From a virus, in IMG/VR virus record IMGVR_UViG_3300047462_000035: DNA of 45,785 nt. One strand, given 5' to 3'. Of this stretch, positions 1 through 45,785 are shown piece by piece (the first letter of the stretch is position 1; every line of letters begins with the position of its first letter). The notes under the pieces are model-generated. The model saw only the letters and a program-made list of their open reading frames with translations. It made no database searches and was not told the origin of the DNA. The translations under genes and the position numbers were made by a program.

Positions 1-127
1 ATTTTGCAGGCAGATATGGCTTAGATATTGGCGGTGCAGCTTGTGATAAAATTGATTTTAACGAAATTCGAACGGATCACAAATTAGAAAATCGAAACAA
101 ATAAGGCGGAAAAGAGTTCTAACCAAA
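1..127. repeat. Terminal direct repeat copy 1, identical to 45659..45785 (closure overlap of a circular or permuted genome)
   Basis: Compared base by base: all 127 nt are identical to the last 127 nt of the window. Bases 1-104 repeat the 3' end of the MazG-like ORF 45319..45762. Confidence 0.9.
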
Positions 128-1140
128 TGGCAAAGCCTAATAAGGAAGAAATCGACAGCCGCACGAAGTTGATTGAAGCTTTAGGCTTTGTCGCGTTTGC
201 ATCTAGCGGTCACGATAACGAATTATATAACTATATCAAAATAAAAAATCGTTTGCTGACCGCTTCAGACAATACGATTACAATGGGCAACCCGGTTGAA
301 ATTGACCTTGATATGTGCATACAAGGTGCGAAGTTCAAGGCTGGGCTTCAGCAATGCAAATCGAATTTTCAGTTTACACAGGTTGATGCAGCTTCAATTT
401 CTTTACGGTCAGACAAGTTCAATGCCGTTGTGCCGATTGCCGATGCCGACACGATAGCCGAAACAAAGCCGGATCAACCAATAGCTGCGATTGATGATCG
501 GATCAAAAAAGGCTTTGACGCCTGCAACGACATAGCCAACGAAAAGCTAGACCGGCCGTTCTGCCAGTGTGTGCAGCTAAACGGCAATATCATTGTCGCG
601 ACTAACGGTTTTAGCGCGATTGAATATTGGCACGGAATAAGCTTGCCTGACGGTTTGAGCATTCCAAAACGTGCCACAACGGCGATAGTCAAATCAAAAA
701 AGCCTTTGGCCGCTTTTGGATTTAGCGACACAAGCGCGACGTTTTATTTTGACGATGGAAGCTTTGTCAAAACACGCTTGCACCGTGCGGAATTTCCGAA
801 TAAATCGCTTCATGCTTTGTATGCTCATTTTGAAGGAGCGCCGTTTGCATCGCCGCCTAAAGACTTTTTCAATGGGATGGACGCCATAGAAAGCTTTATT
901 GTTGATGATAACGTTTACATGCACAACGATTATATGGCGACAAACAGAACGCTTGGCTTAGGTGCAAATTACCTTGTTGAAGGTTTGCGCGGCAACTATC
1001 AGTTTTCTTTTAAGCTTTGGCAGTTGATGAGACCGCATATTTTGACAATCTGTTTTCATCCTGACCCGAAAAAGCCTACAGCTTTTTGCGGTCCTAATTT
1101 GCGCGGTCTAATTATGGGCAAGAGCGGTTTTTCAGCATGA
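127..1140 (+). CDS. DnaN-like sliding clamp (putative polymerase processivity factor)
   Basis: 337-aa ORF immediately upstream of the polymerase. 'IVATNGFSAIEY' near aa 165 resembles the 'ATDGHRLA' signature at the start of domain II of bacterial beta clamps, and the size fits a three-domain clamp. Motif-level evidence only. Confidence 0.5.
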   Translation: MAKPNKEEIDSRTKLIEALGFVAFASSGHDNELYNYIKIKNRLLTASDNTITMGNPVEIDLDMCIQGAKFKAGLQQCKSNFQFTQVDAASISLRSDKFNAVVPIADADTIAETKPDQPIAAIDDRIKKGFDACNDIANEKLDRPFCQCVQLNGNIIVATNGFSAIEYWHGISLPDGLSIPKRATTAIVKSKKPLAAFGFSDTSATFYFDDGSFVKTRLHRAEFPNKSLHALYAHFEGAPFASPPKDFFNGMDAIESFIVDDNVYMHNDYMATNRTLGLGANYLVEGLRGNYQFSFKLWQLMRPHILTICFHPDPKKPTAFCGPNLRGLIMGKSGFSA

Positions 1141-1161
1141 AACAATGCGACGGCGGCATGT

Positions 1162-3054
1162 GTGAAACTTGAGCGATTTTTTACAGACGAAGAACTTTTT
1201 AAATGGGTAGGCAGCGTCTTAGTCTTTGACGTTGAAAGCTATGTCAATTACTTTGTTGTTTCATTTCAACATTACCCTAGCGGCAAGATTTGCTTTTTTG
1301 AAAGACACGACAATACGATATTGCAAATAGACTGGATCAAATGGATTTTGTCGAACTTTTGCATTGTCGGTTTCAACAGCAACGATTACGATATGATAGT
1401 GCTTTCATACGCTATCAGCGATGAGCGTATTTCGCCGCGCGACATAAAAAACATGACCAACGAAATTATTTACGACAACGCGCGAAGCCGTGACCTTGAA
1501 GCTAAATATATGTTCAATATCGCTCGCGCAAATCACATTGACCTAATAGAAGTTTGCCCGCTCTCGGCAAGCTTAAAAACCTATGCCGCTCGTTTGCATT
1601 GCCGACACATGCAAGAATTGCCATATCATCCTGAAGTCGTTTTGACGGCCGAAGAAAAAAATCACGTCAGAGAATACAACTTTAATGACCTTGACAACAC
1701 CGCCTTACTCTTAACCGAAGTCTCGCCGCATCTTGATTTACGCTATGCGTTATCAAACGAGTTCAACAAAGATTTGCGCTCGCTTTCGGATGCACAGCTT
1801 GCACAAGAAATTATCAACACAGAACTTCTTAGGATCACTGGCAAATGGCCTAAACGTCCTGACTTTAAAAAGCTTGTAGGCACAAGTTTTAATTACGTTG
1901 CACCGTCATACATAAAATTTTCGTCTATTGAATTAAATGCTATGCTTTCAGAAATCCAAAATGCTGATATTTTAATCGGTCCTACGGGGCATGTCATTTG
2001 CCCTAAGTCGATTGAAGGCCGCAAGCTTTGGATTGCTGGCAAAGCATACACAATCGGCATGGGCGGCTTGCACAGTAACGAAAAATGCCAAGGTATCAGA
2101 GCGACAAATTGCCGCATCTTAGACCGCGACGTAACAGGCTATTATCCGAACTTGATTTTGAAAAATGGCTTTTATCCGGTTCACCTTGGCCCTGCTTTCA
2201 TTGAAGCATTGCAAGCGATAGTAGACAAACGATATGCAGCTAAAAAATCAGGTGACAAAGTTGTAGCTGATAGCTTAAAAATTGCAAGCAACGGCGTTTT
2301 TGGGAAAACGTCTGACCCATACTCAACAGTTTATAGTCCGGTCATGATGGTTCAAACAACTTTGACGGGTCAGCTTTCGCTACTGATGGCAATAGAGTTT
2401 TTGACGTTGCATCGTTTTGAAGTCGTTTCGGCAAATACTGATGGAATAGTAACACTATGCCCACAAGAAAAATATGCCGAATTTGAAGCGATATTCAGAC
2501 AATGGGAAAATGAAACCGGATTAGAAACCGAAGAAACTGAATACAAAGGCTTATTCAGCCGAGACGTGAATAACTACATTGCCGTCAAGCTAGACGGAAC
2601 AGTGAAAACAAAAGGTGTATATTCTGAAGTTGGCAGCGCCTTGAATAGTCGTCTTTCAAAAAATCCAGAATGCTTAATTGTCGCCGATGCTGTGAAAGCT
2701 TTTATAGCTGAAAGCGTACCGATAGAAAAAACTGTGACCGAATGCACTGACATTCGCCGCTTTGTTTCGGTCAGAAAAGTGACAGGTGGCGCGCAAAAAG
2801 ACGGCCGATATTTAGGAAAGACAATTAGATGGTATTATGCTAACAAGATACTTGGCACCATTACACGCGCAACCAATAGTCACAACATACCTTTGACCGA
2901 AGGCGGCAAGCCTTGCATGGTTCTACCTGACGTTATGCCGGATGACGTGAACTTAGAGAAATATATAGCCGATTGCTATGCCGTGCTAGAAGACATAGGT
3001 TTTAACCAAAAAAGCAATCAACAGCTTAGTTTGTCGCTTGACAGTGTCATTTGA
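1162..3054 (+). CDS. DNA polymerase with N-terminal DEDD 3'-5' exonuclease; palm motifs resemble family B
   Basis: 630 aa with a GTG start. Exo I 'VFDVES', Exo II 'NSNDYDMIVL', Exo III 'YNFNDLDNT'. 'DRDVTGYYPNLIL', 'KIASNGVFGK' and 'SANTDGIV' are arranged like DxxSLYPS / KxxxNSxYG / DTDS. Confidence 0.85.
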   Translation: MKLERFFTDEELFKWVGSVLVFDVESYVNYFVVSFQHYPSGKICFFERHDNTILQIDWIKWILSNFCIVGFNSNDYDMIVLSYAISDERISPRDIKNMTNEIIYDNARSRDLEAKYMFNIARANHIDLIEVCPLSASLKTYAARLHCRHMQELPYHPEVVLTAEEKNHVREYNFNDLDNTALLLTEVSPHLDLRYALSNEFNKDLRSLSDAQLAQEIINTELLRITGKWPKRPDFKKLVGTSFNYVAPSYIKFSSIELNAMLSEIQNADILIGPTGHVICPKSIEGRKLWIAGKAYTIGMGGLHSNEKCQGIRATNCRILDRDVTGYYPNLILKNGFYPVHLGPAFIEALQAIVDKRYAAKKSGDKVVADSLKIASNGVFGKTSDPYSTVYSPVMMVQTTLTGQLSLLMAIEFLTLHRFEVVSANTDGIVTLCPQEKYAEFEAIFRQWENETGLETEETEYKGLFSRDVNNYIAVKLDGTVKTKGVYSEVGSALNSRLSKNPECLIVADAVKAFIAESVPIEKTVTECTDIRRFVSVRKVTGGAQKDGRYLGKTIRWYYANKILGTITRATNSHNIPLTEGGKPCMVLPDVMPDDVNLEKYIADCYAVLEDIGFNQKSNQQLSLSLDSVI

Positions 3055-3073
3055 AAGCCTATAAACCATAAAT

Positions 3074-3087
3074 AGGCAATATTGCCT
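3074..3087. promoter_or_regulatory. Perfect 14-bp palindrome AGGCAATATTGCCT between the polymerase and the next gene (weak terminator or operator)
   Basis: Read directly. It lies 20 nt after the polymerase stop and is followed by TTGG and an AGGAG RBS for 3114. Confidence 0.3.
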
Positions 3088-3113
3088 TTGGCTTCATAGG
3101 AGAATAAAGCGAC

Positions 3114-3758
3114 ATGCCGCTTAACGATAACCTGAAAAACATGCTGAAGAAAACGCATGAAAACGCCGTAAAAGCTGGCGATTTCACCTTTTTGAACGTC
3201 AAAAACCCCTTGGTTGCGCCGCTTCTGGCGCAAGGCTTTCTTGAAGCCGATAGCACCACAACTGACCCGGCTGACGCCGCTAAGGTTGCCGTCCGGCTGA
3301 CCGCAACCGGTCTTTCTGAAATCGGCGTGACGGCACCGGCAGCACCGACAGCGCCAGCTTTTTCCCAGCCCGATGCGGCAGCACAGCCGCCCGCCACAGG
3401 TGTTCCGGCTGACGAAGACAAGTCGAAAACGCCGCCCGTCATTTCGCGGTCCGGCGCGCTTATGACGCTGCCCGAAAAAGCAGGACGCGCGCCCGGTTCG
3501 CATCGAAAGGAAAGCTATCCGTTTTCAACTTTGCAACCGCCTGTGTTGCACGAAGACGGAGAAACGAAACTTTACGATTCGTTTTTTGTCCATGCGTCCG
3601 ACTCGATGCCTGACCCTGGCAAAGCTTTGGCCGGTACGGTCAGCAGCGCCACGAAGCGGTATAAGGATCAAACGCCGCCGCGCAAATTTTCACTTGTGGC
3701 GGTTGAAAACGACCATGAACACGGCGTTAAAGGCGCGCGAGTGTTGCGAGTTATCTGA
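3114..3758 (+). CDS. Hypothetical protein with a central Pro/Ala-rich linker
   Basis: 214-aa ORF with an AGGAG RBS 9 nt upstream. It is the last gene of the plus-strand block and is followed by a strong terminator. The low-complexity 'APAAPTAPAFSQPDAAAQPPATG' separates two globular parts. Confidence 0.6.
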   Translation: MPLNDNLKNMLKKTHENAVKAGDFTFLNVKNPLVAPLLAQGFLEADSTTTDPADAAKVAVRLTATGLSEIGVTAPAAPTAPAFSQPDAAAQPPATGVPADEDKSKTPPVISRSGALMTLPEKAGRAPGSHRKESYPFSTLQPPVLHEDGETKLYDSFFVHASDSMPDPGKALAGTVSSATKRYKDQTPPRKFSLVAVENDHEHGVKGARVLRVI

Positions 3759-3780
3759 AGTTTTTACCGGCTTAATGCGA

Positions 3781-3812
3781 AATCGCTAGGTCAAAGCCTA
3801 GCGATTTTTTTT
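3781..3812 (+). terminator. Rho-independent terminator between convergent blocks
   Basis: 10-bp stem AATCGCTAGG / CCTAGCGATT, loop TCAAAG, then T8. Confidence 0.75.
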
Positions 3813-3813
3813 G

Positions 3814-4824
3814 TTACCAAGTAAATTTAATCAGCCCTAAAGCACCATTTCCGCCCGCACCGCCATTTGCGCCGCCCCCTCCGCCGCCGCCTGGATGAGC
3901 GCCGACCCCTGCTTGTGCGAAAGTGCTAGGCGAAATTGACCCGCCGTAAGCAGCACCGCCAAAGCCGCCAAATCCGGCTGTTCCTCCAACTGAAGAGCCT
4001 GTTCCTGCACCGGCACTTGCCTGTAAGCTAAATTGACCACCAGAAACGACCGCTAAGGCACCGATAGTTGGTTCGAAGCCGCCATTAGCACCGTAGCCGC
4101 CGCCGCCGCCCCCCGCCGTCCATACGTTGCCGCCGCCAAAATTTATCGTCGTATCGCCGCCATTGCCCGCCTGCGTGCCAGTAGCACCGCCAGCCGCCCC
4201 GCCAAGGCCGACATGGTAGTTTATGACCTGTCCTGGCGTGACGCTCTGCCAGCCTTCTACGTAGCCGCCAGCCTGCCCGCCAGAACCGGCCGATGGATTG
4301 CCTGTTGTACTACCGCCGCCGCCGCCGCCGCCCCAGCCTTGGGCAAATATCGTGTAAATCCCGCTAGGGACAGTAAAACTACCATTGCCGCCAGCCGTCG
4401 CTGCAAAGCTTCCTGACCGTGCGAGTTTAACAGGTTGCCAGTTTCCATCCGTCAATGAAGGCGTGTCAGTATTTTCGCTAACCGTTGATGCGTATAAAAT
4501 AAATGGGGCTTCGCCAGAACTGCTATAGCGGACCATAGCGCCTATGCCATAAGAATAAGCCGTTCCTAGATTGTCGGTTGCGTCAATAAACTCAGGCGTG
4601 CCGTATTGCTGCAAATCTTGCAAAGCAAACGTTATGTCGTACATAACCGAATTAAACCGTAAACGGTCCATCGCCAATGCGGCCGGATCAGTCAATAAAT
4701 TAAGATTATAAGGTGGCGTCCACCCTTGCGGATAAGACACAATGCCGGACGTTTCAACCGTCATCGTAACTTGCGTTTGATCACCTTCGGCGGCAAACGG
4801 GCTGTAGAAATATCTCTGTTCCAT
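3814..4824 (-). CDS. Tail fibre / host-recognition protein with a glycine-rich C-terminal half
   Basis: 336 aa and the last gene of the tail module, after the baseplate J and DUF2612-like genes. The C-terminal ~200 aa are full of GGxGG and G6-7 runs, as in Gly-rich phage fibre domains. Confidence 0.7.
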   Translation of the reverse strand: MEQRYFYSPFAAEGDQTQVTMTVETSGIVSYPQGWTPPYNLNLLTDPAALAMDRLRFNSVMYDITFALQDLQQYGTPEFIDATDNLGTAYSYGIGAMVRYSSSGEAPFILYASTVSENTDTPSLTDGNWQPVKLARSGSFAATAGGNGSFTVPSGIYTIFAQGWGGGGGGGSTTGNPSAGSGGQAGGYVEGWQSVTPGQVINYHVGLGGAAGGATGTQAGNGGDTTINFGGGNVWTAGGGGGGYGANGGFEPTIGALAVVSGGQFSLQASAGAGTGSSVGGTAGFGGFGGAAYGGSISPSTFAQAGVGAHPGGGGGGGANGGAGGNGALGLIKFTW

Positions 4825-4833
4825 TCGTAACCC

Positions 4834-5424
4834 CTATATTGCCGTGTATGACAATTTAACACAAGATGGACGCGGCATAACATCGTATTCTTGTATCAAA
4901 TTAAACAAAGCTGTAGGCATAGACGCTGCCTTGTAAAAACACGTAATCGTCATGTTCAAATTATCGACAATATAAACGTTGCCTTCGCCAAACAACGCGG
5001 CAAGAATTTTGTTTGTCTGATAGACATTACCGCGCGACGTAAGCTGATAATACCGCAATTTTAGAAAAAGCTGTGTTTCAGCTAAAGATAAAAACCCTGG
5101 ATTGCTTATCACAGGTGAAAAATTGCTGTTTCCAAAGTTGCTGTTGAAATTACCAAAACCAAATGGCACTTCGGTAATGCTGACCGTGCTCAAAGCTGTT
5201 GTGGGAATGCCTAGTATGATTGCCCACACAGAGCAACCAAACTCGTTTGCCGTATCAAGGTCAAAAACATTTGTAAACCAATCGTTCCAAAATGTTTCTT
5301 GGTTTTGGTCATACCAATTTTGCTTTGCCTGAATTAGCGCGGTCAGCTTTTCAGCCGTATTGAAACGCCATATTAATGACGCCAATAACTCAACTGAAAA
5401 ATCAAACTCTTGAACAAGCGCCAT
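4834..5424 (-). CDS. Baseplate/fibre-associated protein (DUF2612-like, XkdU position)
   Basis: 196 aa, start overlapping the stop of the J-like gene. The N-terminus 'LIWRFNTAEKLTALIQ...WNDWFTNVFDLDTANEFG' resembles DUF2612 family proteins as I remember them. Confidence 0.55.
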   Translation of the reverse strand: MALVQEFDFSVELLASLIWRFNTAEKLTALIQAKQNWYDQNQETFWNDWFTNVFDLDTANEFGCSVWAIILGIPTTALSTVSITEVPFGFGNFNSNFGNSNFSPVISNPGFLSLAETQLFLKLRYYQLTSRGNVYQTNKILAALFGEGNVYIVDNLNMTITCFYKAASMPTALFNLIQEYDVMPRPSCVKLSYTAI

Positions 5425-6653
5425 TAGGTGTTTACCACCACGTCAATATTGCCAGCCGTCACAGTCGCTTTTTGATTTATGTTTAAATCAACTTCGGTTG
5501 TGACATAATTATTTGCTGCAACCGTTGTTACTTCAACTTTTTGAATATAGACGCCCGGACATTGTGCCTGAATAGCGCCAGCAATCTCGAAAGGCGAAAC
5601 GTTGCCGCCTACAACAAAGCCGACTATTCCTAAATCTGTAGGCGTGTTCTGTGCTACCGTGTTGTTAGCAAAAGCGACAACCGCATTGCTGACCGCGCTT
5701 ATCAGCGTTCCTGTAAAACTGCCTTGCTTGCACGTCACACGAATAAGGAATGGAACTAGAGTAGGAACGTCATAAGCAACTTCAAAAACCTGACCGCTAT
5801 AAGGTTCAGTGTACGGCGTAACTGTTCCGCCCGAAAAACCGCCGCCGCCAGTTTTATTTTGCACGTATGTTTTGGCGATTTGCGATGCGGTGCCGCCGTC
5901 AACACAAGCGTATGTTGAATTTGCTGCGACCGTGACGCCATCAATCGTTACAGGTGCAGCGGTATAGTTATCATAAAATTGAACGCCTATAACGCCCGGT
6001 AATGCTCGCAAAGCTGACGTTATAGCTTCGCTAAGCGATATTCCCTGAAGCGCCAAAGTCTGACGGCGAAGCGCGCGAAACGAAATGTCAGATTGACCAT
6101 ATTGCCCAAGTGTTCCGGCTAAAGGTGCGACAATCGTTTCTAGTCCTAGCACGCCAGAAACAAGCGTTAAATTTCCAGCGGGCGCGGCAACCGGCCCGGC
6201 ATTGACTGCCGACATAGAAACCGTTGCATTTCCCGTCGCAGACAAAAACACGCCCGACACAGTATAAAACAAATCACCATTCGCTGTTTCACCTTGCGTA
6301 TTTTGAGGAATGTAAGTATCTGGAACGCCGTTTATCGTCACACTCGAATAAGTCGAAAACGTTTGCGATATACGCCCTAAACCTGTCAAAGCCGCGATAG
6401 CATCAAGAAACATACCGCCCGCTTGATTAGGGTTTATTTGATTTGCAAGCAACGCATTATTTTTAACAACAGCAGAACGCGCCAGCGTTTCAGAAGCTAT
6501 CAACGCACCTTGGGGCGTTGAACTGTCTAAATTCAAAATATTGCCTAAAGCGCCAGTGTATTCGCTTTGCACTTCGGTCAATAAATCGGTTGTGTCCGGC
6601 ACGATAACGCCAGTCGAATTTACGTAAGTGTAAAGGGTAGTGCTTTCGCTCAT
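5424..6653 (-). CDS. Baseplate J / gp47-like wedge protein
   Basis: 409 aa, placed between the wedge and fibre genes. The N-terminal segment 'PQGALIASETLARS...NQAGGMFLDAIAALTGLGR' is typical of Baseplate_J proteins. Confidence 0.7.
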   Translation of the reverse strand: MSESTTLYTYVNSTGVIVPDTTDLLTEVQSEYTGALGNILNLDSSTPQGALIASETLARSAVVKNNALLANQINPNQAGGMFLDAIAALTGLGRISQTFSTYSSVTINGVPDTYIPQNTQGETANGDLFYTVSGVFLSATGNATVSMSAVNAGPVAAPAGNLTLVSGVLGLETIVAPLAGTLGQYGQSDISFRALRRQTLALQGISLSEAITSALRALPGVIGVQFYDNYTAAPVTIDGVTVAANSTYACVDGGTASQIAKTYVQNKTGGGGFSGGTVTPYTEPYSGQVFEVAYDVPTLVPFLIRVTCKQGSFTGTLISAVSNAVVAFANNTVAQNTPTDLGIVGFVVGGNVSPFEIAGAIQAQCPGVYIQKVEVTTVAANNYVTTEVDLNINQKATVTAGNIDVVVNT

Positions 6654-7504
6654 GTCGCAACCCCTTGGTTAGTGACAGTAAGCAAAGTGTCACTGTATAT
6701 TGTCAAAATTTGTGCCATATATTGAAACTGATTGCCGACATATTTTGCCGTAAAAGATTTCACGCTTACGACACTCGGAATACTCATAAGCCTTTGCCGC
6801 CCGGCCGCAACATAAGCCGATATGTTATTGCCCTGAAAAATATCATCAAATGTGGGAATGCCTTGGTTAAATTGAAAAACCATTTCTCTCAACTGTGCTT
6901 CAAGATATGCTTGACAAATCTGAAGCAAAGCCGTTTGCCCTGTGCCTACAGCTAGGTTTCCTGACGTATCGACATAAATGTCTCTTGATACGTTTAGCAA
7001 AATCGTCATGTCTTGACTTGTTGCCGCGTTGTCCACAACGTTTGAAGCCGGGCTAGGCGGTAAAGGTAGCGGAACAGGTGGCGGCAATGGATAACGAACA
7101 AAAGACAAAACGCCAGCCTGTGCAACGTCAGCATCAGCGACGGCAACAATGTAAGTCACAAGTGCCAATGCGCCAGCTTGTGAGACCTCAGCTTCAGGCT
7201 TTGCTATCGAAAGCGCAACAATACCAGATTGCGAAATTTCAGCTTGCGGATTAGCAAGCGCCGTCGCGAGAATGCCAGCTTGTGCAACGTCTCCCGTAAT
7301 GTATCGAACTAGCATTAAAACGCCAGCTTGCGACACTTCTACTTTCGGGTCAGAAATTTCTAAAGCTAAAACGCCAACTTGTGAAACTTCAGTTTGAGGA
7401 TTTGAAATAGCCGTGGCAAGTGCGCCAGCTTGCGAGACTTCAGCTTTAGGCGAAGACTTGCTTAAAGCTAAAGCGCCAGCTTGCCCAACGTTGCCAGTCG
7501 TCAT
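6650..7504 (-). CDS. Baseplate wedge protein (gp25/XkdS-like C-terminus) with an N-terminal array of 17-aa repeats
   Basis: 284 aa. The N-terminal ~140 aa are eight tandem '[ED]V[SA]QAGxL...' units. After the Pro-rich hinge 'PLPPPVPLPLPPSP', the C-terminal ~110 aa sit where the gp25/XkdS-type protein lies in PBSX-like modules. Confidence 0.6.
   Translation of the reverse strand: MTTGNVGQAGALALSKSSPKAEVSQAGALATAISNPQTEVSQVGVLALEISDPKVEVSQAGVLMLVRYITGDVAQAGILATALANPQAEISQSGIVALSIAKPEAEVSQAGALALVTYIVAVADADVAQAGVLSFVRYPLPPPVPLPLPPSPASNVVDNAATSQDMTILLNVSRDIYVDTSGNLAVGTGQTALLQICQAYLEAQLREMVFQFNQGIPTFDDIFQGNNISAYVAAGRQRLMSIPSVVSVKSFTAKYVGNQFQYMAQILTIYSDTLLTVTNQGVAT
7111..7492 (-). repeat. Eight tandem coding repeats of about 51 nt (spacings 48-60 nt)
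   Basis: The core CGCCAGCTTG[TC]GA[GC]AC[CT]TC and variants start at 7111, 7171, 7222, 7273, 7321, 7372, 7423 and 7474. Confidence 0.85.
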
Positions 7505-7514
7505 CGCAATTTAC

Positions 7515-8552
7515 TTACGCGGCGATTTCATAGCTTATGCTAATCGCATTGACGGCCGTATTTGTCCAGTTTGCGGACGTAGCAGGGTCTTTGGTAACCC
7601 AAGGGTCTTGATTGCATGTCGGGCTTTCGTTCAAATAATTTTCCGTGCCTACAACCGTTGAAGAACCGGAATATAAAGTTTTCTGAAGCGCGCGTGGTCC
7701 CGTATCTGACTTGTAAGAGTAGTCAACCGGCATGACCGCGATGACGCTTGCAACGTCGCTAGGCAATGCTGTGATGCCGAATTTGTCCAATGCGCCTACG
7801 GTTGAACTTTCGTTATAGTCAACCGTAGGATTAGGTGGCGTTGATGCCGCGTTAGATAAATTTGTTCCCCCAACTGGCGTAAATGCCGAAGAAACCAAAG
7901 ACGCGACCGGCAACCATTCGCAACCGACATTGCCCAAAAACGTATTAAATGGACTAGCGCCTGTGCCGTCATGAACGTACATATCTCGAACAAAACTGGT
8001 AAAAGACGCATTGCATGAATAATGAAAATATGTAATCGGTAAAGACGATGTATCAGCGGCCGTGTTCACATTTACTAAAGGCGTCATAACAGGCGAAGGA
8101 TTTCCGTTTAACCTAATAGTAACTGCGCCAAGCGAAGCCGATATTACACCGTATATTTCTAAATAAAACGCGGTGTTAAGCAAAATTAAACCGCTTGGCG
8201 ACGTCGCCAAAATAACGTTATTTGAAACAATACTTATTGAACCGCCAACGTTCACCACAACTGAAAACTGTGCATTACGATTTGCGTTAAAAAAATCAAT
8301 TTGGAATGGGTATTGTTGAATTAAAATTCTTACACCGTGAAAAAACGTTGCAGACGAAAAACTTACTTTTGGCGTCCAATAACAACTTGGCGTGTTTTGA
8401 TTGTTACCGAAGCTAAATGCGTCTTTGCCGCTTATAGCCGCATTTGAAATGGAAATAAAAGAACCGGCTAAAGTTCCTGCAACGCCTAAACCCAAATAGT
8501 AATTTGAATTATTTGCTGCTCTCTCGCCGCCGTCGATTGCGTCAAATTGCAT
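7515..8552 (-). CDS. Hypothetical baseplate/tail structural protein
   Basis: 345-aa ORF between the spike and wedge genes. Its Ser/Asn/Thr-rich composition looks beta-rich. I recognised no motif. Confidence 0.5.
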   Translation of the reverse strand: MQFDAIDGGERAANNSNYYLGLGVAGTLAGSFISISNAAISGKDAFSFGNNQNTPSCYWTPKVSFSSATFFHGVRILIQQYPFQIDFFNANRNAQFSVVVNVGGSISIVSNNVILATSPSGLILLNTAFYLEIYGVISASLGAVTIRLNGNPSPVMTPLVNVNTAADTSSLPITYFHYSCNASFTSFVRDMYVHDGTGASPFNTFLGNVGCEWLPVASLVSSAFTPVGGTNLSNAASTPPNPTVDYNESSTVGALDKFGITALPSDVASVIAVMPVDYSYKSDTGPRALQKTLYSGSSTVVGTENYLNESPTCNQDPWVTKDPATSANWTNTAVNAISISYEIAA

Positions 8553-8562
8553 CGTAATTCTC

Positions 8563-9192
8563 CTATGCTACTGGCGGACCGGAAACGTCCGAACCTGTTT
8601 GAACATTTGTATGAGCATGACTAGCGCCAATCGGCACGCCATTATGCGTCAAGCCGTTTGCGTTAGGCGTTGTAAAAGCTATGCCTAAATTGCTAATTGC
8701 TATTTTTACCGTGCCAGCTAAATTTTGAATGACCATATTTCCTATGTCAACGCTTGCCACGGTAAACGACGCCATAGCGTCAGGGAAAAACATGCCATCG
8801 CGAAACGAATGAAGGCGGTTTGTGTTCGGTCCGCTTTCGGCTTGCGCCTGCATATACAGGCTTATATCCCTATCGTTAGCCTTTATCCATCCTTTATCGC
8901 CAGCCTTGACCGGAAAGCTTATGACAAAGCCGCCGCCGCCGTAAGCAAAGACAGGAATGCTTGTATGCTGCACACGGCTGACGATTTTATTATCTTTTGT
9001 CAATATTTTAATTTGCGGTTGTATTGTCGCCATGTTAGAAACACGGTCATAAGCTACGACAATACCAGGTAGCATATCTTCGTGATTTTTTGAATTTTCT
9101 CTAAGCACATGGCGAAGCAAACCCGTTAACGTATCTTTGTTTGCAAAGTCGTAATCGGTCGGTGCGTTTGTGTCTGTAAAATTTTCGCTCAT
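8563..9192 (-). CDS. Baseplate central spike protein (Mu gp45 / Gp138-N-like)
   Basis: 209 aa. 'MLPGIVVAYDRVSNMATIQPQIK...IPVFAYGGGGFVISFPVKAGDKGWI' matches the OB-fold N-domain pattern of spike proteins, and the position follows the hub gene. Confidence 0.65.
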   Translation of the reverse strand: MSENFTDTNAPTDYDFANKDTLTGLLRHVLRENSKNHEDMLPGIVVAYDRVSNMATIQPQIKILTKDNKIVSRVQHTSIPVFAYGGGGFVISFPVKAGDKGWIKANDRDISLYMQAQAESGPNTNRLHSFRDGMFFPDAMASFTVASVDIGNMVIQNLAGTVKIAISNLGIAFTTPNANGLTHNGVPIGASHAHTNVQTGSDVSGPPVA

Positions 9193-10100
9193 GGCGGGTT
9201 ATCCGTGGCCGCGTCAGTCGATACGCTATTGTCTGTTATTCCGACGCCGCTATAGGCAGGGTTAACGCATGACGCTGTGTAATAAAAATTGTTGTCACGG
9301 TTAGCAAGGTCAAATGCCAGTTTGAATATAACGTAATCGCCGTTCAACGCTGGATTTTGAACGCTAGATAAACGAATGGCACCGCCAAGCTTGACCGAAT
9401 TGACAAACAAAAATTTGACTTCTACGCCTTCTTCCGTCACTTGCGGAATGTCAATCATTCCGGTATTGATATTTATTATTGTAATCGTATTATCGACAGG
9501 TTGATTATAATTTTTTACGACTAGTGAATTATCATCAACATAAGCGTTGACGTTTCCCATGTCGTTTATTGCATCAACCTGTTTTAACTGTGACCCTGAA
9601 AAAGCGTAATTCGCTATGTTTCTGTCAGTCGCAACAAAGTTAAGCTGAAGCCCTAGCGCATTGGCAACGCTGCCAGAAATTTTAGATAGCTTTGCCAAAG
9701 TGCCTAACGAGTTGATGCCCACAAGAGATTTCTTGCTTTGCTTTGTTGCCGACTTAATGGTGATAGCTACGTCAGGCGGACTCTTGACTGTGACGTTTGT
9801 AATGTCGCCAACATAGACCAAAGAAAACCCGGTTGATACTCGCCCGGCATAAACCGAAATAGTTTTTTCAGTCCCAAGGTTTGAATTGTAAGGGCTTGTT
9901 TCTGTCAAAATATAGTTTTTCTCTTGCGTTGACAGATTAAAAATTTCAACTTCGCATTCGTTTTGAATGGGATTTGCATATTTTGTGCCACGTGCTGTTA
10001 TGGCAAACCCTAAGCTTGTTCCTAAGTCTTGATAGGTGAAAGACTCCGTGCCGACAGAAACGACTACTTTTAAGATGCGAGGGTCTAGCACCGTACTCAT
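9189..10100 (-). CDS. Baseplate hub / tail protein (XkdQ or gpD position)
   Basis: 303 aa with 4-nt overlaps to both neighbours. Called from synteny only. Confidence 0.45.
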   Translation of the reverse strand: MSTVLDPRILKVVVSVGTESFTYQDLGTSLGFAITARGTKYANPIQNECEVEIFNLSTQEKNYILTETSPYNSNLGTEKTISVYAGRVSTGFSLVYVGDITNVTVKSPPDVAITIKSATKQSKKSLVGINSLGTLAKLSKISGSVANALGLQLNFVATDRNIANYAFSGSQLKQVDAINDMGNVNAYVDDNSLVVKNYNQPVDNTITIININTGMIDIPQVTEEGVEVKFLFVNSVKLGGAIRLSSVQNPALNGDYVIFKLAFDLANRDNNFYYTASCVNPAYSGVGITDNSVSTDAATDNPP

Positions 10101-10405
10101 AACGCTTGCATTTCAGCACGGCTTAAATAGTACAAATTTTGGGTTGTTCCGAACAGGCTATAATCTATCAAGTCTTCAGTGTCGCAAACGACAATAAAAT
10201 TGCCGTTTTCAGCTTCAAGGTATGGAAACGGTATGACCGGCACGCCGCCAACAATACGCGCGCCAGTAAACAAGACTATTCCGTTTAAGGTCACGTCGCA
10301 CGCAACACAACCGTTACAACTTACTATTCTTATTTCGTAACGATTACTGTCTTGCGTCGTAACGATTGACTGATTAGGAATAGGCAGAAGGCTAAACAAT
10401 ATCAT
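10097..10405 (-). CDS. Small tail/baseplate assembly protein
   Basis: 102 aa, translationally coupled on both sides. Called from synteny only. Confidence 0.4.
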   Translation of the reverse strand: MILFSLLPIPNQSIVTTQDSNRYEIRIVSCNGCVACDVTLNGIVLFTGARIVGGVPVIPFPYLEAENGNFIVVCDTEDLIDYSLFGTTQNLYYLSRAEMQAL

Positions 10406-10998
10406 TGCTTGCCTCCATAGAAAAATTGATAGGCCGCGCTTCCTGTGTTCTGGTTTCCGTTGATGCTTGTCGGTGCGGTTTGCGCTGTGCCTTGTTGCGC
10501 GCCGCGTGCTACCGTCGCGCCATTTTCAGGATTTTGCGGCAACGCTTGGGTTTGAGATTGCACTACGACAACTTCAGTCAACGTAATGACCATACGAATA
10601 GTGTCATACGTGTCAGCGTCTTCTATGTGTGGCAAAGACTTTATGAACATATTGCCATATGTTCTAGTTTTTGTCAGCACGTTTAAAGCCGTTGTGCCGT
10701 TGTAGGCAATCTCTAACGTCGCGTAATCGTCAACAAAAGTTTGACCATTAAACACAACGCTTAATTCAATTTCTATAGGATTGAATATCCTATGGTCTTG
10801 AATAGAAGCACCTGTTTCTAGCGGATGCTTGGGAAATTCTGCATCTTCTTTTACGCTCGCGCGTATCGGCCGCACGTTTGGCACAATCTGATTATAGTTT
10901 TGGTCAAATATGCCCACAACATCAACCGCGCCGATAGACGGGTTAGCAAAGTTGTTTATAAGCGATGCCGCGACGGCATCTGTAAAGGTTTGAGACAC
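10402..10998 (-). CDS. Tail protein immediately downstream of the tape measure gene (XkdP position)
   Basis: 198 aa, with its start overlapping the tape-measure stop. Called from synteny only. Confidence 0.4.
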   Translation of the reverse strand: MSQTFTDAVAASLINNFANPSIGAVDVVGIFDQNYNQIVPNVRPIRASVKEDAEFPKHPLETGASIQDHRIFNPIEIELSVVFNGQTFVDDYATLEIAYNGTTALNVLTKTRTYGNMFIKSLPHIEDADTYDTIRMVITLTEVVVVQSQTQALPQNPENGATVARGAQQGTAQTAPTSINGNQNTGSAAYQFFYGGKQ

Positions 10999-12779
10999 TA
11001 GCTTTGCGTCCCGTCGCTATAGTGGTTTATCGCCGCTTTGATATGTGTGCTCAAAGTGTCGCCAACGGCTTTTGACACGGCTTTAGGGTCAGTCGCCTGT
11101 GTGTTAACCGTAGTGTCCCCAACGGTCACGTTATTGTTGATTGTGCTGGCAACTTGCCCGCCTGTCACGCTACCGCTTGTCTGTGCCGCCAGCGGGGTTT
11201 GTGTTGCAGCTAGGCCGCTCTGCCCGGCCGCAATATTCGCCCGGTCCTGACCCGTCAGGGAAGCGCCAGCCGGGCTTGTTGGCATGACTCCCGAAACTGG
11301 TAGCCGAATGCCGCCCGGCCCTACAGGTGCGTTCCCTGTGCCGTCCCCTGTGACTACGTGTTCGATGGTAGCGCCTATGTTTTTGATGCCTCCCGCCGCT
11401 TGGATGACTTGGGCAATCATCTTGCCTAAGTCTAGCAACATAGTAATCAAACCTTGGAAAATGTCGGTCAGGGCTGTGCCTACACTGACGCCCGCAATTT
11501 GCAATTTAGTAAACCATTTAATTACGTCGCCAATGCCTTCGCCAAACTCAAACAGGTAAGTTATTAGACCTAAGATGCCGTCAACAATTACCTTAAACGC
11601 ACCTTTAGCGGTTGCTTCCAATAACTTAAAAATAGGCGGCAAGCCGTTTGCTATTTGACCTATGACCGGCCATGTTTTTGAAAGCTGACCTATTACCGAA
11701 TTGTTGCCTTCATAAAAGTTCATCAAGTCATCGTATGCAAGAGCGAATGCCGCGCCTAGCGCCGCAATCAAAGCGATAGTTATAACCATTGGCGCAATTA
11801 ACGCCCAAGTTTCCAATGCAGTCGCGACCAAAGCCGGACCATAATAAACCGTAAGCACGCTTGCAAGGCCGATAAAAAAGCCTTCAATAAGTTGTTTGTG
11901 TTCGGTCAAATATGATATAATTGCGTCCATGCCTTCAAGAAAAGCTGTAAAGACAGGCAACACGTAATCGTTAATTTCAACTCTGACGCCGCGCATTGTC
12001 TCGCGCGTATCTTTTAAAGCGTCCTGAAACTTTTCGTTTATTTCAACATCGTCTTGATTGACTACGCCTAACGCTCTAGCCGCCGCGACCATTTCAAGCG
12101 TTGAAACTTTGCCTTGCTCTAGTAAGTTTAACGTGCCTTGGTCAAAGCCTAAACGCTCGCCTATTGCCGTTGCTTGATTAGCAGGAAGCTTATGTAACGC
12201 ATCCGCTAGTTCTGGCAGCAAATCCATAATCGGCTTCATTTTACCGTGGGCGTCTAAGGCTTCAACGCCGATAGAATGAAAAAACTTCAAAAATTCTTTG
12301 CCGCGACCGCCTACTTCAATTCCGGCAATATGTTCATTTAGACTTCTAATGCTTTGCTGAAAACCTTCTGTTGTGCCGCCAGCTTTAACTACCGCCTGTC
12401 CCCAAGCGTCTAAATCAGAAACATTGACATTTAAAGCTTTAGCGGCGTTGCCAAGCTGTTCAACCATTTCGGAAGTTTCTAGCTGACCTTCAAATAGCTT
12501 TTCAACAGCGAGAAAGCCTAAAAAGCCTGTGCCGAGTTCTGCTATCTGCCGAATGGTATCAACAAAAAAGCGACGGCCGACACGCTCTAAATCTTGAAAC
12601 GCAAGCGTGCCTTTTTTGCCGCTTTCTTCTAATTCCTTGCCGACTTTGGCTGAAGCTTCGCCGTCTTTATTGAGTGCAGTTTGAAGCGATGCGCTCGCAC
12701 CTTCAGCCTTTGTCGTAGCCGATTTTACTTCATCGGCATTGCTTTCAAACAGCAGATAGAAGGTATCAAGAATTGACAA
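10998..12779 (-). CDS. Tail tape measure protein
   Basis: 593 aa with a TTG start. It has a helical Ala/Leu/Glu-rich N-half, hydrophobic central segments and a Gly/Thr-rich C-terminus, and it lies directly after the chaperone gene. Confidence 0.8.
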   Translation of the reverse strand: MSILDTFYLLFESNADEVKSATTKAEGASASLQTALNKDGEASAKVGKELEESGKKGTLAFQDLERVGRRFFVDTIRQIAELGTGFLGFLAVEKLFEGQLETSEMVEQLGNAAKALNVNVSDLDAWGQAVVKAGGTTEGFQQSIRSLNEHIAGIEVGGRGKEFLKFFHSIGVEALDAHGKMKPIMDLLPELADALHKLPANQATAIGERLGFDQGTLNLLEQGKVSTLEMVAAARALGVVNQDDVEINEKFQDALKDTRETMRGVRVEINDYVLPVFTAFLEGMDAIISYLTEHKQLIEGFFIGLASVLTVYYGPALVATALETWALIAPMVITIALIAALGAAFALAYDDLMNFYEGNNSVIGQLSKTWPVIGQIANGLPPIFKLLEATAKGAFKVIVDGILGLITYLFEFGEGIGDVIKWFTKLQIAGVSVGTALTDIFQGLITMLLDLGKMIAQVIQAAGGIKNIGATIEHVVTGDGTGNAPVGPGGIRLPVSGVMPTSPAGASLTGQDRANIAAGQSGLAATQTPLAAQTSGSVTGGQVASTINNNVTVGDTTVNTQATDPKAVSKAVGDTLSTHIKAAINHYSDGTQS

Positions 12780-12781
12780 AG

Positions 12782-13344
12782 CTACTTGTTACCTTTCTTA
12801 CTCTTAGCGTGTTCTATCGCAAGATATTCGTTGTATCTGCCTACAGCGACAACCTCGAAAATGTCTAACGCTTCTTCAAGCGTGTAGTCATCGCGCAACT
12901 CTTTTAGCGTCGCTTTTCCGCTACCGATAATTGCTCCAACAAAGTCTTCAACGTTGGCGAAGCCGACACTAGGAACTTCTGAAGTGTAGCCTTTAAGAAA
13001 GTTGAGACTTCGCCGCGTTGAAAAAAACTTGTGTTATACCTTAGCATTTCGACTTCGATGCGCGCCAATGCTTCCCAATCTGGCACATGATTATCAACTA
13101 AAGCTTTCGTCGTCAGGCGTAGCATCGCGCCGCTTGTGGGCATGACCGCAACGTGCGACATAAGCTTAAGCATCGTTTCTTCATTGACCGCGTAGTCGCC
13201 AAGCTTGGGCGCTGCCGATAAAGGATATTTTGCGATAATCTCCCGGCCCGCAATCGCTGGAAACCGTGAGATTGTGTAAGTGCGTTCCGTGCCGTCAAGG
13301 CATTTGATTTGCACCTCTTTGGGATAAAGCAAATCAGGCATCAA
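12782..13344 (-). CDS. Candidate -1 frameshift product of the tail chaperone (gpGT/E'-like)
   Basis: The -1 frame stays open from the GGAAAAG site (12913..12919) through the zero-frame stop. It reads [43 protein letters not shown] and ends at TAG 12782..12784, 2 nt before the tape-measure start. Confidence 0.45.
12904..13344 (-). CDS. Tail assembly chaperone (gpG/E-like, zero-frame product)
   Basis: 146 aa between the tube and tape-measure genes. The probable start is the ATG at 13341; the TTG at 13344 is in the ORF track. Confidence 0.65.
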
Positions 13345-13435
13345 AATTAATCTTTCCGTGTTTGCGCTCTACAGCAAAAACCATTTCTTCCGCCATATTT
13401 ACGGCAACATCTGTTTGATTGCCAACCGGCGGTTT

Positions 13436-13477
13436 AAACAAAAAAGCTACTCGAAACACCATAGCAATTCCGAGTAG
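13436..13477 (-). terminator. Possible attenuating terminator after the tube gene
   Basis: 8-bp stem GCTACTCG/CGAGTAGC followed by TTTTTGTTT on the minus strand. The 17-nt loop is unusually large. Confidence 0.3.
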
Positions 13478-13502
13478 CAAAATCTTAATTTCGTTTTTCA
13501 TA

Positions 13503-13970
13503 TTAAACGACCGGCAATGTCGGTTGCGTGACCGTTATGTTTTGAAACACAAACGAATATGTTTTCGTTTTCTGCCTGCCGTTGCTCGCGACGCTTGACC
13601 CTGGCATTCCGTCAGTGATTTTACCATTCGACAAGCTGACAGTGTTTCCTTGCGGATAAACGCCAGTGAAGTTGATAAGGTCATAGGCCGATGTTTTGCC
13701 CTGACCGACTCTGTTTGCCTCGAAAAGAACCGCAAGATTTTGGTCATCATCAGAACCGTTGATGACTGCAATTTTGATCACGATTGGCATGGCGCGCGAC
13801 CATGAAACCAAATCGCCATTCAATCCCATTTCAAAATCAGCTATCTTGACTTCTGGAATGTCCAGCGGGTCAACGTCGCCAGCAAACTGCGTAACAGGAA
13901 TGCCGTTTGGATATGTTGAACTCGCAACTATATTCAGTGCGAGGCCAAAACCAGAAACGTCTTGTGTCAT
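13503..13970 (-). CDS. Tail tube protein
   Basis: 155 aa directly downstream of the sheath gene, in the sheath-tube-chaperone order of contractile tails. Confidence 0.7.
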   Translation of the reverse strand: MTQDVSGFGLALNIVASSTYPNGIPVTQFAGDVDPLDIPEVKIADFEMGLNGDLVSWSRAMPIVIKIAVINGSDDDQNLAVLFEANRVGQGKTSAYDLINFTGVYPQGNTVSLSNGKITDGMPGSSVASNGRQKTKTYSFVFQNITVTQPTLPVV

Positions 13971-14019
13971 GTCGAAAACTCCTAATCAAATCTGCCTACA
14001 CGTACAAAGCCGTTTTTAG

Positions 14020-15531
14020 TTAGATCAAAACGTGTGACCCTAAAACTTTGTTGATGACGTTTTCTTTGGCGTAAATCAGGATATAGTTAGCCTGATAAAC
14101 CGTTTTGCCAGCATTGTTGACAACGCTTGAAAACGTCACGTCATACCAGTAACCAATCGTAGCAACTTGCTGCGCCGCCTTAGCGTTAGCCAAATTGACA
14201 ATGTAAGCGATTTGTGTTGTAGTCAATTCTTCGCTCACGCTGATAACCCCGTTGAACACGCCTTGCGCTACGGCTTGCTGAAGAATGTTCATGCAAGTAG
14301 CCTTGCCAGAAGCATTTGCCGCAATTTGATTTAGGGCAAGCAAAGCCGACATAAACAAATTGCCGATTGTGCCTTTCAACCATATTTCGTTGTAGTAGTC
14401 GGTCAAAACCGTGACGGCGTTTCCAGTTCCCATCATAACGCCAGTCTGCCAGAAATTAATCTCTTGACCGTTGATTTGCGTTTGACCGTAATAGTTGATA
14501 GATAGACCGTCATACGTGTTAGCGTCCGTGTCATCGGTCACGCTTGGCGTTAAACTGCTATCAACCTGAAAGCTATAATTTGACGAAGCGTTGCGGTTTG
14601 CATAGTTCGTCGCCGCCGCGACTTTAGCAGGCGTGCTTTCGGGAAACTGCGTGCTCAAAGGTGCGAGCGCCAGAGTCGTGCCTTCGTAACCAGCTAGTGC
14701 CGCACTCCAAGCCGCCGCATTGGCAGCGGTCACTTGCACGAGAAACACGAAGTCAACCGAAGGGTTATTGTTCATGTTCCATGCGGCAGCGGCTTCAACT
14801 TGCTGCAACGTCAGATTTGCGGCATTGGTAAACACGAATGAAGCAAAATTCGTTGAAGCATTCACAGAGTTTTGCAACGTAGTCGGAATGGTTTCGACAT
14901 TATTGCCCGGCGAAATAATGACGTTAGGCGACAAAAATCCGAGTGCAAGCGACACGGTTTCCGCGCTATCGCTCGCAAAAGAAATTGTGCCGCCAGCCGT
15001 GCCTACAGTTCCGCCTGTAATTTCAAAATTGCCCGGAATAGCATTGTAAGCGACGGTTGCACCGACAAAACCAGCCGCAACAAGCTTTGCCTGAAGCGAT
15101 GCAGCGACGGCCGCAAGGCTAAGGTCAGTTGAGAAATTGATGCCGGTTACAACTTCGGTCACACCGTTTATCGTGATGGTCATTTCGCCAGCGGTAATCG
15201 CCTGCAACTGTGCAAGCGTATCTGTTTCGGTTGCGTCGCCGATTGCATAAGGTGCGACGTCTACATTGGTCCAACGCGCAAAGCTTATCTTATCAGGGCT
15301 TGTGATTTGTTTCGACACGAAACCAAAATAAGGTGCAGCGCGCAAATATTCTTCCGAAGTTGAACCGAAATAGCTTTCGACTTCGGCCGCCGTTTCAAAT
15401 TCGACAAACGATAAAGCCGGAACAAGAGGATTTGTCGTAAACACGCGCAAGATAAGGTCACGCGCTTTGACTGCACCGGCACCGCCAACGCCTGACGTTA
15501 TATCAATATAACGTGTGAAAGAAATTGCCAC
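14020..15531 (-). CDS. Contractile tail sheath protein (DUF3383-type)
   Basis: 503 aa. The N-terminus 'RYIDITSGVGGAGAVKARDLILRVFT' and the size resemble DUF3383-family sheaths. Its position is between the connector genes and the tube. Confidence 0.75.
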   Translation of the reverse strand: MAISFTRYIDITSGVGGAGAVKARDLILRVFTTNPLVPALSFVEFETAAEVESYFGSTSEEYLRAAPYFGFVSKQITSPDKISFARWTNVDVAPYAIGDATETDTLAQLQAITAGEMTITINGVTEVVTGINFSTDLSLAAVAASLQAKLVAAGFVGATVAYNAIPGNFEITGGTVGTAGGTISFASDSAETVSLALGFLSPNVIISPGNNVETIPTTLQNSVNASTNFASFVFTNAANLTLQQVEAAAAWNMNNNPSVDFVFLVQVTAANAAAWSAALAGYEGTTLALAPLSTQFPESTPAKVAAATNYANRNASSNYSFQVDSSLTPSVTDDTDANTYDGLSINYYGQTQINGQEINFWQTGVMMGTGNAVTVLTDYYNEIWLKGTIGNLFMSALLALNQIAANASGKATCMNILQQAVAQGVFNGVISVSEELTTTQIAYIVNLANAKAAQQVATIGYWYDVTFSSVVNNAGKTVYQANYILIYAKENVINKVLGSHVLI

Positions 15532-15548
15532 AGCGCAAACTCCTAAAG

Positions 15549-16118
15549 TTAAACAGGGTAAAGCCCTGCGTTGTTAATCGGTGCAAGTGTTGTCGTGCTA
15601 GGCGTTGACGTTGTAATAACGTCAGTGTGGGCAAATTCTAAATCAAAAGACGGGTCGGCTTCCATCCTTCTCTTATCATCAGTCCAATAGACTTGCCTAC
15701 CTGTTTTTACGCGAAGCACTTGAACGTTTTCGGCGGCTAGAGCAAGCCGCGTAACGTCGCTTTGCAATATTGATTTTGCATAATTCAAATAGTCCTTCGC
15801 CGTAAGCTGGTTAGGATTTGCAGGGTCTTGAATTAGCGTACAGTTAAATTGAAACGTTGTTATTACTGGTTGTTCTTCAGTATGCACCATGACTTCATTG
15901 ACCGCGTCATAGCTATCGGTACGTTTCAAAAAACCAAAAAATTCATCACTTACCGCCGTCCAATAAATTGTTGGAGGTGTTGGCAAACCTTGCGAAGTCG
16001 GTTGATGACGTATTTTAGTGTTAGGCAACACAGTCAAAGGCGTAACGACTTCAGACAATGACGCAAACCCGGTATCAAGCGCGGCTTTTATAATTGTTCC
16101 TAAAGCGTTTTCATTCAT
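15549..16118 (-). CDS. Tail completion / sheath-terminator-type protein
   Basis: The ORF track starts at 16166. I prefer the ATG at 16118 ('MNENALG'), which forms an ATGA overlap with the upstream stop. Function is from synteny. Confidence 0.45.
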   Translation of the reverse strand: MNENALGTIIKAALDTGFASLSEVVTPLTVLPNTKIRHQPTSQGLPTPPTIYWTAVSDEFFGFLKRTDSYDAVNEVMVHTEEQPVITTFQFNCTLIQDPANPNQLTAKDYLNYAKSILQSDVTRLALAAENVQVLRVKTGRQVYWTDDKRRMEADPSFDLEFAHTDVITTSTPSTTTLAPINNAGLYPV

Positions 16119-16480
16119 GCGACTTGAACCGCCATTACGCCAACAAAACCTTGCGGCTTTTTCCATGCCGTGTTAGCGACAACTTCAAACGTTTGACCGC
16201 TATAACAAATACGGTCCGCTTCGCCGTCACGCTTCAAATCATTAATTGGTGCCTCTGTGTAAAACATCATATAGTTTTTTTCAAAGTCTAAACCGTTATA
16301 CTGAACTTGAGCACGGCTTACCGCTTGCGGTTGCGCTGTTATAAAAACCGGGTCAGCATAAACCGCAACATCAAACCCGGCCGAGTTTGTGGTTTTATTC
16401 AAAAACTTGAACCATTGCGGCTTTTCCGCGCCAACGGTTGCCATTGCTCGCTTTAAAATATGACCGCCCAAAATCTTCAT
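16115..16480 (-). CDS. Head-tail joining / tail completion protein
   Basis: 121 aa, coupled to its neighbours. Called from synteny. Confidence 0.45.
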   Translation of the reverse strand: MKILGGHILKRAMATVGAEKPQWFKFLNKTTNSAGFDVAVYADPVFITAQPQAVSRAQVQYNGLDFEKNYMMFYTEAPINDLKRDGEADRICYSGQTFEVVANTAWKKPQGFVGVMAVQVA

Positions 16481-17019
16481 TCTGGCGTGCCTTTCGGAAC
16501 AACCATAGACACAACTGAAGCAAGTAATAAACCGCCAGCACCGCCGCCAGCCGCCTTACTCATCACAGGTTCAACCAATGGCTTTTTGCCTGTTTCTGTC
16601 AATTCGTCTAAAGCAATGCCAAGCCTTGACGCGCGATTTTGAAGCGTGCTTTTCTTTAGCGGTTCTATGCCGTCGCGTGTTATCGTTTTTCTTACGTCGC
16701 CTTCCGATTTGCCGCCGATTGCAATAAGAGCGTCTTTTGCTGACATACCATTCACAACAGCTTTAACAAGCTGATTTGCAAGCGTGCGATATTCGCCTTC
16801 ATTTTTTTTCAACATATCCCGCAACCCAAGCCGGGGCGGAATGTTTTTCGGTGCGTAGCCAAATTCCTGAATAGCCGCAATATAAGCGACCGCCACGCCG
16901 TTCCGGTACTTAGCCGAGGAAAACCACCCGACTCTTGCCTGAAACTCGCCCAGCGTCGCCAAAGCCGCTAGAATGCGATGCCCTGGCCCTGGCACGCGAA
17001 CAACCTTTACCAGCGACAA
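16477..17019 (-). CDS. Head-tail joining protein (HK97 gp10-like position)
   Basis: 180 aa in the connector block. Called from synteny. Confidence 0.45.
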   Translation of the reverse strand: MSLVKVVRVPGPGHRILAALATLGEFQARVGWFSSAKYRNGVAVAYIAAIQEFGYAPKNIPPRLGLRDMLKKNEGEYRTLANQLVKAVVNGMSAKDALIAIGGKSEGDVRKTITRDGIEPLKKSTLQNRASRLGIALDELTETGKKPLVEPVMSKAAGGGAGGLLLASVVSMVVPKGTPE

Positions 17020-17480
17020 CCCGGCCCAAAGCCGCCCCCCACACGCCTGAAGCCTAGCCTTTCAGGGTTTCCAGCCGCGTAGAAGCCGCCAACTGCCTTT
17101 TGCGCCAGCAATGCCCACAATGCTGCCCCTGGCCCGGTCAGGTTTAGCCATGTTCCAAATTGCGACCTATGGGGCGGCGGGGTTAGGCTAACCCGCACCT
17201 TGTCAACCTGTGCGTCTTGCGTCAGCCCTACAGGTGCGCCGTCGTTCTCGTTAAGCATGTTATTCAAAATGAGCAAATGCGCCGTCATTTGATATAGCGC
17301 AAGCTGGCGCGAAGCGTTATTCAAAACGCCAACGTTTAAATCAGATATATAATTTGTTGCGTTACCGAAAAACATTTCGATAACTCCGTCAGGATAAGTC
17401 AATTCATTTTTGAACATAGAAAAAGCCGCCCGAAAGTCAGACAATGTTAGCGTCAAGACTGTAGGCAGATTTCCAGACAT
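17007..17480 (-). CDS. Head-tail connector protein (DUF4054-like)
   Basis: 157 aa. The 'LSDFRAAF..F......GVIEMFFGNATNYI....SRQLALYQMTAHLL' pattern resembles DUF4054 connectors. Confidence 0.5.
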   Translation of the reverse strand: MSGNLPTVLTLTLSDFRAAFSMFKNELTYPDGVIEMFFGNATNYISDLNVGVLNNASRQLALYQMTAHLLILNNMLNENDGAPVGLTQDAQVDKVRVSLTPPPHRSQFGTWLNLTGPGAALWALLAQKAVGGFYAAGNPERLGFRRVGGGFGPGCRW

Positions 17481-17483
17481 GAA

Positions 17484-17900
17484 CTAACGCTTCTTTGCTT
17501 TTGTTTTTGACGCGGCCGTTGCGGCTTCAGCTTGCGGTGCGTTCTCGCCAAATGGACTATTCGGCCCAAAATCCCCCGGAACTAGCGGCGCGCTACCGTC
17601 CCGGTTGTTCATATCAGCCGCCGCGACTTCTGCATTGTCTCGCGTGTCTTTTGACACTTTAACAAAGCCGCGTTCTATGTGACGTTGAAAGGCCGGAACA
17701 GTCAAAAGAAAGTCAAGGTCATCTTGGGTAACTTCGGTGCCAACACCTACAGGTGTATAGAGCGTGCGTTTCGCTGCAACGTTTGAACCGCCCGCAATCG
17801 TCACAGATTTTTTAATGCGGTTCAACCCCTTATATTCGGGGTTTTCGTGATACAAGGCATAAGTCGTCGCATTCGTTGCAGTCGAATAAACAAAAGGCAT
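17484..17900 (-). CDS. Hypothetical virion-module protein with a basic C-terminal tail
   Basis: 138-aa ORF, the first gene after the capsid terminator. Confidence 0.45.
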   Translation of the reverse strand: MPFVYSTATNATTYALYHENPEYKGLNRIKKSVTIAGGSNVAAKRTLYTPVGVGTEVTQDDLDFLLTVPAFQRHIERGFVKVSKDTRDNAEVAAADMNNRDGSAPLVPGDFGPNSPFGENAPQAEAATAASKTKAKKR

Positions 17901-17916
17901 TTTAAAATCCCTGTGA

Positions 17917-17950
17917 ACAAAAACTAACAGCGAGGTTTTGCCTCGCTGTT
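17917..17950 (-). terminator. Rho-independent terminator just after the major capsid gene
   Basis: On the minus strand: stem AACAGCGAGG, loop CAAAA, stem CCTCGCTGTT, then AGTTTTTGTT. Confidence 0.7.
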
Positions 17951-17961
17951 TTCGCCGTCAG

Positions 17962-19077
17962 TTAAATGCCGTAGTAACGAACAACAGCATAAGGCCGCTT
18001 CAGCAAAGCGCCCGCCGTCGCATTACTGAAGTCTTCAACGTATTTCTTGGCACGCTGTTCGATGCCAAGCATTTTGAACTTGGACGGAACGACTTGCATC
18101 CAAGTCTTATCGTCATCGCTCGAACCATCCGGCACGCTTTCGGCGTACAAGTAAAACACGTTGTCGCCAAGTTCCGCGCCGTCAAGTTCCGGTGCAGAGA
18201 CAACCCGCGTGTTTGGATAAGTTTTGTCAAGCCATTCTTGGACGCTGTTGCCGTATTGCGAAACGACCGAAAGATAGTCAACCGACGCCGTCGCAACCGC
18301 CAGCGTGATTTGCAACGTCTTCGGGTCAATGTTGTCGCCAGACTGTACGCGAAGCTTCGCAAAAGCCGTGCGAATATCCGCCACAATTTCAAGATAGCTT
18401 TTTTGCGACCATGACGTCGGTGCGCCAGTTTCCGCGCCCGGCGCGACTTCGACATATGGGCCAAGGTTCGGCTCGTTCAAAAAGCCAAACGTGTAGTTGC
18501 TGCCGTTATTGAAGCCGAAAAAACCGATTGCATTGCGCTGTATTTCAAGCTGGTTTGTCGCGGCTTGCCGCTTGGTATCAGCACTGTCTATCTTGACACG
18601 CGACGCACGCGCGCTTTCCAGCAAGCCGACTTGCAACCCTTCTTCAAACCGCACAACGGTACGGGTTTCATAGTTGCTGTTCCAAGATGAAAACGGCACG
18701 TCAGTATAGTCGCCATACGGAACAGCCTTGCCGGTATGTTCCAAATAGCCTTGCACGATTTCTTCATCTTCCCAAGCGCCCGCTGTTGTGATGCCTAGCA
18801 GTTGATCAACCTTACGCGCCTGCGTGATGACAGTCACAAAGCCCGGCAACCAGTTTTGTAGAAATTGCACAGGCGCAATGATTGACGCCGTTGTCACAAG
18901 CCCTTCGATTGCGTCCATACCAGTTTCTTGAAATGCTGCCATCGCGCCATATTGACGGTCAGAAATGTTGATGCCGAGACGAGACAAGGCATCGTATTCG
19001 CTCGCATCAAAATTCACCAGCGGGCGGACGTTTCGGCCGCTAATATGGGAAATAACCGGCGTTGCATTTTTGGGCAT
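17962..19077 (-). CDS. Major capsid protein (DUF2184-type, HK97 fold likely)
   Basis: 371 aa, placed after the scaffold and the small structural gene and followed by a terminator. The N-terminal region 'GMDAIEGLVTTASIIAPVQFLQNWLPG' resembles DUF2184 capsid proteins. Confidence 0.75.
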   Translation of the reverse strand: MPKNATPVISHISGRNVRPLVNFDASEYDALSRLGINISDRQYGAMAAFQETGMDAIEGLVTTASIIAPVQFLQNWLPGFVTVITQARKVDQLLGITTAGAWEDEEIVQGYLEHTGKAVPYGDYTDVPFSSWNSNYETRTVVRFEEGLQVGLLESARASRVKIDSADTKRQAATNQLEIQRNAIGFFGFNNGSNYTFGFLNEPNLGPYVEVAPGAETGAPTSWSQKSYLEIVADIRTAFAKLRVQSGDNIDPKTLQITLAVATASVDYLSVVSQYGNSVQEWLDKTYPNTRVVSAPELDGAELGDNVFYLYAESVPDGSSDDDKTWMQVVPSKFKMLGIEQRAKKYVEDFSNATAGALLKRPYAVVRYYGI

Positions 19078-19126
19078 AATAAAACTTCCTTATTAGCGGT
19101 TGAAACTCACTGTTGACAAAAACCGA

Positions 19127-19639
19127 TTAGACCGTGTTGACGCGCTGCCCGGTCATTTCGATAACCGCCAGCCCAGCCGCCGAAACCGTAAAACGTGTCA
19201 CCGACGCGCCCGGAATAAGCGTTGAACCGCCCGGAACAACCGTGCCCGATGCGAGAATAGATAATGCGCCGGTTGCATTGTTGAAAATAATGTTGTCGCC
19301 GATATTGCCAGCATCCGGCGTAGTAATGACCAAGCCTGAAGTTTCGGTCACAAGTTCCGCTTCGTCGCCGTCAGGCAGTTGCATTGTCGGTGCCAGCGGA
19401 CCGCCAACGGTTGTTCCGATGGAAGCGTAGACTTTCGGATTTGCGAGAATGCCCGCAAAATAACCCGTTCCGCCTGCCATCGCGACGCCTTCTGAAACGA
19501 CCGTGTACGCCGTCGCGCCAACGATGTTAGGAACGCCGTTGCTTTCAAGCTGAAACGGCTGTGAACGTTTCGGACCGTCAAAAATGATTTCGCCCGGCAC
19601 GCCCAAAGCCATTTGATTATAAACTGTCAACTGCGGCAT
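19127..19639 (-). CDS. Putative head decoration / cement protein
   Basis: 170 aa, Gly/Val/Thr-rich and likely beta-rich, lying between the scaffold and capsid genes. Confidence 0.4.
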   Translation of the reverse strand: MPQLTVYNQMALGVPGEIIFDGPKRSQPFQLESNGVPNIVGATAYTVVSEGVAMAGGTGYFAGILANPKVYASIGTTVGGPLAPTMQLPDGDEAELVTETSGLVITTPDAGNIGDNIIFNNATGALSILASGTVVPGGSTLIPGASVTRFTVSAAGLAVIEMTGQRVNTV

Positions 19640-19681
19640 CGTAGAACTTCCTTCTGAAAAATTGTTGCGAAATGCCTACAG

Positions 19682-21079
19682 TTAGGCGGCAGTTTTGGCA
19701 GGCGGTGCGCCATTAATCAGATTGTCAATCTGACCGCCCTTCTTCACAGGCGCAACGCCCGCATCAAGCCCGGTGCCATCCTGCACCTTGTTCTTGTGCG
19801 TCGGCACGCGGCCATGCAAATAAGCATTGATTGCCGTTACTTCCGCGCCAGCGGCAACGCCCGGAATTTTCAGCTTTTCAATACCGTATTTTGCAACGTC
19901 AACCGTTGTCATTTCAGCATGGTCAAACGTACCGACATATTCCTGAAGCTTGCCAGCCAAAGCGTCGCGCGCTGCCGTTTCGGTAAACACGCGGCGCGGG
20001 TCAGAAAGCTTTGCAATTTCGGTTTTGAAAGGTGCAACAGCAGCGTCAATAAGCTTTTGCACTTCGGCCGCATCCATGCCGGTGCCTGTCTTCGTTTTGC
20101 CGTCCATCGCCGTGCCTTTCTTTTGCATTTTGGGCTTGCCTGCTTCGTCCATGACCGGCTGGCCTTTTTCGTCCATGACCGGCTCCATATCGCTATCGCC
20201 AGTCATGACAGGCGGTGTCATGCCATCGCCAGCGGCAGGCGCGGGCGGGGTTAACTTCGAAACATGGTCCTGCATCTTCGCGAATTTCGGTCCCATTTCC
20301 TTCAAAAAAGCGTTCACGTCATCAAGCGACATTGGCGCGTCCGGTTCGGCGTCGGCTTCCTGTTCGGCCGCGTCAAACGTCGCAATATCAACAGTCTTAC
20401 CGTTAACGATTGAACCTAGCGGCAGCGTCCAACGAGAAAGCCAAGCCGCAACGCGCTTTTGATTGATTTTAGCCATGTAACTAAGTTCCTTGCTGTCAAA
20501 AGTTATTACCATAGTTCCGTCAACGTCTTCGCTGTCTAACACTGAAACGTCATCGCCCATTCTACCTGTAGGCACAAGCGCCAAATGATTAAAACGAATA
20601 TCACGTTGCACACAATCAAAAGGCTGACCTTTGTAAACCCCTGGCGTCCAATCATACTTGCACCGATAACCGCAAGATAAATTGTCTTTACCTTTTCGAA
20701 TAGCTGAAGCAAGCTTGCTTGAAAAAACTTTTATGTTGCCGTAAATCGTACCGTTAGCAAAGAAAACGTTTTCTCCAATAACTCCATCAACGCCTTTTTT
20801 AGCCGGGTCGGTGTATCCGCTTTCGGGCGGACCTAGCATTAAATGACCGTCAATCCAAGGCAACAATTTCAAACTGTTTAGCGTTTCCGGTTTTGAAAGT
20901 TCTTCAGCCGGACGATAAACATTATACATTTTCAAAGGATCAGGCGCACGAATGCTTGACCCTAAATACGGATAAACGCCAGCCTTAGACAACGGATTAT
21001 TTTTGACTTCATACCATCCGTTAACGTCAGGAATTCTAGCTGTAGTAGTTGCGCTCAAAACTGCCTCTCGTTTCCACAA
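19682..21079 (-). CDS. Scaffold / prohead-processing protein (DUF2213-like)
   Basis: 465 aa. '[21 protein letters not shown]' matches the DUF2213 N-terminal signature, and the helical Ala/Lys/Asp-rich C-half is scaffold-like. The start is uncertain: TTG at 21079, or TTG at 21058 preceded by GAGAGG. Confidence 0.6.
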
Positions 21080-21109
21080 GCCCTAGCATTACCTAAAGAT
21101 TGCTGCAAA

Positions 21110-22591
21110 TTATTTTTTCCAATTTGTATGTACCATAGGTTTAGCTAATAGTTTGAACAAGTCTATAACTTCAGGAGAGTATTTGATGCCAGTGTTAACT
21201 CCGGCACTAACTTCAGATACAAACTCATGCGGGTTAGTAGTTGCGTATTTGCTGACTTGTTTAGCTATTTCTTTTTGATTGCCAAACCAATTATCTGGTG
21301 TATCGTAAAGTAAATGGGCCATTTCATGAACTAAAACGCCACGCGGATCACTTGTCGAGTTATATCCTGCAATCTTACTATGAAGCATTGCTGTAACAGG
21401 GTCTTTCCAAAATTTATGAGACTTGTTTATTAAAATGCCATTGTTAGGGCTTCCGATAGCTGCACCTGTTGTTTTTGGTCTAGCTTCAATAAATGTTTTA
21501 ACGCCAAGCTTTTGCAAAGCTACGCCAGCCAATTCTGCGTTTTTAGTAGCGTTTTTAGTCCATTTGATATCAGTTTTGGCTAAAGCTTCCGAATAATAAT
21601 CAGTGTAAGAAACTTTCGGATTTTCTATAATAGGAATATCGTTGCCAGGATTGCCAAACTTTTCTGCATCGCTAACAATATTGTTTGCTTCCTCTGAAGG
21701 CGTTTCTTCTTCAACTTCGTTTTTTTCATCGTCATCGGAAACGTCGTATTTTTCTAATACGTCATCAAGTATAGGCGTAAAGGTACACCTACAGTTAACG
21801 TCATCTCCTGGCATGACGTAATCGCCGCCGTTATCTCCAACTGGTAAACCTTTGTTTAAGTCAAACGTTTTTCCGTCGGCTTCAACGTGCAACGGTCTTG
21901 GATGCTGCGAACCACCAGAATGCAACCATTCGCCTTTTCCAATGCCAATTTGACGCATACGCGAAGCGTTAAGTGAGTTAAATGTTTTTCGCGTTTGGTC
22001 CATTGCTGTATTATGCGCCCAATTTTTAACTGTGCTTCCATACTTTTCTAAATACGGTTGCAAATCTTGCAAACCGTTTCCGTTTTGAATGGAATTGTAA
22101 ACAGCCGCCGAAACGTCCGACAAATATTTGTCAGGTATAGACTTAATAAAATCAGTAGCACGATTTACTGAAGCTTTTAAAATTTCAATAGTTGCAGCGT
22201 CTAGCAACTTTGGATCAAGCGATAAAGCCGCGCCTTGGTTAACTAAGTTTATCTGACCGACATTAGCTTGACTTTGTTGCGTGCTATTTTGGTTTATATC
22301 CGCAACCATTTGTTGCGCTAATGTCGTAGATAATGCGCCGAAAAGATTTTGGAATTGACGTTGAAAAGTATTCAACAAAATACGCGATTGACTGCCCACA
22401 GTAGCGGCATCCATTGCGGTATCTTCAAACGCCTGCATGTGCGTCATAGCCGGTTCGCTTTTATAAAGCTTTTCAATCGCCGAATTAACGGCGTTGACCA
22501 TAGCTTCAACCGGCTGATTTATTTTTGACGTGAACCTTGCTTGCGCGCCAACGCTAATCCGAAACGGAACGCCTTTGACCTTGAACGCCAT
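21110..22591 (-). CDS. MuF / SPP1 gp7-like minor head protein fused to a C-terminal HExxH metallopeptidase-like domain
   Basis: 493 aa. The MuF signature 'GDDVNCRCTFTPIL' is at aa 262-275 and the acidic linker 'DVSDDDEKNEVEEETPSEE' at aa 283-301. The ~190-aa C-domain carries 'HEMAH' (aa 422-426) and 'NPHEFVSE' about 27 aa later. Confidence 0.8.
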   Translation of the reverse strand: MAFKVKGVPFRISVGAQARFTSKINQPVEAMVNAVNSAIEKLYKSEPAMTHMQAFEDTAMDAATVGSQSRILLNTFQRQFQNLFGALSTTLAQQMVADINQNSTQQSQANVGQINLVNQGAALSLDPKLLDAATIEILKASVNRATDFIKSIPDKYLSDVSAAVYNSIQNGNGLQDLQPYLEKYGSTVKNWAHNTAMDQTRKTFNSLNASRMRQIGIGKGEWLHSGGSQHPRPLHVEADGKTFDLNKGLPVGDNGGDYVMPGDDVNCRCTFTPILDDVLEKYDVSDDDEKNEVEEETPSEEANNIVSDAEKFGNPGNDIPIIENPKVSYTDYYSEALAKTDIKWTKNATKNAELAGVALQKLGVKTFIEARPKTTGAAIGSPNNGILINKSHKFWKDPVTAMLHSKIAGYNSTSDPRGVLVHEMAHLLYDTPDNWFGNQKEIAKQVSKYATTNPHEFVSEVSAGVNTGIKYSPEVIDLFKLLAKPMVHTNWKK

Positions 22592-24192
22592 TATGCGCCG
22601 GGCGTTGGCGCTACGCGGACCGCCGCCGCCTTCACAGGCTTGACTACAGCCGCGCCTATATCGCCCGGTGCGGCATTCGGGTCACCGTTGCCTTGACCGC
22701 CCTGATTGCCCCCTGTTTTGCCGCCTGCGCCTTGTGTAACTTGTGCAGGCAGTTGTGGAGCGGAAAGCGGAAGGCCATTGTAGCCGCTATCAGGATCATT
22801 AACGACTCGCTCTCGAATATCCTGACCGTCAATCGCACCTGTACTAGCAAGCGTGCTGTCAACCTGTGCTTTTTGAAGATTAAGCGCTGCTTGCTCTTGT
22901 GCTGTCATTGCGTCTAGCGGTTTCCATACAGCGGTTACGGCAAACGGTTTAATACCGAAAGCCGGAACAATGTCTGAAGCGATAACTAATTTATGGTGCA
23001 TTTCGAGCATAGGCGTCAAATCATTTTCTTGAAGGCTTTCTAAGCTTTCATGATATGAACTTTCTTCAAACTCGCCAGTTGAATTGAAGCCTTTGGGTTG
23101 CGTACCTAAAAGTTTCGTTCCTGGCACTTCGGCAATAGCCGCGACAAGCTGATATTGCGTCATTATAAGGTTATCCATGTCGCCTAAAGCTGTATCGTGT
23201 TGGTCTATTTTTTCTTCCATACCAGCAACTTTAATGCCGTAGTTATCGCGAAACGCCGCCCATTGTTGCATTTTTTGTTCAAATGTTGTCGGGTCAGTCA
23301 CAGCCGTTTCAACGTCAGCGTTAATCGTAGTTAGCCGCTTGGTCATAGCAAGCATTGGTGCTTCGTTTGCAGTTCTTTCAGCCGCATAAACACGCTCATA
23401 AATGCGTTGCGGAACACTGACGCCGCCATAATTATAGTTTGGCTTCAATATGTCAGCAACTTCGCCTGTTGTAAAAATCGCTAAATGCGAATGATGAATA
23501 AGCGTGCTACCGACTTGCCAGAAAGTCGGTTCATAAAAATTCAGATCAATCGGGTTTGACACGTTTACGTTTGTAAGTTGCGGCACCATCCAATAAGGAT
23601 CAATTTGCGAAATACCTTTGTAGCTATACGGTTTAATACCATCTATATTGAATGGCTTTGCGTAATAGTCAGGGTCATCACTTTCTACGACAAACAAGGC
23701 AACGCGAATGCCGAATATTTTTCCTTTACGAATAAACTCTGACATATTCTTTTTTATTTTATATGCTTTGTCAGCTTCGCGCATTTTATCTAAAACTTTA
23801 GCATCAACTTGTTGCCCGTCATTAACGGTTATTTCGTAACCATTTCTTACTGCATCGCGACCCGGCATAGAACAAGCTTTTTCAATAAGCCAATGTTGCG
23901 CCATGTAAGCGCAAATTTGATAACCGACAAAACTTTGCTGAATATACCAAAACAAAACGGCTTCAGGAACGCCGCCTTGCATAAGCAAACCGTTTTTAAT
24001 CAACGTTGAACTGTCAAAGCCGTCCATACCAGTTTCGCCAACTGGCGTTGATGCGTCGATATATGTTGCCTTTGGCAACTTAATTTCAGGCAATTTGATT
24101 TGCTTGCGCTCGCGTACAGCAAAGTCAGGATGACTAAAATAGCCTTCTTTTTTGATTACGACTGGCGACGTTTTATTCTTACGGCCAAACAT
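22591..24192 (-). CDS. Portal protein (DUF1073-type)
   Basis: 533 aa between terminase large and MuF, the canonical position. The C-terminal tail is Gly/Gln/Ala-rich. Confidence 0.8.
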   Translation of the reverse strand: MFGRKNKTSPVVIKKEGYFSHPDFAVRERKQIKLPEIKLPKATYIDASTPVGETGMDGFDSSTLIKNGLLMQGGVPEAVLFWYIQQSFVGYQICAYMAQHWLIEKACSMPGRDAVRNGYEITVNDGQQVDAKVLDKMREADKAYKIKKNMSEFIRKGKIFGIRVALFVVESDDPDYYAKPFNIDGIKPYSYKGISQIDPYWMVPQLTNVNVSNPIDLNFYEPTFWQVGSTLIHHSHLAIFTTGEVADILKPNYNYGGVSVPQRIYERVYAAERTANEAPMLAMTKRLTTINADVETAVTDPTTFEQKMQQWAAFRDNYGIKVAGMEEKIDQHDTALGDMDNLIMTQYQLVAAIAEVPGTKLLGTQPKGFNSTGEFEESSYHESLESLQENDLTPMLEMHHKLVIASDIVPAFGIKPFAVTAVWKPLDAMTAQEQAALNLQKAQVDSTLASTGAIDGQDIRERVVNDPDSGYNGLPLSAPQLPAQVTQGAGGKTGGNQGGQGNGDPNAAPGDIGAAVVKPVKAAAVRVAPTPGA

Positions 24193-24202
24193 AGCAAACC
24201 TT

Positions 24203-25843
24203 TCAACTAAACATGCCCGCCGCCTTCTTTTTCTTCGGCGCGAACAACATCATAATTACGTCAGCCAAGTTAGGCGACTTCGTGCCATCCGGTGCCTTGT
24301 CTATCAGGATTTTGCCCAAGGTTGAAATAGAATAAGTTGGCTGTGATAGTTCAATTTTCAGCTTATCAAGTTGTGGCAAATCGTGCGGCAAGCTTATTAT
24401 TTCGTCACGATCAAATTCGTAAAACTCGCCTTTGACTGAAGCTTCAACAGCACGAAACGTTTCTTGAAACCGTCGCCTTAATTCCCACCACGATTGCGCT
24501 TTATAGTTAGCAAAAAAATCTTTATTCTTACGACCGTTTTTGTCTTTCTTGACGCGCCTATCTACAAGCCCTTCAGGGTCAGAAACTTCGCCCGAACCGC
24601 GAAAAGCGTCTACGTCAATTTCTGGTATGTTTTGCGCTTTCCGTCTATCGTTAATCGCTCGACTATCCCCTCGCACGCCAGCGCCTAAACCGTCAGCATC
24701 ATACGCGACTTTTAAGCAGTCGTTATCATCACACAACAAAAACATTTTTTCTACTGTGTTGAGAATATCGCCACCTTTGCCTGACCATGACGCAAGAGAC
24801 TTTATCTCAATTCCTTTCCGAGTGCCGAAAGCATTTAAGTCAATGCCTTGGTCAGCAACGTCTAACGCACCGAAAGTTTCGCCTGTAGGCACAATTCCCA
24901 AAGCATCGGCCGCGCCAATCGCCGCGTTTATCCAAAGCGACGGAATGACTACGCCTTCAACTGAAGCCTGATAATCAATATCAATTTCTTGAGCAAACGT
25001 AACAGGGTCTAAATCGTTCTTTTGTTTTTCATACCATGCCGCGTCTTTGCGCGGGTCAGATTGCCAGTTGTAAGTAAAAACTTCTATCTTGCCGCTAAAT
25101 CGTTTTTGGGCAAACGGGTTAGCCATGCCGGAAACGCTAGAAATATCTTGCCTACAATTTGTCGTTTGACTAAGCGACGCTTCGACTAATTGCGGTCTAG
25201 CTAAATGTGCCGCTTCGTCAACAAAATAAATTGAAGTTCTATCACCGCGTCCAATACCGTCGCCAGCTTCGCCGGTCATATAAGAATTTGTTTCAGGAAA
25301 AATAATTCTCATGTGTGGCGCATGTTTTGCAACGTCCCATCCGCCGCGAAATTCGACTGGCAAATTCTCCATAAAATATCGTGCTTTCCAAAACAGCGAT
25401 TTTGGATCACCTATTTTATCTACATAGTCTTCTTTGCGCGAACCAAAGCCAATCACAAAACCTTCGTTGTGCAGACATAGCGTGCATGACAAAGCTAGCG
25501 CTGTCCATGATATGCCCATGTCTCGCGTTTTTTCTGTCAAACCCGGCTTACGCTCGCGCCATTTACGAAGAATAAAATCTATCCATTCTTGTTGTTTTTC
25601 AAACAGAATGAAAGGAAGCATCATAGGCAATTCTTTACCGTCAGGCGTTGTCAGCCCGGCATTGCGCGGATCAAAGGTCATTCCCCAATCGTTTATAAAA
25701 TTGACAGGATTTAGCTTATAGAAAGCTTTTAATGCTGGTATTGTTTCAGGATTTTGCCTTATGCGCTGCAACCGTTCAATACGCCAACGATAGACTTTTT
25801 CATAATCCGGCCGTAAAAAATCAAACTCAAAAGGCAACGGCAC
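24203..25843 (-). CDS. Terminase large subunit
   Basis: 546 aa. Walker A-like 'EKTRDMGISWT', Walker B 'SIYFVDEAAHL', and a C-terminal nuclease-size domain. Confidence 0.85.
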   Translation of the reverse strand: MPLPFEFDFLRPDYEKVYRWRIERLQRIRQNPETIPALKAFYKLNPVNFINDWGMTFDPRNAGLTTPDGKELPMMLPFILFEKQQEWIDFILRKWRERKPGLTEKTRDMGISWTALALSCTLCLHNEGFVIGFGSRKEDYVDKIGDPKSLFWKARYFMENLPVEFRGGWDVAKHAPHMRIIFPETNSYMTGEAGDGIGRGDRTSIYFVDEAAHLARPQLVEASLSQTTNCRQDISSVSGMANPFAQKRFSGKIEVFTYNWQSDPRKDAAWYEKQKNDLDPVTFAQEIDIDYQASVEGVVIPSLWINAAIGAADALGIVPTGETFGALDVADQGIDLNAFGTRKGIEIKSLASWSGKGGDILNTVEKMFLLCDDNDCLKVAYDADGLGAGVRGDSRAINDRRKAQNIPEIDVDAFRGSGEVSDPEGLVDRRVKKDKNGRKNKDFFANYKAQSWWELRRRFQETFRAVEASVKGEFYEFDRDEIISLPHDLPQLDKLKIELSQPTYSISTLGKILIDKAPDGTKSPNLADVIMMLFAPKKKKAAGMFS

Positions 25844-25845
25844 AG

Positions 25846-26337
25846 CTAACCTAACAGGCTGTGATATACGCGCGTGACTTCGGCTGGGTTGTGAGTGTCA
25901 ATGGAAAGCGTGGCGTTCTGTTGAAGGTTTTGATTGTTATTCATGATCACAACGCGATTATCAGCAGGCTTAACCGTCCATCCGCGCAACTCGCGAAGTT
26001 CTTTCATAAGCTTCGCGTAAATTTCGTCATCCGTGCAATCGTCCATTCGCGCCTCTAAATCGCGAATATGTTCAAGCATGTGTTTTGGCCGAATGAAAGC
26101 GTCATAGCCATATTCGTCAACAAGTTCATCTTTCAGCTTCAGAAAGTCAGGATGTGAATCGAGCAAAGACATAAGCATGTGAGCACGCGGCAAATCATCG
26201 CCCGCCAACGCCATAGCTTCGCGATTGGCAACCTTGCGACCGCGTAACACAGCGCCAGCGTATGCCTCGCAAATCTCTTGCGTTATCCAAGAAACATCGC
26301 GGCCGAATGGGCAATATATGTCAATTTGTGTCCGCAT
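25846..26337 (-). CDS. Putative terminase small subunit
   Basis: 163 aa immediately upstream of terminase large. Called from position only. Confidence 0.4.
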   Translation of the reverse strand: MRTQIDIYCPFGRDVSWITQEICEAYAGAVLRGRKVANREAMALAGDDLPRAHMLMSLLDSHPDFLKLKDELVDEYGYDAFIRPKHMLEHIRDLEARMDDCTDDEIYAKLMKELRELRGWTVKPADNRVVIMNNNQNLQQNATLSIDTHNPAEVTRVYHSLLG

Positions 26338-26343
26338 GACGCA

Positions 26344-26934
26344 TTACAAAAACTCGATCACGGTTATATCAAGTGAGTTCAAATTATATTTAACATTCGT
26401 TTGTTGCTGTTGCAAGTCTATCCAATAGGTTGTCCCTACGGTAAATTGAATTGTAGACTTGAAAAATATTTGTTCGTTTACGTCGCCCACAGTTCCGCCA
26501 CCTATGGCTGTTGCAGCAATCCATGACGCTACCTGTCCAAAAACCGTTCCTCTAGCTGTAGCATTTACAGCGGGCGCGCTACCTGTTCCGTATGACCCTT
26601 GAACGCCTATGCCATAACCAGCGCCGGTTTGACCCGAATTATAAGCCTGCATTGTTATTAATACTAAAACTTTACCAGTTACTTTAGGTGTAAAAGGCAC
26701 AGCTAGACCGGCTTGAACAAAAGTATTAGCAGGAGTCGGGGCGGTAACAGTCGCGACATAATTTTGATAATATGCAAAAGACGGCAGTAAAGACGCATCG
26801 GCAACGCCAGAAGCATTTAAGCCAAAAATTTGTCCGGCATTTGCAATGCCAGAACTAACAAGCAAAGCTTTAAAACGGTTTGATATTCCGCTAACAATAT
26901 CAGTAAATGTCGAATTGCTTTGACCTAATGACAT
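26344..26934 (-). CDS. Short fibre-like protein, paralogue A
   Basis: 196 aa. The N-terminal 'GLNASGVADASLLP' matches the LDxxGKIPxxxLP-type motif of phage fibre proteins. About half its residues are identical to 26935..27519. Confidence 0.6.
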   Translation of the reverse strand: MSLGQSNSTFTDIVSGISNRFKALLVSSGIANAGQIFGLNASGVADASLLPSFAYYQNYVATVTAPTPANTFVQAGLAVPFTPKVTGKVLVLITMQAYNSGQTGAGYGIGVQGSYGTGSAPAVNATARGTVFGQVASWIAATAIGGGTVGDVNEQIFFKSTIQFTVGTTYWIDLQQQQTNVKYNLNSLDITVIEFL

Positions 26935-27519
26935 TTAAAAAAATTCTTGCAACGTAATGTCTAGTAAAGCAAGCGAACATTTGCTAACCGTATTTAGAGG
27001 GAATTGCTGCAAATCAAACCAATATAATTGTCCGACTGTCAGCACAACAGTAGACTTAAAAAATATTGGTTCATTAACGTCAGCAGCTACCACCGTAGTT
27101 GTAGCCTGCCAGCTTGCTTGCGAGCCAAAAGCTGTTCCCGTTGCCGCTACGTTGTTTGCTGGCGCGGTGCCTGTTCCGTATGACCCTTGAATGGTTATGC
27201 CGTTGCCAGCGGCAGTCGCATTAGAGTCTTTAATTTGCGCCTGGACCATAACTAAAACTTTACCAGTTACTTTAGGTGTAAAAGGCACAGCTAGACCGGC
27301 TTGCGTAAACGACGTAGAAGCTGGCGCGGTCACAGCCGCCGCGCTGCCTTGATACAAAGCACATGCAGGCATCATTGACGGATCAATAACGCCAGAAGCA
27401 TTCAAGCCGACAACTTGCCCAGCACTAGCCACGCCCAAACTCGCCGTCAGTGCTGTAAAACGTGTTCTAACTCCGTTGACTATATCAACAAAAGTTGAAC
27501 TGCTTTGGCCTAATGCCAC
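26935..27519 (-). CDS. Short fibre-like protein, paralogue B
   Basis: 194 aa with 'GLNASGVIDPSMMP'. Its stop abuts the start of paralogue A with no intervening base. It shares a perfect 53-bp block with A. Confidence 0.6.
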   Translation of the reverse strand: MALGQSSSTFVDIVNGVRTRFTALTASLGVASAGQVVGLNASGVIDPSMMPACALYQGSAAAVTAPASTSFTQAGLAVPFTPKVTGKVLVMVQAQIKDSNATAAGNGITIQGSYGTGTAPANNVAATGTAFGSQASWQATTTVVAADVNEPIFFKSTVVLTVGQLYWFDLQQFPLNTVSKCSLALLDITLQEFF

Positions 27520-27528
27520 GTTTCAAAA

Positions 27529-28041
27529 CTACTGTGCAACGGCGGCTTGTGGCGCAAATTCCAAAATAGTTGCCGAAAGCGCAACGCCAACTTGCTGCAA
27601 TAGCGTTCCCGTTGTAGTCGGCAAATTAGCCGCTAAAATTGGCGTCCCAACTGTGCCGAGATAATACGTAGCGCCCGGAGTTAAACCAGTTAAGCCGGTT
27701 ATTTGACCCGTCAAATAAACCGTTGCGTTAGCAGCACTCGCGAAAGCCGCCAAAACGAAACCGTTTGCGGATTTTGCTGTATTGCTGTTGTCGGCATTTC
27801 GTACCGCAACAGCGCCAGCGTTTGTATAAACATTGACCAATGCACCGGCCGCGATTGCCTCACTTGCCGCAATGACGGCCGTATTAGGACCAATGCCGTT
27901 AGGCATCATTGTCAAGTCAAGCTGACCGCTCGCGTTCAACTGAGGAATAGTGTTTGCATTGCCCGCACCGCCCAAAAGCGAAGCCGTCAAAAGCTTAAGC
28001 TGACCGCCAACCCAAGAAATAAACGTGTTGCCTGACGCCAT
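27529..28041 (-). CDS. Short fibre-like protein, distant third member
   Basis: 170 aa with 'QLNASGQLDLTMMP' at the N-terminus and a different C-terminal domain ('TPGATYYLGTVGT...LLQQVGVALSATIL'). Confidence 0.55.
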   Translation of the reverse strand: MASGNTFISWVGGQLKLLTASLLGGAGNANTIPQLNASGQLDLTMMPNGIGPNTAVIAASEAIAAGALVNVYTNAGAVAVRNADNSNTAKSANGFVLAAFASAANATVYLTGQITGLTGLTPGATYYLGTVGTPILAANLPTTTGTLLQQVGVALSATILEFAPQAAVAQ

Positions 28042-28056
28042 GTTGAAAAGCCTTTC

Positions 28057-28515
28057 TTATTCGATTGTGACTGGTAAAGACGGTCTAACGAAAACGGTTG
28101 TCGGTCCTATCGCTTCTGCAACTGCAAATATCACGCCAGCATTAGGGAAGGTTTGAGTTAATAGGCCGGTTGAGTCAAGAAAAATAGACTCGCCCGGTAT
28201 CCAATCCCAGCCGGTTTCAGTAACCAAGCCGTTTCCGCAAACCGCGATTGTCCCCCCAGCTAGACCGCCCTGGATGGCAATGCCCACAAATAGCGCGGCA
28301 TCTTGGGCAGTATCGGCTTTTGCAGGCTGACCTAGACCGCCAGAAAGCGCGACGGCTTGCCCGCCGCTCACAACGGCCGAAAGCACAACCGGAAACGATG
28401 CGCCGCCTGACGGTCCTACAGGGCCTTGGGGACCGGGCGGGCCTTGTTCCAGCACTAGCACAACCGTAATCGGTCCTGGCACGTCTACAATGACTTGTGT
28501 GACGCTATTAGACAT
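28057..28515 (-). CDS. Fibre-like protein with a short collagen-like segment
   Basis: 152 aa with 'GPPGPQGPVGPSGG' (four G-X-Y triplets plus GG). The C-terminal pattern 'PGESIFLDSTGLLTQ...AVAEAIGPTTVFV' parallels the C-domain of 27529..28041. Confidence 0.55.
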   Translation of the reverse strand: MSNSVTQVIVDVPGPITVVLVLEQGPPGPQGPVGPSGGASFPVVLSAVVSGGQAVALSGGLGQPAKADTAQDAALFVGIAIQGGLAGGTIAVCGNGLVTETGWDWIPGESIFLDSTGLLTQTFPNAGVIFAVAEAIGPTTVFVRPSLPVTIE

Positions 28516-28933
28516 TATCGACTACTTGCGCCGAAATTAAGAAAAACTCTGTATAAACCGTTTGCGCGGTGCCGTCAGAAAATACAATTTTCAACGCACC
28601 TTTCGCCAACGTGTTAGGCCATGTTTCGGTTGTAGCTTCAGCAACCGTCAAAGCGATGCTTCCCGTAGCCGGGTTTGTTATCGTTATTTGCCCGCTCGCA
28701 TCGTTTGAGGCCGCTTGAAAAATCGAATATTGATTGTCAGGATCAGGCGATATTAAACCGTATCCTGCAACACAACCCGTCAAATTGTAAGGAACAAAAA
28801 CAGGCGGAACAGCGTCGCTCATATTGCCGACTTGCCATTGTCGTTTAAAGGCATCGCCCGCGACAGACTGACCGGCTGTTGAACAACTCATTTCTACCTC
28901 ACAAAAAGCCGGGCCGGTTTCCCAGCCCGGCAA
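28508..28933 (-). CDS. Hypothetical protein (beta-rich, possibly virion-associated)
   Basis: 141-aa ORF. The real start may be an internal Met ('MSCSTAG' or 'MSDAVPP'). Confidence 0.45.
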   Translation of the reverse strand: MPGWETGPAFCEVEMSCSTAGQSVAGDAFKRQWQVGNMSDAVPPVFVPYNLTGCVAGYGLISPDPDNQYSIFQAASNDASGQITITNPATGSIALTVAEATTETWPNTLAKGALKIVFSDGTAQTVYTEFFLISAQVVDNV

Positions 28934-28951
28934 GCCCTGGTAGACTAGGCG

Positions 28952-29260
28952 CTAAATGTGTAGTTCCGCAAGCAAAGCCTTGAAGGCGTTATAGGCGGCT
29001 TCGGCAGGCGCAATCAATTCCTGTGCCAGCGAAACCGCCTGCACCGAAACGTTGATGTTGTTCGCATCGTTGTGACCGACGCCGCCAGAATTGGCGATAG
29101 CGGTTGCCGAAGTCAAAGCCGAGCCAAGCGCATCAGAAGCAGTCTGAAGCACGGTTTTGTGGGCAGCGGCATCGCTTGCTACGTCATTCGCGATGGTTTC
29201 AATCCCGCTCAAAACAGTCGGTGCAAGCGAGATAACAGAAGTAACGGCAGAAGCACTCAT
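28952..29260 (-). CDS. Hypothetical Ala-rich helical protein
   Basis: 102-aa ORF oriented with the operon. Confidence 0.45.
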   Translation of the reverse strand: MSASAVTSVISLAPTVLSGIETIANDVASDAAAHKTVLQTASDALGSALTSATAIANSGGVGHNDANNINVSVQAVSLAQELIAPAEAAYNAFKALLAELHI

Positions 29261-29315
29261 TTCACAATCTCCTATGGCATGGTTGAAAAATATAACCGGC
29301 CCATACCCTCACCAG

Positions 29316-29942
29316 TTATTGAAAAGCTAAAGCGTATTGCGGATTATTCGGCATTACTAAGTCAACGGCTTTTTGTAAAGCTTCGTCGGTCAGCTTTATG
29401 CCAGTAAACCCGGCCAAAAATTCAACGTGCGGTTTTGCATTCAAAACAAACTTTTCATACGAAATGACTGCGACTGGACATTCGCACAATTCGGCAAACT
29501 CGATAAGCTTATCTTGCTGGCGCGACGCATGACGCAAAGCATGTGTAGGATGCTTAAACGTCGCACCGTCGCTTTTTAATAATCGTGCTGCCACGGCCGC
29601 GTTGTCTCGCTGCATAATGACCATGCGCGGCTTACGAAAATGCGCGACGATTTCAGGCGGTTGCAAATGATTTTGAATGCCCGGAATTTTAAAACCCCAT
29701 TTTGCGAGGTTATCGTTTCTATAGGCAATAACCTTATATCGTGCCTCATGGTAGAAATGACGAAGCGCAAAGTTCATATCTGCGTCTTCATAAACAGGCG
29801 GTTCAACGCGGCCAAGGTTAAAACCTAAGCTATTCAATATAGCCGCTATCATTGAAGTACCGCAACGACCAATGCCGCTAATGATAAGCGTCATTTCTTC
29901 GGCAACCGGCTGACCGTTTAAAACTAAAGCACCTGAACTCAC
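29316..29942 (-). CDS. Sulfotransferase-like protein
   Basis: 208 aa. 'IISGIGRCGTSMI' resembles the 5'-phosphosulfate-binding loop (PKxGTT / GxxRSGTT), 'VIMQRDNAAVAARL' the 3'-phosphate-binding RDPxD..S region, and 'VISYEKF' the conserved YE[DK]L. The GTG start forms a GTGA overlap with the upstream stop. Confidence 0.55.
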   Translation of the reverse strand: MSSGALVLNGQPVAEEMTLIISGIGRCGTSMIAAILNSLGFNLGRVEPPVYEDADMNFALRHFYHEARYKVIAYRNDNLAKWGFKIPGIQNHLQPPEIVAHFRKPRMVIMQRDNAAVAARLLKSDGATFKHPTHALRHASRQQDKLIEFAELCECPVAVISYEKFVLNAKPHVEFLAGFTGIKLTDEALQKAVDLVMPNNPQYALAFQ

Positions 29943-30229
29943 TTTAATTTATCTTCTACTTCATCGGCCGCTTTGTTCAAAGCGTTTGAAACTTCAGGGC
30001 TTGACGCATGACGATTTGCCATTGCCCGCAAAGCTATGGAATGCTCTGCCGTCAACATGCCTTTAATCTTAGGCTGACCGCCATTCGGTACTTTCTGATG
30101 AAACGCCTTAATCACGGCGCGGATGATACGCAATTCAGCTTGCGTAAGCCATCCGCTTTGCAATAGTTCTTTCAGCCATTCCAGCCAATGTTTAAAAACG
30201 CTACCGCCGCCTTTTACGCTCGCGTTCAT
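29939..30229 (-). CDS. Hypothetical protein
   Basis: 96-aa ORF, coupled to the downstream gene. Confidence 0.5.
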   Translation of the reverse strand: MNASVKGGGSVFKHWLEWLKELLQSGWLTQAELRIIRAVIKAFHQKVPNGGQPKIKGMLTAEHSIALRAMANRHASSPEVSNALNKAADEVEDKLK

Positions 30230-30236
30230 AAATCAC

Positions 30237-30725
30237 CTATGCTTCAATAGCTTGTTGAAAAAGATATTGGCTTTCAGAAACGACCGTCGCGCCTGCCGCC
30301 GTGTTATACCATGTCTTGTGATAATTTGCTAAACCGAGCGCATCTGTAGCACTAGGTAATGCTTGCGGACAACGATAATATTTGACCCGACACATAGCCG
30401 CCGCATAAAAAAGATTTCCGGCTAATTGGTCCATCGGCAAAACAGGTTCAGCCGCAAGCAAAGAAATAACAGCGCGCTTTAATTCCGACTGTGAAATGTA
30501 ATTCAAAAACGTATTGTAGCAATCGTCATGCGTAGCTTTTTCCATTTGAAAAATGCCCACAGCAGGGCCAGTTCCAAGCTGACGAATATACACGCCGCCG
30601 CTTTCGACTAGCATTGTGCCAGCAAGCAAATTTACAGCGTCAAGCGAGTAAAGTATTGGCGTTAGCAATTCAAGCGTGGGGATGATAACATTTTGTTTTA
30701 TTTGCGAAACGTTTAAGCCGTTCAT
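30237..30725 (-). CDS. Endolysin, lytic transglycosylase (SLT-like)
   Basis: 162 aa. 'GTMLVESGG' carries the catalytic Glu-Ser and 'GIFQME' corresponds to the GLMQ motif. The gene sits next to membrane-protein genes. Confidence 0.7.
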   Translation of the reverse strand: MNGLNVSQIKQNVIIPTLELLTPILYSLDAVNLLAGTMLVESGGVYIRQLGTGPAVGIFQMEKATHDDCYNTFLNYISQSELKRAVISLLAAEPVLPMDQLAGNLFYAAAMCRVKYYRCPQALPSATDALGLANYHKTWYNTAAGATVVSESQYLFQQAIEA

Positions 30726-31258
30726 TTGACTTGACCTTCTGACAATGGCAATAACGGAATGTTTATGGTTACAGGCTTAGACGTGAACTCGCGACCGCCA
30801 GCAAGCCAATCAATCCAGTTGCAATCTTCGTTTTGCGTTGTGACAATCTGCCACGGTCCTGGCGTCAAATCTTTTTCGCGTATCAAGCCGAGCGCGACAA
30901 TCTGACGGCCGATATAAGGCCACACAAAGTTTTGCGAATTGACCGGAATGACGAAAGGAACTGTGTGCGACGCATCAAGGTTATATTCTTGAAACATGAT
31001 GCGCGACGGTTTCACGTCGCAGAAATTTTTTCGCGTGCGGTCTATGATAAGCGTAACCCAGCCGTTGTGTAAAACTGGTTGAACAGAATTGACTACGACC
31101 GGCATACGATTTGCCAAAGCATTGGTTATCGCATTGTAGCCGAGACATAAAATAATCCCGCACAGAGTTAATACAATCAGCCTAGAAGATTCTATGAAAT
31201 GCCACGGCAACCACCGATGTTTGATTTGCATTAACCGATTGTATTGAAGCTTGCTCAT
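30722..31258 (-). CDS. Membrane-anchored lysis-cassette protein (spanin or holin-associated candidate)
   Basis: I prefer the ATG at 31258 ('MSKLQYN'), which forms an ATGA overlap with the upstream stop; the track starts at 31318. There is one N-terminal TM segment, 'LIVLTLCGIILCLGYNAI', followed by a ~130-aa domain. Confidence 0.45.
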   Translation of the reverse strand: MSKLQYNRLMQIKHRWLPWHFIESSRLIVLTLCGIILCLGYNAITNALANRMPVVVNSVQPVLHNGWVTLIIDRTRKNFCDVKPSRIMFQEYNLDASHTVPFVIPVNSQNFVWPYIGRQIVALGLIREKDLTPGPWQIVTTQNEDCNWIDWLAGGREFTSKPVTINIPLLPLSEGQVK

Positions 31259-31554
31259 TTGATATGTTGCCATATCTGAAGCGCCGCCCATGCGGCTAAG
31301 CCGGAACTGATTACCCATATTCCTTGCCCTATCACTTGTATAGCAATGTCTTTCAAGCTGTTACGCAAAACAGCTTCCTCTTGCTTTACCCTAAGCGAAT
31401 TTAAAAGAAAATTGTTCTTTATGTTAATCTGCCGGTGTTCAATGTCGCTATCGTCAATTCCAATGCTTTCAAATCGTTCCGTAACTACTTGCATGGAAAC
31501 GACCCGCGCGACTTGTTTTGCTATGTTTTCAATATCTTCGCGCGTCCATTCCAT
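31255..31554 (-). CDS. Small protein with a C-terminal TM segment (holin candidate)
   Basis: 99 aa with a hydrophobic 'IAIQVIGQGIWVISSGLAAWAALQIW' at the C-terminus. It is the first gene after the double terminator. Confidence 0.4.
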   Translation of the reverse strand: MEWTREDIENIAKQVARVVSMQVVTERFESIGIDDSDIEHRQINIKNNFLLNSLRVKQEEAVLRNSLKDIAIQVIGQGIWVISSGLAAWAALQIWQHIK

Positions 31555-31610
31555 ACGTTTAACCCCAGCTAGGAACCACTACAACTTAGAGTGTTTCTAA
31601 CATTATGCAA

Positions 31611-31639
31611 AATTAAAAAGACGCGGCCGAAGCCGCGCC
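31611..31639 (-). terminator. Rho-independent terminator (second of two after the pilin gene)
   Basis: On the minus strand: GGCGCGGC, loop UUCG, GCCGCGUC (one G-U pair), then TTTTTAATTTT. Confidence 0.7.
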
Positions 31640-31722
31640 AAGTACAGGGAGGAAACGTCCACGAAGCCGCGCCTACTAAGCGCAAGCCTTGTGTAATCAA
31701 ACGGCGGCGCGTTGTCCAACAA

Positions 31723-31751
31723 AAATCCCGTCGCAGGCTGCGACGGGATTT
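31723..31751 (-). terminator. Rho-independent terminator (first after the pilin gene)
   Basis: 12-bp arms AAATCCCGTCGC / GCGACGGGATTT, followed by TTTTTGTT on the minus strand. Confidence 0.7.
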
Positions 31752-31828
31752 AAGGAAGCTGTGAAGCTGTCTTACCACAGGGTAGCGGCAACCCAGCCTA
31801 GGCCGGGCTGACCGCGCCTGTCAAGCCG

Positions 31829-31990
31829 CTAGAGTTCCGATGCGACGTGACTGAAGGTGTTGCTTACGCCGTGGCCGAGCGAAGTCACAGCGCCGATGAT
31901 CACCACGGCGATAAGCGCCGCAATCAAAGCGTATTCAATCGCCGTCACAGCTTTGCGATTGTCAGAAAAACGCACAAAAAGTTTCGTCAT
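31829..31990 (-). CDS. flp: Flp/Fap-family (Tad type IVb) prepilin homologue
   Basis: Hand-translated 53-aa ORF, below the track's size cut-off: MTKLFVRFSDNRKAVTAIEYALIAALIAVVIIGAVTSLGHGVSNTFSHVASEL. An AGGAG RBS lies 9 nt upstream. It has the Flp motif 'TAIEYALIAALIAV', and its length and layout match Caulobacter PilA and Aggregatibacter Flp1. Confidence 0.85.
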   Translation of the reverse strand: MTKLFVRFSDNRKAVTAIEYALIAALIAVVIIGAVTSLGHGVSNTFSHVASEL

Positions 31991-32002
31991 TTTACTATGC
32001 TC

Positions 32003-32185
32003 CTATGTTATGCCGTTTTCACGGTCGATTGCGATTTCAACTTGTGTTTGCAATGCACGAAGCATTGGCAAACGTTCATGCGGCCTAGCGTCGCCAAGGC
32101 AACGCATGACCGAAAGATAGGCACGATACAACAAAGCCTGATGGTTAACTTCCGGCTTCGTCTGGTCAATCAAGTTTAAAACCAT
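32003..32185 (-). CDS. Hypothetical 60-aa protein upstream of flp
   Basis: Its stop lies 12 nt before the flp start. I recognised no motif. Confidence 0.45.
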   Translation of the reverse strand: MVLNLIDQTKPEVNHQALLYRAYLSVMRCLGDARPHERLPMLRALQTQVEIAIDRENGIT

Positions 32186-32220
32186 TCGCTTACCCTGTAG
32201 TTGTGAACAGCTAAACCGTA

Positions 32221-32547
32221 TCAGCTTTGCGTTATAGCGTCAACCTTTTTATTTGAAGTATTTGCTATAATGTGACCCGTATCGCGATAACCCCGCATGT
32301 ACCATATGGCCCGCGTCAGCCCGGCCACACAGCCTTCAATCTTAGCGCTATCTGCTATAAAGCCTTCCGGCTTACGATCCATTTGAAAAAACAACGTTGT
32401 CATTGTCACAAGAACGCTGCCAATTTGGTCAATAGCTAAAACAATATATTTTGACCGGTGTTCGTCTGGTATTTTTTCATAAGTTTCTGGCGGCTTGCTA
32501 GCGTCAGACAAAGCCTTCAGTTCGTCAGACGTAAAACTATTTGCCAT
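32221..32547 (-). CDS. Hypothetical protein
   Basis: 108-aa ORF that overlaps the VRR-NUC stop by 11 nt. Confidence 0.55.
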   Translation of the reverse strand: MANSFTSDELKALSDASKPPETYEKIPDEHRSKYIVLAIDQIGSVLVTMTTLFFQMDRKPEGFIADSAKIEGCVAGLTRAIWYMRGYRDTGHIIANTSNKKVDAITQS

Positions 32548-33022
32548 TTAACTTTTCCTCTACATATTGATTAAGCACTTTCCAGTCGCAATAAAGATAC
32601 AAGCAAATCTCGCTAATTGCACTTTTCCAGCCGTAACATTCGACAGCGCGATACCCTACAGAATTAGCATAAGCTTTAAACTTTTCTTGTTTTTCACTTA
32701 ATATGCCTTTTGCTCTAGCAATGCCGGTTTCATGCGCGAAAGACTTAATTCGTTTCAGTTCGATATACAGCCCGCAATAGTCTAAACGCATAGCGTTTTG
32801 GTCCATCATAGGCACAGGCAAAAACACGTCGCTTACGCCTTGCTTGACGCCTTCAGCCTTTAACCGCCCGGCCGTGCGCTTGTCGCGCAACCCGCCATTA
32901 GGTATAGCGTGCATCCACTCTAGGCGCGGTTCTAGCGTCTTAGCGTGCGATGCCCACATGAACAGCGCGACTTGATGAGCATGTTCTGTATTCGACTTAG
33001 CGTAGTCATCCGGCCGAATCAT
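32537..33022 (-). CDS. VRR-NUC domain nuclease
   Basis: 161 aa. 'GVSDVFLPVP...GLYIELKR' is the PD-(D/E)xK arrangement typical of VRR-NUC. Confidence 0.7.
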   Translation of the reverse strand: MIRPDDYAKSNTEHAHQVALFMWASHAKTLEPRLEWMHAIPNGGLRDKRTAGRLKAEGVKQGVSDVFLPVPMMDQNAMRLDYCGLYIELKRIKSFAHETGIARAKGILSEKQEKFKAYANSVGYRAVECYGWKSAISEICLYLYCDWKVLNQYVEEKLNGK

Positions 33023-33204
33023 TTTCGTCTCTTGTTTCTGGATAGTTTTAGCTGCTGTGCGTGGATATCGCTACCAACTTTAATCCAGCCTTTACCATCA
33101 CAATCTTCACATTCGCATTCTTCAAAAATACCTAAGCCTTTGCACAGCTTGCAAGTAGTTTCCTTAGATATTGGAATTGAAGCTAATTTTTTGGCTTTAC
33201 TCAT
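33019..33204 (-). CDS. DnaJ-CR-type zinc-finger mini-protein with a basic tail
   Basis: 61 aa with 'CKLCKGLG' plus 'CEDCDGKG' (two CxxCxGxG units), then 'GSDIHAQQ' and a Lys/Arg tail. Confidence 0.6.
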   Translation of the reverse strand: MSKAKKLASIPISKETTCKLCKGLGIFEECECEDCDGKGWIKVGSDIHAQQLKLSRNKRRK

Positions 33205-33428
33205 GCTTCGTTGCCTAGCGACCGCTCACGCTCGCTAAACTCGCCGCACCAGTCTTTAGCGTCAACATTAGGCCAAGTGTCTATCGGCGTGCTGTCAACC
33301 ACGATTATGACGGCCGGATAGCGTCGGCATTGTTCACCGTCATAAAACTTGCAATTCTTACATTCCTTTAGCATTTGCTCGCACCTTTCGTTTGTATGTC
33401 GCCTGTCTTTTCTGATTAGACCTAGCAA
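33201..33428 (-). CDS. Cys-rich hypothetical protein
   Basis: 75 aa with 'CKNCKFYDGEQCRRYP...DWCGEF'. The start may be the internal Met at 33374, because the 5' end overlaps the upstream ORF. Confidence 0.5.
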   Translation of the reverse strand: MLGLIRKDRRHTNERCEQMLKECKNCKFYDGEQCRRYPAVIIVVDSTPIDTWPNVDAKDWCGEFSERERSLGNEA

Positions 33429-33633
33429 CGGCTACGGCACGTTGCCGAGCATGCGCTTCGCTACCTTCTTTGACGTAGCCGCGTCCACCGCAATCTGTGC
33501 AGCGAAAGCCTTGATACATATGCGTCACGTCGCAAAGCTGACACGCGATATAAGTTGAATGTTTTAAGGCCATATTAGCGATGACCATACAACCAAGAAC
33601 AGCACGGCCGAAACGCCAGCTAAGATAAACCAT
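33358..33633 (-). CDS. Zinc-finger protein, paralogue of 33019..33204
   Basis: 91 aa with 'CQLCD' plus 'CTDCGGRG', then 'GSEAHARQ' and a basic tail. The start is uncertain (33633 or Met at 33573). Confidence 0.5.
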   Translation of the reverse strand: MVYLSWRFGRAVLGCMVIANMALKHSTYIACQLCDVTHMYQGFRCTDCGGRGYVKEGSEAHARQRAVAVARSNQKRQATYKRKVRANAKGM

Positions 33634-33650
33634 TCGCTGATACGCATGGC

Positions 33651-33842
33651 TTAAACTTCGCGGTCAAAATCGTTATAACGCTTTGCATTGTCGCGCAACC
33701 ATTGGTCACGCGGGTCGGGCTCGCTATCGTCCTGAATGGGTTTTAGTTCGATTCGTGCCGAGCGACGCAACGCCAAGCCGATAGGAAAAACCGCCAGCGG
33801 CCAAACAAAAATAGACGCAATAAGCCAAGCTTCCATATTCAC
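33651..33842 (-). CDS. Small membrane protein
   Basis: 63 aa with an N-terminal TM segment, 'WLIASIFVWPLAVFPIGLAL'. Confidence 0.5.
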   Translation of the reverse strand: MNMEAWLIASIFVWPLAVFPIGLALRRSARIELKPIQDDSEPDPRDQWLRDNAKRYNDFDREV

Positions 33843-34189
33843 GCTTCCCCTGTGCTGACGCTACCATCAAAATGAACGGTCACGCCGTCCATACGGTAAT
33901 CATGCTCGCAACGATAAGTCAATATGTCAGCAAGCAAGCAATAATTAAAATGATGATGAGCGCCGCAAACAATACAAACAGAATTGACCGTCAAAAACCA
34001 TTTAAAAGCGTCAAACACGTTTTTAACGCCTTCGTCGATTAAACCGCCTTCAGCTATAAAACTGTCTAACTTTGCCAAAAGACGTTCAACAAAAGTGTCT
34101 AACGATGCTTGCGCTACAAAATACTGTTTGTTTGCATCGGTTAACGTCCATTTGCTATAACGAAAGCCCGGCTTTGCGTGCTTACTCAT
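33839..34189 (-). CDS. Hypothetical protein
   Basis: 116-aa ORF, coupled on both sides. Confidence 0.55.
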   Translation of the reverse strand: MSKHAKPGFRYSKWTLTDANKQYFVAQASLDTFVERLLAKLDSFIAEGGLIDEGVKNVFDAFKWFLTVNSVCIVCGAHHHFNYCLLADILTYRCEHDYRMDGVTVHFDGSVSTGEA

Positions 34190-34272
34190 TTCTTTTGCTT
34201 TCGATTATGCAAGCTGACCGATGCCCACACGAATGTGAACACGGTCAAAGCTATCCAGTGATACCAAGTCAT
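34186..34272 (-). CDS. 28-aa membrane micro-protein
   Basis: Hand-translated as MTWYHWIALTVFTFVWASVSLHNRKQKK. ATGA start/stop overlaps with both flanking genes fill an otherwise unexplained 79-nt gap. Confidence 0.4.
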   Translation of the reverse strand: MTWYHWIALTVFTFVWASVSLHNRKQKK

Positions 34273-34481
34273 TTTGTGACTTCGCGTTGCAATGCCGCCT
34301 TACGCTCGCCTTCAAAAATACCAATTTTGACTTGACGGCTGTTAACGTAATATCGCGTCTCAAAGCAATTCCATTTGCCTTTCTTACGCAGTCTAATCGT
34401 GACCGTGAATTTAACGCCGTCTATGACATCATCTGACCGGCTGATAAGCTTTTGCGTTGGAGTGCTCATAAAAACAACCAA
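34269..34481 (-). CDS. Hypothetical protein
   Basis: 70-aa ORF in the operon. Confidence 0.5.
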   Translation of the reverse strand: MVVFMSTPTQKLISRSDDVIDGVKFTVTIRLRKKGKWNCFETRYYVNSRQVKIGIFEGERKAALQREVTK

Positions 34482-34699
34482 TCGCGGTTTTCAGCCCAAG
34501 CTATAACTTCGTCAATAGGATGCAAAACCCATGAATTGTGATGCACTCTTATTTGTTCTTTCACAAACTCATCTACTGAAATTTTCTGACCTTTATAAAT
34601 GACAAAATCAGCAGGCATTCCAAATTGGCTTTTTTCGCAGTTAGCCGCCGCTCTGGCATTTTTAAGCCTAAGCATCATATTTTTAGGAAGCTTTGCCAT
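34466..34699 (-). CDS. Hypothetical protein
   Basis: 77-aa ORF in the operon. Confidence 0.55.
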   Translation of the reverse strand: MAKLPKNMMLRLKNARAAANCEKSQFGMPADFVIYKGQKISVDEFVKEQIRVHHNSWVLHPIDEVIAWAENRDWLFL

Positions 34700-34803
34700 T
34701 ACATAAATCCATTCGTATGTGCAAACGCATAAGCCAAAACAGCCGTTATGACTGCTAGCTTAATCAGCGTGTTCGGTTTCGGTAGCAAGTAAATGTGTTT
34801 CAT
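34699..34803 (-). CDS. 34-aa membrane micro-protein
   Basis: Hand-translated as MKHIYLLPKPNTLIKLAVITAVLAYAFAHTNGFM. Its TAA overlaps the next ATG (TAATG). Confidence 0.35.
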   Translation of the reverse strand: MKHIYLLPKPNTLIKLAVITAVLAYAFAHTNGFM

Positions 34804-34838
34804 ATGCACGTTATATTCGCCATTCCTCCCTAAATCAA

Positions 34839-34869
34839 GCAAAAAAAAAGCCTAGCTTTCGCTAGGCTT
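34839..34869 (-). terminator. Rho-independent terminator inside the leftward early operon
   Basis: On the minus strand: AAGCCTAGC, loop GAAA, GCTAGGCTT, then T9. Confidence 0.7.
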
Positions 34870-34974
34870 AAATTCAAAAAACTGAAGTAAAACCAGCTTT
34901 TCGCAAACGCTTACGCAATGCTCCTGCAAGGTGAAATTGTGCTTTCGTATTCATATGGCTACCCTTTCAAAATG

Positions 34975-35160
34975 TTATCGTTTACGCTGCCAGCTAAGTT
35001 TGCCAGCTTCAGCCCGGCAAACCATACATTCGTCAAGTATCCGTCTAACGTCAGCCTTTAACTCTTGGTTTGTCGGCTCACGCCTAAGCTTAGCTTTCAA
35101 CACGCTGTAGATGGTAGGCTTTCCGGTCAGGCTTTCAAACCTAACCGTAACCTTAACCAT
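34975..35160 (-). CDS. Hypothetical protein
   Basis: 61-aa ORF whose start overlaps the upstream stop. Confidence 0.5.
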   Translation of the reverse strand: MVKVTVRFESLTGKPTIYSVLKAKLRREPTNQELKADVRRILDECMVCRAEAGKLSWQRKR

Positions 35161-35411
35161 TAAATTAAACCCAGCGCAAAGCCTTCGGCGTCATAAACGC
35201 AAATTGCATAGCCGCCGCAAAATGGTTCAATAACATACTTCCATCCGTCAGTTTCGTCACTTTCAATCTTTGCAACAATTTCGACCGCTTCAGGTCTCCA
35301 ATCATGCACGCAAACCAAGCCGTATTGCTTGTCTTCTATTACTCGCATATTTGCAACTCCAAAGAACAGTAACAAAAACAGTATAGCACATTTAGCGAGG
35401 AACGCAAGCAT
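35160..35411 (-). CDS. Hypothetical protein, first leftward early gene
   Basis: 83 aa with an N-terminal hydrophobic segment, 'FLAKCAILFLLLFFGV'. Confidence 0.55.
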   Translation of the reverse strand: MLAFLAKCAILFLLLFFGVANMRVIEDKQYGLVCVHDWRPEAVEIVAKIESDETDGWKYVIEPFCGGYAICVYDAEGFALGLI

Positions 35412-35512
35412 TATCTTTTGCCCACAATACTGCGACCGTCACGAAGCTTTGACAAAATAGGATTATATTCGTAAACGTCTGCACAAACCGTCAAACATAT
35501 CGATACTCAAAG

Positions 35513-35518
35513 ATATTA
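35513..35518 (-). promoter_or_regulatory. Candidate -10 (TAATAT) of a leftward early promoter
   Basis: It is the mirror-image counterpart of the rightward promoter. The -35 is poor (TACATT at 17 nt). Confidence 0.25.
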
Positions 35519-35542
35519 CACAGACATGGATAATTAATGTAT

Positions 35543-35621
35543 TTAGTATGATTAGTATATAATTAGTATATATTAGTATGTAATAATATGAGGGTTTCCG
35601 CCCGTCTGGTAGATTAGTATG
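35543..35621 (+). repeat. Five direct copies of TTAGTAT[G/A]
   Basis: Copies start at 35543, 35552, 35563, 35573 (9-11 bp phasing) and 35614. Confidence 0.85.
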
Positions 35622-35661
35622 GCAATCAAAAATAAAGCTACATTACATAAAGTTAATGAAC

Positions 35662-35676
35662 ATTTAGTCACTAAAT
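35662..35676. promoter_or_regulatory. Central palindrome ATTTAGT-C-ACTAAAT, made of two head-to-head motif cores
   Basis: 7-bp arms are exact reverse complements, centred at 35669 close to the symmetry centre of the arrays. Confidence 0.6.
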
Positions 35677-35720
35677 TTAAACTAATTATAATAGATTGAC
35701 TGGCACTGACCCCCCAAATC

Positions 35721-35799
35721 CATACTAATCTACTAAAACGTTGAAATCGTTATACTATTCGGTCCTAAGCCCATACTAATTCATACTAATTCATACTAA
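35721..35799 (+). repeat. Four copies of CATACTAA (inverted orientation of the left array)
   Basis: Copies start at 35721, 35772, 35782 and 35792 (exact 10-bp phasing for the last three). Confidence 0.85.
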
Positions 35800-35805
35800 A
35801 ATACA

Positions 35806-35834
35806 TAGATTACATAAATTATCCATGTTATAAT
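35806..35834 (+). promoter_or_regulatory. Candidate rightward early promoter with an extended -10
   Basis: TAGATT, then 17 nt, then TATAAT, with TGT immediately upstream (TGTTATAAT at 35826..35834). Confidence 0.45.
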
Positions 35835-35898
35835 AATGTTTGCACAAAGCATCATTTACGGTTATAAGTGTTGCACACTAAACAAAGGAAAAAGCACG

Positions 35899-36078
35899 AT
35901 GAAAACGAAAGAATACGTCGAACTAGCTAAGAAAATGAGCGGAACTGTTACTTACCACGGCGACGAAGGCCACATAAGCTTTCCAACAGTATGGCACAAA
36001 GAACAATTTGAAAATAAGGTTGACGAAATAAATCAAACTAGACAAATTCACGAAGACATTATAAAAAGCAAAGCCTAG
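35899..36078 (+). CDS. Hypothetical 59-aa early protein
   Basis: I prefer the ATG at 35899 (RBS AAAGGAAAAAG) over the track start at 35836, which lies at or upstream of the predicted transcription start. Confidence 0.55.
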   Translation: MKTKEYVELAKKMSGTVTYHGDEGHISFPTVWHKEQFENKVDEINQTRQIHEDIIKSKA

Positions 36079-36099
36079 CGAAAGCTAGGCTACTTTTTG
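36071..36099 (+). terminator. Rho-independent terminator
   Basis: GCCTAGC, loop GAAA, GCTAGGC, then TACTTTTT. The stem includes the stop codon. Confidence 0.65.
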
Positions 36100-36122
36100 A
36101 CATTGACAAAGAAAAGACGCAA

Positions 36123-36377
36123 ATGCAGATCACAATTATCTGGCAGTCGGTCAAATACAAAGCTGAAGACGTGAGAAGCGTTTACGCTTGCTTATACAGC
36201 AATGGCGAAGTCAAATTCTTTGACGTTAACCTGAAAAGTGCTACAACCCGCGAGTGGTATTGCCTGAAGTCAGAACTCGAAAACACTGACCGTCTAGTTC
36301 TAGGCAAACAAATCCTATGGTCAGGATTGACCCAACAAGAGCGCATAGCCGCTTTAAAAAGAAAACTCCGCATTTAG
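36123..36377 (+). CDS. Hypothetical protein
   Basis: 84-aa ORF, followed by a hairpin. Confidence 0.5.
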   Translation: MQITIIWQSVKYKAEDVRSVYACLYSNGEVKFFDVNLKSATTREWYCLKSELENTDRLVLGKQILWSGLTQQERIAALKRKLRI

Positions 36378-36390
36378 CGGAGTTTATTTT
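36363..36390. terminator. Bidirectional terminator between convergent genes
   Basis: AAACTCCGC, loop ATTTA, GCGGAGTTT, with T-runs on both strands. It overlaps both stop codons. Confidence 0.6.
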
Positions 36391-38078
36391 GTCTCATCGG
36401 CGCTGCCAGCTATATCATGAAATATTTGAGCAAAAGCATTAAGGTCTAGCGTGACACATAGCGGACCGCCTGCATCAACTAATTTAACATCGCCATACCT
36501 GACCAAGCTATCGAATATGTCTTTAAACGCTCGCTCAAACCCTTGTGGGCAGTTGCGAAAAGACGCCAAGTGCGAACAGTAGTTTTTAACAATGGCAACC
36601 TGAATAATCCCTACGTCAATTAACTCTTGCCTTATCGGACTTTTTCCTTTGCCGTATTTTGCATAGCCGCCGACATACAGCTTCGCCATGTATTTCATCA
36701 CGTCATTACGTCTTCGCGGATCACCTGTGCCAACTTCGTCTTTTACAATGCGAGAGACAAGTTTTTCTAAATTAGGCATTATAATTGCTATAGCTGAATT
36801 GACATATTCTTCCGTTATTTGCGGTTGATATGGATTAACGCCAATGGCAATCAAACAGCTAATTTTTTTGACTTGCTCTTTAGCGCGCGACCAAAGCCCG
36901 GCCGTCTGAAGGTCATCGCGATTAGCTTTTACGACATTGCGTTGACAAACGTTTTCAAACCAGTCTAAACGATCAGACGCTTTTTTGTCGATTGGTTGAA
37001 CGTCAATAACTTCTGACAAATCTCCTGTCAAATGCCTGCCACGCTCAAAACCCATATTAAACAACATTGTTATTTTTTTCATTAGCTGTTCTGAAGGCTT
37101 GTCTATGACTTCTGGATTTTTACGTGTCAAATTTCCGCTATATTCAAGCAATGTAAAACGAGGCAAAAACCCGTTTTCAAGCAATGATGGTTGCATTTCA
37201 TCGTAAAACTTTTCTGGCGTTCCTGTCGCAAGTATTGATAGCGACGCCATAATCACGTCTACTTCTTCTTCAGTTTTGCCACGCTTTGAATATTTACGAC
37301 CGCGATAAACTCTGCCTGGACCTGACATTTCCATAAGCCTAAGCAATTCAGCTTGCATTTGTGCGACGTGCGAAGGCGGGTTAGGCCGCGACATTTCTTT
37401 GATTTGGTGCACGTATTCATCACCGTGAAACAGAGTAGATGGCGATTGCGGCATGTGTTGCGCCAAGCCTTGCGCGCTGCCTATTTCACCTATAATCATG
37501 TTGCGTGCATAAGCTAGACGTTTTTTAGCTTCTTCACTATGCGGCGGCTTTACGTCTAAAAATTGTTTAGCAAGTTCATTTGCCCAAGCATCGTTTGCTT
37601 TAAAACAAAAGCTTTTACCAACAGACGTTTTTGCAAGTAGCAAAATATAAAGCGATAAGCCTAACGTACCATGTCGATAGGTGCGGGAGCACAGCAAAGA
37701 CATAGACGATAAAGCTGACGCTATAGCGACTTCTGCGATTTGATAAGGTGAACCATGCCAGCAAAAATCTACTAGTTCGCCTACAAGGCCAGGAATCTTA
37801 ATAGGCGGCTTGGGCGGCGGCAAATCTAAAGGGGAGCCGTCTTCGTCAATCCATTGCGGTCGCTCTACAGGCGTAGCAGGCACGGCCGATGGAAAAATGA
37901 CCGCGTGACCCAGCTTAGGCGGGTCAGGGCGCTTCAGGGAAGCCCCTGGAAGCGGGTTTGCGGCTGGTACCGGGCCATCGGGGCGGAATACTGCCGCAAC
38001 CGCGTCAGGCGTCGCGTAGTTCTGTTCCGGCCCTTTGAAAACCCAAGGCGTCCATTTTGTCGCGTCAAACCAAGGCAT
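36384..38078 (-). CDS. P-loop NTPase, putative replicative helicase (DUF3987-like)
   Basis: 564 aa directly downstream of the primase-polymerase. Walker A 'AKTSVGKS' and a candidate Walker B 'LFHGDEY'. Confidence 0.6.
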   Translation of the reverse strand: MPWFDATKWTPWVFKGPEQNYATPDAVAAVFRPDGPVPAANPLPGASLKRPDPPKLGHAVIFPSAVPATPVERPQWIDEDGSPLDLPPPKPPIKIPGLVGELVDFCWHGSPYQIAEVAIASALSSMSLLCSRTYRHGTLGLSLYILLLAKTSVGKSFCFKANDAWANELAKQFLDVKPPHSEEAKKRLAYARNMIIGEIGSAQGLAQHMPQSPSTLFHGDEYVHQIKEMSRPNPPSHVAQMQAELLRLMEMSGPGRVYRGRKYSKRGKTEEEVDVIMASLSILATGTPEKFYDEMQPSLLENGFLPRFTLLEYSGNLTRKNPEVIDKPSEQLMKKITMLFNMGFERGRHLTGDLSEVIDVQPIDKKASDRLDWFENVCQRNVVKANRDDLQTAGLWSRAKEQVKKISCLIAIGVNPYQPQITEEYVNSAIAIIMPNLEKLVSRIVKDEVGTGDPRRRNDVMKYMAKLYVGGYAKYGKGKSPIRQELIDVGIIQVAIVKNYCSHLASFRNCPQGFERAFKDIFDSLVRYGDVKLVDAGGPLCVTLDLNAFAQIFHDIAGSADETK

Positions 38079-38087
38079 TGTTATAAT

Positions 38088-38966
38088 TTAGCCTTTGAGC
38101 GAAGCGAGTAAGCTAAGCCTTTGATTATGTAGTGCGTCCATATTGGCCTTTGGCGGCATACGGTCAAACGCACGATTTACCATATACGCTATGTATTTAT
38201 TACGCTTAGCTTTCTCGCGTTGTCCTAAGCCTGACATGCGAAAAAGCCTGATAATTTGTTCTTTGTTTTTCGTGTAAAAGGTAAGAATATTGATTAATGC
38301 GAAGTCAGCTTCAGACTGTGACGGATAATCGTATTGCCAATTTCCCATATACAAACGTTGAAATTTTTCGCCGTTTGAAGCTTGCGAGCATTGACGCAAT
38401 ACAGTTGCGTCATCAAAAATCTGTGCTTCGCCTGTCTGAAACGGAGGAATATATGCGGGCGCGTCAAGCGAGTTGTAAAGCAAATCGACTTCAGCTTGAC
38501 GATAAGCTATTGGCTTATTATTGACGCTTTCGCCTGTGAAGGTAAAAAAGCGGTCACAGTCGTATATTTCAACTTTGTTGCGACGCCTGCCCGCGTTAGA
38601 TAGCTTTGCTTTGACGATAACATGCACGCCTTGCCCGCTTGGCGATACTTCGGCATAGCTGTTTAAATATTCTAGCGTTGCTTGATGCGAGTTGGCTATT
38701 GCAACAACGCCGTCAGGGTTGTCTAAATCAATCCCGCAATAATCATCTGATTTAGTAAAAACAAAACCAATACCAGACACGCTATTGCGATGAGAGGTAC
38801 AAAAATCAAAACTAGACCAATGTAAAGGATTGACAACTGAGGCAAGAGCACCTGTATGCGGACAGATAGGCGTTTTTGTAATTTTTCCATTTTGTCTAAC
38901 ATCTTGCCTCCAATTTATCCATTGACGAAGTTGCTTTAACTCTGACGGTATATTGTCAAAACTCAT
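38088..38966 (-). CDS. Primase-polymerase (bifunctional prim-pol N-domain plus PriCT-1-like C-domain)
   Basis: 292 aa. 'QWINWR...KTPICPHTG', 'GIGFVFTKSDDYCGIDLDN' and 'SQSEADFALINILTFYT...IIRLFRMSG' match prim-pol and PriCT-1 patterns. Confidence 0.75.
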   Translation of the reverse strand: MSFDNIPSELKQLRQWINWRQDVRQNGKITKTPICPHTGALASVVNPLHWSSFDFCTSHRNSVSGIGFVFTKSDDYCGIDLDNPDGVVAIANSHQATLEYLNSYAEVSPSGQGVHVIVKAKLSNAGRRRNKVEIYDCDRFFTFTGESVNNKPIAYRQAEVDLLYNSLDAPAYIPPFQTGEAQIFDDATVLRQCSQASNGEKFQRLYMGNWQYDYPSQSEADFALINILTFYTKNKEQIIRLFRMSGLGQREKAKRNKYIAYMVNRAFDRMPPKANMDALHNQRLSLLASLKG

Positions 38967-38978
38967 GACGTTTTAGCC

Positions 38979-39188
38979 TTATGTGTTAATCAGCGGCTTT
39001 CCGGTAAGGTATTCATACAATTTTTGAACACGGTTAACGTCAGTTTCTTTGATGCGACCGTTTGCCATTCGCGACAACCATACGCGGTTTAGCTCTGGCA
39101 AATCGCGGTTGATATTGCTAAAGGTCAAGCTTCTAGGCCGATTTTTTAGAAGTTGCTGCGTCGCAGATAGTAGCGTACAACCGTCCAT
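38979..39188 (-). CDS. Small HTH DNA-binding regulator (Cro/Ner-like)
   Basis: 69 aa with the helix-turn-helix-like 'LTFSNINRDLPELNRVWLSRMANGR'. It sits at a divergent junction. Confidence 0.5.
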   Translation of the reverse strand: MDGCTLLSATQQLLKNRPRSLTFSNINRDLPELNRVWLSRMANGRIKETDVNRVQKLYEYLTGKPLINT

Positions 39189-39216
39189 CTTGCCGCCCTG
39201 TAATATGGTTGAGTAG

Positions 39217-39225
39217 TGCTAGAAT
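39217..39225 (+). promoter_or_regulatory. Candidate extended -10 (TGCTAGAAT) for the rightward replication/recombination operon
   Basis: Read directly in the 131-bp divergent intergenic region. There is no good -35. Confidence 0.25.
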
Positions 39226-39319
39226 GATTTGCCGTGTATCGTCAATGATACTTTTTGCGTCTTGACAGACACATTAGCCGCGTGCAAGCCTTACTAGATC
39301 GAGTTTCAGGGTAGGCATC

Positions 39320-39754
39320 ATGTCAGAACTTCGCAAGCGTTTGTTAGCCGTCCAATGGGCGGTTGCTAAAGCGTCCCTAGAGCGCGCTAAAAAACGTGAA
39401 GCTGCCTTGCGGTCAGAGATTGCAAACGAATTTTTTCCCATGCCGAAAAAAGGCGTTAACCGTGTCGGTTTAGATGATGGCACAGACTTCAAGCTGACGG
39501 CAAAGCAAACCATAAAATTTGTTTTCAATCAGCAACTATTAAATGCCCTGGCACTTCAGCTTCAGGCGTTTTCAAATATCTGCCCACAATGGGTTGAGGT
39601 GTTCAAGCAAGAATGGCGCTTTTCTGAAAGCACGTATGAAACTTGCACCGACGAAGTCAAAGCCTTGATAGACCGTTCTGGCCTTATCGAGATTAAAGAC
39701 GGTATGCCGTCGCTCGAAATAGCGCCAAAGCCGAAGGCGGCTTACAATGGTTGA
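39320..39754 (+). CDS. Hypothetical protein (coiled-coil N-terminus)
   Basis: 144 aa, the first gene of the operon. Confidence 0.55.
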   Translation: MSELRKRLLAVQWAVAKASLERAKKREAALRSEIANEFFPMPKKGVNRVGLDDGTDFKLTAKQTIKFVFNQQLLNALALQLQAFSNICPQWVEVFKQEWRFSESTYETCTDEVKALIDRSGLIEIKDGMPSLEIAPKPKAAYNG

Positions 39755-39947
39755 TAATTTTGTATTCAATCGAATACTTAAAGGCGACGGGTTTTTTGTC
39801 GAAATTGATTGTGTTGATTTTAACATAGTCAAGTTTCGTATTCATCACGACAAAAGTTTTGACGCTGCTAAAGAATGGTTTTACAGGCCGGTTAATCAAT
39901 TTATACCGCTCGCGCGTTTTTGGGGCATCCAAAACAATCATGGTTAA
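39747..39947 (+). CDS. Hypothetical protein
   Basis: 66 aa. Its ATG overlaps the upstream stop region and its TAA overlaps the downstream ATG at 39940. Confidence 0.5.
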   Translation: MVDNFVFNRILKGDGFFVEIDCVDFNIVKFRIHHDKSFDAAKEWFYRPVNQFIPLARFWGIQNNHG

Positions 39948-40620
39948 AATTTACAACACAGGCGACATAAGCAACGCTTTTTCAAACTCGCTTGTGTATG
40001 GCTTGGCCGGTTCTGGCAAAACGCCGCTCGCCGCGACAGCGGATAACGTCATCATTATTTCAACAGAACCGGGCTTGAAGTCTATTCAACGCAACCGACT
40101 TCCTTACATTGCCGCGCCAGCTTACAGCGACGCCAAAGACGCTTTGGCTTGGGCAACGTCTAGCCGCGAATCCGCGCAATTCAACACAATATATTTTGAT
40201 AGCATATCGGCTTTGTCTGAAAACATTCTCGCGGCAAACCGTCGCGCATATAAAAACGATGCTCGCAAATATTCGCCTGAAACGACCGCACAGGTTATGG
40301 AAATTGTTCTAGGCTTTCAAAGCATTCAAAACAAAAACGTTGTGATGACTTCTAAAGCTATCGAAATGACGGATCAAATTACAGGCGTAAAGACGGCCGA
40401 ATGCTTTACGGCTGTTCCTAAACTTGGCCCGGCGTTGCCATATAATTTTGACAACGTAATTTTTATCAGCCGTCACGTTGCGCCTGACGGTTCACAGTAT
40501 TCCGCGTTACGCTGTAGCACGAATGATTATTGCATAGCGCGAAATAGAAGCGGGCTTCTCTCGTTATGGGAACCAGCTAACCTAAAACAGCTTTTCAACA
40601 AAGAAAACGGAGTGACATAA
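39940..40620 (+). CDS. Sak4-like / AAA_24 RecA-fold ATPase (recombination)
   Basis: The start was moved to the ATG at 39940 ('MVKIYNTG'). Walker A 'GLAGSGKT' and Walker B 'IYFDSIS'. Confidence 0.7.
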   Translation: MVKIYNTGDISNAFSNSLVYGLAGSGKTPLAATADNVIIISTEPGLKSIQRNRLPYIAAPAYSDAKDALAWATSSRESAQFNTIYFDSISALSENILAANRRAYKNDARKYSPETTAQVMEIVLGFQSIQNKNVVMTSKAIEMTDQITGVKTAECFTAVPKLGPALPYNFDNVIFISRHVAPDGSQYSALRCSTNDYCIARNRSGLLSLWEPANLKQLFNKENGVT

Positions 40621-40621
40621 T

Positions 40622-41251
40622 ATGGCTTGGTTTAATGCGACGGAACACAATCCAGAACTTCAGCAACAGGGAATGCCAGTTGGCAAATATCCTGTCAAAA
40701 TCATTGCTTCTGGCCCGCGTGCTTCAACAAATGACCCGGCAAGCGGTTTGTTGTTTTTGACGTGCGAAATTCTTGACGGCCCACAACGCGGCATGACGGG
40801 TCAGTTGACGTTAAACTTGTGGAACAAAAACGACACGTCAAAGGAAATCGCAGGCCGTCAGCTTTCGGCTATTTGCCACGTTACACAGACGTTGCACCTT
40901 GACGCCAAGCCTGAAGGCGTTGAACTTTGGGGCAAGCCGTTTATTCTCGAAATGGCGCAACAGCCTGATTCAAAATATACGCAAATTGCAGGCGTTTACG
41001 ACGTAGCTGGCGCACCGCCAACGCGCGCCGCATCTGCATTGGCCGCGTCAGCCACACAGCCGCCCCAGCAGTTTGCCCAAACACAAGCGCCAGCAACCCA
41101 GCCGCAAGGCGGCGGTGCGCCGTCATGGGCTGGCGGTGCGCCACAGGCGACACAGCAACCGGCGTTTGGCGGTCAACCGCCCGCTGGCGGCACACCTTCG
41201 TGGGCGCAACAGCCTGCAACAAATAATGCGCCGTCATGGGCGCGGCAATAA
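40622..41251 (+). CDS. SSB-like protein (DUF669-like) with a PSWA-repeat tail
   Basis: 209 aa directly after the Sak4-like gene. An OB-size N-domain is followed by a Gln/Pro/Ala tail with three 'PSWA' motifs. Confidence 0.55.
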   Translation: MAWFNATEHNPELQQQGMPVGKYPVKIIASGPRASTNDPASGLLFLTCEILDGPQRGMTGQLTLNLWNKNDTSKEIAGRQLSAICHVTQTLHLDAKPEGVELWGKPFILEMAQQPDSKYTQIAGVYDVAGAPPTRAASALAASATQPPQQFAQTQAPATQPQGGGAPSWAGGAPQATQQPAFGGQPPAGGTPSWAQQPATNNAPSWARQ

Positions 41252-41412
41252 TGCTTGACGATACGTCGCCAGAACAATGTGTTGAAATTTTAGTCAATTT
41301 TTCGGCTGGCGGTTTGGGTAAAACAGTATGGGTAAACGTAGACGGCGTTTGCCGTTATCGAATTACCTGTGTTAAAGTGCCAATCATTGTTGAAGACAAC
41401 ACGAAAGAATAA
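41251..41412 (+). CDS. 53-aa hypothetical protein
   Basis: Hand-translated as MLDDTSPEQCVEILVNFSAGGLGKTVWVNVDGVCRYRITCVKVPIIVEDNTKE. A TAATG overlap with the upstream gene fills the gap. Confidence 0.45.
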   Translation: MLDDTSPEQCVEILVNFSAGGLGKTVWVNVDGVCRYRITCVKVPIIVEDNTKE

Positions 41413-41415
41413 GCT

Positions 41416-42291
41416 GTGAGTATGCGTGTACGTCTAAACGGTTTTGAACGGAAAAATTTGGCTACCGCAATCAAAGCCGACATAGACGCTGCTTGCATTG
41501 CTCTATACGAAGAAAGTGAACAACGCGCGCATTTAGGCGCAAGTATTATTGGCGAAAAATGCGCGCGGAAGCTTTGGTATTCATTCCGATGGTTTCACAA
41601 AGAACAATTTAGTGCCAAAATGTATCGCTTATTTAATCGCGGTCACAAAGAAGAGGACCGATTAATAGAATGGATTAAGTCTATAGCGGCAAACGTGCTA
41701 TCGCACAACGAAGCGACCGGCAAACAGTTCCGCATTTCAGGCGTTGATGGTCATTACGGCGGTTCATTGGATAGCATCATTTATTTGCCTGAAAACTATC
41801 GACTTGAAATTCCTTTTCTTGGGGAGTTCAAGACGCACAATGAACGGTCATTTAAAAGCCTTGTCAAAAACGGAGTAATAATGTCAAAGCCTAAGCATTA
41901 CGCTCAAATGTGTGCTTATGGTAGCGCCGAAATATACAATTTCGATTATGCAATATATTTTGCAATCAACAAAAACACAGACGATTTGCATATTGAAGTT
42001 GTCGAATTAGATCATAACTTAGGCAAAAAACTCCTGGCAAAAGCGCAACACATAATCACCGCGCAAGCCGCCCCTGGTCGAATATCGGCTTCGCCAGCTT
42101 ACAGCGAATGCACTTACTGTGCGATGCAAGGCGTTTGCCACAAAGGCGAAGCTGTAGACATAAATTGCCGCTCTTGTAGGCATAGCATGGCCGGTCAAAG
42201 CGCTTCATGGATTTGTGCTTTAGCTAATCAAATTATTCCGCGTGAAGTTTTGTCGAAAGGTTGCGAGCAATGGCAAGTCTTTCCGCACTGA
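41416..42291 (+). CDS. PD-(D/E)xK exonuclease, Cas4/RecB-like, with Fe-S cluster cysteines
   Basis: 291 aa. 'GSLDSIIYL...LGEFKTH' gives the D...ExK arrangement. An N-terminal Cys ('GEKCARK') plus the C-terminal 'CTYCAMQGVC' (Cx2Cx5C) match Cas4/AddB-type clusters. Confidence 0.7.
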   Translation: MSMRVRLNGFERKNLATAIKADIDAACIALYEESEQRAHLGASIIGEKCARKLWYSFRWFHKEQFSAKMYRLFNRGHKEEDRLIEWIKSIAANVLSHNEATGKQFRISGVDGHYGGSLDSIIYLPENYRLEIPFLGEFKTHNERSFKSLVKNGVIMSKPKHYAQMCAYGSAEIYNFDYAIYFAINKNTDDLHIEVVELDHNLGKKLLAKAQHIITAQAAPGRISASPAYSECTYCAMQGVCHKGEAVDINCRSCRHSMAGQSASWICALANQIIPREVLSKGCEQWQVFPH

Positions 42292-42593
42292 CAGTGCTGC
42301 CTAATAGCCAAATAAAAAAAGGTTATCACACTTACGTCAAAGTTTCTTGTACTTGCGGAACTATCAAATTAATGAGAAAATCGTATGTTGAAAGCAACAA
42401 AGCTAAATCATGCGGTTGTGTCAAGAAAACTTGCAAAGCATTTGTTACATATAATCAACGTTTTGTTCCTTTGATAAGGGCTTGCGAAGAAGCAGGAATA
42501 AAAAGAGGAAGCGTTTACAATCGAATGAAACGTGAAAAAGTTTCAATGCAAATTGCGTTTAATTGGTTTGTGCAGAGGAAAAATTGGATATGA
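42261..42593 (+). CDS. Zn-ribbon plus HTH-like small DNA-binding protein
   Basis: 110 aa with 'SCTCGT...SCGC' and 'GIKRGSVYNRMKREKVSMQIAFNW'. The 5' end overlaps the nuclease gene. Confidence 0.45.
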   Translation: MRAMASLSALTVLPNSQIKKGYHTYVKVSCTCGTIKLMRKSYVESNKAKSCGCVKKTCKAFVTYNQRFVPLIRACEEAGIKRGSVYNRMKREKVSMQIAFNWFVQRKNWI

Positions 42594-42853
42594 AAAAACC
42601 TGTGTCAAAAATATTGCCAGTTCCTACGCCAGTATTTGACGATGTAAATAGGCCGAAACATTATGCCAGCGGTAAAATAGAGTGTATTGACGCAATAGAA
42701 TCAATGCTAGGCGTAGAAGGTCAAATAGCATTTCTTCGCGGACAAGTTATAAAATATACTTGGCGCATGATGGCAAAAAATGCGCCTGTTCAAGACGCTG
42801 AAAAAGCGCAATGGTATATGAACCGTTTGGTTGCGGAAATTAAAAAGACGTGA
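42590..42853 (+). CDS. DUF3310-like protein
   Basis: The start was moved to the ATG at 42590 (ATGA overlap). 'NRPKHYASGKIECIDAIE...GQVIKYTWR...AEKAQWYMNRL' matches the DUF3310 pattern. Confidence 0.65.
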   Translation: MKKPVSKILPVPTPVFDDVNRPKHYASGKIECIDAIESMLGVEGQIAFLRGQVIKYTWRMMAKNAPVQDAEKAQWYMNRLVAEIKKT

Positions 42854-44484
42854 ACTACCAGCCGCAAACAGTACAAGCTAGATGGTATCAGGAAGCAGCT
42901 ATAGACAGTCTGTTTTCGTACTTTGAGCATAACAACGGCAACCCGCTTGTGTGTATGCCCACAGGAAGCGGCAAAGGCTTTGTCATTGCCAAGTTTATCA
43001 ACTTGGTTTTTTCGCTGTTTCCATATCAGCGAATTTTGATGGCAACGCACGTAAAAGAACTGATTGAGCAAAACGCGCGAAAAATGCTTGAAGTTTGGCC
43101 GCTCGCGCCGATTGGCATTTATTCGGCCGGGCTTCGCCAGAAAGAATTGACCGCACCTATAACGTTTGCGGGCATAGCGTCCATAGTCAATGCGGTTAAA
43201 GTGCTAGGCCATTACGATTTGTTTTTGATAGACGAAGCGCATTTGCTTGGTCCAAACGATGACAGTCAGTACGGCAAAGTTATTGCGGCTTTGCTCGCCG
43301 TTAATCCGCGCATGAAGATTATAGGCTTTACCGCAACCGGATGGCGCACCGGAATGGGAAGGCTTACGAATGGTCCGATATTTACCGATACGTGTTTTGA
43401 CATTTGTAACATTGAAGGCTTTAGCAGGCTTTTTGCCGATTATCATTTAGTTCCGCCAAGACCGCGCCGCGTTAATAACGTAATTGATACGTCAGGCGTT
43501 TCTATTCAAAACGGCGATTTTGCACAAGGTCAGCTTTCTAACAAAGCTGACGAAAAAATCACTTGGAAGCTGATAGGCGAAGCTTTAGACCACGGAAAAG
43601 ATAGAACAACCCGGCTTATGTTTTGTGCTGGCGTAGAACGTGCAATTATGTCGGCCGAAATGCTGCGTGCGTATGGCTTAAATGCTCATGCCGTCCACTC
43701 GAAAATGAACGGCAGTAAAGAACGCGACGATATTATGTTAGCATTTCGCGCGGGCGAAGTCGATACGCTTTGCTTAAACGGCATAGGAACAACGGGCTTG
43801 GACGTACCGCGCATTGACCATATCATTTGCGCTAGACCGACTATGTCAGTCGGTTTGCACGTTCAAATGATCGGGCGCGGAATGCGACCATATGAAGTCA
43901 ATGGGTGGCAAAAACGAGATTGCCTTGTATCTGACCATGCTGGCAATGTCAGGCGTCTTGGCCCCGTTGATGACCCCGTAATACCGAAAATGAAAGGTAA
44001 AGGTGCGGGCGAAGCACCTGTCAAAATTTGCCCGGCTTGCGATTGCTATTGCCACGCCGCCGCTCGCGTATGCCCATTTTGCGGCGAAATATTTGACGCT
44101 AAGTTTGAAGTCAAAGTCAAAGCTTATGACGATGAACTGATAAGGTCAGACTTACCAATTATCGAATGGTTCAATGTCACAGGTGGCGTTTATTACACTT
44201 TGCACACGAAAAAAAATCAGTTTCCGCCAGCCGCGCCAATTATCAAAGCGTCGTATAGTTGCGGTCTAAGAACATTCATAGAATGGATCACGGTTGAACA
44301 TTCTTCGCCATTCATGAAAAAGCGTTTTTCTGATTGGTGGCGGCAAAGGTTTGTCGATCAAACTATACCAATTCCGTCAACAGCTTCAGAATGTGTGCAA
44401 TATTTTGACAAGCTTGTCCCGCCTAAGCGTGTGCAAGTTTGGGTCAACAAAAAATATCCCGAAATAACCGGCTGTGAATTTTGA
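42850..44484 (+). CDS. SF2 DEAD/DEAH-box helicase with a C-terminal Zn ribbon
   Basis: 544 aa with a GTG start. Motif I 'MPTGSGKG', motif II 'LIDEAHLL', motif VI-like 'MIGRGMR', and 'CPACDC...CPFCG'. Confidence 0.85.
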   Translation: MNYQPQTVQARWYQEAAIDSLFSYFEHNNGNPLVCMPTGSGKGFVIAKFINLVFSLFPYQRILMATHVKELIEQNARKMLEVWPLAPIGIYSAGLRQKELTAPITFAGIASIVNAVKVLGHYDLFLIDEAHLLGPNDDSQYGKVIAALLAVNPRMKIIGFTATGWRTGMGRLTNGPIFTDTCFDICNIEGFSRLFADYHLVPPRPRRVNNVIDTSGVSIQNGDFAQGQLSNKADEKITWKLIGEALDHGKDRTTRLMFCAGVERAIMSAEMLRAYGLNAHAVHSKMNGSKERDDIMLAFRAGEVDTLCLNGIGTTGLDVPRIDHIICARPTMSVGLHVQMIGRGMRPYEVNGWQKRDCLVSDHAGNVRRLGPVDDPVIPKMKGKGAGEAPVKICPACDCYCHAAARVCPFCGEIFDAKFEVKVKAYDDELIRSDLPIIEWFNVTGGVYYTLHTKKNQFPPAAPIIKASYSCGLRTFIEWITVEHSSPFMKKRFSDWWRQRFVDQTIPIPSTASECVQYFDKLVPPKRVQVWVNKKYPEITGCEF

Positions 44485-45322
44485 AATGATAGACACTAAC
44501 CTTGCAAAATTTGCGCTATCTCAAATTGTGCCGGGCGAACGTAGCAACTTTATAACAGGACCGGAAAAAAGAACGTTTGAATTTGAAGTTGTATCGCTTA
44601 AAGACTTTAGCGTTATCGTGAAATCTGCTATAGGTTTGTTGATTGAATTGCCTATCTCGAAATCGGAAATCTACATAGAGGAACATAAAAAAATGTCTAA
44701 AACCAGCCGAATGACCATGCCCACACAACAGCCCGCTTCTGCCGTCGCACAGCCGCCAGCCCGGCCAAGGCGACGCACAAAGGCACAGATTGACGCCGAT
44801 AATGCCGCCGCTCTGGCAGCTAAGAACGGTCAAGCAGCACCGCAGGCAGCGCCCCAGCCGACGCCGCAACCGGCGTTTCAGCAACCATCTTTTGCGCCAA
44901 GCTTTGACAGTTGGACGCCGCCCGGTGCCACGCCAGGACCGCAACCAGCGGTCATGAGCGATGCCCGGCAGTCACAATCCTGGCAAACAGGCACCGCGCC
45001 GCATCCCATGCTAGAAGGCGTGCGAGTGCCTGTCACAAACAACTTGCCTGAAGCTGAAGACAATAATTGGATTGAAAAGGCGGTCAGGGAAGCGGGCGAA
45101 TCGTTTCTATCTGAAATCACGCAAATTATCACTACGGTTTATCGCGAACAGCCGCTTGAAGAACCGGCCGCGCCGTCAGTGAAAACTTGTTTTGATTGCG
45201 TTATGATTAACGTTAATGAAAACAAGTGCGACAAATACCTCATGACGCCGCCGTTGTCGATTATCAAAACGGCACAGACTGGTTGTGAGGGATTTGTGTC
45301 TAACGACGAAATACCATATTGA
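44474..45322 (+). CDS. Hypothetical protein with a Pro/Gln/Ala-rich centre and a Cys-containing C-domain
   Basis: 282-aa ORF, coupled to its neighbours. Confidence 0.5.
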   Translation: MNFEMIDTNLAKFALSQIVPGERSNFITGPEKRTFEFEVVSLKDFSVIVKSAIGLLIELPISKSEIYIEEHKKMSKTSRMTMPTQQPASAVAQPPARPRRRTKAQIDADNAAALAAKNGQAAPQAAPQPTPQPAFQQPSFAPSFDSWTPPGATPGPQPAVMSDARQSQSWQTGTAPHPMLEGVRVPVTNNLPEAEDNNWIEKAVREAGESFLSEITQIITTVYREQPLEEPAAPSVKTCFDCVMINVNENKCDKYLMTPPLSIIKTAQTGCEGFVSNDEIPY

Positions 45323-45762
45323 AAGGATTAAAAGTTATGAGCGCAAAACTTACGCCTACAAATTTTCCTGTGATTGTGGGGGAAACTGTTTTATTTGGCA
45401 ATTCAAGCAGAACAGCAATTAAACTTGGTCTTGCAACGCTTACGCATGTTGCACATGCTCGCGCTGTATCTGCCGGATGGTGGTCAGACAAAAGCACAGG
45501 CAAACCGCTTGAACGCAATAAAGGCGAATTGCTAATGCTTATGGTTTCAGAACTTTCTGAAGGTTTTGAAGGCTTGCGAAAAAATCTCATGGACGATAAG
45601 CTTACAAATCGGCCCATGATTGAAGTTGAGTTTGCAGATTGTCTTATTCGTATGTGCGATTTTGCAGGCAGATATGGCTTAGATATTGGCGGTGCAGCTT
45701 GTGATAAAATTGATTTTAACGAAATTCGAACGGATCACAAATTAGAAAATCGAAACAAATAA
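45319..45762 (+). CDS. MazG-like nucleotide pyrophosphohydrolase
   Basis: 147 aa. 'MVSELSEGFEGLRK' (ExxE) and 'EVEFADCLIRMCD' (E..D) are typical of the MazG helical bundle. Confidence 0.65.
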   Translation: MKGLKVMSAKLTPTNFPVIVGETVLFGNSSRTAIKLGLATLTHVAHARAVSAGWWSDKSTGKPLERNKGELLMLMVSELSEGFEGLRKNLMDDKLTNRPMIEVEFADCLIRMCDFAGRYGLDIGGAACDKIDFNEIRTDHKLENRNK

Positions 45763-45785
45763 GGCGGAAAAGAGTTCTAACCAAA
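45659..45785. repeat. Terminal direct repeat copy 2 (identical to 1..127)
   Basis: See copy 1. Confidence 0.9.

Follow-up and report, generated by a model that had tools for sequence, protein, structure and literature searches.

Tad pili are widespread and are known phage receptors. Some phage proteins disable type IV pili through the pilus machinery: Aqs1 binds PilB, and Zip works through PilZ. These proteins inhibit the ATPase or its chaperone and are not pilins, unlike the phage protein described here, which is a homologue of a structural subunit. In Caulobacter, the Tad pilus is an established phage receptor in which the N terminus of the pilin is buried and its C-terminal end faces outward (PMC11067988). 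Phage PhiCb5 contacts prepilin residues 43, 48, and 51 and the C terminus, and adsorption of PhiCb5 is lost in a strain with four pilin substitutions, of which N43R and T51A affect contact residues (PMC11067988).

Phage-encoded pilins have been reported for another class of pilus. A prophage FimU enters type IV pili and blocks phages that bind the tip (Sztanko et al., Cell Rep 2026, PMC12952977). P-FimU is found in F10-like Pseudomonas prophages and P-PilA in Xylella prophages and virulent Pseudomonas phages; PilA-like genes, including truncated forms of 60 residues, occur in virulent phages, and the demonstration of function was limited to prophage-expressed FimU, a minor pilin (PMC12952977). 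The use of phage pilins as anti-phage devices has been shown only very recently, and only for type IVa pili.

We analyzed a stretch of viral DNA of 45,785 nucleotides (IMG/VR record IMGVR_UViG_3300047462_000035), referred to here as the window, which represents the complete 45.66-kb genome of a PB1-like myovirus. A preliminary description made from the letters of this DNA had singled out a 53-amino-acid open reading frame (ORF) as an Flp prepilin with a layout close to that of Caulobacter PilA, and both observations were upheld. The ORF lies on the minus strand at 31829..31990, including the stop codon, and its translation is exactly as quoted in that description: the leader MTKLFVRFSDNRKA followed by VTAIEYALIAALIAVVIIGAVTSLGHGVSNTFSHVASEL. 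The profile search that had been proposed as a check matched Pfam family PF04964 (Flp_Fap) at 59.1 bits (gathering cut-off, 32.2; E=3.7e-16) and covered profile positions 1 to 44 of 46. Because this score is well over the gathering cut-off, the ORF is not a chance reading frame. Caulobacter PilA was matched in the PDB entry 8U1K with an E value of 6.5e-6, and 8U2B also aligned. As in other small prepilins, typically of about 50 to 80 amino acids, the charged leader is followed by a hydrophobic segment, VTAIEYALIAALIAVVIIGAV, and the roughly 20-residue hydrophobic Flp motif is present. The mature pilin starts with V1-T2-A3-I4-E5-Y6, which places Glu at +5 and Tyr at +6 as in the G/XXXXEY motif (the slash marks the cut); both columns were invariant in our two pilin alignments (A1 and A2). 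AlphaFold2 predicted a single helix spanning residues 3 to 52 (mean pLDDT of 85.7), in agreement with the single extended alpha-helix fold of Tad pilins. A Foldseek search of this model against PDB and BFVD returned no matches, which is expected and uninformative for a lone helix.

The preliminary description had also named no characterized phage-encoded Flp pilin. Our literature search agreed: in the libraries it covered, no description of an Flp/Tad pilin encoded by a phage was found. The protein fell into no PHROG family, and the NCBIfam search gave no match for the pilin or its neighbor genes. Among 50,697 GenBank phage records, tblastn of the pilin found no match, a result that the low-complexity filter may weaken, and megablast of 15 kb of the window found none either. 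On sequence grounds, we conclude that the ORF is a genuine, phage-carried Flp-family prepilin with host-like composition.

Like Caulobacter PilA, the phage protein is a single-helix Flp pilin with a 14-amino-acid leader and the TAIEY motif. Caulobacter PilA differs in having Gly(-1)/Ala(+1) at the cleavage site, a mature form of 45 amino acids with a longer C-terminal tail, and a chromosomal cpa locus, whereas the phage pilin has Ala(-1)/Val(+1) and a mature form of 39 amino acids. The likeness to P-FimU and P-PilA is one of genetic arrangement: the phage has a gene for a homologue of a structural subunit of the host pilus but lacks the machinery, and this is seen in several phage types without relation to one another, non-temperate phages among them. 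Some of these pilins, of about 60 residues and helix-only, are likewise small. They are proposed or shown to enter the pilus and to block phages that bind it. They belong, however, to type IVa (Pil) systems, whereas the phage Flp is a major pilin of the type IVc/Tad class, which is absent from that report (PMC12952977). The gene context expected of a tad/cpa locus (tadV/cpaA, rcpC/cpaB, secretin, tadZ/cpaE, tadA/cpaF, tadB, and tadC) does not surround the phage flp. Using tblastn with seven Acidocella Tad proteins, we obtained no match, either in the window or in the viral loci, and no other pilin-like or Tad genes were found in the window.

The codons for the leader peptide (amino acids 1 to 14) occupy 31949..31990 on the minus strand. 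Cleavage is predicted after Ala14, and the alignment to mature Caulobacter PilA begins one residue past this cut. The translation confirmed that the residue preceding VTAIEY is Ala. The preliminary description had treated this Ala as a departure from a near-invariant Gly and had suggested on this basis a poorly processed "poison" pilin. The comparison with homologues does not bear out either step. A/VTAIEY was present in 114 of the 120 nearest pilin homologues, and all Acetobacteraceae chromosomal Flp copies, including those of Acidocella, carry the motif [KR][RK]A/V, to which the phage site RKA/V conforms; other taxa have ESG/A. In the Acetobacteraceae, Ala(-1) goes together with basic residues at both -2 and -3. 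Moreover, in the host loci L016, L019, L020, L021, L036, and L125, an Ala-type flp gene is immediately followed by a Peptidase_A24 gene and a complete tad operon, and the accompanying genes encode Peptidase_A24, RcpC, a secretin, CpaE, a T2SSE ATPase, and two T2SSF proteins. Prepilin peptidases cut at Gly or Ala (PMC3244431), and the small residue at -1 of a TadV/CpaA site, classically Gly, is present here as Ala. We interpret Ala at -1 as a clade variant that is lineage-wide in the Acetobacteraceae and not as a defect, which corrects a tempting misreading of this cleavage site. Because the clade to which the pilin belongs normally has Ala(-1), the suggestion of a poison pilin loses its sole basis in the sequence.

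The mature pilin (39 amino acids, VTAIEY...ASEL, with conserved Glu5 and Tyr6) is encoded at 31832..31948 on the minus strand. We compared it with the host Flp of tad loci from Acidocella and bog Acetobacteraceae: L019 (OZ255623, Acidocella sp.), L016 (PLSD01000030, "bog_937"), and L021 (A. aquatica). The phage and chromosomal proteins share the Pfam family, the 39-amino-acid mature length, the Ala(-1)/Val(+1) site after basic residues, Glu5 and Tyr6, and 34 of 39 mature residues; across host pilins, 34 to 37 of the 39 were identical, including the entire hydrophobic core. The phage copy differs in being an orphan, in its AT-rich 14-amino-acid leader, and in having His26 and His34 (mature numbering), both uncommon in host copies. 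Differences between phage and host pilins are confined to mature positions 19 to 38 and fall mostly at 26 to 36. At the nucleotide level, identity to chromosomal Acetobacteraceae flp genes was 67 to 79% and was seen only in the mature-pilin part; the leader codons have no DNA similarity to host genes, and the leader has been replaced or ameliorated to 38% GC. The GC content of the whole gene was 52.5% and that of its mature part 57.5% (GC3 of 0.72), compared with a genome mean of 46.1%. The GC-rich segment noted in the preliminary description is therefore real, with a peak 200-nucleotide window of 62% GC (z=2.5, in the top 3% of windows), but the rise is modest and is not the most GC-rich spot of the genome.

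We then considered selection on the mature pilin. Against other phage copies, dN/dS was 0.03 to 0.12 with dS of 0.7 to 2.9, values that rest on 39 codons with saturated or near-saturated dS. They point to strong purifying selection on the pilin gene across unrelated phages, spanning the whole mature pilin and including its exposed C terminus. Distant copies were taken for this estimate because the pairs formed with the close variants L002 and L004 had recombined and say little on selection. In these variants the flp block is near-identical (one difference, dS of 0.025), whereas the genes neighboring flp are 15 to 25% diverged (dS of about 0.8), which indicates recombination rather than selection as such. 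The sequence diversity of natural host pilins encompasses the phage pilins. Since this is so, and since His26 also occurs on chromosomes, there is no clear "escape" signature.

This constraint bears on the poison pilin, a dominant-negative subunit that, being poorly processed or unable to assemble, would jam the peptidase or the Tad platform, strip the cell of pili, and block pilus-dependent phages. Overexpression of any pilin could, in principle, titrate out the peptidase or assembly platform, and assembly inhibition was also considered for truncated phage PilA by Sztanko et al. (PMC12952977). The leader, at 11 to 14 amino acids in three phage lineages, is also shorter than the 18 to 24 amino acids of chromosomal Acetobacteraceae pilins. 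Nevertheless, a mere blocker would not need purifying selection over its whole mature sequence. The phage protein, moreover, has the Glu5, Tyr6, and full hydrophobic core of host pilins, and its Ala(-1) is the clade norm, found in host loci beside a functioning-looking peptidase gene. We consider a poison pilin quite unlikely.

Our preferred reading, to which we assign a probability of roughly 40%, is that the phage carries a host-derived, long-resident, and functional gene for the Flp major pilin of the Tad (type IVc) pilus, and that its product would serve as a replacement pilin that alters a phage receptor. Incorporation into the pilus was the second possibility raised in the preliminary description and would be the favored one here. 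The cleavage site RKA/VTAIEY, Glu5/Tyr6, and the core are typical of the chromosomal pilins that stand beside a CpaA peptidase in this clade. According to this model, the prepilin would be made with the early/middle genes and inserted into the inner membrane, where the host CpaA/TadV would cut it. The phage pilin would then enter the pilin pool, and the host Tad machine would polymerize it beside or instead of the host pilin. The pilus would be changed on its surface and not disabled, because the outward-facing C-terminal third accounts for all differences between the phage and host pilins. The most likely payoff would be receptor alteration. Phages that use Tad pili for adsorption, possibly the producing phage itself among them, would then meet superinfection exclusion, or progeny would be protected from them. 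Such a mechanism would parallel the one shown for phage FimU and proposed for PilA-like proteins in type IVa pili. If confirmed, a single 39-residue helix would offer a simple handle on the pilus surface with regard to phage adsorption.

The signals flanking the pilin gene agree with the preliminary description, which had assigned to it an RBS of its own and two downstream terminators. The AGGAG RBS was read from the sequence at 32000..32004 (minus strand), 9 nucleotides before the ATG. Just past the pilin stop, minimum free energy (MFE) folding gave a GC-rich hairpin without a T tract (31789..31810, minus strand), kept in L002 and L005 with covarying stem positions. Intrinsic terminator 1 (AAATCCCGTCGCA-GCC-TGCGACGGGATTTTTGTT; 31718..31751, minus strand) was found by MFE folding and missed by a simple terminator scan; its stem is preserved through compensatory changes in L002 and L005. 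Intrinsic terminator 2 (GGCGCGGC-TTCG-GCCGCGTC plus TTTTTAATTTT; 31609..31639, minus strand) was detected by both the terminator scan and MFE folding, has 8 pairs, 7 of them G-C, and is nearly invariant across three phages. The 236-nucleotide region containing both terminators folded with an MFE z score of -4.4 against shuffles. Both the RBS and the terminators are conserved in related phages.

Small early/replication-side genes form a tightly packed leftward array that ends with the pilin gene, and beyond it comes a block through which the terminase, portal, and capsid genes are reached. The preliminary description had placed it between the early genes and a lysis cassette. The early array is indeed on one side; the lysis cassette could not be confirmed, as the only match among the next genes was that of a 162-amino-acid ORF to phrog_3108, a family of unknown function, and the 99- and 198-amino-acid ORFs had none. 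The position immediately upstream of this block, which begins with the 99-amino-acid ORF and the phrog_3108 protein, would suit a 39-residue hydrophobic helix with a role in the membrane rather than in a pilus, such as a holin- or antiholin-like timer working with downstream late or lysis genes. We regard this role as very improbable: two terminators stand between the pilin gene and that block, flp has quite different neighborhoods in the other viral contigs L006, L007, L009, and L124, and the protein retains both the prepilin cleavage motif and its high identity to host pilins.

Ala-type Flp genes were carried by at least four mutually unrelated viral contigs, probably by five, and always without tad machinery. 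Besides the family of the window and L005 (41 shared ORFs), these are L006, L007, and L009, each with essentially nothing further in common with the window or the other two; L124 is a probable fifth viral context. The same pilin protein occurred on 7 contigs from several samples. A profile scan of IMG/VR detected 30 orphan Flp genes, with roughly 10 of the contigs being 48 to 55 kb long and several of these 10 being provirus calls from isolate genomes. One could still argue that flp is a neutral passenger, recently captured host DNA without a phage function, since its composition is host-like with a rise in GC and it is an orphan without partner genes. This explanation is strongly disfavored, to the point of being hardly tenable. 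No host gene found exceeded the nucleotide identity given above, the leader has been replaced or has ameliorated to low GC, and dN/dS is low across phage lineages. In addition, the gene has been kept in L005, a related phage diverged by a dS of about 1, and in at least four unrelated lineages, and its RBS and terminators are conserved.

The occurrence of a selected Flp, wholly dependent on the host Tad system, in several unrelated phages suggests the strategy of P-FimU acting on Tad pili and in lytic infection. A broader proposition is that Flp major pilins are a recurrent weapon, exchanged among or repeatedly captured by phages of Tad-piliated Alphaproteobacteria. A pilin made early by a virulent phage would be built into the pilus by the host peptidase and Tad machine, and the re-surfaced pilus would no longer bind competing or sibling pilus-specific phages. 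If true, it would be the first replacement of a major subunit in a type IVc (Tad) pilus, and it would extend the 2026 phage-FimU principle to another pilus class and to lytic infection. We hold this generalization to be possible but rather unlikely as it stands. If confirmed, orphan flp genes would be a marker of pilus-centered phage competition in soils and peat.

The phage encodes its own DNA polymerase, clamp, and primase, and its structural genes are PB1-like. Pfam searches of 20 ORFs, including all large unassigned ones, gave no integrase, recombinase, repressor, or HTH match, and the phage, which is uncultured, is probably virulent. On the minus strand at 32000-32300, a consensus scan, which a non-canonical promoter could escape, found no sigma-70-like promoter. 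The preliminary description had called the pilin gene a moron. It has a terminator of its own, but neither a promoter of its own nor a temperate carrier was found, and the label fits poorly to a phage with its own replication genes, no lysogeny genes, and no consensus promoter directly upstream of the gene. As for the host, the capsid protein shares about 50 to 54% identity with its counterparts in PB1-like Burkholderia and Pseudomonas phages, and the identity of the DNA polymerase to a Variovorax phage enzyme is 53%; naming a host from these cultured relatives was rejected, as the matches are too distant. Judging by the relatives of the pilin, the phage most likely infects an Acidocella-like bacterium within the Acetobacteraceae. 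The phage has 46% GC, compared with 58 to 64% in candidate hosts.

The lifestyle of the phage is relevant to a further explanation, in which the phage pilin would maintain or increase Tad piliation during the shutdown of host transcription. The infected cells would stay in the biofilm or on peat particles, and progeny would be freed where hosts are dense; for temperate relatives, the corresponding role would be to convert adhesion during lysogeny. Tad pili are established as organelles of adhesion (PMC11067988). The pilin looks fully functional and host-like, its gene ends the early gene array, and orphan Flp genes occur in provirus calls from isolate genomes, where conversion makes sense. However, no lysogeny genes were found in this phage, and a benefit for a lytic phage is speculative. 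The pilin is also one of more than 10 needed components, of which the phage has none of the others, and the documented phage-pilin precedents concern defense against other phages. We judge a role in adhesion unlikely.

With regard to individual residues, His26 was found in 7 of 7 phage copies and in 1 of 14 chromosomal copies. Its use as an exclusive marker of a phage pilin clade was rejected, as a His26 pilin occurs in a chromosomal tad operon, and it represents no more than an enrichment in phage copies.

Finally, a 60-amino-acid ORF (32003..32185, minus strand) lies upstream of the pilin gene with a gap of 12 nucleotides, and its TAG stop overlaps the AGGAG RBS of the pilin gene. The two genes are probably co-transcribed and translationally coupled. 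The preliminary description had suggested that both might belong to one unit. This was not supported: the ORF has no Pfam, PHROG, or NCBIfam match, is absent beside Flp in other phages, and had only 3 relatives in a search of 5.8 billion proteins, each of them from this same family of phages. We interpret this ORFan as a co-transcribed neighbor and not as a Tad component or part of a pilin unit. Its dN/dS against L005 was 0.08, and for this reason we consider it a real gene.

We identified the 53-aa ORF at 31829..31990 (minus strand; product MTKLFVRFSDNRKAVTAIEYALIAALIAVVIIGAVTSLGHGVSNTFSHVASEL) as a Flp prepilin, as proposed in the preliminary description. The translation agreed with the one reported there, and the product matched the Pfam Flp_Fap profile (PF04964) with 59.1 bits (E=3.7e-16; gathering score, 32.2). 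It also matched two Caulobacter Tad pilins of known structure, 8U1K and 8U2B (E ~1e-5), in alignments beginning at residue 16, one residue past the predicted cut. As in Caulobacter PilA, the leader is 14 aa long, and AlphaFold2 modeled the prepilin as a single helix (residues 3-52; pLDDT 85.7). The gene is almost certainly a Flp pilin gene.

The expression signals described for this gene were present. The AGGAG ribosome-binding site (32000..32004, minus strand) lies 9 nt ahead of the ATG and shares bases with the stop codon of the 60-aa ORF that precedes the gene. The gene is followed by a hairpin rich in GC (31789..31810) and by two intrinsic terminators, at 31718..31751 and at 31609..31639, and this region folds far better than shuffled sequences (z=-4.4). 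Both terminators are kept in related phages, the first through compensatory changes that preserve its stem and the second nearly invariant. Directly past the second terminator, GCATAATGTTAGAAACACTCTAAGTTG (31582-31608, minus strand) hardly varies among three phages whose intergenic regions otherwise differ; it may be a late promoter or a regulatory site. The GC bump reported for this segment is real but modest. The pilin gene has 52.5% GC (mature part, 57.5%; leader, 38%) compared to 46.1% for the genome, and the 200-nt peak at the locus reaches 62%, within the top 3% of windows. The GC-richest stretches of the genome, at about 3850-4250 (inside a Gly-rich 336-aa ORF, 3814-4824) and 40975-41250 (near the end of ORF 40622-41251), exceed it, with 63 to 70% in 200- to 400-nt windows.

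Bases 1-127 of the window recur exactly at 45659-45785. This repeat is an assembly overlap from a circular or terminally redundant genome, and the window therefore covers the complete 45,658-bp genome of a phage. It carries structural and packaging genes (terminase, portal, major capsid, tail sheath, and tape measure) and replication genes (primase-polymerase, DUF3987 helicase, a second helicase, DNA polymerase, and sliding clamp). The capsid shares 50 to 54% identity with PB1-like myovirus capsids; no close cultured phage was found. A tandem duplication gave rise to two neighboring paralogs (196 and 194 aa; 26344-27519, minus strand), in which segments 26663-26933 and 27251-27518 are 70 to 85% identical. 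Since no integrase, repressor, or HTH protein was detected among the 20 ORFs scanned against Pfam, the phage is probably virulent, and the term "moron," understood as lysogenic conversion, consequently fits poorly; no consensus promoter was found just upstream of the gene either. The pilin gene closes a dense leftward run of small early genes downstream of the primase and helicase, and the late region starts past the two terminators, which insulate the gene from the late genes. The position described at the end of the early genes thus held, while the "lysis cassette" said to lie downstream was not confirmed by family matches. That the ORF encodes a lysis-related membrane peptide rather than a pilin is highly improbable.

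The preliminary description regarded Ala at position -1 as a departure from a near-invariant Gly, and hence suggested a poorly processed pilin. The homologues contradict this view. Among the 120 best matches drawn from 5.8 billion proteins, 114 have A|VTAIEY. When one genome per species was scanned, [KR][RK]A|V was present at all Acidocella/Acetobacteraceae loci; ESG|A predominated in Caulobacterales, Rhizobiales, Burkholderiales, and other taxa. On an Acidocella chromosome (L019), the Ala-type flp gene is followed by genes for Peptidase_A24, RcpC/CpaB, a secretin, a CpaE-like ATPase, a T2SSE ATPase, and two T2SSF proteins, and this operon also follows Ala-type flp in five further chromosomal loci (L016, L020, L021, L036, and L125). 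Ala-type flp genes are pilin genes of real Tad systems, heading operons that include the peptidase. The phage site, RKA|V, fits the pattern of this clade, the pilin retains Glu5, Tyr6, and an unaltered hydrophobic core, and prepilin peptidases are reported to cut at Gly or Ala (PMC3244431). Judged from these sequences, Ala is the usual residue in this clade rather than an anomaly, and poor processing is not expected. A dominant-negative pilin, the reading that the Ala had inspired, is accordingly improbable. Across loci L014-L093 and the 120 nearest homologues (P0001-P0120), residues around the cut covary, with Ala-type sites (Acetobacteraceae) conforming to [KR][RK]A|V in nearly all cases and Gly-type sites mostly to E-S-G|A, which suggests that the CpaA peptidase of the Acetobacteraceae clade has a shifted specificity.

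DNA similarity to chromosomal flp genes was limited to the mature-pilin codons (67 to 79% identity), with the best match in a bog Acetobacteraceae MAG. The phage leader is AT-rich, shorter than those of host genes (14 versus 18 to 24 aa), and bears no DNA-level relation to them. The gene is an old, reshaped acquisition rather than a fresh capture. We infer the host from the pilin alone; phage GC is 46%, compared to 58 to 64% for the Acetobacteraceae loci.

What stands of the original interpretation is the phage-borne Flp pilin, and its significance lies mostly in recurrence among unrelated phages, not in the residue at the cleavage site. Seven contigs, drawn from several samples, carry the identical protein in the same context, and a 45.2-kb relative sharing 41 ORFs with the window (L005) has an 87%-identical pilin at the same position. 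Ala-type Flp was also found in three viral contigs with nearly nothing else in common with the window or one another: L006 (1335-aa tail protein, GH108 endolysin) and the IMG/VR UViGs L007 (DNA polymerase A, UvrD helicase, UDG) and L009 (phrog_17 DNA polymerase, glucosyltransferase). L124 (thymidine kinase, dNMP phosphatases, helicase) is probably a fifth context. No tad genes were detected in L005, L006, L007, L009, L124, or the other phage flp loci searched, and the phage pilin depends fully on the host Tad machinery. Between phage lineages, synonymous changes in the mature codons approach saturation (dS 0.7-2.9), with dN/dS of only 0.03-0.12, as estimated from 39 codons. The phage gene encodes an intact prepilin with a host-typical processing site, maintained by selection; a neutral passenger gene is the least probable reading of all. 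A profile scan of IMG/VR recovered at least 30 contigs (loci L096-L123) with orphan, mostly Gly-type Flp and no tad genes within 6 kb, a lower bound that includes some putative provirus calls. About 10 of these (48 to 55 kb; e.g., L099, L103-L108, L110, and L111) share the pilin MKKLFSK[LV]ARDESG|ATAIEYGLIAAL[IV]SVALI, and several are putative provirus calls from isolate genomes. Among close variants of the window phage (L002 and L004), the block comprising the 60-aa ORF, flp, and a 99-aa ORF (window 31255-32185) is 96 to 99% identical, compared to 85% (84.7%) for the neighboring orf108 and about 75% for orf161, which indicates recent recombinational exchange of the block.

All differences between phage and host pilins fall at mature positions 19-38, chiefly 26-36. 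His26 (window ~31871-31873) occurs in 7/7 phage copies (4/4 independent lineages), 1/14 chromosomal genes, and 11/108 metagenomic sequences, and His34 (~31847-31849) in 5/7 phage copies versus 0/14 chromosomal genes. We rejected His26 as a phage-exclusive marker, as the homologue P0108 (His26, Ala at -1) belongs to a complete tad operon on a chromosome. Pilins in the Caulobacter Tad pilus have their N-terminus buried and turn their C-terminal end outward, and PhiCb5 contacts prepilin residues 43, 48, and 51 and the C-terminus; the non-host strain NA1000, whose pilin has four substitutions (among them N43R and T51A, both at contact residues), does not adsorb PhiCb5 (PMC11067988). Given the same leader length (14 aa) in the phage prepilin, these contact positions map to the part of the phage pilin that varies.

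According to our model, the phage prepilin would be made early, cleaved by host CpaA, and co-polymerized into host Tad pili, which would change the pilus surface that serves pilus-binding phages as their receptor. We favor this function tentatively, with a probability of about 0.4; maintenance of adhesion by the phage pilin is a less likely role, although more plausible than a dominant-negative one. The nearest precedent is the work of Sztanko et al. (2026), in which prophage FimU proteins are incorporated in type IVa pili and block tip-binding phages, and PilA-like genes, some encoding just 60 residues, are found in several unrelated, even virulent phages (PMC12952977). No Flp/Tad equivalent was found in the literature searched, in agreement with the preliminary description, which was aware of no characterized phage-encoded Flp pilin. 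The window also encodes a 208-aa sulfotransferase-family protein (29316-29942, minus strand; Pfam Sulfotransfer_3, 28.4 bits, cutoff 27) with a GxxRxGTS P-loop, and L009 has a homologue (13500-14111, plus strand; 33% identity, E=9e-30). These two otherwise unrelated phages each carry a pilin plus a putative surface-modifying enzyme.
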